The notes under the pieces are model-generated. The model did no database searches. It was not told where the DNA came from and worked only from the letters and a program-made list of their open reading frames with translations. The translations under genes were made by a program, and so were the position numbers. From an uncultured Acidobacteriota bacterium (GTDB lineage Bacteria > Acidobacteriota > Thermoanaerobaculia > Multivoradales > UBA5704), in contig CAWCIU010000018.1 of the NCBI GenBank assembly GCA_963795735.1, positions 1,602,262 through 1,666,261 on the forward strand: 64,000 nt of DNA, in the 5' to 3' direction. Shown here one piece after another: positions 1-64,000 of this stretch; position 1 is the stretch's first letter, and every line of letters begins with the position of its first letter.

Positions 1-729
1 GGATCAGCTCGAGGCCCTCGTCGCGCTGCGCCGCCGGGTCCTGCCGGATCCGCTCCTGGAGGCGCAGGTACTCCTGCTCGCTGAGCGGGTAGACGACGCG
101 GATCGGGTCGCACTGGGAGACGATGGCGAGCACCGTCGTGGGGCTCACCAGGTTGCCCACCTGCGCCTGGGCGGTGCCGGCGATGCCGGCGATCGGCGAG
201 GTCACGCGCGCCCAGCCGAGATTGAGCCGCGCCTGGTGCACGGCGGCGGCCTTGGCGTCCACCACCGCCCTGGCGGCGGCGGCGGACGACAGCGCGTTGT
301 CGAGCTCCTGCTGGCTGACCGCCTTCTGCGCCGCCAGCGGCCGGAAGCGGTTGACGTCCTGCTGGGCCTTCGAGAGCTGCGCCTGCGCCTGCGCCAGGTC
401 CCCTTGCGACTGCTGGAGCTGCGACTGCACCTGCCGGGCGTCGATCTCGAACAACAGGTCGCCCTGGCGCACGAAGCTCCCCTCGGCGTACACCCGCCGC
501 AGGAGATAACCGTCCACCTTCGGCCGGATCTCGGCGTTGATGTTTCCCGCGGTGGTGCCGATCCACTCCCTGTAGACCGGCACGTCCCGCTGCACGACCG
601 GGGTGACCACCACCGCCGGGGGCGGCTGCTGCGCCTGCGCAGGCGGCGTGGCGTCCTTGCCGTGACAGCCGGCCATCGTCGCGAAGGCGGCAAAGACGAC
701 CCCCGGCCCGACAATCGATAAAATCTTCA
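1..729 (-). CDS. RND/efflux periplasmic adaptor (membrane fusion protein, HlyD/AcrA family). The N-terminal 243 codons are in the window and the C-terminus lies beyond the edge.
   Basis: The reverse complement of 1-729 is an open frame (729 = 243 x 3) starting with ATG at 727-729. It translates as MKILSIVGPGVVFAAFATMAGCHGKD..., with a lipobox (AGC), then an MFP-like lipoyl half (VYREWIGTTAGNINAEIRPKVDGYLLRRVYAEGSFVRQGDLLFEID), then a long coiled coil (ARQVQSQLQQSQGDLAQAQAQLSKAQQDVNRFRPL), then ARLNLGWARVTSPIAGIAG. The ORF track does not list it because it runs off the edge. Confidence 0.75.
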
Positions 730-1072
730 TCCTTCGTCTCCTAAAGCATCGCCAGCCCAAAGGGTGAGCGCGGCCGGGTAAACCGGCCAGAAACCCTGGA
801 TCGCTGAATCCTTGGATCGAGCTCGAGGACGCTTCCCACTCACCCGGTTCAGGAGGAGCAAACGAACCGCCCCGGCTTGGGAGGCGATTCCTTCATATAT
901 GGACAATAAGCCTGGCGAGGAGATCTGTCAAGGGGCTTGGGCGGTGGAATCTCGCCAAGCGGCCCTTGACGCTGCGGGAAGACTGGCATACAAAGCAATG
1001 TGGGGAGATGGCCGGCGGTATGCCGGCTGAATCTCCGCCCTGGTTCAACCCTTTCGAGCCCAGAGGTGACCG

Positions 1073-1279
1073 ATGAAACGTATGAGACTGGCCTTCCTGA
1101 TGTTCTCGTTGCTCGTCGCGTTCGGTGTTCTCCCTTCCTGGACGGAGACCAAAGCCACGCCAGCCTGCGTCAAGGGCTGCAAGGACGCCAATCAGCAATG
1201 CGTGAAGGATACGGGCGACCACCCGCTCTGGGAAGCAGGTCACGCGTTCTGCATCGAGTGTTGCGTCGGCGGCTGTTGA
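1073..1279 (+). CDS. Small secreted cysteine-rich peptide (68 aa: signal peptide plus a mature region of about 40 aa with 7 Cys and a C-terminal CC-x3-C).
   Basis: The ORF track gives MKRMRLAFLMFSLLVAFGVLPSWTETKATPACVKGCKDANQQCVKDTGDHPLWEAGHAFCIECCVGGC. A GAGGTG Shine-Dalgarno lies 6 nt upstream of the ATG. The region sits between otherwise non-coding flanks. Confidence 0.6.
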   Translation: MKRMRLAFLMFSLLVAFGVLPSWTETKATPACVKGCKDANQQCVKDTGDHPLWEAGHAFCIECCVGGC

Positions 1280-1460
1280 GCGATGAGCTGAGGCTTCCCG
1301 CCCCCGTTGCCGTTCGTCAGCGGATAAGCGGCTGGTCGTCGTCACGACCTGAAGACTCCCCGAATTCAGCAGCACCGGCGAGGTCCGACCGTTTCGCCAT
1401 TAGGGCGGCACGTCTTCTGGGCCACGTCTTCTCCGGGGACCATGATTCAGGAAAGCTCCT

Positions 1461-1940
1461 CTATAGCTTCCTGATCAGGTCGGGCAGGGCCTCGTCTCTG
1501 CCTTTCGCAAAGAGAACGCTGTCGAGCGCCGCCCTTACATAGTTGCTTCTTTCTTTCCGTCGTTGCTCCTGGAGATAAAGGATCGCCGCCTTTCCCACAA
1601 TGTCGGCGACAGCCATCAGCGAGTAGCTTCTGACCAGGGGAGAGGGATGCCTCTCGGCCAGATCGCGAAGCCGTGGCACGCTCTGCTGGTCGCTCAAGCC
1701 GGCCAGAGATTCCGTGATCTCGGTGATGACAATCGGGTTGGGCTCTCTTGCCAGCCTGACCCGCAATTCCTCTGCGCCAAGGCGAGCCCGCCCAAGGGCC
1801 TGCGCTGCCGCCCATCGGACGATGACGGCCCTGTGATGCAGGAGAGACTTGACCTAGTCTGCCTGCCTCCGCAATGCGGCGGGCCCCATGCCTTCCAACA
1901 ACTTTGCCAGCGCATCAGGGTTTACCGGTCGTCTTGCCAT
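1461..1940 (-). pseudogene. HEAT/PBS-lyase-like repeat protein interrupted by an in-frame TAG.
   Basis: ATG at 1938-1940 (minus strand) opens MARRPVNPDALAKLLEGMGPAALRRQAD, then a TAG stop at about 1854-1856. The same frame then continues into the 101-aa ORF 1461-1766 (VKSLLHHRAVIVRWAAAQALGRARLGAEELRVRLAREPNPIVITE...SPLVRSYSLMAVADIVGK), which has HEAT-like repeats. This is either a point or assembly error, or a true pseudogene. Confidence 0.4.
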
Positions 1941-2097
1941 GCCGAGTCCTAACCTTCTCCACTATATAGAATCCAGCCCATGCTGCAATCCCGTCTGCGA
2001 CAGCCACCATAACAGCCTGTAGAACCCGACTAGAATTGCCTGGGATTGTGCCAATGCTTTAAGCGTAACGCCGATCTCGAAGCGAAGGTCCGAATTC

Positions 2098-2811
2098 TCA
2101 AGGCAAGGGAGTTCCGAGGACGTCGGCAAGGTACAGATAAGGACCGTGGTAATCCCGCCGGACCTCGCCGTACCAATGCGCGGCGGGTCGCTTCTCGCAC
2201 AGGAAGGCTCGTTGCTCTGGTGGCAAGCTCTTCAGTTGCACCCGGAATCGGCCATCACGGGCTCTGGCGGCGACAATAGTTCCGCTGGCTGAGCTCGAGC
2301 GCGCTCGACAAGAGCTCGGATGAAGAGAGCCAAAGATTGTCACTTTGGTCCCCAAGTATAAATCTTCATGCACTTTTACATACCACGGGTCGGTGAAGTC
2401 GTACCGGATGAATCGCCGCTCGTCCGTACAGGACCCCAGCCGACCCAGGAATGCGATCCGCTCGCGCAGCTTCCTGATGACGCAGTCACGGACGGCGGCG
2501 ACGTTCTGGCAGTTGTTCCGATCCCGGAGCCAGAACCGCTCCTCCGCACGAAATTCGGTCTGGGCCGCGCCAGAGCAGCTCAGATGTTTCCATTCTGTGT
2601 TGAGCTTATAGTCCAGCCGCCCCACCTCGGCATCGGCGCACACCAGGCCTTCGACCACTCCCTCTCCGCATCCAGGACGCCAAGGGATTTCCCTGTCGGT
2701 TACGGTGGTGCTCGCGCCGGACCCGCCGCCGTCTTGCGGCTTGGCGGTCGGAACGGCGACCAGGGCGGCGACGAGAGCCATCACGGCTATGGGAAGGAAT
2801 CGTTTCATCAT
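2098..2811 (-). CDS. Secreted DUF1311 (LprI lysozyme-inhibitor-like) domain protein, 237 aa.
   Basis: This is an internal start of track ORF 2098-3054. MMKRFLPIAVMALVAALVAVPTA is a signal peptide, preceded by a GAGGAGG Shine-Dalgarno. The DUF1311-like pattern is C..A...LD..LN..W....C.....FRAEERFWLRDRNNC. Confidence 0.55.
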   Translation of the reverse strand: MMKRFLPIAVMALVAALVAVPTAKPQDGGGSGASTTVTDREIPWRPGCGEGVVEGLVCADAEVGRLDYKLNTEWKHLSCSGAAQTEFRAEERFWLRDRNNCQNVAAVRDCVIRKLRERIAFLGRLGSCTDERRFIRYDFTDPWYVKVHEDLYLGTKVTIFGSLHPSSCRARSSSASGTIVAARARDGRFRVQLKSLPPEQRAFLCEKRPAAHWYGEVRRDYHGPYLYLADVLGTPLP

Positions 2812-3005
2812 GGCCTCCTCGGCGGGAAATCGCCTTTCATGGGAGCCATCATGACGTTCATAGAAGGAGAGAGTGTGAACGGGAAGTGAGCTGCCCGGAG
2901 GAAGCGGGAGATCCATGCACGAAGCACAACGCGGCCTGCGAGGGCGGGAGCAATATCCATTCGTATGGCACCTCGTTCGGCAGTCCTCTGTATTGGAGCT
3001 GCTGC

Positions 3006-3293
3006 TTAAGGTTCTGACGCAGATAGATACTCGGCATGCTTCCTGACAGCCCAATCCTTATATTCTTCGTAGCTAATCCAACCCCATAGTCGATCTTCGC
3101 TCGAGGGATTCAAATCCGTCCAATCAAGTTTCTCCTGTAGCTGACCAAAGAACTCGTAGTCGCTGTCAGACATTGCATCCTCGGGAATGCTTTCCAAATA
3201 GAAAGTGTAATATTGGGCATGGAACTGCGCGACAGACAAACCACCTGATACGAGATCGTCTATCATCTTCATCAAAGCGTCTCTATAATCCAT
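3006..3293 (-). CDS. Small acidic cytoplasmic protein (95 aa), possibly an orphan immunity protein.
   Basis: The ORF track gives MDYRDALMKMIDDLVSGGLSVAQFHAQYYTFYLESIPEDAMSDSDYEFFGQLQEKLDWTDLNP... It lies in a low-GC islet downstream of the Rhs CT/immunity array. It has no signal peptide and a very acidic composition, which is typical of immunity proteins. This is an inference. Confidence 0.45.
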   Translation of the reverse strand: MDYRDALMKMIDDLVSGGLSVAQFHAQYYTFYLESIPEDAMSDSDYEFFGQLQEKLDWTDLNPSSEDRLWGWISYEEYKDWAVRKHAEYLSASEP

Positions 3294-3548
3294 ATAGTCT
3301 CACTTTAAAGGAATAAGGCCTCCAGATTTATCCGCATTCTATTCCCGAAGTAATGAGCGTTCTTTCGAACTTCCCAGTCCGACGTATAATAGTGGACACC
3401 CCGATCACACCCCAAGAGGGGAAGAATAGAAATAAGGATGAGAGACATCCATGTCCTACTAAGACGTCCCAAAAGCCATCTCACTTGGCCACGAAATCGT
3501 GACGATGGTGCCCTTCTTCAGATTCCGGCAGATGAGACGGCGGCCATG

Positions 3549-4013
3549 TCAAATGCCCTCTCCAAGATAGGGAAACGCAAACCAGAACAGCCATGTTGCT
3601 AAGGTGAGTGCCAGCCAGAGTACCCTCCGAAGTGGAAGTGGCCACGGTGAAGCCCACCATTGCCACCAGAAATAGCCAAGAACGAGAACGTTCACACTAA
3701 TCATTGTAACTACATGCAAAGGACCCTGGAAAGTCAAACCTCTCGAACAATCAACCGTGAAATAAACCGCGCTCAGAGCAGTAATGGCGCCCAGAAACAA
3801 CCCTAAGCAAGCTCTTCCTATACGCGGACGACTGATCACAACTCCTACAAGTACAAGAGAGGCCAACGCCGCCACCACACATGTCCATTGTGGCCAGCCA
3901 CTCGAACGCAGGAAAAACTGCGTCATAGGATATGGCGACCATAGAGTTGGAACTCTGGCCGAAACTGCCAGCAGTGACGTTACAAAGAGCACGCCCATAC
4001 TGATAACCATGGG
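3549..4013 (-). CDS. Small polytopic membrane protein with 4-5 TM segments; start uncertain.
   Basis: Track ORF 3549-4091. The hydrophobic segments include VISMGVLFVTSLLAVSA, CVVAALASLVLVGVVI, ACLGLFLGAITALSAVYF, VVTMISVNVLVLGYFWWQWW and VLWLALTLATWLFWFAF. The start is probably an internal Met (MVISMG...). It is low-GC. Confidence 0.35.
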   Translation of the reverse strand, partial: PMVISMGVLFVTSLLAVSARVPTLWSPYPMTQFFLRSSGWPQWTCVVAALASLVLVGVVISRPRIGRACLGLFLGAITALSAVYFTVDCSRGLTFQGPLHVVTMISVNVLVLGYFWWQWWASPWPLPLRRVLWLALTLATWLFWFAFPYLGEGI

Positions 4014-4094
4014 CAAGGCTGTGGTGCTAGGTGAACCTTCGACAGGATTATGATTCTTGTTATAAGTCGTTATGGGGGTGGCACCACTCACCTG

Positions 4095-4517
4095 TCACTT
4101 CGTTCCAGCTCCGAGGTCGAGGCTGGAATGGTTTTGGTCCCTCTCCTGCGAGAGCAGACGATGGTTCCGTTTTACCCCGGCAACTTTCACGGATTGAGAC
4201 TCCTCATCCCAATACAGATACCTACAGTTTTTTTTACACCAACTTTTTACCTGCATAAAATCATACGCCGTATATTCATTTGGCAACAGCCCGAACGTAC
4301 TGGTATTCCCCCGTATTTCCAGGCCGGTGACTTTTCCAAAGAAGATAACCGCCCGCAAGTATTCGTCAGAATCAGACCGACCTTCTTTAACGGCATTATC
4401 GATTATTCTCTCATTTCGCCTCCACTCTGAAAATGCTTTATCATGGGATCTACTTGCGCTACAAGCCGCTATGGCAAGCGCGACAGCAAAGAGTGCGGAA
4501 AATTTCTTTAACAACAT
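4095..4517 (-). CDS. Lipoprotein (140 aa), the predicted immunity protein for the orphan Rhs C-terminal toxin. It is a paralog of the protein encoded at 5601-5993.
   Basis: MLLKKFSALFAVALAIAACSAS contains a lipobox. It shares motifs with the 5601-5993 product (TG.EIRGN.S.FG.L.N..TA.DF..V..W....R.YWDE.S.SVKV). It lies immediately downstream of the orphan CT (4531-5493), 14 nt away. Confidence 0.6.
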   Translation of the reverse strand: MLLKKFSALFAVALAIAACSASRSHDKAFSEWRRNERIIDNAVKEGRSDSDEYLRAVIFFGKVTGLEIRGNTSTFGLLPNEYTAYDFMQVKSWCKKNCRYLYWDEESQSVKVAGVKRNHRLLSQERDQNHSSLDLGAGTK

Positions 4518-4530
4518 GGGCGACTCCTTC

Positions 4531-5493
4531 CTATTGCCGCATTATCCTTACGATGTTCCCATTATTCCAGAATATCGTCACCGTGACCGTCTGGCTTCCC
4601 CTTGCGTGTGGCGTAACCGTAGTTCCGGTTCCGTTCACCAGATTACGTTGCGTTGGCCCCCTTTGAAATCCCGAGACGGCAGATTGGGCCCCACAAGCGA
4701 TTGCATGCGCAACGGCAAACTGCCGCCCTAAATCCACGTTTATGTTTACAAGTCCCATAGTTTGTTTAACCGTCTGCTCTGCAACTTCATGCGCAAGCAA
4801 CGAAAAACTGCTTGCCACAGGCCCCTTGCCCGCCGCGGCCAGATCTTGAGTATCAATCTTCTGAGCATCATAGCTTCCGACCAAAACGCCGGAATCTCCC
4901 GTCACGAGCCCAATTGCGATTGTCTGCTTACTACCAATTGCCTGCCCAAGAATACCCGCAAACGCTTCTTGCTCCGGAGTAGCACGACCTGCTTCTCCTG
5001 TCGCAACCAGACTTGCCTTCCCGGAATCATCGATTACAAGACGTACACCATGGAGCCCCTGATTAGCTATCTTCTCAATTTCCCTGAACTGTTGAGGGCT
5101 GCCGGTAAAAACAAGGATTTCTCCACTCGGATCAATGTCAACAGATGGTGAGTTCCGAACGTAGGAATATCTATTCCAGGATTGCGGCGAGCTAGGGTCA
5201 AAGCTCATTCCTGCTGGATCCACACTCAAAAACCGCCCCGTCACCGGGCTCTCATGCCGGGCATGCATGTAATCCAGATCATCCCCCGCTCCGGCCGGGC
5301 TTGCCAGGTCTCTTTCGTGCCCGGTGAACTTCATCCGTTCGGTGTCCTGGTTGAAGGCGGTGGCTTCTTCTCCGAAGGGGTAGTAGACGTGGTAGGCGAC
5401 GCGGTCTCCCGAGGCTCTTGTGATCAGGCGCAGGGTTCCCAGGTGGTCGAGGCGGAAGTGACGCTGGCCGGTCTGCGTCTCGGCGCACGACAA
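4531..5493 (-). CDS. Orphan Rhs C-terminal cassette: the RHS repeat-associated core tail (…DPSGE) plus a variable toxin domain, with no Rhs body and no credible start codon.
   Basis: Residues 5-125 (ETQTGQRHFRLDHLGT...YHVYYPFGEEATAFNQDTERMKFTGHERDLASPAGAGDDLDYMHARHESPVTGRFLSVDP...NRYSYVRNSPSVDIDPSGE) are nearly identical to Rhs residues 1524-1644. The CT domain (about 4531-5118) is a diverged homolog of the main Rhs CT, and both carry LAHEVAEQ. Nucleotide identity of about 93% to 6665-6955 ends abruptly at about 5486. Confidence 0.7.
   Translation of the reverse strand: MSCAETQTGQRHFRLDHLGTLRLITRASGDRVAYHVYYPFGEEATAFNQDTERMKFTGHERDLASPAGAGDDLDYMHARHESPVTGRFLSVDPAGMSFDPSSPQSWNRYSYVRNSPSVDIDPSGEILVFTGSPQQFREIEKIANQGLHGVRLVIDDSGKASLVATGEAGRATPEQEAFAGILGQAIGSKQTIAIGLVTGDSGVLVGSYDAQKIDTQDLAAAGKGPVASSFSLLAHEVAEQTVKQTMGLVNINVDLGRQFAVAHAIACGAQSAVSGFQRGPTQRNLVNGTGTTVTPHARGSQTVTVTIFWNNGNIVRIMRQ
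5200..5486. repeat. Direct repeat, about 93% nucleotide identity to 6665-6955, which is the DNA encoding the conserved RHS core.
   Basis: Manual alignment of 5218-5486 against 6680-6952 gave this identity. It is reflected in the near-identical shadow ORFs 5182-5589 and 6575-9106 on the plus strand (both read ...HTQKPPRH.ALMP.MHVIQI...). The similarity falls away toward the CT-encoding side. Confidence 0.7.
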
Positions 5494-5600
5494 TTTTACC
5501 GCAATCCGAGGCTTTTCAGCTGCCTGTTAGATCCTTTCGTCTATGGCCTGTACCTTATCACCTCTTGTTGTCCGGCTCTCACACCTTAACGTTCTCTGCA

Positions 5601-5993
5601 CTACCCTCTATCGCGAACCTTCACCGATTTAGACGCCTCATCCCAGTACAATCGATCGTGATTGACAGAGTACCATGCTTGTACCTTCTTAAAATCAACT
5701 GCGGTTTCTCTATTGGCCAGCCAGCCGAAGAAACTTCCATTGCCCCTAATTTCAATACCAGTTGTTTTTTCAAAAAACTTACACGCCCGACCGAATTCCT
5801 CGACAGAATAGCCTCGACCATTAAGAGCATTGGTCACGATTTTTTCGTTCTTGCGCCAGATTTCGTCAACGTTTACTGCGGGAGTTCTCTCATGCTGGAG
5901 AGAAGGATCCGAACGATTATTGGCTTTATCGCAACCGGGCAGCAAGAACAATCCGCCAACCAAGGTAACCTTAAAAAAACAACTAATTCTCAT
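5601..5993 (-). CDS. Lipoprotein (about 130 aa), the predicted cognate immunity protein of the Rhs toxin.
   Basis: This is the internal start MRISCFFKVTLVGGLFLLPGCDK of track ORF 5601-6029, with a lipobox. Its ATG overlaps the Rhs TGA stop (ATGA), indicating translational coupling. It is paralogous to the 4095-4517 product. Confidence 0.6.
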   Translation of the reverse strand: MRISCFFKVTLVGGLFLLPGCDKANNRSDPSLQHERTPAVNVDEIWRKNEKIVTNALNGRGYSVEEFGRACKFFEKTTGIEIRGNGSFFGWLANRETAVDFKKVQAWYSVNHDRLYWDEASKSVKVRDRG

Positions 5994-8900
5994 TGGCGAA
6001 GCACTCCCGTCAAGTTTCCGTTCTGCCAAAACGTGATCACTACGATCGTATGACCGCCTTGCTCCTGTCGCGTTACAATGACTCCATTCAAGGGTCCACT
6101 TGGCGGCAAACCATTGTGGGAAGCTCCTCGATGATAGCCGGAAACTGCACTTTGAGCCGCATTTCCATAGCTATGTGCCCTGTCAAAGTCACTCCTGGTA
6201 TTAGCCAAGTGATTAAATTGCTTGAAGCTCTGCTCTGCCACCTCATGAGCTAACACAGATTGGCTACTCAATCCTGGACCTGGATTTATAGCAGTAAGAT
6301 CCTTGACATCGAGTTTGCCAGATCTATATTCGCCAAATAAGACTCCCCTATCGCCATCAACAAGCTGGATCCCAACCGTGCGCGTGTCGTTGATAGCGTG
6401 TTCCAAAACGGACTTAAGCGCAGCTTGCGCCGGAGTAGCAGCACCACCCTCTCCAGTCGTCTGCAGAGTGGCCTTACCCGAGGCATCGATCACAAGCCTG
6501 ACGCCATGGAGTCCAGAATTTGCAATGCTTTCTAGCTGACGATATTCGGCCTCTGTACCCGTAAAAACAAGCACTTGGCCAGTGGGGTCAACAGAATTCA
6601 GCGAACGATTTTGTACATACGAGTAGCGGTTGATAGATTGTGGAGACTTCGAATCGAAACTCTCTTTTGCTGTGTCCACACTCAAAAACCGCCCCGTCAC
6701 TGGGCTCTCATGCCGAGCATGCATGTAATCCAGATCGTCCCCCGCCCCTGCCGGGCTGGCAAGATCTCTCTCATGCCCGGTGAACTTCATCCGCTCGGTG
6801 TCCTGGTTGAAGGCGGTGGCTTCTTCTCCGAAGGGGTAATAGACGTGATAGGCGACGCGGTCTCCCGAGCCCCGGGTGATCAGGCGCGGGGTTCCCAGGT
6901 GGTCGAGGTGGAAGTGGCGCTGGCCGGTCTGCGTCTCGGCGGCGAGGAGAAGGCCGTCGCGGTAGAGGTAGTCCGTGCCTACGCTCCAGGTGCCGGCGTT
7001 GTTCAGGTAGTCCCGGAGAACCTTGCCGCCGAGATCCCGCACGGTCCAGTGGGAGAGGTTCCGCGCCGTGTCGTAGGACCAGATCCGCTCGTCATCAGCG
7101 GTGTAGAGATAGGCCCAGTTCTCGGCGCCGGAGACCATCTGGGTCATCTGGTTGAAATGGTCGTAGGTGTAGGACGCGCCGTTCCAGTTGGTCAGGTTGC
7201 CCGCGGCGTCGTAGACCGCGGCTCCGCTCAGGCGGTTCGTCTGCGAGCTGGTGGGCGTCGCGCGACCGCTGGTGCCGCCGATGCTCTGGAGGTTGCCGAA
7301 GGCGTCGAAGGCGTAGCTCTGCTGTTTCTGGTTGCCCGCTCCCGTAGGACCGTCGAAGAGGGTGGACGAGACCAGGCGGCTCACCGCGTCGTAGGTGAAC
7401 CAGGAGGTGCCGATCGCCTTGACGTTGCCCGCACCGTCGTAGGAATAGCTGCCCGAGTTCCAGCTCGCCCAGGGACCCGAGGCGGCGAGCGAGGAGGGGC
7501 GGCGCATCTCGTTCGGATCGTTGCCCTGGGTTTCGGTCACGCCGTTGCCGTGCGCGATCTGGCTCACCAGCAGGTTCGGATAATAAGCGATCGTCCCGTA
7601 GGTCGTCGCGCCGCTGGCGACGCCGGTCAGCAATCCTTGCGTGTAGGCGAGTTGGACGCTGCGCGCGGTATTCGGATCGGTGGCGACCGGGATGTCGAAG
7701 GTCCGGGCGAGATAGCCCGCCATCTGCGCCCGGGTGAGCGGATTTCCAGGACAGAAGTTCCCGCCGCCGCAACCGGTCATGATTCCCCGCCGCGAGACCT
7801 CGGCGATCTGCGCCGCGTCCCAGTAGGCGCAGTTGACGTCCAGGAAAGGTCCGGCGCCGGTGCAGGCCGGCGGCACGTAGCTCGTGCCCTCCTTGCTGCG
7901 CAGCAGGAAGGCCGCCATCTCCGCGTTGATCACCTGGTTGTCCGGGCAATAGCGCAGCGGGTTGGCGGCGCAGCCGGTGGTGATCCCCCGCCGGTAGATC
8001 TCTTCGATCCAGGCCGCGGCCCATTGAGTGCAGGGCACGTCGGCGAAAATGGGCGCCTGGCAGTTCGGCGCCGGCGGCGTGTAGCCGGGAGCGGAGGATG
8101 CGCGGATCAGAAACGCCGCCATTTCGGACCGAGTAATCGTGTTGTCCGGGCAGAAGCGCAACGGATTGGTGTTGCAGCCGGTAGTGACTCCAGCCGCGTA
8201 GATACCCTCGATCTCGCGCTGCGCCCAGTAGCCGACCGGCGCGTCCGCGAAGACGGCCGGCGCCGGCTGGGTGCAGCCCGCGTGGGTGCAGCGCGGGTAA
8301 TCCAGATTGCTCACCAATCCCAGGTCGTTATAGGTGAAGCCTTGAGTGAACGACTCCCCCGGCACGGTATCGGTCGTCGCCTGCGTGTCACGTTGGGAAA
8401 CCCGGCCGTCCCGGCCACCATAGGTGTAAGTCTCGGTGATCTGAACGGTGTGCGCTGCTCCGCTGAGCGCCACGTAGTTGTAGCGGCTCGCCTGCCGCAG
8501 CTTGCCCTGGCTCCAGTCGTTGGAGCCGTTGGCGCTGGCGTAGGTGAACGCCTTGAGGAGCCGGCTGGAGCCGCCTGTCTCCTGGACCTGGAAGAGCCGC
8601 TCGGCCGGGTCATAGCTGAACGTCAGATCGTTCGGACCATCGACTTTCCGCAGAGCGTGCCCGTGAGAATCGTAGCGCGGATAGCTCACCGCTCCATTCC
8701 CGGACGCTCCCTTCTCCGGATGGGTCTCCGACTGGAGCAGGCCCGCCCGGTCGTAGCTGAAGTTGCGCGTCTGGGTAACGGAAGCGGCGGTCGTCGAGAC
8801 GGAGGCGAGCCGGTTGCCCACGTCGTAGCCGTAGAAGGTGGTCACGTTCGCCCCGCCACTGCCGGAGGGCTCGGCGACCGAGGCGAGCCGGCCGTGGCGG

Positions 8901-11506
8901 TCATAGATCTCGGTCGCGGTCGCCGAGGTCTCGGACCCTTGAGCGGTCGCGATCTTCACGGTGCGGTCCACCTGCCGGACGCCGCGATAGGTCATGGCGA
9001 CGTCGTGCGCCGCGCCGTCCGGCGGCCGGATCGTTCCCGGGCGGCCGAACGCGTCGTAATTGAGAAACGTGGTCTGGTTCGAGGGCGAGCCGGCCGTCCA
9101 CTCTGAGACGGTGCTCTTGTTGCCCGCGATGTCGTAGGCCGTCTGGCGCTTCGCCGAAGTACCGTTCGGGAGAGTCTTGAACTCCTGGTAGACCCGGCCG
9201 AAAGCGTCGAAGACGATCTGGTGCACGGCGAGGATCGGCGCGGTCACGCTGCCGTTGGCCCGTTGCCGCACGATCGCGTTGGCCTGCACGCTCCCGCCGG
9301 CCGGCGTATAGACATATTCCGTCCAGCCGCCCTGGGGCGGCTTCGACCAGAGCAGCCGGCCCAGGGCGTCGTACTCGTAGTTGGTCGTCAGACCTGCGGT
9401 GTCGGCGCTCGACGAGGGCAGGCCGGTGGTCGAATCGATCCCCTGGTTGAGGACGAAGAAGTTGATCCCCGCGTACTTCGAGGTCGCCCGTACGCCGAAG
9501 GAGTAGCCATGATCGATCTCGTATTCCGGATTGGCCGGCAGGGCCACCGTGCAGAGATTGCCGGCGCCGATCCCACCCTGGGCGTCGCCGCCGTAAGACT
9601 TCTCGTTCATGACGTTTCCCGTATTCTCAAGGACGTAGACCGAGACGAGGTCCTGCGCCCCTTGTGCCGCTCCGTCCAGGCGGTGGACCCGCTTGCGCGT
9701 CACCGTCGTCGAGCCCGGCGCGTAGCAGAGCTCTGTCTGGGCCGTGGCCGCACCCTCCGAATCCGACACCGAAACCGGGGCCTCGAGCACCCAGGCCGAG
9801 CTCGACGGGAAGAGCGAGTAACCCGAGCCGGTGTTGCCCGCCGCGTTCACCGTGTACGTGCCCTGGCCGGGATTGTAATTCCCGAAATGGGTGCGGACGT
9901 TCGAGCCCGGGAAGCTTCCTTCGGTCTGCTGCGTGCGGTAGTGCCCCAGGCCGTCGAAGCCGGAGCTCACCGCGCCGCTGAAGTTGCCGCCGTCGTCGTT
10001 GTAGACCGTACGGCTGCGCAAGGGCCGGCGGTTGAGGTTGTAGATGTCCGGCGGCGAGACCGCATAGACGGGATCCCGCTCGTAGAGCACGTACTCCGAG
10101 CGCAGCAGCGCCGCCGAGGGCGAGGGGCCGTCGTAGACCTGCCGTGAGAGGTTGAGGTCCACGCCGGGAGCCACGTTCAAGGTCGTGTTGCGCGTGAACG
10201 GCAGGCTGTAGTCGTAGGTGCTCCACCCGGTGTAGCTGAGATCGATGGCGGTCGAGAAGTAGCTCACTGTCCGGTTGCCGAGCGGATCGATCACTGTCGT
10301 GGAGTGCTCGCGGCTGGTCAGGGCGTCGGGAAATCCCGGAGCGGACGTGTAGGTCCAGATTCCCAGCACGGTGCCGTTCGGATTGCGCATCGTCCGCGTC
10401 GCCACGCCGGGGTTGGTCTGCAGGTGCTTCTTGGTCGTCGAGCCCGTCGGGAAATAAACCTTTTGCCAGGTCCATTCCATCCGCCCCAGGGTCGGCAGGT
10501 TCCACGCCGTGATCTCGCCCGCGTTCTCCGTGCAGGCGTTGTCGGGCCAGCTCGGTCCCGAAGGCAAGGTGATCACATAATCGCTCGCCGTGTTCGACCA
10601 GGAGGAGCCGTCCGGCAGGCTGACGCTCGTCAGCAGCGGCACCGATACCATGCTCCCCACGCTATTCTTCTGATCCGTGTCGTTGTGCGGGCAGGCCCGG
10701 CCGATCGTCTGCACGGCATAGTTGAACTGATAGGTCGCCTTGGCGCCGGCGAAGGCCGTGAGCTCGATGCGATCCACCACCTGACCGTAGGGAGAAAGAT
10801 CGGTGCGAAAGAAGATGCGCTGCTGCCGGCCGTGAACGTCGGACAGAATCCACTGATTCGCCGTCGTTATGGAATCGATCGTCAGGCGGTTGCCGAACGG
10901 GTCCTGGATGCTCGTCGGCATGCCGTCGGCGCCGAAGGAGCGCGTCGAGCCGTCCGGAAACTCCACCAACCAGCCTCCCGACACCAGGACCTTCAGCCGC
11001 AGGTAGCTGCCGTCCCGCGTGTACTGGATGTCCGAGACCCCGGAGACCGGCGCGTCCTCGGCATCGCCGGGGTGGAGCGTCGGATAGAAGACGTGGTCGG
11101 TGCCGTTCTCGTCCTGATAGACCGGCCCCAGCGGGTAGGTGTCGTTGGCGTCGGGCACCTGGCAGGGTGGGTTCATCCGGCCCAGCGACACCCGCCAGCC
11201 CAGACCCGCGTTCGAGCATGGCGTCGGGTAGGCCTGCGTGCGGGAGAGATCGTTGGCGGGGTCCAACGGATTCGGATACTTGACCGTCTTGAACAGCCAG
11301 GGGTTCGAGTTGTAGACCAGCTTCAGGCCGTAGGAGAAGCCGCCGTTGACCGGATAGGAGCCGCCGATCGGGATGGTCAGCGTCAGGCCGTTGTTGAACA
11401 GGTTGACGCTGTCGATGTCTCCGACGTGGAAGGACTGCTCGACCGGAAACCCCGGCGCCGTGTTCGGATGGACGTCCGCCATGGCCGGAGCGGCCATGGC
11501 GCCCAC
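5990..11506 (-). CDS. Rhs/YD-repeat polymorphic toxin (1838 aa) with three internal SLH domains and a C-terminal variable toxin domain.
   Basis: Many YD repeats are present (YDALGRL, FDAFGRV, YDIAGN, NYDAFGR, YDRHGRL, YGYDVGNRL, FSYDRAGLL, YDSHGHAL, YSYDGAGN, TYDAVSRL, FDAFGNL, YDAAGN, YTYDHFNQ). The RHS core runs about 6575-6937 (HLDHLGTPRLITRGSGDRVAYHVYYPFGEE...DPTGQ). The CT toxin runs 5990-6574. The start is ambiguous: GTG at 11506 in the track, but a signal-peptide-like segment (SSRKILAAILLVGAMAAPAMA) is encoded in-frame upstream with no start codon. Confidence 0.9.
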   Translation of the reverse strand: MGAMAAPAMADVHPNTAPGFPVEQSFHVGDIDSVNLFNNGLTLTIPIGGSYPVNGGFSYGLKLVYNSNPWLFKTVKYPNPLDPANDLSRTQAYPTPCSNAGLGWRVSLGRMNPPCQVPDANDTYPLGPVYQDENGTDHVFYPTLHPGDAEDAPVSGVSDIQYTRDGSYLRLKVLVSGGWLVEFPDGSTRSFGADGMPTSIQDPFGNRLTIDSITTANQWILSDVHGRQQRIFFRTDLSPYGQVVDRIELTAFAGAKATYQFNYAVQTIGRACPHNDTDQKNSVGSMVSVPLLTSVSLPDGSSWSNTASDYVITLPSGPSWPDNACTENAGEITAWNLPTLGRMEWTWQKVYFPTGSTTKKHLQTNPGVATRTMRNPNGTVLGIWTYTSAPGFPDALTSREHSTTVIDPLGNRTVSYFSTAIDLSYTGWSTYDYSLPFTRNTTLNVAPGVDLNLSRQVYDGPSPSAALLRSEYVLYERDPVYAVSPPDIYNLNRRPLRSRTVYNDDGGNFSGAVSSGFDGLGHYRTQQTEGSFPGSNVRTHFGNYNPGQGTYTVNAAGNTGSGYSLFPSSSAWVLEAPVSVSDSEGAATAQTELCYAPGSTTVTRKRVHRLDGAAQGAQDLVSVYVLENTGNVMNEKSYGGDAQGGIGAGNLCTVALPANPEYEIDHGYSFGVRATSKYAGINFFVLNQGIDSTTGLPSSSADTAGLTTNYEYDALGRLLWSKPPQGGWTEYVYTPAGGSVQANAIVRQRANGSVTAPILAVHQIVFDAFGRVYQEFKTLPNGTSAKRQTAYDIAGNKSTVSEWTAGSPSNQTTFLNYDAFGRPGTIRPPDGAAHDVAMTYRGVRQVDRTVKIATAQGSETSATATEIYDRHGRLASVAEPSGSGGANVTTFYGYDVGNRLASVSTTAASVTQTRNFSYDRAGLLQSETHPEKGASGNGAVSYPRYDSHGHALRKVDGPNDLTFSYDPAERLFQVQETGGSSRLLKAFTYASANGSNDWSQGKLRQASRYNYVALSGAAHTVQITETYTYGGRDGRVSQRDTQATTDTVPGESFTQGFTYNDLGLVSNLDYPRCTHAGCTQPAPAVFADAPVGYWAQREIEGIYAAGVTTGCNTNPLRFCPDNTITRSEMAAFLIRASSAPGYTPPAPNCQAPIFADVPCTQWAAAWIEEIYRRGITTGCAANPLRYCPDNQVINAEMAAFLLRSKEGTSYVPPACTGAGPFLDVNCAYWDAAQIAEVSRRGIMTGCGGGNFCPGNPLTRAQMAGYLARTFDIPVATDPNTARSVQLAYTQGLLTGVASGATTYGTIAYYPNLLVSQIAHGNGVTETQGNDPNEMRRPSSLAASGPWASWNSGSYSYDGAGNVKAIGTSWFTYDAVSRLVSSTLFDGPTGAGNQKQQSYAFDAFGNLQSIGGTSGRATPTSSQTNRLSGAAVYDAAGNLTNWNGASYTYDHFNQMTQMVSGAENWAYLYTADDERIWSYDTARNLSHWTVRDLGGKVLRDYLNNAGTWSVGTDYLYRDGLLLAAETQTGQRHFHLDHLGTPRLITRGSGDRVAYHVYYPFGEEATAFNQDTERMKFTGHERDLASPAGAGDDLDYMHARHESPVTGRFLSVDTAKESFDSKSPQSINRYSYVQNRSLNSVDPTGQVLVFTGTEAEYRQLESIANSGLHGVRLVIDASGKATLQTTGEGGAATPAQAALKSVLEHAINDTRTVGIQLVDGDRGVLFGEYRSGKLDVKDLTAINPGPGLSSQSVLAHEVAEQSFKQFNHLANTRSDFDRAHSYGNAAQSAVSGYHRGASHNGLPPSGPLNGVIVTRQEQGGHTIVVITFWQNGNLTGVLRQ
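7697..8254 (-). other. Three tandem S-layer-homology (SLH)-like domains embedded in the Rhs protein at about residues 1085-1270.
   Basis: Each repeat shows FADAPVGYWAQREIEGIYAAGVTTGC...FCPDNTITRSEMAAFLIRA, then FADVPCTQWAAAWIEEIYRRGITTGC...YCPDNQVINAEMAAFLLRS, then FLDVNCAYWDAAQIAEVSRRGIMTGC...FCPGNPLTRAQMAGYLARTFDIP. These match the SLH consensus (F.DV...W....I..L...GI..G....F.P...ITRAE.A..L). Each repeat also carries extra Cys pairs. Confidence 0.6.
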
Positions 11507-12216
11507 CAGCAGGATCGCAGCGAGGATCTTGCGCGAGCTGATTGCGCCACCCCGCCCTTGTGCACCGAGATCTCCATGGTCAGCGGATCGACGACGAACC
11601 AGAGGTCGTTCCCCTTGAGCTTGGCCGGCGCGGCCGGGCTCCCCGGGAGCGGATCGAATTTGTCCAGCGCGAAGCGCAGGTGACCGTCGTTCTTGCCGTC
11701 CTCGTCCCGCGGGCCGCCGTCGCCGCCGGCGAAAGCCCAGGCACCCTCCTTGGGGCGCACCATCAGACCCATGAGATAGGGACGCTCGTCGAGGATCTCG
11801 TCAGACTTCGACCCCTCCCCCAGTCCCAGGTGCGAGGGCTTCTGCGGCTTCGCCAGCCGGTAGCCGTTCGGCGCCGCCACCACGAAATCGCCGCCGTCGA
11901 GGTCCACCGCCACCCAGAAGGAGCGCGGCGTCACGGCATGGCCGAGATCGAGGCGCGCCGTGCCATCCGCGGCGACCGTCCCGGTCTCGTAGCGCTGCGC
12001 CATCTCCCCTGAGTACTCGGCGTCGATCCGGTGCTCGACCCCGAACCAGACCACCCGATCCCCCGGCGTCAGGCCGCTCGCCACCAGTGCCGAATCCTCG
12101 AAGGCAACCTGCGGCGCCGGCTTGGCGGGTTTGCCAGGACTCCCCTGGGCAAAAGCTACGCCCGCGACGAGCAGGCCCAGCAGGAGCGTCAAAGACAGCG
12201 AACGGTCTCTTCTCAT
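11383..12216 (-). CDS. Secreted hypothetical protein. Its 3' end is uncertain and overlaps the Rhs 5' region in another frame.
   Basis: MRRDRSLSLTLLLGLLVAGVAFAQGSP is a signal peptide. The mature part is charged and Gly-rich (…PKEGAWAFAGGDGGPRDEDGKNDGHLRF…). The last 50 or so residues (ARARSSLRSCWWAPWP...) look like out-of-frame read-through of the Rhs N-terminus. Confidence 0.45.
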   Translation of the reverse strand: MRRDRSLSLTLLLGLLVAGVAFAQGSPGKPAKPAPQVAFEDSALVASGLTPGDRVVWFGVEHRIDAEYSGEMAQRYETGTVAADGTARLDLGHAVTPRSFWVAVDLDGGDFVVAAPNGYRLAKPQKPSHLGLGEGSKSDEILDERPYLMGLMVRPKEGAWAFAGGDGGPRDEDGKNDGHLRFALDKFDPLPGSPAAPAKLKGNDLWFVVDPLTMEISVHKGGVAQSARARSSLRSCWWAPWPLRPWRTSIRTRRRGFRSSSPSTSETSTASTCSTTA

Positions 12217-12507
12217 GGCATCGCCTCACCAAGTCGGACGGCAGTTGTCCGCCATTCTATAGGAATGAACCCGTCTTACCTTCAGCTCGACAGAGTAGGA
12301 AGCGCCCCAGGTGTCTAAGAGCGTCGCTAAGTCGCGATCCAGGGCGCCATCCTGGAAACGGCTTTCAGGGCGCTTCCTGAGCCGCCGCCTCGCTCTATAA
12401 CGATTCGGCACCTCGCCGGGGCGGCACCTCTTCCCCGGGCAGCGCGCTCCCGGGCGAGCTCCGGGCGGCCGCTCGACGCCAGGCACACCGCTTTTCGGAG
12501 TCTCTGT

Positions 12508-12936
12508 TCAAACCACCACAAGGTGCTCTGGAGTAGCTCCTGGGGCTGCCGACAGCGGGATGGAGTGATCGAAGGCGACGAGCCTTCCCCGATGCTCCAC
12601 GGCAAGCGCCAGAAGATAGACGTCGGTCACCTGGCGCGGCCCGTGGACATGGCTGGAGTTGATTCGGCGGTCATCGAGAAAGCTGGTGGAACAGGGCCAG
12701 AATTCGTGGTGCTCGGTGCTGGTCGCCCGGCGCAGCCGCTCGACAGCCTCGAAAGGCGAAACGGGACTTGGGTACTTGGGCTGGCTGATAATGCGGACGA
12801 ACCCGTTTTGAGTCAGAGCGCAGGATGCCCAGCCATGCTGGATTTCCCCTGAGATCCACTCTTGGGCTCGTCGATGGTCGACGTGATCGGCATCCAGCAG
12901 CGCGAGGAGCACGCTGATGTCGAGGAGCGCTCGCAT
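12508..12936 (-). CDS. vapC: Type II toxin VapC (PIN-domain ribonuclease).
   Basis: MRALLDISVLLALLDADHVDHRRAQEW... is a PIN N-terminal motif. The protein is 142 aa. Its ATG overlaps the stop of the upstream antitoxin gene (ATGA). Confidence 0.8.
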   Translation of the reverse strand: MRALLDISVLLALLDADHVDHRRAQEWISGEIQHGWASCALTQNGFVRIISQPKYPSPVSPFEAVERLRRATSTEHHEFWPCSTSFLDDRRINSSHVHGPRQVTDVYLLALAVEHRGRLVAFDHSIPLSAAPGATPEHLVVV

Positions 12937-13181
12937 CAGTCCAAGTCTTCTTCCCGCAGCTTGTTGATGAGCTCATTGGAGATCGCGCCACCACGGGGGG
13001 GCAACGGTTCGAAGCCAAAGAAGCTCTTCGGCTTCTCGACCTTGGGATCCTCCTTGTACCGATGGGTCAGCGCCTCCCGAGCGAGCTCAGACAGGAGATC
13101 TCCGGCGCTGCGCTTCTGCCGCCGCGCCCTCTCCTTGACCGCCAGCAGAACATCCTCCGCGATATCGAGCGTGGTGCGCAT
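12936..13181 (-). CDS. vapB: Type II antitoxin VapB (81 aa).
   Basis: MRTTLDIAEDVLLAVKERARRQKRSAGDLLSELAREAL is a typical VapB N-terminus. It lies directly upstream of vapC and overlaps it. Confidence 0.7.
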   Translation of the reverse strand: MRTTLDIAEDVLLAVKERARRQKRSAGDLLSELAREALTHRYKEDPKVEKPKSFFGFEPLPPRGGAISNELINKLREEDLD

Positions 13182-13439
13182 GCATCAGATGCTAGCACAG
13201 CCGGGTAGAGTTACTATGGCGAGAAGCACCTGCACCTCGTCCTGGGGTACTCCGGGCGCCGGAGCCCTCTCCGAGTCGGTCGGGAACGGCGCACCCTGCG
13301 GGGAAACAACCGTCGTGGGGAACGTCTCTCCCTGGAAGGGGAATCGCGTTTCCGGCGGACGGCTCACCCAGTACCGGGGGGATAGTCCCAGCGAATCATC
13401 TGGCACCTCGCCCGGGGGGCTCCAATTTTATCCGGAACC

Positions 13440-14171
13440 TCAGCCGTCTGCTGCAGGGGTCTCGTTAGCCGCTTCTAGGTCGCTCACGAGGCCATAGCCC
13501 CACTGCCTCCCCACCAACTCATGCTCGGCACGGCATTTCTCGCATGTGAACCGTGTGCCGATCTTAAGCTTCCGGTTCTCTAACAGAGTTTCATGTTCAC
13601 ACTTCATGCAACGGAAGTTAGAAGCGATTAGGCGAAATAAAATCTTACCCTCTTCGCTTTCAATGGCATAAAATTCTGCACCGCAAGACGGATTCAGATA
13701 CACAGCCTTATGACTCTTCTGTACTCCCTCTAGGTTCGCCGCTACGGGTTCGCCACACACGGAACATTGAAACTCAACCAAGCTTGCGAGTGAGCTATCA
13801 ATGCGACTCGCTACCACAGGTTCTAATTCCGCTACAACGCTATCAAGGTACTTCCGAAGTTCCTTTGGATCTCGTTGAAGCGGCGAAGACTCGGCCGGAG
13901 GCGACAGTACGTGAAGAAGGTTCCCAATTTTATTGTAACGCTTCCGAAGCCAAGACACCTTGAGACCTTTATGGTTACCTAAGCTCATCCACTTTCCCGT
14001 AGGTACTCCTGGCTCGGATTCAAACGCCACCATCATCTGGAAGTCTTGATCTGCTCCAGGCTCAAGCTCAAGGAGGGCTTTAACCGCTTGCGGAGGCTGC
14101 CAGATGGCAAGAACGCCCTTAGGCAGTCGCTTAGCATAGGTCTCCAGTTTCTGGTAAGTTACCGCCTCCAT
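13440..14171 (-). CDS. Hypothetical protein with two C-terminal zinc-ribbon-like motifs; the first gene found at the 3' end of the low-GC cassette.
   Basis: Probable start MEAVTYQKLETYAKRLPKG. The motifs are CSVCG-x20-C(GAEF) and CMKCEH-x16-CEKC. No family was recognised. The gene is low-GC. Confidence 0.5.
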   Translation of the reverse strand: MEAVTYQKLETYAKRLPKGVLAIWQPPQAVKALLELEPGADQDFQMMVAFESEPGVPTGKWMSLGNHKGLKVSWLRKRYNKIGNLLHVLSPPAESSPLQRDPKELRKYLDSVVAELEPVVASRIDSSLASLVEFQCSVCGEPVAANLEGVQKSHKAVYLNPSCGAEFYAIESEEGKILFRLIASNFRCMKCEHETLLENRKLKIGTRFTCEKCRAEHELVGRQWGYGLVSDLEAANETPAADG

Positions 14172-14372
14172 GCAAAATCGAAGTTCTAGGCAGACATAGC
14201 GCAAGACGGAATCGCTCCTCTTTCTAGGAGTTCCTTTGCGCGCTTAAGGCAACTTCTCTTATCGAAGCTCATTCAGAAGTCTCTCCTCGAGCATCTACGG
14301 CAGCAACGTTCTAGGCCTCCGCTGCGGACTATAGGGTTGGGTGCGCCGCCACATTTGCGAGGACCAGGGATT

Positions 14373-15527
14373 TCAGCGGTCAACTCGGATCCATGCTATA
14401 GGATGTTCTGAATCGGCTGAAGCATATGCTCCCTTTTTGACTATCCGTTCAACTTTCCCACTGACTGGCGCTTGTATATTGCATCCCTTCCGTAAGTTCT
14501 CCAGGAAAGCAAGCCACTGCTCCAATACACTACCGGAGAATGATCTTTCCTCTTTTCTACGATTCCAATCCGCTACTGCCAGAAGTTTTCTTTCTTTGGC
14601 GATCTTGGCCTCAGTTTCAGCCTCTTCAACAGAATCTGGAGGTACTACTCCTGCCTCCTTGAGCCTCTGATATCGGGATAAATGCTGATCGGCTCGCAAA
14701 GCCTGCAAACTCTCCACTGACTTCGCGCTCTCCGGGCTAACATCGCTTGCTCCTGGAACTTGCAAATGACGCAACTCGCCACGGGTCCTCAGAATCTCAC
14801 GATCCAGTGCCTCGCAATCCTGCTGTACAATAACCTGTCCTTGCTTGATCTGAGCGCCCTGTTTCCATGTCTCTAAAACCGTACCCCCATAGCGTGCAAA
14901 GACAGGGTACAAATCGTTACTAAGTGGGGGATAGGGAGGATTTGGAGGAGTCGGAGTAGTAATGGATGTTGATTCTGAACGGGCAACCCAGAGGACTTGG
15001 AGTCGGTCGAGAGAATTGTTCACCTGCTCCCAGCGTCGAATTTCATCCTTGCTGACACGAGTCAATGAGACCAAGGACGTACTTACCGAGAACACAGCAC
15101 CAGCGAGAAGACCCGCCCCGACAATCGGCGCGAACAGCCTAACTGCGAATTCCACTGGCGCGCCAGATCCTTTTGAGTGCTCAAGTGTGCCAAAAATCTT
15201 CTCTGCTACATTTTCAAAAAATTTTCGCTCTGGGTCTAGACCACCCAGAACATTCGTGATTACAAAGGCTAATCCCCAGACGAAGCCAATCATAATGAGG
15301 ACAGCCATACTAAAATGGGCAACGTTATAGAGGATTGCAAAGGGACCATCATCTCCGGCGAGAACTCCAAGCAGATACCTGCGAAGGCCCTGCGAGCGAG
15401 CAACTTCTTTATCCATACCTCTCGCCCATTGATGATACACCTCGAAAAAAAGGAGCCCGAAGCAGCCAACAACAACGAGGGTGATCGAACCACGCAAGCT
15501 GGACCAAAACATAGATGACTTCATCAT
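14373..15527 (-). CDS. Membrane protein with 3-4 N-terminal TM segments plus a coiled coil and a split lipoyl-like (HlyD/membrane-fusion-like) domain.
   Basis: TM segments are ITLVVVGCFGLLFFEVY, FSMAVLIMIGFVWGLAFVITNVLGG and LFAPIVGAGLLAGAVFSVSTSLVSL. The C-terminal half has YGGTVLETWKQGAQIKQGQVIVQQD, then a coiled coil, then IQAPVSGKVERIVKKGAYASADSEHPIAWI. This is the barrel-sandwich hybrid signature of HlyD-type adaptors. The gene is low-GC. Confidence 0.5.
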   Translation of the reverse strand: MMKSSMFWSSLRGSITLVVVGCFGLLFFEVYHQWARGMDKEVARSQGLRRYLLGVLAGDDGPFAILYNVAHFSMAVLIMIGFVWGLAFVITNVLGGLDPERKFFENVAEKIFGTLEHSKGSGAPVEFAVRLFAPIVGAGLLAGAVFSVSTSLVSLTRVSKDEIRRWEQVNNSLDRLQVLWVARSESTSITTPTPPNPPYPPLSNDLYPVFARYGGTVLETWKQGAQIKQGQVIVQQDCEALDREILRTRGELRHLQVPGASDVSPESAKSVESLQALRADQHLSRYQRLKEAGVVPPDSVEEAETEAKIAKERKLLAVADWNRRKEERSFSGSVLEQWLAFLENLRKGCNIQAPVSGKVERIVKKGAYASADSEHPIAWIRVDR

Positions 15528-15747
15528 CTTCTCCTTGAATTACTCCTGGACAAGTGCATAAGTAAGAAGTTGAAAGATAAAGCCGAAAAATTTGACCTGC
15601 CCAACGGGAGTGTGGCTGAGTGGCGGCGCCAGCCGTCCGCTCGAGCCTCCGGCCGCACTGGTTCTCCATGCATGCGATTGAAGCGCGATAAATGATTGTC
15701 GTCTTGATGCGAGTCCATTTCAATGGTTGCCCATGCGCAGCATATCA

Positions 15748-16344
15748 CTACTTACCAATAATCATCTTCACTATCATCGCCACGAACGAGATGCAATACG
15801 TGAAAGTGTTTAAATAATTTGGCCGCTCAGGAGTAAGCTTCAAACGTATCCATTCGGCAAGACGTAGAGGTGAGAGAGCTAATGCCATCCCGATTAGAAA
15901 TAGAAGGACCACAAGATACCCAAGCAACACGATGGGCCAAATAATGAAAAGAAGGAAAGCATCGCGAGAGCGAAAATCCTGCTCGAACCAATTGAATGGC
16001 CATGGCGGAAGGCGATGCGGGAAATCTTCTCTCCACCAGCGGCAAAATTTTCTGCCAACGCGCTGGGTCGGCAAGTATTGCAGTCTAAGCAGCGGCACAA
16101 TAAAAACGAGGCTAAGGAGGGTACCTGCTTCTCCAAGAGCGCGCAAGAAAAGGGATAATGATAGAAACATTACGATCAAACTTGTAAAAGTTAGGGTGAT
16201 TAACGCCAATACCTTCGAAGCCTTCCAAGTGGCCGCCCCTACTCTCAATAGCCATTCTTCTATTTTTCGGGCACGCTTCTCCCCTATAATCGTACTGATT
16301 CCGAAGATGGGGCCCAGCGTAAGGAGAACGTCCAGGATAGCCAT
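15748..16344 (-). CDS. Polytopic membrane protein (198 aa, about 5 TM segments) of unknown function; the first gene of the low-GC cassette in transcription order.
   Basis: The track gives MAILDVLLTLGPIFGISTIIGEKRARKIEEWLL…, followed by four more hydrophobic helices. An AT-rich putative promoter region lies at 16345-16500. Confidence 0.5.
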   Translation of the reverse strand: MAILDVLLTLGPIFGISTIIGEKRARKIEEWLLRVGAATWKASKVLALITLTFTSLIVMFLSLSLFLRALGEAGTLLSLVFIVPLLRLQYLPTQRVGRKFCRWWREDFPHRLPPWPFNWFEQDFRSRDAFLLFIIWPIVLLGYLVVLLFLIGMALALSPLRLAEWIRLKLTPERPNYLNTFTYCISFVAMIVKMIIGK

Positions 16345-16519
16345 AATTCTATGCTAGAACGTTGCTGGCCAACCTAGCTTATCCGCTTCGTCCCACGCTG
16401 CCTTACCAATATCCTGCATCTACCTGGCCGGGAAAGTCATAACGGATAGCTATGAGTCGATCTCATTCTAATTATAGACTTAGCTTTATCGTAAACCACT
16501 CCATCCTCTGCGTCAATAC

Positions 16520-16790
16520 GCCTCCGGTTGTCGTATAAGCGGCCGATCGACTCGCCGAGGCAGCTGCTGCTTATCCGACAACCTGCAATGAGGCCTCTCG
16601 AGGGAAGGGCGCTTAAATTGTCGTGTAAGCGTCTCCCGTCGAGGGCTGGTGGTGCTTATGCGCAGGCCGTCCGTCGGCATGGATTCTTGCGACGAACGGC
16701 GGGGGCTTGGAAGTCTCACGACTGCAAGAATTGGGGCGTGGAGCGGAGAGATCTCCCGGTTGCTTATGCGACAGAGAGTCGTCGGATCGG
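16520..16790. repeat. Array of five copies of the 12-mer TGTCG(T/C)(A/G)TAAGC in alternating orientation, forming two inverted-repeat pairs.
   Basis: Copies read tgtcgtataagc (about 16529), gcttatccgaca (about 16567), tgtcgtgtaagc (about 16622), gcttatgcgca (about 16654) and gcttatgcgaca (about 16762). The first pair extends to a 15-bp inverted repeat, GGTTGTCGtATAAGC…GCTTATcCGACAACC. No coding potential is present. Confidence 0.5.
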
Positions 16791-17139
16791 CGTCAGACGG
16801 AGTCGACAGGGCTTGGACGCCCCGGCATCCTCGGTGCCCGTATCCCAACGTAACCAAAAACCCTCCGTAACACGCCGCCCCTCAGCGGGAGGCCCCCTCC
16901 TCCCACCCGGCGGCCTGCGGTCGGCGGGTGCCTGGTCCTTCGATTGTCAATGAGCTCTCGCGACGGGCCGTTGCCGGCTCTCGCGGCTTCGCCCAGGACG
17001 GATGCGTCCGGGGCGAAGCTCCCTGTCCTTCCGATCCCCCTTGAAGGATCAGGAATACTTCTGTAATGTGCATATAGTTGACGATCTAGAACGGCGTGTC
17101 AAGCCCTGAGGGTGAAGAAAGGGCGCGACGCGCTCGCCT

Positions 17140-17480
17140 TCCCCAGGGGGAAGATCGCTCGATCGACGGGGAATGGCCCGTTCCCCAGAGTCCTTGAGGC
17201 GTTCCCCGCGGGGAATACCTCCCGAAGCGGAATGCGCATGGCTAAAGCTGGCTTGAAGATCCCGTTCCCCGGCTTTCCGGCTGCATTCCCTAGGCGGAAC
17301 GGCCCGTTCCCCGGGCGGAGCGGGAGCCGGCGGGCGGGGAATGGGGCGCGGCGCTGCCGATGCGGCCCTTTCCCCGGAGATCGCGGCGTGTTCCCCGCGG
17401 AAAATGCCTTTCGCGGGACAGGGAACGCGATGCGTTGGACAGGGAACGGCCCGCGGCGGGCAGGGAATGCCGCCCGCGGG
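17140..17480. repeat. Cluster of about 9 GC-rich palindromes built on TTCCCC/GGGGAA half-sites, for example ggggaatggcccgttcccc and the perfect palindrome ttccccgcggggaa.
   Basis: Copies lie at about 17146 (cttccccagggggaag), 17168, 17200, 17262, 17294 (ggcggaacggcccgttccccgg), 17355, 17389 and 17410-17470 (gacagggaacg x2, cccgcggcggg/cccgcccgcggg). Track ORF 17112-17501 over this region is low-complexity (GNGPFP repeats) and not credible as coding. Confidence 0.45.
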
Positions 17481-17654
17481 CCGGGTTGCAGGGTTCATTG
17501 ACAACTGACACACACGGGCAGGGGGTGATGCGGGGCGTCCCCTGCCGTTGCCATGCCGCGCGGCCTTTCGATCGGCCGGACGCGCCGCGCGGCGTCTTTT
17601 CCCGGCCGTCCCGAGATCCGAGATCCACGATGGGGCCCGGCCGGTCTTCACCAC

Positions 17655-18085
17655 GCCGGCGAGGAAATCCCCCTTACGGCTTTCCCAGCAGATCCATCAA
17701 CACGGCCACCTCCGCCTCCACGCCGGTCGCGATCGTCGGGTCGCGGTCGGGGGCGAAGAGGCTGGAGTGGAGGGAGGGGGGGCTGCTTGCCGGCCGCCGC
17801 GAGCTCCTTGAGCTTCGCGGGATCGCCGGCGCCCAGGCTCCACTGGACCGCCGGGACTCCCGCCAGCCCGTACTCGCTGAAGTCCTCGGAGGCCATCTGC
17901 GACGGCACGTCGACGACGTTGCCGTCGCCGAAGGTCCGGCGCAGGGCCGCCGCGATCCGGGCGGTCAGCTTGGGGTCGTTGTAGGTCGCGGGGCAGCTCT
18001 CGATGACCGCGAAGGCCGGCTCCTTCGGCGCTCCCGCCGCCACCGCCTCGGCCCTGGCGATGCGCTCGATGGCGGCGGATGGCGG
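17655..18085 (-). pseudogene. Duplicated 3' fragment (C-terminal about 145 codons) of the M20 amidohydrolase gene at 20894-22192.
   Basis: About 97% nucleotide identity to 20868-21300. It encodes AAIERIARAEAVAAGAPKEPAFAVIESCPATYNDPKLTARIAAALRRTFGDGNVVDVPSQMASEDFSEYGLAG...AAAGKQPP. No 5' part is present. Confidence 0.7.
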
Positions 18086-18087
18086 CG

Positions 18088-18135
18088 AGTGCCAGCCGAT
18101 CCTCGAGACTCTCTGCTCCGGATCGGCTGGCACTT
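18088..18135. repeat. Palindromic element of about 45 bp (14-bp perfect arms, gtgccagccgatcc…ggatcggctggcac), with a second copy at 22320-22368.
   Basis: The sequence is agtgccagccgatcctcgagactctctgctccggatcggctggcac. The second copy differs by 1 nt. Both copies sit at the 5' side (minus-strand sense) of an M20 gene copy. Confidence 0.55.
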
Positions 18136-18198
18136 GGCACTTGGTGCTGCCTGGAACTGCGCCGGCACCTCGAGCTCGGGGATCTGGGGTAGACTGCT

Positions 18199-19296
18199 GT
18201 GGTTTCATGGAAGGTCCTTACCGTAGTGCTCTCTAACCCCCAGCGCCTTGCCCTGGCAACGAAGCTCTCCCACCTGCGCCAGCCGGTGGCGGAGGCGGTG
18301 ACGGAGCAGTTCTTCCAGCGCCATCCGGACTGGGGGGACCGCTACGGCCCGCGGGGGCGCGAGCGGGGGATCGAGGACGCCCGCTACCACCTCGACTTCC
18401 TCGGCGGCGCCCTGACCGCGGGAGAGCCCCAGGCGTTCGCGGACTACGTGCGCTGGGCGCGGCGAGTGCTCGCGGCGCGCGGCCTCGAGTCCCGCTTCCT
18501 GCGCGAGAACCTGGAGCAGATCGCCGGCGCTCTCGCCGCCCGGCTCGACAGCGACTCGAGGCCCGCCATCGAGGAATTGATGGAGGCCGGCCTCGCGGCT
18601 TGCGACGAGCCGGCCGGCGGCGCCCCCGCAGACGAGGCCGAGGAAGGGGCGCTGGCCGCGGAGCGGCGGCTCTACCTGCAGGCCGTCCTGCGCGGGCAGC
18701 GCGAAGCCGCCATGGGAATCGTGAGCGCGAGCCTCAAAGCCGGCCACCCGGTGCTGGACCTCTATCTCAAGATCCTGCAGCCCGTCCAATACGAGATCGG
18801 CCGCCTCTGGGAGCGCAACGCGATCTCCGTGGCCGAGGAGCACATGGCCACCGCCATCACGCAGTCGGTCATGGCGCGCCTCTACCCCCTGGTGCCCCAG
18901 GAGCGGCAATCCTGCCGCGGCCGGATGGTCCTCACCGGCGTCGAGGGCGAGATGCACCAGGTGGGCGCCAACATGGTCGCCGACGTGGTGGAGATCCACG
19001 GCTGGGAGGTCCGCTTCCTCGGCACCAACCTCCCCCAGGAGGGCATCCTGCGCGTCGTCGAGGAGCAGCGGCCGGACGTCGTGGGAGTCTCGGCGACGAT
19101 GCTGTTCAATCTTACGCGGGTGCGGAGCCTGATCGAGGCGGTCCACGCCCTGCCGATCCCGCGGCCCCGGGTCCTCGTCGGCGGCGCGGCGTTCCGGACG
19201 GCGGCCGGCGCCTGGAAGGAGGTCGGCGCGGACGCCTGCGCCCTCGACCTCGAGCAGGCGATCGAGCTCTTGTGCGGCGACGGCGTTGCCGCCTGA
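18199..19296 (+). CDS. Cobalamin (B12)-binding domain protein with an N-terminal helical domain; a putative B12-dependent sensor or regulator.
   Basis: The C-terminal B12-binding Rossmann motif is RMVLTGVEGEMHQVGANMVADVVEIHGWEVRFLGTNLPQEGILRVVEEQRPDVVGVSATMLFNL. The start may be a non-ATG codon. Confidence 0.7.
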   Translation: MVSWKVLTVVLSNPQRLALATKLSHLRQPVAEAVTEQFFQRHPDWGDRYGPRGRERGIEDARYHLDFLGGALTAGEPQAFADYVRWARRVLAARGLESRFLRENLEQIAGALAARLDSDSRPAIEELMEAGLAACDEPAGGAPADEAEEGALAAERRLYLQAVLRGQREAAMGIVSASLKAGHPVLDLYLKILQPVQYEIGRLWERNAISVAEEHMATAITQSVMARLYPLVPQERQSCRGRMVLTGVEGEMHQVGANMVADVVEIHGWEVRFLGTNLPQEGILRVVEEQRPDVVGVSATMLFNLTRVRSLIEAVHALPIPRPRVLVGGAAFRTAAGAWKEVGADACALDLEQAIELLCGDGVAA

Positions 19297-19311
19297 CCCG
19301 AAAGGAAGTGC

Positions 19312-20838
19312 ATGGTCCTCGCGCTCTCACGCTTTCGGGTCGTCAACGGTATGGAAGAGCAGGTCGCGGAGGCCTTCCTCAACCGCCCGCACCTGGTGGA
19401 GGAGGCCGCCGGCTTCCTCGGAATGGAGGTCTTCCGTGACCGCCGCGACTCCAAAGCCTTCTATCTGGCCACCCGCTGGAGTGACGAGAGGTGCTTCCGG
19501 GAGTGGCACCGCAGTGAGGCGCACCACAGATCGCACCTGGGGATCCCCGGCGGCCTGAAGCTCGATCCCTCCTTCACCGAGGTCCGGGAGCTCGAGCGGA
19601 TCGAGGAGCCGGGCGAGGCCTCCTTCGAGATCGCCGACGCCAGCTTGCTGTTCGGCCATTTTGTCGGCCAGACCTCCTGCACGCTGTTCCTGCGCTGCAC
19701 GACCGACGGCACCCTCCTGGCCTGCAATCCGGCGATGGCGGAGCTCTTCGGCACGCCCGCTCCAGCCCTTGTGGGCCAGCCGCTCTGGAGCCACCTGACC
19801 GATTCCAACGCGGAGCTCCTGCGGGCGCGCATCGCGACCGCGGCGCGCCGGCCGGGGGAGCGGTTCAGGCTCAACGTCTGCGACTCCGCGCACGCGCCTC
19901 ACACTCTCGAATGTCACCTGGACCTGCGTCCCGACGGCTTCTTGCTGATCGGCGAGCGGGACTATTCCGGAGCCGAGCGGCTGCAGAGCGAGCTGCTCGT
20001 GCTCAACCAGGAGCTGGCGGTGATGGCGCGCGAGCGCGGCCAGGCGCTGGCCCGGCTCCAGCGAGTCGAGCAGGAGCTCGAGCGGCTGCTCGCCAGCGAG
20101 CGGCTGGCGCGCGCCGAGGCGGAAAAAGCGAACCGCCGCAAGGACGAGATCCTGGCCATGGTCTCCCACGACCTGCGCGCGCCGCTCGGCGCGATCTCGG
20201 GCTGGGCCCAGCTCCTGGCCGCCGGCCAGCTCGGCGCCGAAGGCATCGCCCGCGCCATCGCCGCCATCCAGCGCAACGCCGGTCTCCAGGCGCAGTTGAT
20301 CGAAGACCTGCTGGACGTGGCCCGCGCCCAGGCCGGCACGCTGCGGTTCGCCCCCCGGCCGATGGATCCGGCGGCGGTGGTCGAGACCGTCCTCGAGATG
20401 GAAAGGCCCACCGCCACGGCGAAGGGGGTTTCGCTGGAGCACGCGGTGACGGGCGGCGCGGCGATCCTGGTGCTGGCCGATCCGGCGCGGCTGGGGCAAG
20501 CGCTCGGCAACCTGGTGGTCAACGCCGTCAACTTCACGCCGGCGGGGGGGCTCATCGAGGTGCGGCTCGAGCCGGAGGGAGACGCGCTGGCGATCCGTAT
20601 CCAGGACTCCGGAGTGGGGATCGACGCCGCGTTTCTCCCTCACATCTTCGACCGCTTCCGCCAGAGCCGGACGGAACCGGGCGTCAAGGAGTCCGGCCTG
20701 GGGCTGGGGCTCGCCATCGCCCGCGACCTGATCGAGCTCCAGGGCGGCACGATCGAGGCCACGAGCGGCGGCCCCGGCCAGGGGGCGACCTTCACGGTGA
20801 GGCTGCCCCGCCATCCCGTCCCGGCGTCGAGCGCGTGA
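19312..20838 (+). CDS. Sensor histidine kinase with an N-terminal ABM (antibiotic-biosynthesis-monooxygenase/IsdG-like) domain, then PAS, then HisKA, then HATPase_c.
   Basis: The ABM-like N-terminus is MVLALSRFRVVNGMEEQVAEAFLNRPHLVEEAAGFLGMEVFRDRRDSKAFYLATRWSDERCFREWHRSEAHH. The H-box is ILAMVSHDLRAPLGAISGWAQLL. The G-boxes include GLGLGLAIARDLIELQGGTIEA. The gene starts 16 nt after the B12-protein gene. Confidence 0.8.
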   Translation: MVLALSRFRVVNGMEEQVAEAFLNRPHLVEEAAGFLGMEVFRDRRDSKAFYLATRWSDERCFREWHRSEAHHRSHLGIPGGLKLDPSFTEVRELERIEEPGEASFEIADASLLFGHFVGQTSCTLFLRCTTDGTLLACNPAMAELFGTPAPALVGQPLWSHLTDSNAELLRARIATAARRPGERFRLNVCDSAHAPHTLECHLDLRPDGFLLIGERDYSGAERLQSELLVLNQELAVMARERGQALARLQRVEQELERLLASERLARAEAEKANRRKDEILAMVSHDLRAPLGAISGWAQLLAAGQLGAEGIARAIAAIQRNAGLQAQLIEDLLDVARAQAGTLRFAPRPMDPAAVVETVLEMERPTATAKGVSLEHAVTGGAAILVLADPARLGQALGNLVVNAVNFTPAGGLIEVRLEPEGDALAIRIQDSGVGIDAAFLPHIFDRFRQSRTEPGVKESGLGLGLAIARDLIELQGGTIEATSGGPGQGATFTVRLPRHPVPASSA

Positions 20839-20893
20839 TCTTCTACGCGTGATCTTCTAAGGGACTCCAAGGACGCCGGCGAGGAAATCTCCC

Positions 20894-22192
20894 TTACGGC
20901 TTTCCCAGCAGGTCCATCAACACGGCCACCTCCGCCTCCACGCCGGTCGCGATCGTCGGGTCGCGGTCGGGGGCGAAAAGGCTGGAGTGGAGGGAGGGGG
21001 GCTGCTTGCCGGCCGCCGCGAGCTCCTTGAGCTTCGCGGGATCGCCGGCGCCCAGGCTCCACTGGACCGCCGGGGCTCCCGCCAGCCCGTACTCGCTGAA
21101 GTCCTCGGAGGCCATCTGCGACGGCACGTCGACGACGTTGCCCTCCCCGAAGGTCCGGCGGAGGGCCGCCGCGATCCGGGCGGTCAGCTTGGGGTCGTTG
21201 TAGGTCGCGGGGCAGCTCTCGATGACCGCGAAGGCCGGCTCCTTGGGCGCTCCCGCCGCCGTCGCCTCGGCCCTGGCAATGCGCTCGATGGCGGCGAGGA
21301 TGTGCTTCCGGACCTCCTCCTTGTAGGCGCGGACGGTGATCTGCAGCTTCACCTCGTCGGGGATGATGTTGTGCTTGTTGCCGCCATGGATCGAGCCCAC
21401 GGTGACAACCGCCGGGTCCTGCGGGTCCTTCTCGCGGGCGATGATCGTCTGCAGCGCCAGGACCGTGCGGGCGGCGATCACGATGGGATCGACGGTCGTC
21501 TGCGGCGAGGCGCCGTGGCCCCCCTTGCCGTAGATCGTCAGGTCGACCGAGTCGGAAGTTCGCGAGGGCATAGCCCGAGGTGACGCCGAGCTGGCCGGCC
21601 GGCAGGTTCGGGCTATCGTGGAGGGCCACCACGAAATCGGGCTTGGGAAAACGGGTGAAGAGCCCGTCCTTGAGCATCGCCCGGGCGCCCCGGATCCTCT
21701 CCTCGGCGGGCTGGCCGATGAAGACGAGGGTGCCGTGCCAGTCGGCCTTGCGGCGCGCCATCTCGGCCGCCGTCCCCACCAGGGCCGTCATGTGGACGTC
21801 GTGCCCGCAGGCGTGCATCACCGGCACCTCGGCACCCGAGTCGTCCTTGACCCGCACCGTGCTGGCATAGGAAGGCCGGTCTTCTCCTCAACCGGCAGGG
21901 CGTCGAGCTCGGTCCGCAGCATCACGGTGGGGCCGGAGCCGTTCTTGAGCACCCCCACCACCCCGGTGCCGCCGACCCCGGTCGTCACCTCGAAGCCCGC
22001 CTGGCAGAGCCGGGCGGCGACCTTGGCGGCCGTCTTCTCCTCGTGCAGCGAAAGCTCCGGGTGTTGGTGGAGGTCGACGTAGAAATCCCGGAGATCCGGC
22101 GACAGGGCTTTGGGAGCCGGGGCCGCCGGCCCAGGTATGGCGCGGAGCAGGGAGAGGAGAGCGAGTGAAGCCACGACGGGGAAGCGAGGCAT
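20894..22192 (-). pseudogene. M20/M25/M40 family amidohydrolase (hippurate-hydrolase/aminoacylase-like) with a signal peptide, split over three frames by two single-nucleotide frameshifts.
   Basis: Frame a (21818-22192) reads MPRFPVVASLALLSLLRAIPG...LRTELDALPVEEKTGLP. Frame b then reads YASTVRVKDDSGAEVPVMHACGHDVHMTALVG...GYALANF. Frame c then reads DSVDLTIYGKGGHGASPQTTVDP... to the end. Junction 1, at about 21855, has one T missing from a TT run (ccttcct|atgcc instead of ccttccttatgcc). Junction 2, at about 21570, has an extra C in ttcc. Confidence 0.7.
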
Positions 22193-22475
22193 AGGGTCTC
22201 CGTGAAGAGGGAATCCTGCGGGTGAGCCTACCAGGAGCCTTCCCGGGCGTCCATGCAGGAGCCCTCGCGCCGGCCACCCGAGGCCTACGGCACCCTGTTG
22301 ACGGGTGACCGTGACGTCCGCGCCACGACGAGTGCCAGCCGATCCTCGAGACTCTCTGCTCCCGATCGGCTGGCACCTGGTGCCGCCGGTTAGTGCGTTG
22401 ATCGCAAGAGTCGGCGGTGTTCCTCTGACAGAGGTCCGGTTCTTTGACCCAGGGATTCTCTTTCCTCACCCACAG

Positions 22476-22730
22476 GTCACGTTCTCTGACCTCCAGGTCA
22501 CGTTCTCTGACCTCCAGGTCACGTTCTCTGACCTCCAGGTCACGTTCTCTGACCCACAGGTCACGCTCTCCGACCTCCAGGTCACGCTCTCTGACCCAAA
22601 GGTCACGCTCTCTGACCCACAGGTCACGCTCTCCGACCTCCAGGTCACGGTCTCTGACCTCCAGGTCACGCTCTCCGACCCACAGGTCACGCTCTTCGAC
22701 CCAACCGGCCCGAGACTCACCATGGTCCGC
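22476..22730. repeat. Tandem array of 12 copies of a 21-bp unit, ctccaggtcacg(t/c)tctctgac, with no spacers.
   Basis: Units differ by 1-3 nt (ccacag/ctccag/ccaaag; gttctct/gctctcc/ggtctct). Each unit junction forms the palindrome TGACCtccaGGTCA, so GGTCA/TGACC half-sites recur every 21 bp. In-frame translation gives QVTFSDL or SRSLTSR heptads, but no credible start or ribosome-binding site is present. Confidence 0.65.
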
Positions 22731-22818
22731 CGGTCATCACCAGGAGGGCGCGGCTCGCCGGTGGGACCTTGGCGCACCTTCCTCTTTGAACGCAGGTCTT
22801 TTCAAGGAGGTCGGCACG

Positions 22819-23046
22819 ATGAGATCACGTCGGATGTGGAGCCGGTTGGCGTTGCTGGGATGTCTCGGGGTGTCCGTCCTGCTGGGCTCCGGACACGGCA
22901 AGGCCGCCCTGGCCACGACCTGCCCGATGGGCGGTCCCTACTGCACCTCGGATCCGGTTTGCGTGACGTACTGTCAGGGAGTGACCGGCTTCACGGACGG
23001 GCACCACTGCATCGTCAGCACGCATTGCTGCCGCTGCGCCCTGTAG
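22819..23046 (+). CDS. Small secreted cysteine-rich peptide (75 aa; 9 Cys in a mature region of about 50 aa, C-terminal HCCRC).
   Basis: MRSRRMWSRLALLGCLGVSVLLGSGHGKAALATTCPMGGPYCTSDPVCVTYCQGVTGFTDGHHCIVSTHCCRCAL. An AGGAGG ribosome-binding site lies 8 nt upstream. This is an internal start of track ORF 22444-23046. Confidence 0.6.
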   Translation: MRSRRMWSRLALLGCLGVSVLLGSGHGKAALATTCPMGGPYCTSDPVCVTYCQGVTGFTDGHHCIVSTHCCRCAL

Positions 23047-23072
23047 CGGTCCGGCGGCACCGCTTTTGGAGC
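23047..23072 (+). terminator. Putative rho-independent terminator after the Cys-rich peptide gene.
   Basis: A GC-rich hairpin, gcggtccggcggcaccgc, is followed by TTTTGG directly after the TAG stop. Confidence 0.45.
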
Positions 23073-23240
23073 TGCATGCCGGCAATGCATGCTTGTTCTT
23101 GCATATCCGCAACTCGCTTGATCTGCGCCATGCTGGCCTGTACAGTAGGGCGGTCCGGCGGCGCCCGGGGCCGTCCCGGGAGACGCCGGACCGCTTAGCC
23201 CTCCGCCTCTGGGGGGCCCAACTGGAAAGGGGAATACTCC

Positions 23241-23435
23241 ATGATCCGTAAGATCGTCCTTGGACTCGTGCTCACCGGCGCTCTGGCCGCCACCTCGTAC
23301 GCCGACAAGTGCGTCCCGAACCCGAACCCGATCTGCTATCAGATCTACGCGCCGGTCACCTGCAGCAACGGCGTGACCTACACCAACCAGTGCTACGCGA
23401 CCGCCGCCTGCGCGGTGGGCTGCCACCCCGCCTAG
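23241..23435 (+). CDS. Small secreted Kazal-like domain peptide (64 aa), a putative serine-protease inhibitor.
   Basis: [21 protein letters not shown] signal peptide, then [38 protein letters not shown]. This has six Cys in Kazal spacing (C-x7-C-x7-YAPVxC-x-NGVTYxNxC-x6-C-x3-C). A GAAAGGGGAA ribosome-binding-site region lies upstream. Confidence 0.6.
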
Positions 23436-23483
23436 CCCCTCCCCGAGTCCGGTCCCGCGAAGGCGCGGGGCCGGACCGGACCT

Positions 23484-26122
23484 TCAGCGCGCGTCCCGGG
23501 CCGCCGCGGTGAGCGCGGAGAGCACCCGCCGGTACTCCTCTTCGAGCGCCGCCAGGGGGACGGCGCAGGCTTCGACCTCGGTGTTGGGCGCCAGCCGCTC
23601 GAGCTCGCCACAGAGCATCGACAGGCCCATCGCCCCCAGCACCCCGCTGGTGCCCCGCAGCGCGTGCGCCCTCCGCCGGAGCAGCGGCCAGTCGCCGCGG
23701 GTGACCGCCGAGCGGATCTCGGTCACGTGCGCCTGCGCCTGGAACGTTTCCGCGATCTCGCCCAGCACGTCCCGCCCCACCGCCCGCCCCAGCGCCCGCA
23801 GCTCCGTGAGCCGGTCGCCGTCGAGCGGCGGCAGGGGCTCGGGCGGAGCGGCGAGGCCGTCCGGCACGGCCGCGAAGCACTCCGGCTCCGGGAGGCCGGC
23901 GCCGGCGTCCTCCAGCCAGCGCTCCAGCTTGCGCCGCAGGACCTCCTCCAGGAAGGGCTTGGTGACGTAGTCGTTCATGCCCACGGCGAGGCAGCGCTCC
24001 AGCTCCTCCCGCATGGCATGGGCGGTCAGCGCCACGATGGGGATCTGCCGGGTCTTCTCCGGACCTTCGCGGATGCGGCGCGAGGCCTCGTAGCCGTCGA
24101 GCTCCGGCATCTGGCAGTCCATCAGGACGAGGTCGAAGCCGCCGCTCTCCAGCGCCTCCAGGGCCTCCCGCCCGTTGTTGACGGCCACCACGTCGTAGCC
24201 CATCACCGTGAGCTGCTCGACGACGACGAGCTGATTGATCACGTTGTCCTCCGCCACCAGGATGCGCCGCCGCCGGCCTCCCGGCCGCGCGGCCGCCTCG
24301 CTCCCCGGCGGGCAGCCGTCCGGCGCCGAAGCGGCCTCGAGCTCGAGGACGAACCAGAAGGTCGAGCCCTCCCCGGGCCGGCTCTCGAAGCCGATCTCGC
24401 CGCCCATCCGCTCGACGATCCGCCGGCTGATCGCAAGCCCCAGCCCGGTGCCGCCGAAGCGCCGCGAGGTCGAGCTGTCGGCCTGGGAGAAGAGCCCGAA
24501 GAGCCGCCCCTGGGACTCCAGGGGAATGCCGATCCCGGTGTCGCGGACGGCGAACCGCAGCCGGCCGCCGGCGAGCCGCCGCGCCTCGACGTCGACCGTC
24601 CCGGCGGTGGTGAACTTCACCGCGTTGCCCACCAGGTTGGTGAGCACCTGGCGCAGGCGCCCGGGATCCCCCCAGGCCCACTCCGGCACCCCCTCGCCGA
24701 AGGTGAGGTTGAGCTCGGTGTCGTGGCTGCCGGCGGTGAACCGCAGCAGCTCGACGATCTCGCGCAGCGTGCCCGTCAGATCGAAGCACACCCGCTCGAG
24801 CACCAGCTCGCCGGCCTCGATCTTGGAGAAATCCAGAATGTCGTCGATCAGCCGCAGCAGCGAGGCCGCCGAGCTTCTGGATCAGCTCGGCGTAGTCGTT
24901 CTGCTGCGCCGACAGACCCGTCTTGCGCAGCAGCCCGATCAGGCCCAGGACCCCTGCCATCGGCGTCCGGATCTCGTGGCTCATGTTGGCCAGGAACCGC
25001 CCCTTGGCCTGGTCGGCCTGCTCGGCCGCCTCCTTGGCCAGCCGCAGCTCCTCGGTCCGGCGGCGCTCCGTGACGTCCCGGTTGATGCTGAGGATCGCCG
25101 GCCGGCCCTCGTATTCGATGAACGAAGCGTTGATCTCGAGGAACATCCGGCTGCCGTCCTTGCGGAGCTGGGTCGACTCGAAGTTGTAGAAGACCCCCCG
25201 CTCCATGGTCTCGGCGACCTGCTGGCGGCCGCGCTCGACGTTCTCGGAGATGTCCTCCAGCGACAGGCCGATGAACTCTTCGCGGCTCATGCCGTAGATC
25301 TCGCAGGCCCGGCGGTTGACGTTGAGGACGATCTCCCGCTCGGGCGAGAAGATGAGGATGGGATCGTGAGCGCTCTCGAAGATCCGGCGGTAGTCGAGGC
25401 TCGCCTTGCGCAGCTCCTCGGCGCGCTGGTCGGCCCGCCGCTCGAGCTCGTCGCGGTCCTGGCGGAGCTTCTGCTTGAGCGGCCTCCAGCTCCGCGGTCC
25501 GGACGGCGAGCTGGTGGGACCGCAGGAGCCCTGTCCAGCGGTCGCGGTAAAGCTGGCCGCCCAGCAGGAGGAGATAGAGGAAGAAGGTGGCCAGGCAGAG
25601 GTACTCCCAGCGCCCCAGGTGCCACCGGGTCGAGCCGAAGACGCCGGCGAGGGAGAGGAGCACCGGCAGGACCAGCAGGGCGACGAAGGCGCAGACGACG
25701 CGGGGCGCGTGGGGATAGAGGATGACGCTCAGGCTCGCGGCCACCGCGACGAGGATGAGGACGAAGAACGATTGGATGCCGGGGCCGAGGCTCGTCAACA
25801 CGGCGCCGGCCAGCCCACCGAGAAGCAGGCCCTTCAGGACGACCGCGGAGTAAAAGGCGATCCGCCACCGCCGGGGGCTGGCCTGGAAGAGCGGCTCGAA
25901 CCGCTGGATCAGATAGACGCGCAGGGCGGCGAGAGCGAGGACGGCGATCGCGGAGACGTCGAAAAACAGAGGGGCCCGCTTCGGCAGGTCCGCCGTCAGC
26001 CCGAGGACCAGCAGCGCGAACGGATAGCTCAGCGCCCCCGCGAGGGAGCGCCGGGCGGACAGCCGATCCGCGGCTTCCCTGACCGCGGGCGGAATCGGAC
26101 GCGGACTCTCCGATCGTGACAA
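23484..26122 (-). pseudogene. Hybrid sensor histidine kinase (N-terminal 5-6 TM sensor, PAS, HisKA, HATPase_c, REC, Hpt) interrupted by two single-nucleotide frameshifts.
   Basis: Track ORF 24848-26122 carries the membrane domain. ORF 23356-25290 carries PAS and the HisKA start ([23 protein letters not shown]). ORF 23484-24803 carries the rest (…[29 protein letters not shown]…[24 protein letters not shown]…[11 protein letters not shown]…[22 protein letters not shown]…Hpt). The frame junctions are at about 25465 (…AELEAAQ | [12 protein letters not shown]…) and about 24862 (…ELIQK | [11 protein letters not shown]…). Confidence 0.65.
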
Positions 26123-26254
26123 AGCAGAGGGCCTCTCGACGCCAAGTTGAAGATGTGCCCCTAGTCTATCCGATATGTCGGAGAGAGATGCAAGCCAATT
26201 CGGCAGAACAACCTTGCCAAATCGCCATTCCTACATTTTTGTAAGTGTTCCGCC

Positions 26255-26275
26255 AGGTTCACACAATTTTCTTTT
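26255..26275 (+). promoter_or_regulatory. Possible cre-tag-like direct repeat (TTCAC-N6-TTCtt) in the creB upstream region.
   Basis: ggTTCACacaattTTCTTttatg lies about 110 nt upstream of the creB start in an AT-richer stretch. The match to the TTCACnnnnnnTTCAC consensus is recalled from memory and has one mismatch. Confidence 0.2.
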
Positions 26276-26378
26276 ATGAACGGCACAGTGGCTTCCGGCG
26301 GCGGGACGCGCGGTAGACCGGGCGTGCCATGATGGTGATGACAGGAACGGTGATCGTGGCGGTGACAGCAGGAGAACC

Positions 26379-27071
26379 ATGGACAAACCGACGATCCTGG
26401 TGGTCGAGGACGAGCCGGCGATCGCCGACACCCTCCAGTACGCCCTCGAATCGGAAGGGTTCCAGTGCCTCCGCCTGGAGGTGGGCGCGGGGGTGGCCGA
26501 GGTGCTCGACCGGCAGCCGGTGGCGCTGGTGGTGCTCGACATCGGCCTGCCGGACATGAGCGGCATCGAGGTCTGCCGGAGAATCCGCCAGCGGCACGAC
26601 GTCCCGATCATCTTTCTCACCGCGCGCGGCGGCGAGCTGGACCGCGTCGTGGGCCTGGAGATCGGGGCGGACGATTACGTGAGCAAGCCGTTCAGCCCGC
26701 GGGAGCTGGCGGCCCGGGTCAAGGCGGTGCTGCGGCGGACCCGGCCCGGCAACGCCGCCCCTCCGCCTCCCCCTCCGGCCGCCGCCTTCGCGCTCGACGA
26801 GGAGCGGCTCCAGATCACCTATTTCGGCAAGCCCCTCGAGCTCTCGCGCTACGAGTACCGGCTGCTCGCCGTCCTGCTCAAGCGGCCCGGCCGCGTCTAC
26901 AGCCGCGAGCAGCTCCTGGAGCTCGCCTGGGACGAGCCCGAGGCCAGCCTGGACCGCACGGTCGACGCGCACGTCAAGAACCTGCGGGCGAAGCTCCGCG
27001 ACGTCCGCCCCGAGATCGATCCGATCGCGACCCACCGCGGTGCGGGCTACTCGCTGAAGGAAGGGTTATAA
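26379..27071 (+). CDS. creB: OmpR-family response regulator, CreB-like.
   Basis: MDKPTILVVEDEPAIADTLQYALESEGFQC…LDIGLPDMSGIEVCRRIRQRHDVPIIFLTARGGELDRVVGLEIGADDYVSKPFSPRELAARVKAVLRR closely resembles E. coli CreB, recalled from memory. The symbol is tentative. Confidence 0.8.
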   Translation: MDKPTILVVEDEPAIADTLQYALESEGFQCLRLEVGAGVAEVLDRQPVALVVLDIGLPDMSGIEVCRRIRQRHDVPIIFLTARGGELDRVVGLEIGADDYVSKPFSPRELAARVKAVLRRTRPGNAAPPPPPPAAAFALDEERLQITYFGKPLELSRYEYRLLAVLLKRPGRVYSREQLLELAWDEPEASLDRTVDAHVKNLRAKLRDVRPEIDPIATHRGAGYSLKEGL

Positions 27072-27117
27072 AGGTCATGAAGAGGGGAATCACCGAAGGG
27101 ATCACCGGGGAAAGATC

Positions 27118-28548
27118 ATGAAGCTCGGTCTCCGGATGTTTCTGTTCTATCTGGCGATCTTCGCCGCCTGCCTCTACTTCACCACCGACTGGATCTGGAC
27201 GACGCTGCGCACCCATTACATGGAGAGCGTCGAGGAGCCGCTCGTCGACTCCGCCAACCTCCTCGCCGCCCTGGCCGAGCGGGAGATGGCCCGGCCGGAT
27301 TTCACCTTCGCCGATCTGGAAGCCTCGCTCTCCCGGGCGCACTCCCGCCCGCTGTCCGCCCGGATCTACAATCTCGACAAGTCGGCCGTGGACCTGCAGA
27401 TCTACATCACCGACGCCGCCGGGAAAGTGGTGCTCGACACGCGGCGGCCGAAGGCGGTGGGCGAGGACTACAGCCGGTTCCACGACGTGAAATTCACCCT
27501 GGAAGGGCGGTACGGAGCCCGGGCCACGCGCGGGAATCCGAACGATCCGTTCTCGACCGCGCTCTACATCGGCGCGCCGATCTACGGGAACGGACGGGTG
27601 AACGGCGTGCTGACCGTGGTCGAGCCGACCGCCAGCATCGAGGCCTTCCTCCAACTCGCCCGGCCGGCCTTCGTCCGCGCCGGGCTGCTCACCACCGGCA
27701 TCGCGGCGCTGCTCAGCCTCGCCCTGTCCTATCTGCTGACCCGCCCCATCGATCGCCTGGCGCGCTACGCGGACGGCATCCGCCTGGGCAAGCGCCCGCC
27801 CTTTCCCAAGCTCGGGCGCACCGAGATCGCCGATCTCGGCCTGGCGCTGCGCCGCATGCAGGAGGCGCTGGAAGGAAAGAATTACGCGGAGGAGTACGTG
27901 CAGACGCTCACCCACGAGCTGAAGAGCCCGCTCTCCGCGATCCGCGGAGCGGCGGAGCTGCTGCAGGAGGAGATGCCTGTCCAGCAGCAGGCCCGTTTCA
28001 TCGCCAACATCCGCACCGAGGCCGAGCGGATCGCCCGCATCGTGGACCGCATGCTGGAGCTGGCCCGGCTGGAGAACCGCCGCGAGAAGCCGGATATGGA
28101 GCCGGTGGAGCTGGACGCCATGGTGCGCACCGTGGCCGAGAGTCACGAACCTTTGCTGGCCGGCAAGGATCTCGAGCTGGAGATCGCCGTGCCGGAGCGG
28201 CTGACCCTCAATGGCAACGCCTTCCTCCTCCACCAGGCGCTCGACAACCTGGTGCAGAACGCGATCGATTTCAGCCCCCGGGGCGGCACGGTGAAAGTGG
28301 AAGTGATCCCCACGGACGATCGGATCACGCTCGCGGTCACCGACCAGGGGCCGGGCATCCCCGACTACGCGCTCGACCGGATCTTCGAACGCTTTTACTC
28401 GCTGGGCCGTCCCGACACCGGCAGGAAGAGCACCGGGCTGGGGCTGAACCTGGTGCGGGAGGTGGCGGCGTCGCACGGTGGCGCGATCCGCGTCGTCAAC
28501 CGCCCCGAGGGGGGAACGCTCGCCGAGCTCACTCTGCCGCGGGGGTGA
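27118..28548 (+). CDS. creC: Sensor histidine kinase, CreC-like.
   Basis: DYSRFHDVKFTLEGRYGARATRGNPNDPFSTALYIGAPIYGNGRVNGVLTVVEP, LEGKNYAEEYVQTLTHELKSPLSAIRGAAELL and RIFERFYSLGRPDTGRKSTGLGLNLVREVAASHGGAIRV align motif by motif with E. coli CreC, recalled from memory. Confidence 0.8.
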   Translation: MKLGLRMFLFYLAIFAACLYFTTDWIWTTLRTHYMESVEEPLVDSANLLAALAEREMARPDFTFADLEASLSRAHSRPLSARIYNLDKSAVDLQIYITDAAGKVVLDTRRPKAVGEDYSRFHDVKFTLEGRYGARATRGNPNDPFSTALYIGAPIYGNGRVNGVLTVVEPTASIEAFLQLARPAFVRAGLLTTGIAALLSLALSYLLTRPIDRLARYADGIRLGKRPPFPKLGRTEIADLGLALRRMQEALEGKNYAEEYVQTLTHELKSPLSAIRGAAELLQEEMPVQQQARFIANIRTEAERIARIVDRMLELARLENRREKPDMEPVELDAMVRTVAESHEPLLAGKDLELEIAVPERLTLNGNAFLLHQALDNLVQNAIDFSPRGGTVKVEVIPTDDRITLAVTDQGPGIPDYALDRIFERFYSLGRPDTGRKSTGLGLNLVREVAASHGGAIRVVNRPEGGTLAELTLPRG

Positions 28549-28680
28549 GGCGGGTCGCGCGCGCCTGCGATTTGACCCGCCGGGTTGTCTCCGTCTCTTC
28601 ATTCCCGGTTCATAAGGTCTCCTTATAGGAACGGCAGAGTCACTCCATGGCATGATCCTGGCCATCGAAAGGAATTGAAC

Positions 28681-29295
28681 ATGAAAACCACGTGTCATCA
28701 ACGCCTGCGCCGGGTCCTGGCGGTCACCGCGCTCGCGCTTACGTTTCTCGCCCGGGCCAGCGGAGCCGCCTCTCCCGATCTGCATGCGAGGCTCGCGGAG
28801 CTGAGCCAGGGATTCACGTTCGACGGCAAGCCGGTGCCGCCGCGTCTGATTGAACAGTTTAACGGCTGGCTCTCCGATGGGACCGAGCCGATCATCATCA
28901 CGGTCGACCTCGCCCAAGCCATCGGGAGCAATCAGTTCGATACCGAGCCGGTGACGCACCGAAACGGCGAATTCTCGGTCGCAGGTCCCGGGGAGGGCGC
29001 GTCCTTCTCGTATGAGTGGTTCGGAACCGTGCGCCCCAACGTTCACGTCCTCGTTATTTCAGACTACACCGGCGGAACCGGAATTTTCGAGACGCTCCTG
29101 ATCCTCAAAGCCGAGGTGCGCCGAGCGACGGCATGGGACGGCAAACCCTACGATCAACTGCTGCTGACCATTGTCCGAAATTACGTTCTCGGCGACCGTG
29201 ACACCGGCAAGATCAAGGTGCATCCCGGACGTATCGTCATCGGCAGATCGGAGTACCGGAAGAGACCCGTGACGCTGAAGGTACCCGCTCTGTGA
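28681..29295 (+). CDS. Secreted hypothetical protein (about 205 aa); not CreD-like.
   Basis: MKTTCHQRLRRVLAVTALALTFLARASGAA is a signal peptide. No family was recognised. Confidence 0.5.
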   Translation: MKTTCHQRLRRVLAVTALALTFLARASGAASPDLHARLAELSQGFTFDGKPVPPRLIEQFNGWLSDGTEPIIITVDLAQAIGSNQFDTEPVTHRNGEFSVAGPGEGASFSYEWFGTVRPNVHVLVISDYTGGTGIFETLLILKAEVRRATAWDGKPYDQLLLTIVRNYVLGDRDTGKIKVHPGRIVIGRSEYRKRPVTLKVPAL

Positions 29296-29451
29296 CTCGC
29301 GCGCACCTTGCAGGGCGAGATTCCTCCAGGCATTTTCGGCTCCTTGTCCCGGGGCACCTTCATTAATGTGGACATATTAGTATGATTCAAGAAGCTTCGG
29401 ACAATGCTGCTGGCCGCAACCGGATGAGGCAAAAACCCGTATATTAATGGC

Positions 29452-32400
29452 ATGCCGACCCGACGTCCGTCCGTCCTGGGCCGCGGCCTCTGGGGGCTGG
29501 CGGTCAGCCTCCTCGTCCTGCTGCTCGGCGCGGCGGCGCCGGTCCCGGTCACTCAACCCGAGGAGGTCGTGCCGCTCGGGGAATCCCGCGAGCGGCCGAT
29601 CGCCGCTGGAGAGACGCAGGCCTGGCGGGTCGTGGTGCCCCCGGACACGTCCGTGCTGGTGACGGTCGAGCAGCACAGCATCGATCTCGTGGTAGAGGCT
29701 CGGCGGCCCGGAGGCAAGGAACCGCTGGCGGTCACCGCGAGCCGGGATAGTTGGGCCACCGAGGTCCTGCTGCTCGACAGCGCGGGAGAAACCCGGATCG
29801 AAGTCCGGTCACGAGAGAAGGGCGTGTGGCCCGGCCGTTACACCCTTCACGTCGAAGCCTTGCCGGAGCGAACGGGGGCGAGGCGTGACGCCCTGGCCTT
29901 GATGAGCCGGGCCGGCCGCGAGACCTTGCCGGATACCCCGGATTCCCGGCGACAGGCCGAAGCTACCTATCGCGAGGCCCTGGCGGCGTGGCGCTCGCTC
30001 GGCGACCGCGCCTGGGAGGCGGAGGCTCTCACCTCGCTCGCGATCCTGGAGGATGAAGCGAGCGAGCTCTTAGCCTCGACCGCGGACTTTCTGGCAGTGC
30101 TGCCGATCTGGAGGGAGCTGCAACAAGCTTCAGCGCGAGGCCAACACCTTCGCTTGGCTGGCCTCCATCTACTCCAACACGCAAGGAGCAAAAAAGGCCC
30201 GCGAGGCGTTGGAAACCTCTCGCTCCCAATGGCGCGCCCTCGGGGAGCCCTTCGAGGAGGCGCAGGTCCATAGCAATCTGTGCAATCTAGAGCTCAAGAG
30301 TGGGAATCTGCCGGCAGCCCTCGCCTGCAATCAGGAAACCTTCGAGTTTTTTCATCAAAATAAAGTCGCCACAATGGAGGCTGAGATCCTCAACCGTATG
30401 GGTGGCGTCTATGACCTCCAGGGTGAACCCGACGACGCGTTGAAAACCTATCGGCAAGTCCTCGCCTTGTGGCAAGCCCTCGGCGACCGCAAAAAAGAGG
30501 CGGCCACCCTCAACAATATGGCGGTGGTCTATCGTCTCCTGGGAGATTGGCAGGAGGCCTTGCGCCTCTATGCGCAGGCGCGGGAGATTCTGAAAACCCT
30601 CGACGACCCGAAGACCGAAGCCTCCGTGCTCAACAACGTCGGATTCCTTTACAACGGTACTGGACAGCCGGGGCAGGCTCTGAAGTTCCTGACAGAGGCT
30701 CTCGAGTTGCGCAAGAAGGCGGAAGACCGCGCGGGGGAGATCACGACGCTGAACAATCTCGGCGCCGCTTGGCGCAAGCTGGGGAACCTTGAGAAGGCGC
30801 TCGACCGGCACCAGCAAGCCCTCGCCGTAGCCCAGGACCAAGGCGACGATCCGCAAAAGGCGACGACTCTGGTGCAGATGGCCGAGGTCCACCTGGAAGG
30901 TCGCGATCCTGCCGCGGCACTCCGCGATCTGGATGCGGCCCTCTTGGCACTGGGAAAAAGGGTGAACCGCACCGAAATGGACGCTCGCCATTTGCAAGGG
31001 CGAGCCCTGGCGATGGCAGGCCGGGCTGAGGAGGCCCTGCCGTTACTGCAAGAGAATCTGAGAAGACGGCGAAGCCTGCGCGACCGGATGGCCGAAGCCG
31101 AAGCGCTCCACGATCTGGCCCTGGCGGAGCGGTCTCTCGGTCATCCCGCGAAAGCGATCTCCGATGCGAAAGAGGCCGTCAATCGCCTCGAGGAGCTGCG
31201 GACCGGCTTTGTCAGCGCGGATCTGCGAGCATCCTTCCTGGCCACACGGCGGAGGTCCTTCTCGCTACTGATCGATCTGTTGATGGATCAGGACGCCACC
31301 GAGCCCGGAAAAGACCACGACCGGGAAGCTTTCGCGATCAGCGAACGCGCCCGCGCCCGCGCCCGCAGCCTGCTCGACGTTCTTCGCGCCGGGACCGTCG
31401 GCCACAACGCCGGCGCCGCTCCTCCCGGATTGTTGACGCAACGAAGCTCCCTTCTCCGCCGCGTGAGCGCCAAGGTCAACCAGCGGTTGAAACAGAGTGG
31501 CAAGCAGGCGGAGGCCCTGGATAACGAGGTCGCTGACCTCCGGGCCGAGCTCGACTTGGTTGAAGCGAAGATCCGCCAGCTCGATCCGAGCTTCGCCGTC
31601 TCAAGCGCGCCACAACTCGTCACTCCGCAAGACATCTCCGGCTGGCTCGAGCCCGGAACGGTTCTCCTCGAGTACTCCCTTGGGGAGGAGAGGAGCTTCC
31701 TCTGGGCGATCGAGCCCGGACAGGTTCGTTCTTTCATCCTGCCCAGCCAGGAGAAGATCGAAACCCTGACGAGCCGGGTCTACACGGAGATGAGCACCGT
31801 CGAGGCCGGGAGCGCGCCTCGGCGTTCGGCGGAGGACTTGAGCCGAATTCTGCTCGGCCCGATCTGGAGCGGTGGCAGCCCGGCGGCGCCGATCCACCGG
31901 CTGATCGTGGTGCCCGATGGAGCGCTCGCCATCGTTCCCTTCGCCGCTCTGCCGGTCCCCGATCCGGGCAAGACCTGGCAGGCTCCTGGATCTCTGCTGC
32001 CTCTGGTCGAACGCCTGGAGGTGGTCTCCCTTCCTTCCGCCACCACCCTCGCCGCGCAAAGGCAACGCCCCCGCGTCCAAGCCCCCAAGCTGGCGGCGAT
32101 CTTCGCCGATCCGGTGTTTTCCGCCGGCGACGAGCGCCTGGCTCTTCATGTCTCCACTCATCCCGCGAGGCCCGGGAGGTCGCCCGGTAAGAAACCGGAC
32201 GTGGAAGCGGCGTTGCGAGGCGGGGACACCCGCGGTCTGCCGCTGACGCTCGAATCCCTGCCCGCGACCCGCAAGGAGGCGGAGGCCGTGGCCGCCCTGG
32301 CGCCCGGCCAGGTGACGCTCCATCTCGGCCTGGCCGCCACCCGCGAAGCCGCGCTCGCCGCCGATCTCCGCGACTACCGCATCCTCCATTTCGCGACCCA

Positions 32401-32824
32401 CGCCCTGGCCGACACCCAGAATCCCGAGCTGTCCGGCCTGGTGCTCTCCCAGGTGGATGCCGGGGGCCGGCCTCGCGAGGGCTTCCTGGGGCTTTCGGAC
32501 ATCTACGACCTCGACCTCGACGCCGACCTAGTGGTCCTCTCCGGCTGCCGGACCGCGCTCGGCAAGGAGGTCCGCGGCGAGGGGTTAATGGGCCTGACCC
32601 GCGGCTTCCAATATGCCGGCGTACCCCGGGTGGTGGCGAGCCTCTGGCGGGTGCAGGACCGGGCCACAGCGGAGCTGATGACCCGCTTCTACCGCGCGAT
32701 GTGGCACGAAAAACTCTCGCCGGCAGCGGCCCTGCGCGAGGCCCAGAGATCGCTCCGCCGCGAGCCTCGCTATAGAAATCCCTATTTATGGGCCGGCTTC
32801 ATGCTCCAGGGCGACTGGCGTTGA
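29452..32824 (+). CDS. TPR-repeat plus CHAT (caspase-like peptidase) domain protein; one gene with an apparent frameshift at about 30130.
   Basis: Track ORFs 29452-30273 (signal-peptide-like N-terminus, then the TPR start) and 30209-32824 (many TPRs such as LNNMAVVYRLLGDWQEALRLY, then the CHAT region with the His/Cys dyad context …ILHFATHA… and …VVLSGCRTALG…). The second frame is open upstream back to about 30125 (…NKLQREANTFAWLASIYSNTQGAKKAREALETSRSQW). Confidence 0.7.
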
Positions 32825-32948
32825 GAGTTCTATCACCAACCCTTTTTCCGCAATCCTTGAGGAGGGGTGAGACAACCGGCGCCCTCGCGACAGTCCAATG
32901 GATGAACACTGACTCGGGCCCGAAGAGCCCGCTTGAAAGGAGCCTGAA

Positions 32949-33392
32949 ATGGCCAGTATCGCAGCGGAAAGACTCGCCGTGCCGTCACCCGTGGTCATCA
33001 CCCCTCCCAGCCCGGGTTGGATGAGCAATCCCTGGGTCATCAGAACGTCCCACCACTCCGGAGTGGAATACCAAGACACCCTGCGCCTCCGAGCGAACGG
33101 AACGATCGAGATCCAAAAGAGCAACTCGACCCAGTCCACCCCCTGGGCCACCTCCTGCACGCTCACCTGCGCGGGGCTTTCAGGTGTCACGGTGGACGGC
33201 AGACACTTCCTCATCCAATTTAACTCCGCTTCGGGCCAATTAACCTGCACATTCGGGCCTGCCTCGAGCCAGGGAATTCACTCTCTCGGGGACAGAGGCC
33301 CGAACGACACCTGGGTGGCGCAGGAAGGAGGTCCCAGCACCGTTGAGCCTCCGCCGCCGGGCTCGCAGGATTCCGGCCCCTCTCACGGCTGA
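32949..33392 (+). CDS. Hypothetical protein (147 aa).
   Basis: An AAAGGAG ribosome-binding site lies 7 nt upstream of the ATG. The protein is MASIAAERLAVPSPVVITPPSPGWMSNPWVIRTSHHSGVEYQDTLRLRANGTIEIQK… No family was recognised. Confidence 0.45.
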   Translation: MASIAAERLAVPSPVVITPPSPGWMSNPWVIRTSHHSGVEYQDTLRLRANGTIEIQKSNSTQSTPWATSCTLTCAGLSGVTVDGRHFLIQFNSASGQLTCTFGPASSQGIHSLGDRGPNDTWVAQEGGPSTVEPPPPGSQDSGPSHG

Positions 33393-33521
33393 GCCGACGC
33401 TCCGGAGCCGCCCCGCGCGCCCGGCCCTGTCGGCGAGCCCCGATTCCCGAGATATAATGTTCGCCGTTCTCGGAAAATCTGGGGCATAGCCGGCCGGGCC
33501 GGGCGCCCGGGTGGAGGCGCG

Positions 33522-34166
33522 GTGAGCGTCAGGAGCACCGATGCGGGACCAGAGCCGGAGGAGGAGGCGATCGCCGCCGACCTCGTCCGGAGGATCGCGG
33601 CGGGCGAGGAGACCGCCGAAGGGGAGCTCGTCTCGCGCTACCGGCGGGGTCTCCTCTACCTGCTGAGCCGCCTCGGGGCGCTGCCGGACCTCGCCGACGA
33701 TCTGCAGCAGGAGACCTTCCGCATTGTGATCGAACGGCTGCGTCACGAGGGTCTCGCGGACCCGGCCGGTCTCGCGCCCTTCCTCCGCGGCACCGCCCGC
33801 AACCTGCTGATCGCCGAACGGCGCAAGGCGGCCCGCCGGCGGACCTGGGGAGATACGGGCGAGTTGGAGCAGGCGGTGGCGCCCGCGCCGAGCCCGCTCC
33901 AGTCCGTCCTGGTCGACGAGGAGGCCGAGATGGTGCGGCGGCTGATCGGCGAGCTCCCCACCGACCGCGACCGGCAGCTCCTGATGCGGTTCTACGTCGG
34001 AGAGGAGGACAAGGAGAGCATCTGCGCCGACCTCGGGCTCGACAGCCTCCACTTCAACCGTGTCCTCTTCCGCGCCCGCCAGCGCTTCAAGGAGCTCCTG
34101 GAGCGCTCCCAGCAGCGGCAGACGCCGCCACGGCCGGTTGAAAGACGCGACGGAATCTCAGGGTGA
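33522..34166 (+). CDS. ECF (sigma-70 family) RNA polymerase sigma factor.
   Basis: Region 2 is DLQQETFRIVIERLRHEGLADPAGLAPFLRGTARNLLIAERRK. Region 4 is ELPTDRDRQLLMRFYVGEEDKESICADLGLDSLHFNRVLFRARQRFKELL. The start is GTG. Confidence 0.85.
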   Translation: MSVRSTDAGPEPEEEAIAADLVRRIAAGEETAEGELVSRYRRGLLYLLSRLGALPDLADDLQQETFRIVIERLRHEGLADPAGLAPFLRGTARNLLIAERRKAARRRTWGDTGELEQAVAPAPSPLQSVLVDEEAEMVRRLIGELPTDRDRQLLMRFYVGEEDKESICADLGLDSLHFNRVLFRARQRFKELLERSQQRQTPPRPVERRDGISG

Positions 34167-35030
34167 CCATGGACCACGCCTACATCGAAGAGCACCAGAT
34201 CGTCGACCGCTACGTAGCCGGAACCCTGCCGGCGGCGGAGATGGAGCTGTTCGAGGATCACTATCTCTCCTGCCCGGAGTGCCTCGACCGTCTGGAGCTC
34301 GCCGAGTCCCTCCAGCGGGGCTTCAAACGGATGGCCGGTCAGGAAGCCGCGACGCTCGCCGCCGCCCGGCAGCTCGCCGTCGTGGCCTGGCTCGCCCGCC
34401 TCGGCCGCTCGCGCCAGATGGCGGTCCTCCTCGCGGCCGTGCTCGTTCTGGCGATCCTGCCCTCGGGCCTGGTCCTGAGCGGGACGGCCGGGAGCTCCGG
34501 GCGCGATCAAAAGCTGGCGCAGACCCGCTCGGCCCTGGAACAAGAGCGGCAGCGCTCCGCCGCGGTGGCCCGGAGCGCGGCGGAAGCGGAAAAGCGGCTG
34601 CAGGTGAGTCAGCGCGATCTCGCCGCCGAGCGCGAGGCCAGAACGCGAACGCAAGAGCAGCTCGCCAAGGCCTTTCAGCCCGAGGCCAACGTCCCCACCC
34701 TCAACCTCGACGTGGAGCGTGGCGCCGGAGCCTCCGGGAGACAAGCCGACGAATCACCTGCGTCTGCCGGCATCCGCGAGATGGATCGTCCTCAACTCAC
34801 CGGTCGATCCTCCCTTCCACGCCTCGTACCGCGCCATCCTGCGGGACGCCCACCGCCGCGAGATTCAGCGCATCGAGGGTTTGCAGCCGAACGAGCGCGA
34901 GACGCTGAGCCTCAGCCTCCCCGCCAGCCTCCTGCCGCCCGGCGACTACTCCCTCGAGATCGAAGGCCTCACGTCTGGCGGCAAGCCCACCGCCGCCGGA
35001 CGGTTCACCTTCCACGTCACGCCCGGCTGA
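34163..35030 (+). CDS. zf-HC2 anti-sigma factor (single TM), with an apparent frameshift at about 34730.
   Basis: It overlaps the sigma gene stop. The N-terminus MTMDHAYIEEHQIVDRYVAGTLPAAEMELFEDHYLSCPECLDRLELAESLQRGF carries the H…C..C zinc motif. The TM segment is MAVLLAAVLVLAILPSGLVL. The protein-like C-terminus lies in another frame (ORF 34719-35030: …SLSLPASLLPPGDYSLEIEGLTSGGKPTAAGRFTFHVTPG). Confidence 0.65.
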
Positions 35031-35133
35031 TCCAGAAACCTTTTCGAATCGTCTCACTTCAGGTGAGATAGAACGCCGACTGGCGGCAGTCTCCGATCGA
35101 GCCGATGGCTCACCGACTCGAAAGGAGAACGAG

Positions 35134-35760
35134 ATGAAAAAGATTGCTGTTTTCGCCCTGCTTCTTGCCGCGCCCCTCCTCACCGCCGGTTCCGTTCTGG
35201 CGCAGGGAAGAGCCTTCAATCCGACCGCGGTCGAGTCGGCGGAGGTGGACGTCAAGCCGCCCGCCTGCGCCTGCCCGGCGCCGATCAACCTGACTTTCAA
35301 CGCGAACGCGGCGAGCGTGTTCCCTGGCGACTTCCTTCCCGGCCAGCTCAGCGCCTCCCAGACGGCGCTCAACTATTCGGGAACGGACCGGCACTACGTG
35401 CACACCTTCCAATGGAAACGGGAGCATCGCAATTGCCAGATCACCGATGCCTGGCTGACCGTCCAGATGCAGGCCAACCAGGGCGGCACGACGCCGACCA
35501 GCTCCGATGCCGGCAACGACAACATCACCGTGATGGCTTTGGGGGGAGTGGTGCTGCCCTATAACGAGAGGGTCTATACGAGCCCCTCCGTGACGTTCCC
35601 CTTTTCCGCGGGACAGACGGCTACCAAGACCTGGCATCTGAACAGCGCTTTCGTTCTGGCATTGATCAACGCCAACAACCGCCTGAGCTTCGACGTGGAG
35701 GACGACACCATGGTGAAGTCGGCCACGCTGCGGCTGACGGGCTGCTGCCTGACCAACTGA
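35134..35760 (+). CDS. Secreted hypothetical protein (208 aa), possibly in the ECF sigma regulon.
   Basis: MKKIAVFALLLAAPLLTAGSVLAQG is a signal peptide. A GAAAGGAGAA ribosome-binding site is present. It has Cys pairs (CAC near the N-terminus, GCC at the C-terminus). Confidence 0.55.
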   Translation: MKKIAVFALLLAAPLLTAGSVLAQGRAFNPTAVESAEVDVKPPACACPAPINLTFNANAASVFPGDFLPGQLSASQTALNYSGTDRHYVHTFQWKREHRNCQITDAWLTVQMQANQGGTTPTSSDAGNDNITVMALGGVVLPYNERVYTSPSVTFPFSAGQTATKTWHLNSAFVLALINANNRLSFDVEDDTMVKSATLRLTGCCLTN

Positions 35761-35890
35761 CGGGGGAGCTCGGCTCTGGCGGATGGGCCGTTCCGCCAGA
35801 GCCGCTCGCCAGGTTCCGATCATCGAGGCTCGGCGCGAACTGAGGCGTGTAAAATCCAGCCTCTGAACGGACGGGGTTCCAGGAGGTGAG

Positions 35891-36421
35891 ATGCCGTCAG
35901 CCTTTTCCCATGCCGCCGCCGGATTGGGGATCGCCGCCTGCTTCTGCGGGCCGGAGACGCCGAGGAGCGTATGGGCGCTCGGCGCCCTCTGCGCCGCGCT
36001 GCCGGACGCCGACGTGCTCGGCTTCCGGTTCGGGATCCCCTACGGCTCCCTCTGGGGGCACCGGGGGTTCACCCACTCGATCGTGTTCGCGGCGCTCCTC
36101 GCCGGGGTGATCGTGGCCCTCGGATTCCGCCAGGGGACGCCCGGGTTGCCGCCGGGCCGGATGTGGGTCTTCCTGTTTCTCGCCACCGTCTCCCACGGCC
36201 TGCTGGACATGCTGACCGATGGCGGCCTGGGGGTGGCCCTCTTCGCCCCCTTCGACAATCAGCGCCTCTTCTTTCCCTTCCAGCCGATCGAGGTCGCCTC
36301 GTTCGGAGTGGGCTGGCTGTTCACCCGGCGCGGCGCGGTCGTCCTCGCCAGCGAGCTGCGCTGGGTCTGGCTCCCCTCGGCGCTGCTCGGGGCACTCGCC
36401 TGGGTGGTACGGCGGGCTTAA
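35891..36421 (+). CDS. Membrane-bound metal-dependent hydrolase, YdjM/DUF457 family.
   Basis: MPSAFSHAAAGLGIA…GHRGFTHSIVFAALL…SHGLLDMLTDGGLGVALFAPF are characteristic His motifs and TM segments. Confidence 0.65.
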   Translation: MPSAFSHAAAGLGIAACFCGPETPRSVWALGALCAALPDADVLGFRFGIPYGSLWGHRGFTHSIVFAALLAGVIVALGFRQGTPGLPPGRMWVFLFLATVSHGLLDMLTDGGLGVALFAPFDNQRLFFPFQPIEVASFGVGWLFTRRGAVVLASELRWVWLPSALLGALAWVVRRA

Positions 36422-37344
36422 GAAGCCATCGCCACCGCCAGCTTGTCGATCTCCGCCAAATCGGCCGGAGTGAGGTGCCAGCCGGCGGCGTGGACGTTGG
36501 CGCGGACCTGCTCGGGCGTGGTGGCGCCGGCGATTACCGAGGCGACGGCGGGATGCCTCAGCAGCCAGGAGAAGGCGAGCTCGAGCAGGGAGTGGCCGCG
36601 GAAAGCCGCGAAGTTGATCAGCTCCTCCACGACGTCGAGGTTGCGGTCGGTCAGGAAGCGCGAGGTGCCTCCTCCCTTCGACAGGCGCGTGTTCTCGGGC
36701 GGCGGCTGGCCGCGCCGGTACTTGCCCGAGAGCATCCCGCTGGCCAGCGGGAAGAAGGGCAGGAAGGCGAGCCCTTCCTTCTCGCATTCGGGGAGGACCT
36801 CCCCCTCCGGCTCCCGGTGCAGCAGGCTGTATTCGTTCTGCACGCTGACGAACTTCGCCCCCTGCCCCGCCGCCGCCTTCGCCTCCTGGATCTGCCGGGC
36901 GGAGAAGTTCGAGCAGCCGATCTCGCGCACCTTGCCGCCGCGCACCAGCTCGTCGAGCGCGGCGAGGGTGTCCGCGATGGGGGTCTCCGGGTCGGGCTGG
37001 TGGAGCTGGTAGAGGTCGATCCGGTCGGTGCGCAGCCGGCGCAGGCTGTCCTCGCAGGCCCGGCGGACGTAATCGGGCTTCGCCCCCTGCCGCCGGTCGT
37101 CCACCTTCATGCCGAACTTGGTGGCGAGGACCACGCGGTCCCGGCGGCCTGCGAGGGCGCGGCCGAGGAACTCCTCGCTCTCCGTGGCGCCGTAGATGTC
37201 CGCGGTATCGAGGAAATTGATGCCGGCGTCCAGGGCGGCGTCGACGACGGCCACGGTGCGGTCGTAGTCCAGCCGCCAGCCGAAGTTGTTGCAGCCGAGC
37301 CCGACGGTCGAGACTTCCAGGGAGCCGATTCTGCGGGTTTCCAT
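36418..37344 (-). CDS. Aldo/keto reductase family oxidoreductase.
   Basis: METRRIGSLEVSTVGLGCNNFGWRLDYDRTVAVVDAALDAGINFLDTADIYGATESEEFLGRAL…VLATKFG. This is an internal start of track ORF 36418-37380. Confidence 0.85.
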   Translation of the reverse strand: METRRIGSLEVSTVGLGCNNFGWRLDYDRTVAVVDAALDAGINFLDTADIYGATESEEFLGRALAGRRDRVVLATKFGMKVDDRRQGAKPDYVRRACEDSLRRLRTDRIDLYQLHQPDPETPIADTLAALDELVRGGKVREIGCSNFSARQIQEAKAAAGQGAKFVSVQNEYSLLHREPEGEVLPECEKEGLAFLPFFPLASGMLSGKYRRGQPPPENTRLSKGGGTSRFLTDRNLDVVEELINFAAFRGHSLLELAFSWLLRHPAVASVIAGATTPEQVRANVHAAGWHLTPADLAEIDKLAVAMAS

Positions 37345-37387
37345 GTGGGTTCCTCCATTCATCGCCATCTTCATCCTCACTTTATTC

Positions 37388-39774
37388 TCACCGCCGGGTC
37401 TTTGACAGCACCTCGGAATCCGGATTGAACGTCAGGCTCTTCGGTTTGGCCGCGAGCTCCAAAGGAAAGCTCTGCTCGGATCGATCCACCATCACCCGGC
37501 GGCGCTCGGTGTGGCCGTCGGCATATTCGATGGCGACCGGGACGGACATCCTGAAGCCGGCGGGGACCTCCGTCTGCTGGACCTTCAGGGTGGCCACGTA
37601 CTTCCCCCCGGCGCCGGGCGAGCCGGCGAGGTCGTAACTCCAGCGATAGGCGGGGATGCCCATGCCGTTCACCCACTCGTCGAAGAACCAGGACCAGTCG
37701 CCGGGGGCGTGGCGGGCGAGGACGGCCTCGAAGTCGCCGGTGGAGGGGGCTTTCCCCTGGTAGGTGTGGAGGAAATCGCGCAGGACGTCGAGGAAGACCT
37801 GATCGCTCCCGGTCTGGTCGCGCAGCAGGCCGCGCAGCATGTGGAGCACGAGGGGCCCCTTGCCGTAGACCTGCGAGCCGTAGGCGGTCGGCACCTCGCC
37901 GGTGTCCGCCCGCCAGCCGTGACCGATCGGACCGGTGCGGTCGCCATGGTGGAAATTCGCCTTGTTCACGGCCATGCGGGTGAACTTGCTGAAGCCGGAC
38001 TTGATCGAGCCGTTCTGCTCGTCGTTGTAGGCGCGAACGATCTCCTGGAGGAGCTGCGGGCCGTTCTTCACCGTCGCCTCGACGAACATCATCCCCGAGT
38101 ACTCGGCGAAGGCCTCTCCCAGCCAGGCGTCGCGGTAGCTCGCCGCGCCCACCATCACCCCCCAGAACTGGTGCGCCGCCTCGTGCGCCCGGAAAGCTCC
38201 CCCACCCCGGGTCCCAGGAGGTCGAAGCTCTTGTGGGCCAGTTGGATGAAGCCGTCGAACGCCTGGCCGTGGGTGCCGTTGATGCTGGAGACGTAGATGG
38301 GCGTGTCGGGGAGCCTGGCGTCGAAGAGCTTCTGGTAGAAGGCCAGGCTGTTGCTGACGTCCTGCCCCACCTCGCGGAAGCGGGTGCCGCTGGTCAGCGG
38401 GGCCTTCGAGCCGAAGCAGATGACGTCCGGCACCCCTTCCTGGGTGACCCGCTCCTCGTGGAGGTAGTCGGCGTAGGTGAAGGTCAGCATCTTGACCGGA
38501 TGGTCGACGACCCAGACGGTGGTCACGGTCTTGCCGTCGTCCCTGCCGCTCCCCTCCTCGCGGCGGCCGCTGGCGCGCACCTCGAACTTCTTGCGCGAGG
38601 TCAGCTCGAGGCGGGCGGTGTGGGTGTCGAGCAGGAAGACCTCGTCAGGCTCGGGCCGCGGGTACCAGTCGCGGCCCGGGGCGTAGTTGAGGACGTCCAT
38701 CTCGTACTCGAGGTCGAGCCGCCGCTCGGCGCCCTTGGCGAGGGGCGGATCGAGCAGCACGAGGAGCGAGGCGTCGTACAGCCGGTCGTCGAGGTTGGCG
38801 CGGCGGGCGCCGACGTGATCGCGCAGGAACGGCAGGGGCTTTCCCCCCTCGCTCACCGCGGTCACCTTGGCGAAGTTGTCGAGGTAGAGCTGCACCGCCC
38901 GGGCGCCGTCGCGCTGCGGCAGCAGGCGGACGCCGACCTTGAAGCGCCCCTTCATCCAGTCCTTGTCGCGGCCGCCCTCGGTGAGGTCGGCGGCGATGTC
39001 GAAGTGCTGGATGTCGATCGCCGGCCGGTAGCGGCTGGTGGGCCGGCCGCGCTCGTCGCGCTCCTCCGGCCGGTCGAGGCTCACCCAGACCTCGATGGCG
39101 GGGTGCGCGGTGTTGAAGGTCTCGAGGTGGATCTCCTCCAGGCGCTGGGCGTCGTAGTCGAAGGTCAGCCAGCCGAAGTCGCCGGTCTTCATGTCGGCCC
39201 GGAGGTAGCGGTCGCCAGGGGAGGCGAGGGCCTCGACCACGCGGGCGTCGGCGTCGTAGAACCGCTGGGTGAGCCAATGCTCGTGCCGGTCGCGGGCGAG
39301 CTTGTTGACCGCGAAGCCGCCGGAGTACGGGAACCGGGCCGGATCGAGCGGCATGTCGCCGGCGGTTCCAGGCGAACCGGCGGCGCGGAGGACCAGCGCG
39401 GTGAAGGGCTCGTCGATCCCGGCGAGGTCGGGCCGCCGGGCGAAGCGCCGGAGCTGGGCGAGCTCGCTGGCGTCCGGCACGTCCATCCGGAACCGTCCCT
39501 TGCCTTCGAAGACCAGCCCGGTGACCGCGCCGGCCGCTCCCGCATCTCCGGGCAGGGGTTCCTCGAACCAGATGCGCCCGGACTCGAAGCTCCACGTCCC
39601 CCCCTCGACCGTCCAGCGCAAGCCCCCGGCCGGCACCGCCACGGGCTCGGTGCGGAACCGCCAGCGCTGGAGGCGGTCGTAATCGTCGCGCAGGGACTGG
39701 GCGGTCTGGGCGGCGACCGGAAGCGCGGGAAGGAGGAGGGCAAGGAGGGACAAAAGAAAGCGTTTGGGAAGCAT
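37388..39774 (-). CDS. Secreted M1-family aminopeptidase; a single gene with a homopolymer frameshift at about 38178.
   Basis: ORF 38155-39774 gives the N-terminal part with a signal peptide (MLPKRFLLSLLALLLPALPVAAQ). The HEAAHQFWG zinc motif is encoded out of frame at the junction (gagctttccggg lacks one T of TTTT). ORF 37388-38158 continues with …YRDAWLGEAFAEYSGMMF (the third zinc-ligand Glu region). Confidence 0.8.
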
Positions 39775-39908
39775 CGCGGGAAAGTGTAGCGGATCGGGCG
39801 CGCCGCGGCGTTCGGATCGGCGTCCCGGCCCCTGCTACACTCCCGGCCTCATGAACGGTCCCAAGGCGCGCTCCTCCGAGAACCTCCGCGGCCCGCCCCC
39901 GCTCCGCG

Positions 39909-42233
39909 TTGCTGCTGCTCACCGTCTTCTTCACCAACCTGCTGGGGCTCGCCTGCCAGGTGATCTGGCTGCGCAAGCTCTCGTACCTGTTCGGCTCGAC
40001 CGCCGTCGTCTTCAGCACGGTGCTGGCGGTCTTCCTGCTCGGCCTCGCCCTGGGCTCCCTGCTGGCGGGCCGGGCGGTGGACCGCAGCGCGCGGCCCTGG
40101 CGGCTGCTCGGCCGGCTCGAGATCGGGCTCGGAGTCTACTGCCTGCTCTCGATGCCGATCTTCGATCTGGGGAGACGGCTGTACCTGGCGGTCTTCCCGG
40201 GAGACCTGGCGCCGCTGCCCGCCGCCCTGGCCAAGCTCCTGGTGGTGCTGGTCGCGATGATCGGCCCGACGATGGCCATCGGCGCCGTTTTCCCGCTCGC
40301 CGTGCGCCTCCGCGGAAGAGACCTGGGGTCGCTCGGCCATGATCTCTCACGGGTCTATGGGCTGGACACCCTCGGGGCGGCCCTGGGAGCGCTGCTCGCC
40401 GGGTTCTTCCTGGTGCCCGAGCTGGGACTCTCGGCCTCGACCTGGCTGCTGGGGCTGGCGGCGGTGGGTCTCGGGCTGGTGATTCTCAGCGCCAAGGGGC
40501 GCGAGGGCCGGCAGGGACAGACGGCGCGGCGGCCGGCGGAGATCCCGCCGGTGTCTGCGTCGGCGTCCGGTTCCGCTCCCATCATGGAGGAGGGCACGCT
40601 CGCCGCCCTCTTCGTGACTTTCTTTCTGTCCGGTGCCGCGGCGCTGCTGCTCGAGACCGGCTGGAACCGCTTCTTCTCGCTGCTCAACGGCACCCACGTC
40701 TACTCCACCAGCACGGTGCTCGCCGGCTTCCTGACCGGGATCGGCGCCGGCAGCCTGCTGATGGGGCGCTGGATCGACCGCCTCCGCAATCCCTTCGCCG
40801 CCGTCGCCTACCTCTATGCCGTGATCGCCCTCTGCGGCATGCTGGTGTTCCGCTCGGAGGGGCTGTTCACCCGCGCCTACTTCGCGATCTTCCAAGCGAC
40901 GAGCGGCTACTACGCCTTCCAGCTCGGCGTCGGCCTGGTCGTCATCCTGATCGTCTTCCTGGCCACGCTTGCCATGGGGGCCAACTTCCCGCTGGTCGCC
41001 CGGCTGGCGGCTCGGGGCGCGGCCGAGCGGGGAACCTCGGCGGGGCGGGTCTTCTTCGCCAACACGCTGGGGGCGGTGGTCGGCGCGCTGCTGGCCGAGC
41101 TCGTTCTGCTGCCGGCCTGGGGATTCTCCGGCCTGATGGTGACGACGCTCGCCGTTTACGTGGTGGCCACGATCGTCTTCCTCGCCCTCTCGCCGGGCGA
41201 GCGGCGCTGGATCCACCTGGCGGCCTGCGCCGCCCTGCTCGGCGCGGCCGTGCTGCTGTCGCCGGCGATGCTGCCGTTCCAGATGCCCTACGAGGCGCTC
41301 TACTACCACGGCGTGCGCGCCGGCAGTCTGCGGCAGTACGAAAAGGAGCAGCGGGATCTGCGGCTCGTCGACCAGAGGCAGGGGTTCTACGGGCAGGTGG
41401 CGGTCGCCCGGCTCGGCCCGGACCTGCTGCTCAAGCACAACGGCAAGACGGACGCGAGCACGTCCATGCGGGACAACCGCACCCAGCTCCTGCTCGGCCA
41501 CCTCCCCCTGCTCTTCCACCCCAACCCGCGGCGGGTGCTGGCGATCGGCCTTGGCGGCGGCTTCACCCTGCGCGCCATCGTCCATCATCCGGAGCCCCAG
41601 AGCATCACGGTCGCCGAGATCGATCCGCTGGTGGTAGAGGCGGCGCGCCGCTGGTTCGCCCCCTACAACGACCGCGCGCTCGAGGATCCCCGCGTGCGCG
41701 TGGTGACCAACGACGGCCGCAACTTCATCGACGGCACCAGCGAGCGCTTCGACGTCATCACCTCGGAGCCGCCGAACATCTGGGTCTCCGGAGCGTCGGG
41801 GCTGTTCACCCAGGAGTTCTACCGCTCGGCCGCCGCCCACCTGACGGCGAGCGGCATCCTCTGCCAGTGGGTGCCGCTCTACGAGATGCAGCGGGAGGAT
41901 TTCCGGACCATGCTGCACACGATCACCACCGTCTTCCCCGAGGTCACCTTCTGGCAGGTGGGGACGGACGTGATCCTGCTCGCCTCGAAATCTCCGTTCC
42001 AGATCGAGCTCGAGCCGACCAAGGCGCGGCTGCGCAGCTCCGCCCTCGCCCGCGACTTCACCTCGATGGGCCTCACCGGCCGCGGGGTGCTCGAGCTGCT
42101 GAACTCTCCCGCCGTGCGGCCCGACCAGGTGCCCGCCTTCCTCGGCCGCGTGGACGCCGTGAACGTGGACGACCAGCCGGTGCTGGAGTTCTCGACGGCG
42201 CGGAACCTGTTCGAGCTGGCAAAGAAGAAATAG
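39909..42233 (+). CDS. Fused polytopic membrane domain plus spermidine-synthase-like (PABS) aminopropyltransferase.
   Basis: An N-terminal domain of 10 or more TM helices precedes the C-terminal PABS fold (RVLAIGLGGGFTLRAIVHHPEPQSITVAEIDPLVVEAARRWF…RVRVVTNDGRNFID…FDVITSEPPNIWVSGASGLFTQEFY). The true start is probably ATG at about 39851 (MNGPKARSSENLRGPPP…), with a frameshift in the C5 run near 39895. Confidence 0.7.
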   Translation: MLLLTVFFTNLLGLACQVIWLRKLSYLFGSTAVVFSTVLAVFLLGLALGSLLAGRAVDRSARPWRLLGRLEIGLGVYCLLSMPIFDLGRRLYLAVFPGDLAPLPAALAKLLVVLVAMIGPTMAIGAVFPLAVRLRGRDLGSLGHDLSRVYGLDTLGAALGALLAGFFLVPELGLSASTWLLGLAAVGLGLVILSAKGREGRQGQTARRPAEIPPVSASASGSAPIMEEGTLAALFVTFFLSGAAALLLETGWNRFFSLLNGTHVYSTSTVLAGFLTGIGAGSLLMGRWIDRLRNPFAAVAYLYAVIALCGMLVFRSEGLFTRAYFAIFQATSGYYAFQLGVGLVVILIVFLATLAMGANFPLVARLAARGAAERGTSAGRVFFANTLGAVVGALLAELVLLPAWGFSGLMVTTLAVYVVATIVFLALSPGERRWIHLAACAALLGAAVLLSPAMLPFQMPYEALYYHGVRAGSLRQYEKEQRDLRLVDQRQGFYGQVAVARLGPDLLLKHNGKTDASTSMRDNRTQLLLGHLPLLFHPNPRRVLAIGLGGGFTLRAIVHHPEPQSITVAEIDPLVVEAARRWFAPYNDRALEDPRVRVVTNDGRNFIDGTSERFDVITSEPPNIWVSGASGLFTQEFYRSAAAHLTASGILCQWVPLYEMQREDFRTMLHTITTVFPEVTFWQVGTDVILLASKSPFQIELEPTKARLRSSALARDFTSMGLTGRGVLELLNSPAVRPDQVPAFLGRVDAVNVDDQPVLEFSTARNLFELAKKK

Positions 42234-42236
42234 CCG

Positions 42237-44207
42237 CTACTCGAACCGGCCCACGTACAGCCCGCCCGCGTAGGAGGTGCTGTAGAGGACCCCGGGATGG
42301 GCACGGTCGATCCAGAGCCGGTCCGCCGTCTTCCCGGCTGCCAGAGGGGCGTCGATCGATTTGAAGGTGACGCCGCCGTCGTGGCTGATCACGAGCGGGT
42401 CCCCCGCGAAGTAGAGGGTGTCCGGATCGGCGGGATCCACGGCCATCCCGCCGTCGAAGCTCCCTCCCGCGCCGGGGGGCAGGTCGCCGTTGACGGTCTT
42501 CCAGCTCCCTCCGCCGTCGACGCTCCGGAGCAGGAGGCCGTCATTGAACGCATAGAGGATGCGGGAGTCGGTCGGCGCCACGGCGAAGAGGTACGGGCTT
42601 CTCAGCGCCAGCACCGTCCAGGTGGCGCCGCCATCCTGGGTCCCGAAGACTTCGTTGCGGAAGGGGTGGGTATCCCCATTCACCAGGAATTGCGCGTAGG
42701 CGGTGCGGGGGGCTCTGGGATCGGCCCAGATGGCGATCGGGACCCGGTAGCCGCTGCCGCCGTCCGGGGTGTCGCAAGGGATCTTCTTCCGCCAGGTCCG
42801 GCCCTCGTCCGTGCTCTGCGCGAGCCCGCAATCGAGAGCGATCAGCGTCTGGTGGCCGAGGGCGGCGAGCCGGCCCCCCTGGGGGGAGAGCCACGTCCAG
42901 CTCTCCCCGCCGTCGGCGCTCTTCCAGGTCCCCGCCTGATCGGTCCCGTACAGGAGGTCGGGGTCCGTGGGATCGAAAGCCAGGAAGTTCAGCCCGTTGC
43001 GGGCGTTCGCGCGAGCGAAGGGCTGCCAGGTCCGGCCATCATCGACGCTGCGGAAGCTGCGGCCGTCGTTCTGGAAGAGGTAGAGGGTCCCGGGGCGCAG
43101 CGGATGGGACTGCAGATTGAGGATATAGGCGGCGGTGAGGCCCGCCTCGAAACCGGTCCGCCATCCCGCCCCGGAGCTCTCGCTCCGGGCGACTCCCCAG
43201 CCCGTCGTCCCGGCAAAGAGGGTCTCCGGCCGCGAGGGCGCCAGGGCGAGCGAGAGAACCGGCAGCGGCTTGTTGTCGGGCCGGCGAGGCAGGCCGGCGC
43301 CGATCGTCCGCCAGGACCTTCCCCCGTCCGCGCTGGTCGCGATGCCTCTATCGCCCGCCACATAGAGCGTATCCGGCGAGCGCGGGTCGACGAGCAGGCT
43401 CCATGGGGCGTTGGTAGGCGGCATCTTGCCCACCCTGTGCCAGGTCGCGGCTCCGTCGTTGCTGCGGAAAACGCTCTTTTCGTTGTTCAGCAGCACGTAG
43501 AGCGTCTTGGGAGCGGAGGGAGCGAGGGCTAAGGCGGCGCCGGAGAAATCAGCTCCGGTGCTCCCCGGAGGCTTCGGGAGCGTCCAGTGCATCCCCTTGT
43601 CGTCACTCCTGAAGAGCGCGTCGTCGTTCAGGCTATAGACGCGTCTCGGATCGGCCGGGTCCACCAGGATCGACCGGACGTAGAACTGGTCTTCTTCGAC
43701 GATCGACCAGGTCCGGCCGCCGTCCGCGCTTCGCAGCAGCCGCGAAAAGTCCGCCGCGAGCAGGACGCCTCCCGGCACCACCGCCAGAACCGTGAGGTAG
43801 GGGGGCTCGTTCTCCAAGTGAGGGTAGATGTCGGTCCACGTGCTGCCCCCGTCGGTGCTGCGCAGGAGGTTGGAACCGCCGGCGTAGATCGTCGAGGGGT
43901 GCTCCGGATCGATCGCCAGGATCTCCGCCGGGATGAGACTCTTCCAGGTCTCGCCGCCGTCCGTGCTCTTGAAGAGCGAGTTCCTAAGGTCGTAATCATC
44001 GCCGGTGCCGATCGCGTAGACCACCGCGGGATTTCGTGGATCGACCGCCAAGGCCTTGAAGGTGCCGCCGCCTGGGCCGAAGGGGCTCCAGCGGCCCACT
44101 TCGACCTGCGGCGGCTGCCCGAACGCGGTCGACCGCGGAACCAGGAGAACGGCCGCCGCCAGGAGAACGAAGCTCGACAGCGATCGCGTACGCCTGGCTC
44201 GGCCCAT
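42237..44207 (-). CDS. Secreted BNR/Asp-box repeat beta-propeller protein (sortilin/VPS10- or GH74-like), 656 aa.
   Basis: About 10 repeats of the S.DGG.TW motif (STDGGETW, STDGGSTW, SADGGRTW, SDDKGMHW, SNDGAATW, SADGGRSW, SVDDGRTW, SADGGESW, STDEGRTW, TQDGGATW, SVDGGGSW). Signal peptide MGRARRTRSLSSFVLLAAAVLLVP. Confidence 0.75.
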   Translation of the reverse strand: MGRARRTRSLSSFVLLAAAVLLVPRSTAFGQPPQVEVGRWSPFGPGGGTFKALAVDPRNPAVVYAIGTGDDYDLRNSLFKSTDGGETWKSLIPAEILAIDPEHPSTIYAGGSNLLRSTDGGSTWTDIYPHLENEPPYLTVLAVVPGGVLLAADFSRLLRSADGGRTWSIVEEDQFYVRSILVDPADPRRVYSLNDDALFRSDDKGMHWTLPKPPGSTGADFSGAALALAPSAPKTLYVLLNNEKSVFRSNDGAATWHRVGKMPPTNAPWSLLVDPRSPDTLYVAGDRGIATSADGGRSWRTIGAGLPRRPDNKPLPVLSLALAPSRPETLFAGTTGWGVARSESSGAGWRTGFEAGLTAAYILNLQSHPLRPGTLYLFQNDGRSFRSVDDGRTWQPFARANARNGLNFLAFDPTDPDLLYGTDQAGTWKSADGGESWTWLSPQGGRLAALGHQTLIALDCGLAQSTDEGRTWRKKIPCDTPDGGSGYRVPIAIWADPRAPRTAYAQFLVNGDTHPFRNEVFGTQDGGATWTVLALRSPYLFAVAPTDSRILYAFNDGLLLRSVDGGGSWKTVNGDLPPGAGGSFDGGMAVDPADPDTLYFAGDPLVISHDGGVTFKSIDAPLAAGKTADRLWIDRAHPGVLYSTSYAGGLYVGRFE

Positions 44208-44233
44208 GAAGTTTCCTCCCTCGACCTCGAACG

Positions 44234-46201
44234 TTATTCGAACCGGCCCGCGTACAGGCCGCCGTAGGCCGCGCGGGCGAAGACGAGCCCCGGTTGGGTG
44301 CGATCGGTCCAGAGTTGGAGCAACCCCTTCTTCCCGGCCTCCAGTGGGGCGCCGTTCAGCCGAAGGGTCCTGCCACCGTCGTGGCTGATCAGCAGGCCGT
44401 CGCCGGCGGCGAGGTAGAGCTTGTAGGGATTCACCGCATCCACCGCCAGGACGCCGTAGAGGATGTCGGCGTCGGCCGGCAGGTGCGCGTCGACCACCTT
44501 CCAGCTCGCGCCCCCGTCGTCGCTGCGAAGCAGGTGGTACACCGTGGGGATGGTGAGAGTGCTGTCCATGGCATAGAGAACCCGGGAATCGCTGGGCGCC
44601 ACGGCGAAGGCGGTCGGCAGGTGCGGGAAGCGCAGGCTCGTCCAGGTGGCGCCGCCGTCCCCGGTCTTGAAGACCTCGAAGAGGAAGTCGTGGGTGCCCC
44701 CGATCAGGTAGTAGTGGACGTAGGCGGTGCGGGAGTCCTGTGGATCGACCCAGAGGGAGATCGGATAGCGCCGGTCACCGTTGTCGTTCTCGCAGGCGAT
44801 CACCTGCGTCCAGGTCCGGCCGCCGTCCGGGCTCCGGCTCAGGCCGCAATTGGCGGCCAGGAGGGTCTGGCGGCCAAGCAGGGCGAGGCGGTCCGCCGCC
44901 GGGCCGGCGAGGCGCTCCCAGACCTCCCCGCCGTCGGTGCTCTTCCAGATCCCCACGGTGGTAGCCGCGTAGAGGGTGTCCGGGGCGAGGGGGTCGAAGG
45001 CGAGGTCGTTCAGCCCGTTCTGGGCGATGTCGCGGGCGAAGGGTAGCCAGCTCCGGCCGCCGTCCGTGCTGCGGAAGGAGCGCGTCCCGCCGGCCTGAAC
45101 GACGTAGACGGTGCCCGGCCGCGAGGGGTGGAACTTCAGCATCGTGATCAAGCCGGCATTCAGGCCGGTCTCGACGCCGATCCGCCACCGGGCTCCGGCG
45201 CTCGCGCTGCGGGCGACGCCCCATCCGGAAGAGCCGGCATAGAGAGTCGCCGGCTGGGAGGGGGCCAGCGCGAGCGCGAGGAAGGCCAGCGGCTTGCCCA
45301 GCGGCATGGGGAGGCCGGTCTGGAGCCGGGCCCAGCTCTGCCCGCCGTCCCCGCTGGTGAAGATCCCGCCACCCCCGGCCGCGTAGAGCCTCGACGCCGA
45401 CCCCGGATCGACCAGCAGCGCCCGCTCGGCAAGGGACGGGATCTCTCCGACCCGGAGCCAGGTCGCGGCCCCGTCGTCGCTGCGGAAGATCGACGTGACC
45501 CCGAGGTTGGTCAGCGAGGCATAGATGGTGGCCGGCGAGGCAGGAGCGAGGGCGAGACGGGCGATCTGGAAGTCCACGAGGCCCTGGTTCGGCGGGTTGC
45601 CCGCCTTCGTCCAGGTGGCTCCCCCGTCGACGCTCCGCCAGAGCTCGAATTCGTTGGCTACGTAGAGCCGGCTCGGATCGGCGGGGTCCACCTGGAGGGA
45701 GTGGAAGCCGGTCGAGTGAAAGATCACGTCGATCGGGGTGGCCGTCCAGGTCCGGCCGCCGTCAACGCTCCGCAGCAGCCGGTCGGTAGTGACGGCGAAG
45801 ACGGTCCCGCCTGCGAAGGTCAGGTCCCCGATCTGCGAATCGATGAGGTGGGAATCCGCCAGCACCGTTCTCCAGGTCTGGCCGCCGTCCCGGCTGCGCG
45901 CGATATTGGCGCCGGCGGCGTAGACCGTCGTGGGGTGGGACGGATCGACCGCCACGTCCGAGAAGCCCGGGCCCACCCGCGCCTTCCAGGTCAGGCCGCC
46001 ATCGGCACTCTGGTAGACCACCCCGGCCGCCGCCGCGTAGACCACCCTGGGGTCCACGGGATCGACCGCCTCGGACGAGACGTCGCCGCCCCCGGGGCCG
46101 AAGCCGGTCCAGGCGCCGGTCACCGGCTGCGCGAAGGCGGCGACGCACAGGAACAGAAAAAGGGACATCGTCCCCAGCAAGAGGGAGAACGCTTCGGACA
46201 T
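44234..46201 (-). CDS. Secreted BNR/Asp-box repeat beta-propeller protein, a paralog of the 42237-44207 product.
   Basis: It has the same repeat architecture and a similar C-terminus (…GGLYAGRFE versus …GGLYVGRFE). The probable start is MSEAFSLLLGTMSLFLFLCVAAFAQP (signal peptide), an internal start of ORF 44234-46252. Confidence 0.75.
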   Translation of the reverse strand: MSEAFSLLLGTMSLFLFLCVAAFAQPVTGAWTGFGPGGGDVSSEAVDPVDPRVVYAAAAGVVYQSADGGLTWKARVGPGFSDVAVDPSHPTTVYAAGANIARSRDGGQTWRTVLADSHLIDSQIGDLTFAGGTVFAVTTDRLLRSVDGGRTWTATPIDVIFHSTGFHSLQVDPADPSRLYVANEFELWRSVDGGATWTKAGNPPNQGLVDFQIARLALAPASPATIYASLTNLGVTSIFRSDDGAATWLRVGEIPSLAERALLVDPGSASRLYAAGGGGIFTSGDGGQSWARLQTGLPMPLGKPLAFLALALAPSQPATLYAGSSGWGVARSASAGARWRIGVETGLNAGLITMLKFHPSRPGTVYVVQAGGTRSFRSTDGGRSWLPFARDIAQNGLNDLAFDPLAPDTLYAATTVGIWKSTDGGEVWERLAGPAADRLALLGRQTLLAANCGLSRSPDGGRTWTQVIACENDNGDRRYPISLWVDPQDSRTAYVHYYLIGGTHDFLFEVFKTGDGGATWTSLRFPHLPTAFAVAPSDSRVLYAMDSTLTIPTVYHLLRSDDGGASWKVVDAHLPADADILYGVLAVDAVNPYKLYLAAGDGLLISHDGGRTLRLNGAPLEAGKKGLLQLWTDRTQPGLVFARAAYGGLYAGRFE

Positions 46202-46303
46202 CGTCGACGGCTTCCCGTTCATTGAAAGGCTCCTTAAAGGCTGCCTGCTCATCTTATGCTATATCCGCTTATTTTTGTGGAGTATCATCCGGTCCGCCTC
46301 CCG

Positions 46304-47404
46304 ATGAGCACGCTCTCCCACCCCAGCGTCGAGATCCAGGACGTCACCAAACGCTTCGGTCTCTCCAGCGAAGTGACGGCGGTCGACGGAGTGTCGCTCG
46401 CCATCGGCCGCGGCGAGTTCTTCGCCCTGCTGGGGCCGAGCGGCTGCGGCAAGACGACGCTGCTGCGGATGATCGCCGGCCTGGAGACGCCGGACGCCGG
46501 GGCGATCCGCATCCAGGGGAAGGACGTGACCCGCGTGCCGCCGCACCGGCGGCCGGTCAACATGGTCTTCCAGCAGTACGCCCTCTTCCCCCATCTGACC
46601 GTCGCGGAGAACGTCGGCTTCGGCCTGCGCTACAAGTCGCTACCCGCCTCCAAGGTGGCCGAGGCGCTGGCGCTGGTGCGGCTCGAGGGGCTCGAGCGTC
46701 GCCGGCCGGACCAACTGAGCGGCGGTCAGCGGCAGCGGGTGGCGCTCGCCCGCGCCCTGGTGCTCGAGCCCGAGGTGCTGCTGCTCGACGAGCCGCTCGC
46801 CGCGCTGGATCCCAACCTGCGCCGGGAGGTGCAGTTGGAGCTCAAGGGACTCCAGCGCGAGCTCGGGATCACCTTCGTCTTCGTCACCCACGACCGCGAG
46901 GAGGCGCTGGCGATGAGCGACCGGATCGCGGTGATGAACCGGGGGCGGGTCGAACAGGTGGGGAGCCCGGCCGGAGTCTTCGAGGCCCCCGAGACGGAGT
47001 TCGTGGCCCGCTTCCTGGGCGCCACCAACGTCTTCACCGCCGAGGTGCGGCGGCTGGAGGACGGCCTCCTCTTCCTCCAGCTTCCGGACGGCACCGGGCT
47101 CGCCGTGCCCGCCGCAGGCGCCTCCCGGCTGCGGCGCGAGCCGGTGCGCTTCGTGGTCCGTCCGGAAAAGCTCGCCCTGCGCGCCGTCCCCTCCCCCACC
47201 GAGGTGTCGCTGGCGGTGACGGTCGAGGACCGCGTTTACCACGGCGCCAGCACCGAGTGGATCGTCCGCGGTCGCGGCGGCGAGCGCTTCACCGTCCTCG
47301 CCCAGAACGCCGGACCGGCCGGCGAGGCGCCGCTGTTCTCCCCAGGAAGTCCTGCCTTCCTGGGGTGGGACGCGCGGCACAGCGTGGTTTTGCGGGAGCC
47401 CTGA
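46304..47404 (+). CDS. potA: Spermidine/putrescine ABC transporter ATP-binding protein.
   Basis: Walker [10 protein letters not shown], signature [15 protein letters not shown], Walker B LLLDEP, and a TOBE-like C-terminal domain. Start [14 protein letters not shown]. Confidence 0.85.
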
Positions 47405-47405
47405 G

Positions 47406-48308
47406 ATGGTGGAATCTCTCCGCAAGGCCCGCCATTCCCGGTCTTGGCCCCTGCTTCTGCCGGCCTGGCTGGCACTGGGGGTCTTCTTCCTGGCGCCGCT
47501 CTTCCTCATGCTCGCGGTCAGCTTCGCGACGCGGGGGACCTACGGCGGCATCCAGCCGGTCGGCGATCCCTGGGCGTACCTGCGCTCCGGCGCGTTCCTC
47601 GCCAACTATGCCCGTTCCTTCGCGGCGATCTATCTCGGGATCGGCTGGCGGTCGCTCTGGATGGCGGCGCTGACCACCGCTCTCGCCGTCGCCGTCAGCT
47701 TTCCCATCGCCTACTACCTGGCGATCCTGGCGCCGCCGCGGTGGAAGGGGCTGCTGCTGGGGCTCGTGGTGGTGCCGTTCTGGACCAGCTTCCTGATCCG
47801 CACCTACGCCTGGATGTTCATCCTGCGCACCGAGGGGCTGCTCAACCTCGCGCTGATGGGAACGGGACTGGTCCGCCATCCCGTGGAACTGCTCTACACA
47901 CAGACGGCGGTGCTGATCGGCCTCGTCTACGGCGAGTTGCCGTTCATGATCCTGCCGCTCTATGCCTCGCTGGAGAAGCTCGACCGCTCTCTGCTCGAGG
48001 CCGCGGCGGACCTCGGCGCCGGCGGCGCGCAGTCGTTCCGGCGGGTGACGCTGCCGCTCAGCCTGCCGGGGCTCGCCGCCGGGGTGGTGCTGGTCTTCGT
48101 GCCGAGCCTCGGACAGTTCGTCGTCTCCGACCTTTTGGGCGGCGCCCGCAGCATGCTGCTCGGCAACCTGATCCAGAACCAGTTCGCCGTCGCCCGCGAC
48201 AAACCGTTCGGCTCGGCGCTCGCCTTCGAGCTGATGGCGGCCGTGCTCGTCCTGCTGCTCGCCTACGCGGTCTACGCGAAGCGCCGGGGCGGCGAGGAGC
48301 TTTTGTGA
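47406..48308 (+). CDS. potB: Spermidine/putrescine ABC transporter permease.
   Basis: Six TM segments and the EAA-like loop EAAADLGAGGAQSFRRVTLPLSLPG. Confidence 0.8.
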   Translation: MVESLRKARHSRSWPLLLPAWLALGVFFLAPLFLMLAVSFATRGTYGGIQPVGDPWAYLRSGAFLANYARSFAAIYLGIGWRSLWMAALTTALAVAVSFPIAYYLAILAPPRWKGLLLGLVVVPFWTSFLIRTYAWMFILRTEGLLNLALMGTGLVRHPVELLYTQTAVLIGLVYGELPFMILPLYASLEKLDRSLLEAAADLGAGGAQSFRRVTLPLSLPGLAAGVVLVFVPSLGQFVVSDLLGGARSMLLGNLIQNQFAVARDKPFGSALAFELMAAVLVLLLAYAVYAKRRGGEELL

Positions 48309-49102
48309 AGGGAAACTGGAGCCGGCGGCTGCTCGCGGCGCACGCGGCGCTCGTCTATTTCTTCCTCTACGCGCCGATCGCCATCCTGGTGGTCTTCTCA
48401 TTCAACGCCTCGCGGCAGACGGCGTTCTGGACGGGTTTCACGTTCGACTGGTACCGCCGGCTCCTCGGCAACGCGGCGCTCTTCCATGCCGTCCGCAACA
48501 GCCTGCTGGTGGCATCGGCGGCGACCGTCCTCGCTGTCCTTCTCGGCACGCCAGCGGCGCTGGCGCTGGCGAGGCACTCTTTCCGCGAAAGATGGTTCCC
48601 AGGCCGGCGGGCCACCCAGGCGCTGCTCTACCTGCCGGTGATCATCCCCGAGGTGGTGCTCGGCGCGGCGCTGGTGACTTTCTTCGGCGCCGCCGGTCTG
48701 CGGCTGTCGATCGCGACGGTGGTGATCGCCCACGTCGTGTTCAGCGTCTCCTACGTGGCGATCGTGGTGCGGGCCCGCCTCGCCGGGCTCGATCCGGCGC
48801 TGGAAGAGGCGGCCCGCGACCTCGGCGCCGGCTCGTTCGAGACCTTCCGGCGGGTGACGCTGCCGCTCGCCGCCCCCGGCATCCTCGCCGGCGCGCTGCT
48901 CGTCTTCACCCTGTCGATCGACGACTACGTCATCACTTCCTTCGTCGCCGGAGTGGGGGCCACGACGCTGCCGCTCCACATCTACTCGATGCTCAAGGTC
49001 GGCGTCACCCCCGAGGTCAACGCCGTCTCGACGCTGCTGCTGGCCGGGACGATCGGGCTGATCGTCGCCGCCCATCGCCTATTGGGAAAACGATCGTCAT
49101 GA
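48305..49102 (+). CDS. potC: Spermidine/putrescine ABC transporter permease.
   Basis: GTG start overlapping the potB stop (GTGA). EAA loop EEAARDLGAGSFETFRRVTLPLAAPG. The track merges it into ORF 47444-49102. Confidence 0.8.
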   Translation: MKGNWSRRLLAAHAALVYFFLYAPIAILVVFSFNASRQTAFWTGFTFDWYRRLLGNAALFHAVRNSLLVASAATVLAVLLGTPAALALARHSFRERWFPGRRATQALLYLPVIIPEVVLGAALVTFFGAAGLRLSIATVVIAHVVFSVSYVAIVVRARLAGLDPALEEAARDLGAGSFETFRRVTLPLAAPGILAGALLVFTLSIDDYVITSFVAGVGATTLPLHIYSMLKVGVTPEVNAVSTLLLAGTIGLIVAAHRLLGKRSS

Positions 49103-50154
49103 AGAGATACCGTGGAACCCTCATCCTCCTCATCGGCGGTCTCCTCCTGACGTCCTGCGGCGGCAAGGGCGGTCAAAATGGTCAGGACGGCAAAGTGGTC
49201 AACGTCTACATCTGGACCAACTACCTGCCGAAGGGGGTGATCGACGATTTCCAGCGGCGGACGGGGATCTCCGTCAACGTCGACACCTACGACTCGAACG
49301 AGGCGGTGCTCGAGAAGCTGCAGTCCGGGGTGGCCGGCTACGACGTCGTGGTGCCGTCGGACTACATGCTGAAGATCCTGATCCCGCAGGGGCTGGTGCG
49401 GCCGCTCGACCGCTCACGGCTCCCCCACTTCGGGAACCTCGATCCGCGCTTCCTCAATCAGAAGTTCGATCCCGGCAACGGCCACTCGGTCCCCTATCTC
49501 TGGGGGACGACCGGCATCGGCTACGACAAGCGGAAGGTCCAGGGGCCGGTCGACAGTTGGGCCGCGCTGTTCGATCCGCAGCACGCCGGGCGCATCCTGA
49601 TGCTCGACGATCCGCGCGAGGCGTTCGGCGCCGCCCTGAAGCTGATGGGCCGGTCGATCAACGAGCGGGACCCGGGCGTGCTGCGGCAGGCGGCGGAGAG
49701 GCTGAAGGAGCAGAAGCGGCTGGTGCGTACCTACAACAGCTCGGACTTCGCCAATCTCCTGGCGGCCGGGGACGTCGATCTCGCCCAGGGGTGGAACGGA
49801 GAGATCGCCGAGGTGGTCTCCCACGCGCCGGACCGGCTGGCCTACGTGGTGCCCAAGGAGGGCGGGACGCTATGGATCGACAACCTCGCCATCCCCAAGG
49901 GGGCGCGCAATGTGGACGCCGCCTATGCCCTCCTCGACTACCTGATGGAGCCCGGGGTCGCGGCGAAGGTCGTCAACGGCGTCCACTACGCCGGAGCGAA
50001 CCGGGCCGCCCTGCCGCTGATCGACGCGAAGATCCGCCAGAACCCCGTGATCTATCCCCCGCAGGAAGTCCTCGACCGCTGCGAGCTGATCGAGGACCTC
50101 GGCAGGACCACGCAGCTCATCGACCAGATGTGGACGGAGGTGAAGGCCCGGTGA
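49099..50154 (+). CDS. potD: Spermidine/putrescine-binding periplasmic lipoprotein.
   Basis: MKRYRGTLILLIGGLLLTSCGG contains a lipobox. The ATG overlaps the potC stop (ATGA). PotD-like motifs include VNVYIWTNYLPKGVIDDFQRRTGI and YDVVVPSDYM. Confidence 0.8.
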   Translation: MKRYRGTLILLIGGLLLTSCGGKGGQNGQDGKVVNVYIWTNYLPKGVIDDFQRRTGISVNVDTYDSNEAVLEKLQSGVAGYDVVVPSDYMLKILIPQGLVRPLDRSRLPHFGNLDPRFLNQKFDPGNGHSVPYLWGTTGIGYDKRKVQGPVDSWAALFDPQHAGRILMLDDPREAFGAALKLMGRSINERDPGVLRQAAERLKEQKRLVRTYNSSDFANLLAAGDVDLAQGWNGEIAEVVSHAPDRLAYVVPKEGGTLWIDNLAIPKGARNVDAAYALLDYLMEPGVAAKVVNGVHYAGANRAALPLIDAKIRQNPVIYPPQEVLDRCELIEDLGRTTQLIDQMWTEVKAR

Positions 50155-50237
50155 ACGCCAATGCGGATCTATTTTCGCCAAGCGGGCGACATCCACCGGT
50201 GATTCGGTTACAATCCCGGCGGCAAGAAAAATCCCCG

Positions 50238-50732
50238 ATGAAGAAGTATCTGCAGCTCCTCCTGGTCCTCCTGGTTCTCTCGTGCTGCGTCGGCTGCGAT
50301 CAGGCCGTGAAGGCCTACGCGAAGGGCGCCCTCGCCTTCTCGCCGCCGGTGCTGCTGCTCGACGGCGCCGTGCGGCTCCAGTACGCCGAAAACCCCGGCG
50401 CGTTCCTCAGCCTGGGAGCGGAGCTGCCGGCCGCGGTCCGCTTCCTGCTGGGCGTGGTCCTGGTGGGAGCGACGCAGCTCGCCCTCCTGGCCTTCCTGAT
50501 GCGCACCCGGCGCCTCGGCACCTGGCAGCGGCTCGGCTTCTCTCTCTTCCTGGCCGGCGGCCTCGGCAACTGGATCGACCGCATCGCCCACGATGGCCGG
50601 GTGATCGACTTCGTCAGTCTGGGGGTCGGCCCGCTCCACACCGGCATCTTCAACGTCGCCGACGTGGCGATCACGGCCGGGATCGTGATCGTGCTGCTCG
50701 CCGGCGGCGAGCGGCTGAGCCCGGCCGTTTAG
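50238..50732 (+). CDS. lspA: Lipoprotein signal peptidase II.
   Basis: 164 aa. Motifs YAENPGAFLSLG, GGLGNWIDRIAHDGRVIDF and FNVADVAITAGIVIVLL are characteristic LspA boxes. Confidence 0.8.
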   Translation: MKKYLQLLLVLLVLSCCVGCDQAVKAYAKGALAFSPPVLLLDGAVRLQYAENPGAFLSLGAELPAAVRFLLGVVLVGATQLALLAFLMRTRRLGTWQRLGFSLFLAGGLGNWIDRIAHDGRVIDFVSLGVGPLHTGIFNVADVAITAGIVIVLLAGGERLSPAV

Positions 50733-50829
50733 TCCTCTCGGCTTCCCTTCGATCCATTCAGCCGGAACATCCGGCCGGAACATCCGGCGCGTAGGTTCAG
50801 TTGGAAGGAACCTACGGAGGATCGACGAC

Positions 50830-51444
50830 ATGAAAACAATTTCCCATCGCATCGGGCTGGCGCTGGCCGGCCTGCTGATCGCCGGATTGCCGGCCTTCGC
50901 CGCCACGTCACCAACTCCCCCGACCGCCCACGCCACCTTCGCCGGCGGCTGCTTCTGGTGCATGGTGCACCCGTTCCAGGTGCTTCCCGGCGTCTCCTCG
51001 GTCACCTCGGGCTACACCGGCGGTACGACCGGCAAGCCTACCTACGAGGAGGTCTCCTCGGGCGCCACCGGCCACGCCGAGTCGGTGGACGTCGTCTACG
51101 ACCCGGCGAAGGTCAGCTACGAGAAGCTGCTCGACGTGTTCTGGCACAACGTCGATCCGCTGGCGAAGAACTTCCAGTTCTGCGACCACGGAACGCAGTA
51201 CCGCTCGGCGATCTTCTTCCATGACGAGACGCAGAAGCGGCTCGCCGAGGCGTCGAGGGCCGAGGTGCAGAAGCGCTTCAAGCAGCCGGTGGTGACCGAG
51301 ATCACGCCGGCCTCGACGTTCTGGCGCGCCGAGGAGTACCACCAGGACTACTACAAGAAAAACCCCCTCCGCTATAACTTCTACCGATCGAGCTGCGGCC
51401 GCGACCACCGCCTCGAAGAGCTCTGGGGCAAGAGCGGCGAGTAG
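50830..51444 (+). CDS. msrA: Peptide methionine sulfoxide reductase MsrA, periplasmic.
   Basis: A signal peptide precedes the active-site motif GGCFWCMVHPF…AEEYHQDYYKKNP. Confidence 0.85.
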   Translation: MKTISHRIGLALAGLLIAGLPAFAATSPTPPTAHATFAGGCFWCMVHPFQVLPGVSSVTSGYTGGTTGKPTYEEVSSGATGHAESVDVVYDPAKVSYEKLLDVFWHNVDPLAKNFQFCDHGTQYRSAIFFHDETQKRLAEASRAEVQKRFKQPVVTEITPASTFWRAEEYHQDYYKKNPLRYNFYRSSCGRDHRLEELWGKSGE

Positions 51445-51492
51445 CCGGCCGGCTGCGGAGACCGGCGGCCGGGGTACAATCTGCGTTGACGC

Positions 51493-52918
51493 ATGAAAGT
51501 CCGGCCGCTTCTGCTCCTCCTGGCGTCTACCTTCTTCCTCCCTCTGCCGGGCCGGGGAGCGTCGCCGTTCGGCCCGGATCCCCCCCTCGTCCAGCCCGGT
51601 CCGCCACGGATCCCCGTGGATCCCGACCGCCGGCTCCCCTGGCGCGTGTTCACCTGGCGCGACGGCATCCGGTCCGGCACTCCCCCCTTCGCCGAGGACA
51701 CGCAAGGCTACGTCTGGGCAGACGGGCCGGCCCGCTATGACGGGCGGACCTGGCAGCGGTTCGAGATCCCGGGCGAGACCGTGCCGGAGCAGATCTGGTC
51801 GCTGCTGGCGGCGAGCGACGGCAGCCTCTGGTTCGGCCGCACGGCCGGCGGCGTCCGCCGCCTGCACGAGGGTGCCTGGACGTGGTACGCCCCCGGCGCC
51901 GGCGTTCCGTCCGGGGCGGTCAACACGATCGTGGAGGAGGACCGGCGCACGGTCTGGGTGGGGACCGAGGCCCGCGCCGTCTACAACCGCCTCCCGCGGG
52001 GGGAGTACACCTTCCACGTCTGGGGGCTCGACGGCGAGGGGGTCGTCTCCGGGCCGGCCGCGGTCCACTTCCGCATCCGGCCGGCGCCCTGGCTGAGCGC
52101 CTGGGCGATCGCCCTCTATGCCCTCGCCCTCATCGGGATCGGCTATGGCGGCAACCACGTCCACACGCTCTCCCGCCGGGCCACCACGCTGGAGGCCCAG
52201 GTGGCCGAACGCACCCGGGAGCTGGCCGAGGCCAACCGCCAGCTCGAAGCTCGCCACGCTGACCGATCCGCTCACCGGCCTTCACAACCGCCGCTTCCTG
52301 TCGCTCGGCATCGAGCCCGACGTGCGGCAGGCCGTGCGCAACGCCCAGGGGGGACAGGGGAACGGCGAGCTGATCTTCTACTTCCTCGACATCGACCACT
52401 TCAAGCAGCTCAACGACCGTGCCGGCCACGCCGCCGGCGACAAGGTGCTGGTGGAGCTGGCCACCCGCCTGCGCGAAGCGGCCCGCACCACCGACGCGGT
52501 GCTGCGCCTGGGGGGCGAGGAGTTCCTGGTCGTCAGCCGGTGGGCGGAGCGCGAGGCCGGCGAGGTGCTGGCGCGGCGCCTCCTCGAGTCGGTGGGCGGA
52601 GCGCCGTTCGCCATCGCGCCCGGCGAGGAGGTCGCGGTGACCTGCTCGGTCGGCTGGGCGCCCTACCCCTGGCGCCGGGAGCGCCCCGAGGCCGTCCACT
52701 ACGAGACCGTGATGAGTCTGGCCGACCGCGCCCTGTACCTGGCGAAGCGGGAGGGGCGCAACCGCGCCGTGGGCGCGCTGCCCGGCCCGGACGGCGCCCT
52801 CGTCCCCGAAGGCCCTCCCGAAGCGCACGAAGGAGGGCCGCTCACGCTGGTGCGCTCCACCGGCCCGGCGCCCGCCCCGCCCGCGCCGGCCGTGGCCTCC
52901 ATGGTAGGCTTGCCGTAA
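51493..52918 (+). CDS. Diguanylate cyclase (GGDEF) with a periplasmic propeller/Y_Y_Y-like sensor and one TM segment; a frameshift lies at about 52245.
   Basis: ORF 51493-53049 gives the signal peptide and sensor (…YTFHVWGLDGEGVVSGPAAVHFRIRPAPWLSAWAIALYALALIGIG…). The GGDEF domain is in ORF 52118-52918 (DPLTGLHNRRFL…FLDIDHFKQLNDRAGHAAGDKVL…RLGGEEFLVV). Confidence 0.7.
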
Positions 52919-52933
52919 GGACCCGCCCTTCCC

Positions 52934-53665
52934 GTGGAATCGCTGATCCAGCTCGAAAACCTGTCGCGCAGCTACAACGGCCGCCCCGCCGTGCAGGGGA
53001 TCTCGCTCTCCATTCCGGGCGGCGAGGTGTTCGGCCTGCTCGGCCCTAACGGCGCCGGCAAGTCGACCACGATCAAGATGCTGGCGACCCTGCTGCGGCC
53101 GAGCGGCGGCACCGCCCGGGTCGCCGGTCACGACCTGGTCGCCGAGGCCAACGAGGTGCGCCGGATCATCGGCTACGTCCCCGAAGGGGCCGATCTCTAC
53201 GAGGTGCTGAGCGGCCGCGAGTTCCTCGACCTGACGCGCGACCTCCACCGGGTCGCCCCGGATCTCGCCGAGGAGCGCCGGGCGCCCCTGGTCCGCGCCT
53301 TCGACCTCGCCGGCGATCTCGACCGCGCCATGGGCGAGTACTCGAAGGGGATGAAGCAGAAGCTGCTGCTGATCGCCGCCCTGCAGCACGACCCACGAGT
53401 GCTCCTCCTCGACGAGCCGCTGGACGGCCTGGACGTGCCGGCCCAGGAGTACCTCAAGGAGCTGATCCGGGAGCGCGCGGCGCGCGGCGACTGCGTCCTC
53501 TACTCCTCGCACATCCTGGAGGTGGTCGAGAAGGTCTGCGACCGGGTGGCCATCCTCTACAAGGGGGTGATCGCGGCGCTCGGCAGCCCCCGGGAGCTGA
53601 TGGAGAGCAGCGGCGAGGAATCCCTGTCGCGTTTCTTCCTCCATCTCACCGAGGGTCCGCGTTGA
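52934..53665 (+). CDS. ABC transporter ATP-binding protein (ABC-2/DrrA-like).
   Basis: GPNGAGKSTT, YSKGMKQKLLLIAAL and LLLDEPLDGLD motifs. Confidence 0.8.
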   Translation: MESLIQLENLSRSYNGRPAVQGISLSIPGGEVFGLLGPNGAGKSTTIKMLATLLRPSGGTARVAGHDLVAEANEVRRIIGYVPEGADLYEVLSGREFLDLTRDLHRVAPDLAEERRAPLVRAFDLAGDLDRAMGEYSKGMKQKLLLIAALQHDPRVLLLDEPLDGLDVPAQEYLKELIRERAARGDCVLYSSHILEVVEKVCDRVAILYKGVIAALGSPRELMESSGEESLSRFFLHLTEGPR

Positions 53666-55263
53666 GCCGGCCCGGCGGCGCCCTGCTGCGGCTGCTGGGC
53701 GCCGATCCCGAGACCTTCCGCCCGCTCTACCGGGCGCAGAGGCTGCTGATCGACCGCGGCGCCCGCATCGTCCAGGGGCGGCGGCGCGGGGTCCTCGCCA
53801 AGTCCTCCCCCTTTGGGCTGCTCTGCCTCTTCTCTCTCCTCTACGGCCTGATCTTCACCGTCATGCTGTCGGGCGCGAAGTCGCCGTTGCTGGGCGCGGC
53901 GGTGGTGCTCACGGTGGGAGGATTCTTCCTGCTCATGGTGGTGATCACCGATCACGCCGACGCGCTGGTGAACCCGCGCGAGGCGCTCGTCCTGGGGGCC
54001 TACCCGCATGACGGCCGGTCGTTCCTGCTCGCCAAGGTCGCCGCCCTCGGCTGGATGCTGGCGATCGTCGGGAGTCTGCTCTTCATCCCTTCGGCGATCG
54101 CCTCCGGCCTGGTCTGGCGGTCCTGGCCCGCTTTGCTCGCCTTCCTGGCCGGGGCCGCCGGGGTGGGGCTCGCGGCGCCACTCTTCGGTCTGCTGCTCGG
54201 CGCCGCCATCTTCCGGGCCGGCGGACGGGGGGCGATCGACCGGTTGCTCCCCTGGCTCCAGGGGATCTTCCAGATCGGCTACCTCTTCGTGGTCGGCGGG
54301 CAGCGCCTGCTCAATCTGGCGCAGCTTTCCCCCACCGATCTGGGGCTTCTGCCGTGGCTCTTGCCGGCCTTCTGGTTCCTGGCGCCGCTCCAGATGCTGG
54401 AGCAGGGATTCGGAGTCTCCCCCCTCGGCCGGCTGGCGCTGGCGCTCGGGACGGTCGTCTTCCTGGTGGCGGGGGCCACCCGCTGGCTGGGCACGGGCCT
54501 CGGCGAGCGGCTGCTGGAGCCGCCTCCGGCGGCGCGCCGGCCCGCGAAGCGCCGGCGTCCGCTCGGCGGCGGCGGGAGCGAGCGGGCGCGGCTCTTCTCC
54601 ATCCTGCGGGTGCACCTGCGCTCCGACTGGCGGACCCGCTCGGAGTTCCTGCTGATCCCGCTGATGGGAGCGTTCATGATCCTGTTCTACTTCCGGGGCC
54701 TGGCCGGCCCGGCCGCCTTCCACGGGGTCACGACCTTCATCTACAGCTTCATGCTCGTGCTCTCGGGGGACGTGCTCACCCGCAGCACGCGGCCGGAGAG
54801 CCTCTGGTGGATCCTGACCGCGCCGATCGACCGGGCGCGCTTCTCCTACGGGACCCTCCTGCTGGTCCGCGTCTTCCAGCTCCTGCCGCTGTTCCTGGCC
54901 AGCGCCATCGTCGAGATCCGGATGGGAGGCTCCTGGCCGGCCCGGCTATCCGTGCTCGCCGAGCTGCTCGCGCTCGGCGATCTGCTGGTGATCCTCGGCA
55001 AGGGGCTCTTCCCCGACTTCCCCTTCTCCCGTCCCCGCGGGGAAACCGGAATGGCGAGCGCCCGCCTCGCGCTGAACCTCATCGGTGGACTGGTCAGTGG
55101 CTTCGCGACCCTGCTGGTCTTCGGGATCGGATGGTTCGGGACCCGGGGCATCCTGGCCGGGACCGCCGTCTTTTTCCTGCTGCGCTTCCCCGCCATCCTC
55201 TGGACCCGCCGGCGGACGGCGGTGGCGGCCCAGGACCTCGAGCTGATGGCGGCCGTGGGATGA
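53662..55263 (+). CDS. ABC-2-type transporter permease, polytopic membrane protein.
   Basis: It overlaps the ATPase gene stop and has 10 or more hydrophobic helices. No specific family motif was recognised. Confidence 0.55.
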   Translation: MSRPGGALLRLLGADPETFRPLYRAQRLLIDRGARIVQGRRRGVLAKSSPFGLLCLFSLLYGLIFTVMLSGAKSPLLGAAVVLTVGGFFLLMVVITDHADALVNPREALVLGAYPHDGRSFLLAKVAALGWMLAIVGSLLFIPSAIASGLVWRSWPALLAFLAGAAGVGLAAPLFGLLLGAAIFRAGGRGAIDRLLPWLQGIFQIGYLFVVGGQRLLNLAQLSPTDLGLLPWLLPAFWFLAPLQMLEQGFGVSPLGRLALALGTVVFLVAGATRWLGTGLGERLLEPPPAARRPAKRRRPLGGGGSERARLFSILRVHLRSDWRTRSEFLLIPLMGAFMILFYFRGLAGPAAFHGVTTFIYSFMLVLSGDVLTRSTRPESLWWILTAPIDRARFSYGTLLLVRVFQLLPLFLASAIVEIRMGGSWPARLSVLAELLALGDLLVILGKGLFPDFPFSRPRGETGMASARLALNLIGGLVSGFATLLVFGIGWFGTRGILAGTAVFFLLRFPAILWTRRRTAVAAQDLELMAAVG

Positions 55264-55317
55264 AATGGAAGAAAAACCGGCGCGAGAGGTTGTCTCGCGC
55301 CGGCCGGAGGGCAAGCT

Positions 55318-57144
55318 TTACAGGTTGCGCAGGAGGGCGCGGAAGCGCGGGCTGACGGACAGGCGGTCCATCAGGTACTCGAGGCGCTCCGGAACCACCG
55401 TCGTCGTCGTGGCCGCCGAGCCCGTAGCGGTGAAGTTGTCGGGCTGGCCGTTGGGGAACGGGATCGTCGGCAGGTAGGTCGGCGGACGCCGCTCGTGGGT
55501 CTTCTGCTCGTAGGCGTAGGCGTACTTGATCAGCGTCGGCTCGCTCCACGCCGTACCGATGAAGCTCAGGCCCACCGGCAGGATGCCGTCGACGAAGCCC
55601 ATCGGGACGTTGACGATCGGATAGCCGGCCACCGCCGACGGGTAGGTGCTCGAGCCCCCGAAGTGATCGCCGTTGACGAGGTCGGTCGTCCAGGCCGGAC
55701 CGCCGCTGGGGGCCACCAGGGCGGACACGTTGTTGTTGGCGAGCGCCGCGTCGATCCCCTCCGCGCCGGCCAGCCGGTGGCCGCGCTCCAGGGCGGCCTG
55801 ATACTGGGCGGTGGTGTAGGGGTCCGACTGGGCGAGCAGGAACTCCTCCTGGCCGAAGTACTGCAGCTCCTGGGCGGCGTGGGCGTTGTTGAAGGCGATG
55901 GCGTCGGCCAGCGTGTGGATCGGCACCCCCGTGCGGGTCGCTAGGTAGGCGTTGAGGTCCCGCTTGAACTCATAGAACAGCACGATGGTCTCGGAGTCGT
56001 CGGTGAGGAGGTCGTTGATCGTCGGCAGGTCCGCCGGATCGACCAGGGTCGCGCCGGCGTCCTGCAGGGCCTTGAGCGCCTGCGCGAAGATGGCGTCGGT
56101 CTTCGCGCTGTAGCCGGTGTAGAAGGTGCGGAGCACGCCGATGCGCGCCCCGTGCAGGCCGTTGGGATCGAGGAACCGGGTGTAGTCGGTCGAGAACTTG
56201 CCGGCGCTCGCCGCGGTCTGCGGGTCGCGGGGGTCGACCCCGACCAGGGCGCTGAGGACCGCCGCCGCGTCGGCCACCGTACGGGCGTGCGGGCCGACGG
56301 TGTCCTGGGTGTGGGAGATCGGGATGACGCCGGCGCGGCTGGTCAATCCCACGGTGGGCTTGATGGCGGCGACGTCGCAGTTGTTCGCCGGGCTGATGAT
56401 CGAGCCGTCGGTCTCGGTGCCGAGGCCGGCGGCGGCGAGGTTGGCCGCGGTGGACGCGGCCGAGCCCGAGCTCGAGCCGCTGGTGTTGCGGTCGAGCACG
56501 TAGGGGTTGCGGGTGAGCCCCCCCTGGCCGCTCCAGCCGCTGGTGGAGTTGAGGCCGCGGAAGTTGGCCCACTCCGAGAGGTTGGTCTTGGCCAGGATCA
56601 CCGCGCCCGCAGCCCGCAGCCGGGCGGCCACGGTGGCGTCCTGGTGCGCCGGGGCACCCGCCAGGGCGAGCGAGCCGGCCGTGGTCTCCATCTTGTCGCC
56701 GGTGTCGATGTTCCCCTTGAGCGTGATCGGGATGCCGTGCAGCGGCCCCCGCACGTGCCCCTGCTTGCGCTCGCGATCGAGCTGCCGGGCGATCCGCCGC
56801 GCGTCGGGGTTGAGCTCCAGGATGGAGTTGACGTGCGGGCCGCTCTCGTCGATCGACGCGATCCGCTCCAGGTAGGTGTTGACCAGGTCGAGCGAGGTGG
56901 TGCCGCCCCGGGTCATTGCCGCCTGCATCTGGGCGATGGTGGCCTCCACGATCTGCAGCGCCTTGTCGCTCAGCGCCGGCGATACCGGCGCCTCCTGCGC
57001 CCCGGCGGCCTCGCCGCCGCCGATCATCCCCGCCAGCGGGAGCCCGGCGCCGGCCAGGGCGCCCAGGCGCAGGAGGTCGCGGCGGCTCACCTCCCCGGAA
57101 TTCTTTGCTTCCCCTCTCTTCGATTCATCACGATCTTCGGGCAT
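55318..57144 (-). CDS. Tat-secreted amidase (amidase-signature family).
   Basis: The twin-arginine signal is SRRDLLRLGALAGAGLPLAG. The AS-family motif is GGSSGGSAAS… (here SGSSSGSAASTAANLAAAGLGTETDGSIISPA). The Ser-cisSer-Lys context is KGNIDT. Confidence 0.8.
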   Translation of the reverse strand: MPEDRDESKRGEAKNSGEVSRRDLLRLGALAGAGLPLAGMIGGGEAAGAQEAPVSPALSDKALQIVEATIAQMQAAMTRGGTTSLDLVNTYLERIASIDESGPHVNSILELNPDARRIARQLDRERKQGHVRGPLHGIPITLKGNIDTGDKMETTAGSLALAGAPAHQDATVAARLRAAGAVILAKTNLSEWANFRGLNSTSGWSGQGGLTRNPYVLDRNTSGSSSGSAASTAANLAAAGLGTETDGSIISPANNCDVAAIKPTVGLTSRAGVIPISHTQDTVGPHARTVADAAAVLSALVGVDPRDPQTAASAGKFSTDYTRFLDPNGLHGARIGVLRTFYTGYSAKTDAIFAQALKALQDAGATLVDPADLPTINDLLTDDSETIVLFYEFKRDLNAYLATRTGVPIHTLADAIAFNNAHAAQELQYFGQEEFLLAQSDPYTTAQYQAALERGHRLAGAEGIDAALANNNVSALVAPSGGPAWTTDLVNGDHFGGSSTYPSAVAGYPIVNVPMGFVDGILPVGLSFIGTAWSEPTLIKYAYAYEQKTHERRPPTYLPTIPFPNGQPDNFTATGSAATTTTVVPERLEYLMDRLSVSPRFRALLRNL

Positions 57145-57224
57145 GACGCTCTCCTTTGAGTCACGGATGAAGGACTATGGCTGGACACGACGGCATAAAG
57201 CCTGGTGACGAGAAGATGATCAAC

Positions 57225-57578
57225 TCACTCATCATATAAGGAGTCGTTGCGCGATGGAATCGGGACGAGACCGGGCGCCGTGGCCCGCTCCAGGGCGGCG
57301 AGGTAGGCCAGGGCGTGCCCGGCCGTCTCGCCGCACATCTCCGCGGAGGGCCGCAGGCGGGCGCAGACCGCCGGGCGCTCGGGGCTGCCGAACAGCCGGC
57401 ACCGGCTGCCGCCGTCGAGCTGGACGCACCGCACGCCGGCCGGCTTGCCGGCCGGCATCCCGGGGATGGGCGAGGAGATCGAGAGGGCGATACAGCAGGC
57501 TCCGCAGCCGGCACGGCAGTTCACGGGAGGTAGGATACCCCGCCCCAAGCCGTTGTATACTCCCGCCACCACGTTCAA
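57225..57578 (-). CDS. YkgJ-family (UPF0153) cysteine-cluster protein.
   Basis: CRAGCGACC…C…C…C pattern. Confidence 0.45.
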
Positions 57579-57627
57579 TTTCAGTTTCTTGAGTTCCCGC
57601 GGAGTCTTTCTACCTGGAGGTTTTTAC

Positions 57628-59532
57628 ATGTCGGAGCGGAGTGCAGGTGTATCGAGGCAGCAGCGGCGGGCGGAGGAGAGGAAGGGGCGCAAGGCGTCGC
57701 GGCGGGCGGCGTTCGCCTCGGGCGCCGCGCTGAGCCTGGGGGCGGCGCTCGCGGGACAGCCCGCGCAGGCCGCTACGTTCCTGGTCAGCAATCTCAACGA
57801 CGCCGGGCCGGGGAGCCTGCGCCAGGCGGTCGCCGACGCCGAGGCGGCCACAGGGCCGGACGTCGTCCAGTTCCAGGCCGGCCTGACCGGCACGATCACC
57901 CTGACGACAGGGGAGATCGGCATCAAGGACTCCGTCGACATCCAGGGTCCGGGCACCTCGGTGATCTCGGTCAGCGGCAACGATGCCTCCCGCATCTTCT
58001 ATCTCTACAACTCCTCCAACCCGGCGCCCAGCGTCAGCATCTCCGGGCTGACGCTGACCCACGGCAAGGCCGGCAAGGGAAATGGCGGCGCCGTCAGCGA
58101 CCGCGGCGAAAGCTTGACGCTCGACAACGTGGCAGTCACCAGCAGCATGGCGAACGATGGCGGCGGCGTCTTCCTGGCCGCCGCGGACGGCGGCGGCCCC
58201 TTCTCGCTGACGATCCAGAACTCCGTGCTGTCGGGCAACACCGCTGTCAGCGGAGGCGCCATCTATGCTTATTACACCACTGGACCGGTGCTCATCCAGC
58301 ACACCCAGATCACCGGCAACAACGCGACGAACAAGGGCGGCGGAGTCGCTTTCGACAGAATCAATGGCGACGTCACGATCGACCAGTCCACGATCTCCGG
58401 CAATACGGCGGGGAAAGGTGGCGGCGGCATCTATCTGTATGACACCAACGCCGGGACCTTCACCGTCCAGAATTCGACGGTGTCCGGCAACAATGCCAAG
58501 AACGGGGCCGGTATCTATCTCTATAGCCCGGACAATCCGGTGGTAATCGAGAATTCGACGATCTCGGGCAACACCGCTTCGAACCAGGGTGGTGGGCTGA
58601 ACGTGCATTACGTCAGTGCCACAGTGGACGTGCGCCACTCGACGATCGCCGCCAACTCCGCGGCCAACGCGGGCGGCGGCATCTACCTGTACCAGGACTC
58701 GATCAACCTCGACCAGACGATCGTGGCGGACAACACGGTCGGCGGCTCCGCCGGCGATCTGGACGGCGGCGGCACCTTCAACGCCCGCTACAGCCTGATC
58801 GAAGCCCCAAGCACCGCAAATATCACCGACAATGGCGGCAACGTCTTCAACAAGGACCCGCAGCTCGGCCCCCTGGCGGACAACGGCGGCCCCACCCAGA
58901 CGCAGCTCCCGGCGGCGACGAGCCCGGCGGTCAATGCCGGCGATCCCGCCTTCACCCCGCCGCCCGCCACCGACCAGCGCGGAGTCGACTTCCCGCGCGT
59001 GGCCGATGTCCGGATCGACATCGGCGCCGTCGAGCGGCAGCCGGAGATCGCCGCCGTGCCGACGCTCGGCGACGCCGGCAAGGTGCTCTTCGCGGGTCTC
59101 TGCGCGCTCGCCGCCGTGGCCCTGCTGCGCCGCCGCAAGCTCGTCGTTCCGGCCGTGCTGCTCAGCCTGGCGGTCGGCGGCGCCGGAGCGGCCCAGGCGG
59201 CTCCCCTGCGGCCCCACCACTCCGCGGGCACCCGGGAGGTCCGCGCCGCGGTCCTGGCCGAGGTGAAGACCTCCGGCGGGCAGGTGACCCTCCGGCTGGC
59301 GGACGGCACGACGGTCGCCGTCTCCGGCGCGCTGGTCCAACTGACCGACCACCGCCGCCACGTCAATCATCACGCGCCCGCTCCGCTCCCCGGCCTCGCC
59401 GCCCTGCCCGCCGGCCAGCCGGTCGTCCTCAAGGTCAAGCAGGCGGCCGACGGATCGGTGAAGAAGGTCCGGGTGGTGGTCTGCGACACCACGGAGCAGG
59501 CCCAGGCCCTGGCGTCGCGCGCTTCGCAGTAA
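57628..59532 (+). CDS. Secreted right-handed beta-helix (PMP/choice-of-anchor-Q-like GGxIY repeat) protein with an internal PEP/IPTL-CTERM-like segment and a C-terminal extension.
   Basis: Start MSERSAGVSRQQRRAEERKGRKASRRAAFASGAALSLGAALAGQPAQA, with GGAGG 8 nt upstream. Repeats include GGAIYAY, GGGVAFD, GGGGIYLY, GAGIYLY, GGGLNVH and GGGIYLY. A sorting-signal-like segment follows (VPTLGDAGKVLFAGLCALAAVALLRRRK), then about 130 more residues. Confidence 0.6.
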   Translation: MSERSAGVSRQQRRAEERKGRKASRRAAFASGAALSLGAALAGQPAQAATFLVSNLNDAGPGSLRQAVADAEAATGPDVVQFQAGLTGTITLTTGEIGIKDSVDIQGPGTSVISVSGNDASRIFYLYNSSNPAPSVSISGLTLTHGKAGKGNGGAVSDRGESLTLDNVAVTSSMANDGGGVFLAAADGGGPFSLTIQNSVLSGNTAVSGGAIYAYYTTGPVLIQHTQITGNNATNKGGGVAFDRINGDVTIDQSTISGNTAGKGGGGIYLYDTNAGTFTVQNSTVSGNNAKNGAGIYLYSPDNPVVIENSTISGNTASNQGGGLNVHYVSATVDVRHSTIAANSAANAGGGIYLYQDSINLDQTIVADNTVGGSAGDLDGGGTFNARYSLIEAPSTANITDNGGNVFNKDPQLGPLADNGGPTQTQLPAATSPAVNAGDPAFTPPPATDQRGVDFPRVADVRIDIGAVERQPEIAAVPTLGDAGKVLFAGLCALAAVALLRRRKLVVPAVLLSLAVGGAGAAQAAPLRPHHSAGTREVRAAVLAEVKTSGGQVTLRLADGTTVAVSGALVQLTDHRRHVNHHAPAPLPGLAALPAGQPVVLKVKQAADGSVKKVRVVVCDTTEQAQALASRASQ

Positions 59533-59569
59533 AGAGTGTTCTTCGAGGGCGGCCCCCCGCAGGGCCGCC

Positions 59570-60304
59570 CTACGTTTCTCCTCCCCTGAACGTCTCCTCA
59601 CCCCTGAACATCCGGGCCGCCTCAACCGCTCCCAGCTCCAGCTCCCACGGCCCCCGCCGGGTCGGCTCCCGCAGGGCCCGCTTCAGGGCGGCGAGGAAGC
59701 GGGAGCGCCGCCACTCCACCGCGCCGAAGCTCGCCAGGTGGTCGGTGTAGGCCTGGCAGTCGACCATCGTGAAACCCCAGCGGATCAGGTTGGCCAGCAG
59801 GGTGGCAAAGGCCACCTTGGAGGCATTCGGCGCCTCGGCGTACATCGACTCGCCGAAGAAGACGCCCCCCAGCGAGATCCCGTAGAGGCCGCCGGCGAGC
59901 CGTCCATCCCGCCAGGCCTCGATCGAGTGGGCGAGGCCCTCCGCGTGCAGCGCGGTGTAGCCGGCGATCATCTCCTCGCTGATCCAGGTGCCGTCCTGGC
60001 CCGGCCGCGGCCGCGCCGCGCAGCCGCGGATCACCGCCTCGAACGCCGTATCGGCCCGGATCCCGAAGACGCCGCGCCGCATCTCCTTGCGCAGCGAGCG
60101 CGAGACGTGCGCCTCGCCCGGCGCCAGCACGAAGCGGGGATCGGGAGAGAACCAGAGGAGCGGCAGATCCTGGTGCGGCCAGGGGAAGATCCCCCGCGAG
60201 TAGGCGGACTTGAGGGTCTCCGCGTCGGGCTTCCCGCCCACCGCGACGACGCCCTCGGGGGAGGCCCAGCTCACGGGGGGGAACAAAAGGGGCCGGCGGA
60301 AGGG
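59570..60304 (-). CDS. aat: Leucyl/phenylalanyl-tRNA--protein transferase.
   Basis: MPFRRPLLFPPVSWASPEGVVAVGGKPDAETLKSAYSRGIFPWPHQDLPLLWFSPDPRFVL…AHSIEAWRDGRLAGGLYGISLGGVFFGESMYAEAPNASKVAFATL aligns with E. coli Aat, recalled from memory. This is an internal start of ORF 59570-60769. Confidence 0.8.
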   Translation of the reverse strand, partial: PFRRPLLFPPVSWASPEGVVAVGGKPDAETLKSAYSRGIFPWPHQDLPLLWFSPDPRFVLAPGEAHVSRSLRKEMRRGVFGIRADTAFEAVIRGCAARPRPGQDGTWISEEMIAGYTALHAEGLAHSIEAWRDGRLAGGLYGISLGGVFFGESMYAEAPNASKVAFATLLANLIRWGFTMVDCQAYTDHLASFGAVEWRRSRFLAALKRALREPTRRGPWELELGAVEAARMFRGEETFRGGET

Positions 60305-60466
60305 CATTTCCGCAGGGTATGCGGTTTTTCGGTTTTTCTCCATCAGGACAATCGGGAGCCACCGGGATCCATCGCGGGCCGCATGGCAGCGGCCTTGCTT
60401 CCCTGACACCGGCATGAAGGCGTGAGGCTCTCTCGCGTCTCTCCCGGAAGCGACAGGAGGTGCACC

Positions 60467-61141
60467 TTGGCTCTGATCGATACGATCCAGCAACAGCTCG
60501 ACGACAGAACGGTCTCCCAGCTCAGCCAGCAGCTCGGAGCGGACCCGGAAACCACGCGGCAGGCCGTGCCCGCCGCGCTCACCGCCATCCTGGGCGGGCT
60601 CTCCCAGAACGCCCAGCAGCCCGGCGGCGCGCAGCAGCTCGAGAACGTCCTGACGGACCATGCCGGCGGCGGCCTCATGGACAGCCTCGGGGGTCTCGGC
60701 GGGCTCCTGGGGGGCGGCTCCGCCAGCTCTCAGGGCGGCGGCATCCTCAGCCACATCTTCGGCAACCACCAGCCGGCGGTGGCCTCCCAGGTCGGCCAGT
60801 CCACGGGGCTCAACTCGGGGCAGGCGGGGCGTCTCCTGATCCTGCTCGCGCCGTTCGTCCTCAGCTACCTCGCCAAGCAGCGCCAGCAGCAGCAGGTGCC
60901 GGTCAACACCGGAGCCGGCGCGGGCTACGCCCCGGCGGGCGGTGGGGCGATGGATGGTGGAATGACGGGGGGTGGAATGGGGGGTGGAATGACCGGCGGC
61001 GGCTCAGGGGGCGGAGTGATGGGGAGCATCACCGACATCCTCAACGGCGAGCGCCAGCGGATCGACCAGACCCACCCGCAGCACTCCGGCCTGTTCGACA
61101 TCCTCGGCAACCTGGCCGGCGGACTCCTCGGCGGCCGCTAG
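60467..61141 (+). CDS. DUF937 (YidB-like) domain protein with a Gly/Met-rich low-complexity C-terminal tail.
   Basis: Probable TTG start with GGAGG upstream. LIDTIQQQLDDRTVSQLSQQLGADPETTRQAVPAALTAILGGLSQNA is a DUF937-like N-terminus. Confidence 0.5.
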   Translation: MALIDTIQQQLDDRTVSQLSQQLGADPETTRQAVPAALTAILGGLSQNAQQPGGAQQLENVLTDHAGGGLMDSLGGLGGLLGGGSASSQGGGILSHIFGNHQPAVASQVGQSTGLNSGQAGRLLILLAPFVLSYLAKQRQQQQVPVNTGAGAGYAPAGGGAMDGGMTGGGMGGGMTGGGSGGGVMGSITDILNGERQRIDQTHPQHSGLFDILGNLAGGLLGGR

Positions 61142-61304
61142 CCCCCTCCCCAGCCGGTGGGTTCCCCGGGCGGTGGCTTCCCCGGACGGAATCCGCCGGC
61201 TCCGATCGGATACACTGGTCCCGCGGCAAACCAGAAGCATCCCAAGCATCGTAGATGAAAGCGTGGCCTCGCTGCGGGGCCGCCCATCCCTCTGGAGCCC
61301 CGGC

Positions 61305-63422
61305 ATGCCCTTTCCTCCGCCAAGCCCCACCCCGACGTTCCCCTACCAGGTCGAGGCCCGCGTCGGCGAGGGGGCGATGGGCGTCGTCTACCGCGCCGTC
61401 GAGCCGGTGCTGGAGCGGCGGGTGGCGATCAAGTCGCTCCGCCTCCAGTTGCTGGCCGGCCAGGAGCCCGAGGTGGTCCGCGAGTACCGGCTGCGCTTCC
61501 TGCAGGAGGCGCGGGCGGTGGCCACCCTGTCGCATCCGGGCGCCACCACCCTCTATCGCATCGGCGAGGAGGAGGGCACGCCGTACATCGCCATGGAGTG
61601 GCTGGAGGGGAGGACCCTGGAGGCGGTGCTCGAGGAGGAGGGAAAGCTGCCGCCGGAGCGGGCGGCGCGCCTGATCCTCGACCTCCTGGGCACGCTCGAC
61701 GCCGCCCACCGGTGCGGCATCGTGCACCGGGACGTCAAGCCCGCGAACCTGGTGCTGCTGGACGACGGCCGGCTCAAGGTGACCGACTTCGGCATCGCCC
61801 GCCTCCAGGGCTCGGACCTGGTGAAGACCCAGGCCGGCTTCGTCTTCGCCACCCCCCGCTTCGCCTCGCCCGAGCAGCTCCGCGGCGAGGACGTGGACGG
61901 CCGCGCCGACCTCTTCGCGGTCGGCATCCTCCTCTTCCACCTGCTGACCGGCCGCTTCCCCTTCTCCGGCACCGACTTCCTCCAGGTGGCGAGCGCGGTG
62001 TTCCGCGATCCGCCGGTGCCCCTGCGGTCGATCGACCCCGCGATCTCCCCCGCCCTCGCCACCGTGGTCGAGAAGGCGCTGGCCAAGGACCGCGAGGGGC
62101 GCTACCGCACCGCCGCCGAGATGGCCACGGCGCTGGAGGCGGCGATCCGCTCTGCGGCGGCGACCGCCGCCTCCTCTACCGATGCCACGCGGGCCTTCCG
62201 GCAGGCTCCCCCGCTCCCCATGGAAGCTCCCGCCGCCTCCCTGCGCGACCTCCCCACCGAGATCTTCCGCGCCGCCGTGGCCGCCTTCCGGAGCTGGCCG
62301 GCGCGGGACCTCGGCGAGCAGCCCTCCCGCGGCCTGCTCGACCGCCTGCTCGACCGCCCCCTCCACGCCCCCGCCTTCGCCGGCGCCGCCCTGCTCGACG
62401 CCTCCTGGCTGCTGCTGGCCGACGGCCGGGTGCTGGGAGCGGTCGATGGCCGCACGGGGGAGATCGGGGACGGCGTCGTCGAGGCGCTCCCCGAGCGCGC
62501 GCCGGCGGTGCTCTACCCGGTTCCGGCGGAGCTCGGGGCGGGCTGCGTGCGCGGCCTCGCCTCCCTGCTCCACCCGCCGCGCCTGCGCCACGAGGGGCTC
62601 GACTCCTCGTTCGTCAACCTCCCCGCCCTGGCCGGCAAGCTGCTCGAGGAGCGCTTCGACGGGGCGATGCGGCTGCGGCGCAGCGACGCGCTGGGGACGG
62701 TGATCTTCGACCAGGGCCGCCCCGTCCTCTCTCTCTACTCCAAGGGGTGGGACGGGGTGCCGGTCGAGCGCCCGTGGGACGAGTGGGTGTCGGGCCTGGC
62801 GCTGCGGGCCGATGTCGAGGAGCGGCGCGAGGTCCCCGGCTTCGTCTCCTTCCAGCGCGAGCTGCGCAACGTGGAGATGGACGTCTCGCGCGGCGTGCCC
62901 GCCGCCTCCGGCCTGCTGGCGGAGGACCCGGTCTACCGCTTCCTGCGCTGGAGCCTGGCGGACCTGCCCTCCTTCTTCCGCGACCGCGAGCGCACGGCGC
63001 GCTGGAAGTACCTCGCCGAGTGGCTGGGCGACGTGCGCCGGGCGGCCTTCCACCACGACCTGCCGCGCACCGGCGCCCCCACCACCGACTTCTTCGATCT
63101 CGCCACCTTCGGCGAGGTCTTCGGCGAGACCGGCCGCGTGCTCCACCTCGCCCGGCGGGTGGTCCATGCCACCCCCGAGGTCCTGGCCCGCTTCCGCGAC
63201 GACGTGGTCCAGGCGAAGACCGCGCGCCTCAAGACGGGGGACATCGGCGGCGCCTTCCTGATCGCCCGCCGCTTCGATCCGGAGACGATCGAAGCCTGGC
63301 GCGGCGAGAAGCCCGAGTCCTTCACCGGCTACGAGGGCTTCGTGCGCGTGGGTCCCCGCCGCGGCTTCCACCTCCTGCTGGTCGAGGAGACGGAGAGTGG
63401 GTTTTTGCCGGTGTTGAGTTAG
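61305..63422 (+). CDS. Ser/Thr protein kinase with a C-terminal uncharacterised domain of about 450 aa.
   Basis: YQVEARVGEGAMGVVYRAVEPVLERRVAIKSL (Gly loop and VAIK), HRDVKPANLVLL, VTDFGIA and SPEQL motifs. Confidence 0.8.
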   Translation: MPFPPPSPTPTFPYQVEARVGEGAMGVVYRAVEPVLERRVAIKSLRLQLLAGQEPEVVREYRLRFLQEARAVATLSHPGATTLYRIGEEEGTPYIAMEWLEGRTLEAVLEEEGKLPPERAARLILDLLGTLDAAHRCGIVHRDVKPANLVLLDDGRLKVTDFGIARLQGSDLVKTQAGFVFATPRFASPEQLRGEDVDGRADLFAVGILLFHLLTGRFPFSGTDFLQVASAVFRDPPVPLRSIDPAISPALATVVEKALAKDREGRYRTAAEMATALEAAIRSAAATAASSTDATRAFRQAPPLPMEAPAASLRDLPTEIFRAAVAAFRSWPARDLGEQPSRGLLDRLLDRPLHAPAFAGAALLDASWLLLADGRVLGAVDGRTGEIGDGVVEALPERAPAVLYPVPAELGAGCVRGLASLLHPPRLRHEGLDSSFVNLPALAGKLLEERFDGAMRLRRSDALGTVIFDQGRPVLSLYSKGWDGVPVERPWDEWVSGLALRADVEERREVPGFVSFQRELRNVEMDVSRGVPAASGLLAEDPVYRFLRWSLADLPSFFRDRERTARWKYLAEWLGDVRRAAFHHDLPRTGAPTTDFFDLATFGEVFGETGRVLHLARRVVHATPEVLARFRDDVVQAKTARLKTGDIGGAFLIARRFDPETIEAWRGEKPESFTGYEGFVRVGPRRGFHLLLVEETESGFLPVLS

Positions 63423-63435
63423 AAGGGAAAAAGGG

Positions 63436-63537
63436 ACCCAAGGGACTGCAGGGACAGCAGGGACAGCAGGGACCAAAAACGAAAGATCCCCCACTGGAGA
63501 GTTTCTCTGTCTCTCCCTGATGTCCCTTTCGTCCCTT
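63436..63537. terminator. Long imperfect inverted repeat between convergent genes (putative bidirectional terminator or structured element), with an internal cagggacag x3 tandem.
   Basis: The left arm aagggaaaaagggacccaagggac pairs with the right arm gtcccttgggtccctttgtccc, which share a 14-bp perfect core gggacccaagggac/gtcccttgggtccc. The loop is about 64 nt and contains a ggagag…ctctcc mini-hairpin. Confidence 0.4.
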
Positions 63538-63567
63538 GGGTCCCTTTGTCCCTTCCCGCCCCAGCTC

Positions 63568-63942
63568 CTACAGCTTCTCCGCCACGCCGCGCTCGATCTC
63601 CATCAGGTCGAGCTGCGCCCGCGCCAGGTTGGCGCGGTGGCGGTCGAGGGCGAGGAGGAGGAAGTGGCCGCCGGCGCCGGCCGGGCGGGCCAGCCAGTAG
63701 CGGTCCGGGGTGGTGACCAGCAGCTCCTGGAGGGGCTCGCCGAGCCCGCGGTCGCGCAGCAGGCGGGCCGCCGCCTCCGCCATCGCCGGACCGTGGTCCT
63801 CTCCCGCGGCGGCGATGACGCCGCCGGCGGCGTCGACCAGCAGGATCGCCTCCGCCCCCTTCATCCCCTTGCCCCGCTTCAGGCTCTCGCCGAGCCGGCG
63901 GCTCAGCTCCGCGGACGCCTCCGGCGCGGGGGGGACCTTCAC
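63568..63942 (-). CDS. Roadblock/LC7 (MglB-like) domain protein; the 5' end may extend beyond the window.
   Basis: MKGAEAILLVDAAGGVIAAAGEDHGPAMAEAAARLL…GHFLLLALDRHRANLARAQLDLMEIE is a roadblock fold signature. The frame is open from the window edge to the GTG at 63942. Confidence 0.55.
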   Translation of the reverse strand: MKVPPAPEASAELSRRLGESLKRGKGMKGAEAILLVDAAGGVIAAAGEDHGPAMAEAAARLLRDRGLGEPLQELLVTTPDRYWLARPAGAGGHFLLLALDRHRANLARAQLDLMEIERGVAEKL

Positions 63943-64000
63943 CGCCCTGTCCTCCAGGAGCTCGTCGAGGTCCGGATCGGCCGCCGCCGGCTCGCGCTCC

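Follow-up and report, generated by a model that had tools for sequence, protein, structure and literature searches.

The window, by which we mean the whole 64-kb stretch of DNA that was analysed, has a G+C content of 66.6%. The tandem array studied here lies in a 626-bp intergenic region between divergent genes. On one side, the minus strand codes for an M20 peptidase (start at 22192); on the other, the plus strand codes for a small, secreted, Cys-rich peptide that three metagenome contigs encode in identical form. In addition to the M20 peptidase, histidine kinases, a B12-binding protein and small secreted peptides are encoded within about 4 kb of the array. No cas, par, rep or TetR genes adjoin it. 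Upstream of the array, 22332-22344 and 22364-22376 form a perfect inverted repeat of 13 nt, the 'pal element'. Several genes of the window resemble loci of Thermoanaerobaculia MAGs at 72-81% DNA identity, mainly L082, in a Thermoanaerobaculaceae MAG. The features of the region are as follows, L001 and L002 being homologous loci in relatives:

22386 to 22426, no strand: left boundary of homology with L001 and L002 (blastn of the loci against the window, and alignment)
22427 to 22466, no strand: two decayed leading units, GACAGAGGTCCGGTTCTTT then GACCCAGGGATTCTCTTTCCT (register listing; orthologous in all three alleles of a three-way alignment)
22467 to 22697, no strand: core array in the palindrome-first register, a near-perfect unit CACCCACAGGTC... 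then 10 perfect 21-bp units
22698 to 22705, no strand: terminal half-site GACCCAAC that closes the array, kept in L001
22706 to 22818, plus strand: proximal upstream segment of the peptide gene, outside the repeat family, with the strong Shine-Dalgarno sequence AAGGAGG at 22804-22810
22819 to 23046, plus strand: gene of the secreted Cys-rich peptide (75 aa), with its own signal peptide and no Pfam match, given as context

TRF detected a tandem repeat of period 21 at 22473-22695 (10.6 copies, 90% matches, score of 327), by far the top-scoring tandem repeat of the window, alongside a weaker 63-bp superperiod. With up to two mismatches allowed, its 17-mer core GGTCACGCTCTCTGACC is found 11 times where 0.36 occurrences are expected, and none of 100 shuffles reached 11. 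The repeat predicted at this place is thus real and far above chance. Its predicted period of 21 bp was confirmed, but rather than 12 copies there are 11 clean units (22473-22703), with one to four mismatches each to the consensus CAGGTCACGCTCTCTGACCTC, and two decayed ones. Similarly, the repeat is present in the predicted span of 22476-22730, except for the final 27 bp (22704-22730), which are non-repeat DNA. A unit of the window array is made up of a 12-bp dyad, GACC(T/C)-NN-AGGTC, and a 9-nt spacer, ACG(T/C/G)TCT(C/T)(T/C). Variation between units is confined to the dyad centre or the spacer, with GACC and GGTC invariant. A palindrome had been described at every unit junction, and the dyad GACC-N4-GGTCA is indeed found at all 10, but the full TGACC-N4-GGTCA is present at only seven of them, because some units have CGACC. 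The array does lie upstream of the peptide gene, but 115 bp rather than about 90 bp separate its end from the ATG. No other dyad sites of this type, in arrays or as singletons, were found in the 64-kb window. Rfam covariance models matched neither the array at E <= 1, nor the window at the gathering score, nor the arrays of 18 loci. The similarity of GGTCA to a nuclear receptor half-site was treated as a coincidence.

We compared the array with those of the same locus in relatives. The locus has about 13 units in the window, nine in L001 and 15 in L002, with differing spacers, in agreement with the repeat-number variation expected among strains. Alignment of the three alleles identified as orthologous the two decayed leading units, the last one or two units and the proximal ~115 bp. 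The interior of the array is replaced between alleles (window, GACCTCCAGGTC-ACGCTCTCT; L001, GACCCACGGGTC-GCGTTTCTT; L002, GACCCGCGGGTC-CAGTGGCTT), and what persists across the three interiors is the dyad and the 21-bp phase. The array of the window is also at a synteny breakpoint, since about 10 kb (12266-22385) have no counterpart in L001; the break is ~40 bp to the left of the array. A metagenome scan with a conserved proximal 20-mer yielded a fourth, more diverged allele, L116, where a different array, with a period of 42 bp (20+22), takes this place and has lost the canonical dyad; the other matches of the scan were L117, which is the L002 contig, and one unrelated chance match. Homologues of the peptide at 77-84% identity (L118-L126) have no array, and what lies upstream of the peptide there is either a genuine gene of 205 aa or DNA that is unrelated and low in G+C. 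The last ~90 bp of the proximal segment are conserved at every homologous locus, whether an array is present or not. The array is not tied to the peptide gene.

The search for further copies of the 21-mer, proposed with the original prediction, found none elsewhere in the window; across genomes, it is the palindrome and the 21-bp phase that recur, not the 21-mer. A scan of one reference genome per species for three GACC-N4-GGTC sites 21 bp apart gave at least 111 loci, from which chance or coding hits from other phyla were removed before arrays were counted. Among the matches listed, there are at least 71 arrays in 19 MAGs labelled Thermoanaerobaculia, Thermoanaerobaculaceae, Holophagales or Acidobacteriota, with a median size of nine units and up to 25. 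At least 15 arrays are found in one MAG, and at least five, of 14-25 units each, on a complete chromosome of 7.66 Mb. The canonical core of the family is GACCC-NN-GGGTC, and the GACCT/AGGTC variant of the window is also found in L036, L084 and L100. Among the matches listed, 439 of the 445 site-to-site spacings are multiples of 21, decayed units included, a constancy that is partly built in, as the scan imposed a 21-bp period and intact dyads. The units are strictly head-to-tail, with a single spacer polarity through an array. The only array with an alternation is that of L080, which has a 42-bp superperiod with two alternating spacer types.

No arrays were found in IMG/VR viral contigs. Within 8-kb flanks, the neighbouring genes are unrelated and share no common function; what does recur are genes of the IS1-like transposon and, in a few cases, orthologous loci. 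A family of ~175-aa proteins encoded next to arrays at three loci was set aside, as it matched no Pfam family and lacked evident DNA-binding features. Flanking inverted repeats of the MITE type are generally absent, a long inverted repeat around the L089 array being a single case. The spacers have no consistent polarity relative to transcription. We found no description of these arrays in the literature on the palindromes and on repeats of Thermoanaerobaculia or Acidobacteria, and the family is apparently undescribed.

Genes around the arrays were called with a GC3-based heuristic, and by these calls all arrays are intergenic. Array sides next to a stop codon (n=37) are at a median distance of 52 bp from it, with 14 within 30 bp, and those next to a start codon (n=24) at a median of 155 bp, with two within 30 bp (Mann-Whitney p = 0.002). 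The 18 classifiable sites comprise seven convergent, seven tandem and four divergent intergenic regions. The divergent, promoter-side placement of the window array is thus a minority case, because arrays favour the 3' ends of genes. Its presence in a divergent region, 115 bp from the peptide gene, would be mere happenstance.

We then considered whether the repeat is translated. The original prediction allowed for a cryptic SR-rich leader of a larger precursor, and a coding repeat could take the form of such a leader fused to the peptide or of a 7-residue-repeat protein on either strand. The period of 21 bp is a multiple of 3, and the window array leaves three to four of the six frames open, with a 200-aa ORF starting with TTG (22444-23046) that runs in frame with the peptide. 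However, in L002 and L003, two of the three contigs that encode the identical peptide, a stop in the same frame precedes its ATG by 30 nt, and the arrays of L001 and L002 contain frame-breaking units of 20, 22 and 23 bp together with stops in several frames, which rules out the leader. Spacings that break the frame also occur occasionally elsewhere in the family (20, 37, 38 and 41 bp). The peptide comes with a Shine-Dalgarno sequence and a signal peptide of its own, the repeat ORFs match no Pfam family and lack homologues, and the conservation falls on 10 specific nucleotides, would-be synonymous sites included. The arrays fall between genes of high GC3, and the few ORFs that span them are over-extensions of start codons. 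The arrays are non-coding; the coding reading is excluded, and we give it practically no probability. The gene caller also set ORFs across some arrays.

A protein of ~330 aa is encoded near the arrays at seven loci. It carries an IS1/IS1595 zinc domain and matches the IS1-family transposase model NF033558 with E = 6e-20, a score below the curated cutoff. The corresponding elements have two types of ends, ...TTAGGACAC(C/G)ACC or ...GATTTTCAAAAAGGCCCAGTAC. All 14 element ends, from seven MAGs, abut the palindrome in one register, reading outwards ACCCNNGGGTC or CCNNGGGTC, as insertion in that register predicts. In L040, a complete 6-kb element is flanked on the left by sequence ending in GGACCCTCGG and on the right by sequence beginning with ACCCTCGGGTC; it has an 8-bp duplication, ACCCTCGG, and one dyad, GACCCTCGGGTC, is restored. 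In L089, a 4-kb element splits the array, with identical units on both sides. The 8-bp target-site duplication, ACCCNNGG, lies inside the palindrome, and the insertion register is fixed. The palindrome is therefore the exact insertion target of an IS1-family transposon. REPs are likewise described as specific targets of insertion sequences (PMC1525189). Elements that insert into REPs include IS1397, ISKpn1, IS621 and ISPpu9; here, an IS1-family element does so in the arrays.

We next determined how constraint is distributed within the unit. In 48 arrays with 492 in-register units, divergence from the consensus of the array is 3.6% per site in the dyad arms, 25% in the centre and 26% in the spacer, values that are partly biased by the detection of arrays through intact palindromes. 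Comparison of orthologous arrays is less affected. The arrays of L014 and L047, which belong to different species and whose flanking proteins are 89% identical, are orthologous unit by unit and diverge by 9.3% in the arms, 54% in the centre and 29% in the spacer (Fisher p = 5e-7). The half-sites are under purifying selection. Positions -3 and +3 of the dyad have a Y/R preference of 93-94% without covariation, and complementarity stops at the 5-bp arms, being below chance at positions +/-1 and +/-2. The centres are often not self-complementary, as AA, CC and GA occur. In arrays located just after stop codons, sense-strand centres are GT in four cases and AC in five, i.e. without bias (manual tally). 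Covariation of an RNA stem was considered and rejected: decayed units carry single uncompensated changes, and the stem is not extended. Because changes are uncompensated, centres free and arms unextended, with no G-U bias, the constraint bears on the sequences of the two 5-bp half-sites and not on a stem. The same features suggest that duplex DNA rather than a stem would be recognized. The spacers are polar and the flanks anti-symmetric.

Taken as a whole, the window array is a member of a lineage-wide Thermoanaerobaculia family of interspersed, REP/BIME-like, non-coding arrays, and we put at about even the chance that these serve as phased dyad platforms for a sequence-specific factor. Each unit has two 5-bp half-sites, GACCC and GGGTC, that bracket an unconstrained centre of 2 bp, and a 9-bp spacer that drifts freely. 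As the 21-bp units are strictly head-to-tail, successive dyads are two helical turns apart and lie on the same face of the DNA. The original prediction was right that the array is a spacer-less, helically phased series of dyads, an architecture that would suit cooperative binding. Each dyad would be read by a putative sequence-specific, probably dimeric factor, with such factors loading next to one another on the array. The nucleoprotein block that they would form at gene boundaries might act as a roadblock, an insulator or an organiser, and not as an operator of the peptide gene. A broader proposal is that the arrays are selected genome-wide, that a putative coating protein builds boundary- or insulator-like blocks on them and that the IS1-family transposon uses them as a safe landing pad; we advance it tentatively and at less than even probability.

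Several observations count against parts of this model. Just 7 bp separate the centres of the two half-sites, an unusually short distance for a helix-turn-helix dimer of the classic type. Polar spacers and anti-symmetric flanks are not predicted by a purely symmetric protein site. A role at the RNA level, like that of REPs, would explain the preference for gene 3' ends just as well. Finally, base-pairing would likewise predict that both half-sites change together, as they do to GACCT...AGGTC in the window, L036 and L084.

The arrays share a number of properties with the REP/BIME elements of Escherichia coli, Pseudomonas and Thauera (GTAG-1). Both are short G+C-rich palindromes, restricted to intergenic DNA and present in many copies per genome; both often form regular clusters, lie near gene 3' ends, vary in copy number between strains and are targets of IS elements. 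However, a REP unit is an imperfect palindrome of 20-40 bp that forms a stem-loop, usually with stems of 6-9 bp (PMC3733652), whereas the array unit has a perfect dyad of just 12 bp, in which 5-bp arms enclose a 2-nt centre. One end of a REP palindrome also bears a conserved tag, GTAG or CGTC (PMC3733652); here, GTAG/CTAC or CGTC/GACG are each found beside the dyad in no more than 2.5% of 556 units. Clustered REPs alternate in orientation with linkers between them (PMC2817692), in contrast with the strictly head-to-tail, 21-bp phased arrays of up to 25 units. In addition, what is conserved in the arrays is the sequence of the arms and not their pairing. The family is thus closest to REP/BIME elements in its behaviour and yet lacks three of their defining features that we tested.

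The main rival to the protein platform is a REP-like role in RNA or single-stranded DNA. On transcription or unwinding, neighbouring units would pair into a string of hairpins, made of the 12-nt self-complementary blocks with 9-nt loops, that would work in both directions to protect the 3' ends of mRNAs or to terminate them; a Y1 (RAYT-like) transposase would recognize the hairpins, spread the family and homogenize it. The positions just past stop codons and in convergent regions that the arrays favour fit such a role, as do the properties that they share with REPs in being intergenic, present in many copies and targeted by IS elements (PMC1525189, PMC2817692 and PMC3733652). The array folds better than shuffled sequences (z = -4.96 for the minus strand and -1.9 for the plus strand), both half-sites change together in the GACCT/AGGTC variant and the 42-bp superperiod of L080 would fit a hairpin-plus-linker unit. 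Nevertheless, 5-bp arms around a 2-nt centre whose complementarity does not extend outwards, the lack of compensatory changes in decayed units and the lack of a sense-strand G-U bias all argue against this role, and the AA, CC and GA centres would introduce mismatches into stems formed between units. A requirement for structure would permit any palindrome, but the same arm sequence is found across 19 MAGs. The absence of a GTAG or CGTC tag and of alternating orientations also counts against it, and the unit-by-unit orthology of L014 and L047 across species argues against recent copy-and-paste spread. Furthermore, no RAYT gene was seen in an unsystematic look at sampled 8-kb flanks. We consider this alternative unlikely, albeit a serious contender.

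Two other explanations are less consistent with the data than a platform read by a sequence-specific factor. According to one of them, the array is a cis-regulatory or contingency repeat specific to this locus, which would act through the binding of a regulator or through the effect of copy number on promoter geometry, for the benefit of the peptide gene or the divergent M20 peptidase gene. Four alleles (window, L001, L002 and L116) do keep an array with a 21- or 42-bp period ~100-190 bp upstream of the ATG despite the complete turnover of unit sequences, and its copy number varies among strains. In contrast, the family occupies at least 71 unrelated intergenic sites, mostly at gene 3' ends, and the 77-84% homologues without an array retain the proximal ~90 bp, which probably hold the promoter or 5' UTR. 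These two facts run counter to the idea of an array dedicated to regulation of the Cys-rich peptide gene. Neither a sigma-70-like promoter in or beside the array nor an obviously linked regulator gene adjoining it was found. Gene-specific regulation nonetheless retains a small probability, because some array is kept in all four alleles. The other explanation, a functionless neutral VNTR or selfish slippage product whose palindrome is maintained by recent copying of units, would account for the fast turnover of array interiors between strains and for the loss of the canonical dyad in L116. However, spacers and centres diverge ~7-fold more than arms within units and 3- to 6-fold more between orthologous arrays of different species, and the same half-sites are found in 19 MAGs. 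As copying cannot spare 10 of 21 positions, slippage is disfavoured, and we regard it as very improbable.

Other systems resemble the arrays in part. Partition centromeres and iterons (parC of R1 and pSK41, sopC of F, and the iterons of RK2 and R6K) consist of phased sites of ~20-22 bp that are cooperatively bound into a nucleoprotein filament. The 21-bp phase and the dyad sites of the arrays would fit such an architecture. However, centromeres and iterons are found once or twice per replicon beside par or rep genes, whereas dozens of arrays are present per chromosome next to unrelated genes. MIRU-type VNTRs of mycobacteria are also intergenic tandem repeats found at tens of loci per genome, with copy numbers that vary among strains. 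In contrast with the arrays, MIRUs are 40-100 bp long and lack a conserved dyad, and they are regarded as mini-ORFs with translational coupling. CRISPR arrays likewise combine a short palindromic repeat and a more variable segment with a fixed period, so that repeat finders could mis-call the arrays. They have repeats of 24-48 bp and unique spacers of similar length, unlike the 12-bp repeats found here, whose 9-nt spacers are variants of one another and which have neither a leader nor cas genes. The original prediction was therefore right that the window array is not a CRISPR array. Lastly, the operator of SbtR, a TetR-family regulator of Thermus thermophilus, is TGACCCNNKGGTCA (PMC4948773). 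Its dyad is nearly the same as that of the arrays, and a homodimeric regulator is thus able to read GACC(C)-NN-(G)GGTC. Since an SbtR dimer reads TGACCCNNKGGTCA, recognition of such a dyad is feasible. SbtR operators differ from the arrays in being single sites in the promoters of a small regulon in another phylum, without tandem arrays.

Interspersed palindromic repeats such as REP/BIME elements have been studied almost only in Proteobacteria, and their origin and function are still debated. The arrays represent a structurally distinct analogue of REPs in an abundant, essentially uncultured soil lineage of the Acidobacteria. They offer a clean evolutionary signal, ten constrained nucleotides within a drifting 21-bp unit, and the register-exact insertion of the transposon provides experimental handles in the form of a defined 12-bp site and a defined transposition target. 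In practical terms, the arrays break short-read assemblies, mark synteny breakpoints and risk being mis-called as CRISPRs or ORFs. The interest of the array as a regulator of the peptide gene is low, and that of the family as a whole is moderate to good. If the model of selected, protein-coated dyad arrays is true, they would constitute a new class of bacterial interspersed repeats, with half-sites read by a protein instead of hairpins.

IS1-related transposons insert into the 12-bp dyad (GACCC-NN-GGGTC) that recurs along the arrays, always in the same register and with an 8-bp target duplication. These elements were located in loci recovered by the scan for the array family:

L040 1713-7786: IS1-related transposon (6 kb)
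L089 2507-6569: IS1-related transposon (4 kb)
L013, L035, L038, L069, L075, L090, L092 and L106: further IS1-related transposon ends
L089 2184-2251 and 6650-6733: inverted repeats around the split array

The transposon family, with elements of 4-6 kb, bears passenger genes, among them a recurrent one for a protein of ~150 residues without a family match. The split array of L089 is flanked by a perfect inverted repeat of 34 nt and by another of 31 nt (90%), and flanking repeats of this kind were found at that locus only.

Two other types of repeated elements were detected:

L021 4388-4434 (-) and 4543-4589 (+): Acido-Lenti-1 RNA motif (RF01687)
L063 7487-7532 (-): Acido-Lenti-1 RNA motif
Window 63432-63474 and 63521-63554: five 9-bp repeats AGGGAC(N3) opposite four inverted copies (GTCCCTT...)

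The Acido-Lenti-1 copies are found no more than about 1 kb from arrays, and the two in L021 are inverted relative to each other, with about 110 bp between them; no copy of this motif is present in the 64-kb window. The two 9-bp series of the window are separated by about 45 bp and adjoin a gene at 63568-63942 (minus strand). A comparable 9-bp GTCCYT series is found in L069 near 5290-5350, and these sequences may represent another interspersed repeat family.

About 10 kb of DNA to the left of the array (window 12266-22385), with genes for a B12-binding protein, a PAS histidine kinase and an M20 peptidase among others, has no counterpart in L001, a 92%-identical metagenome allele of the locus. 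In L001 the sequence corresponding to window position 12265 is joined almost directly to the array region, so the two differ by an indel or a rearrangement that the array borders. The intergenic stretch that harbours the following inverted repeat is also window-specific, being absent from L001 and from a second allele, L002:

Window 22332-22376: perfect 13-nt inverted repeat, GTGCCAGCCGATC / GATCGGCTGGCAC, with a 19-nt loop

One gene on either side of the array is spread across three reading frames, and a second small gene closely follows that of the Cys-rich peptide:

Window 20640-22192 (-): M20 peptidase
Window 23356-26122 (-): hybrid histidine kinase
Window 23241-23435 (+): second small secreted Cys-rich protein, 64 residues

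Genuine domain sequence resumes in another frame within both split genes, which are either pseudogenes or affected by indel errors of the long-read-assembly type. The 64-residue protein weakly matches a Kazal-type inhibitor (PF00050, E = 0.004, below the cutoff).

A third metagenome allele, L116, has a different array at the same position upstream of the peptide gene:

L116 829-1139: tandem array, 42 bp (20+22) x 7.5 copies

A palindrome of 13 bp, CGGAGC-C-GCTCCG, is present in it along with a decayed G(T/A)CCCGGTC, and the array seems to be derived by loss of the canonical dyad.

The ~90 bp preceding the peptide start (window 22730-22818; ...GGCGCACCTTC.TCTTTGAACGCAGGTCTTT..AAGGAGG) are kept in all homologous loci, i.e. 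the window, L001, L002, L116 and the array-less L118 and L119, regardless of what stands farther upstream. This proximal segment probably represents the actual promoter or an element of the 5' UTR. A sigma-70-like match was not found.
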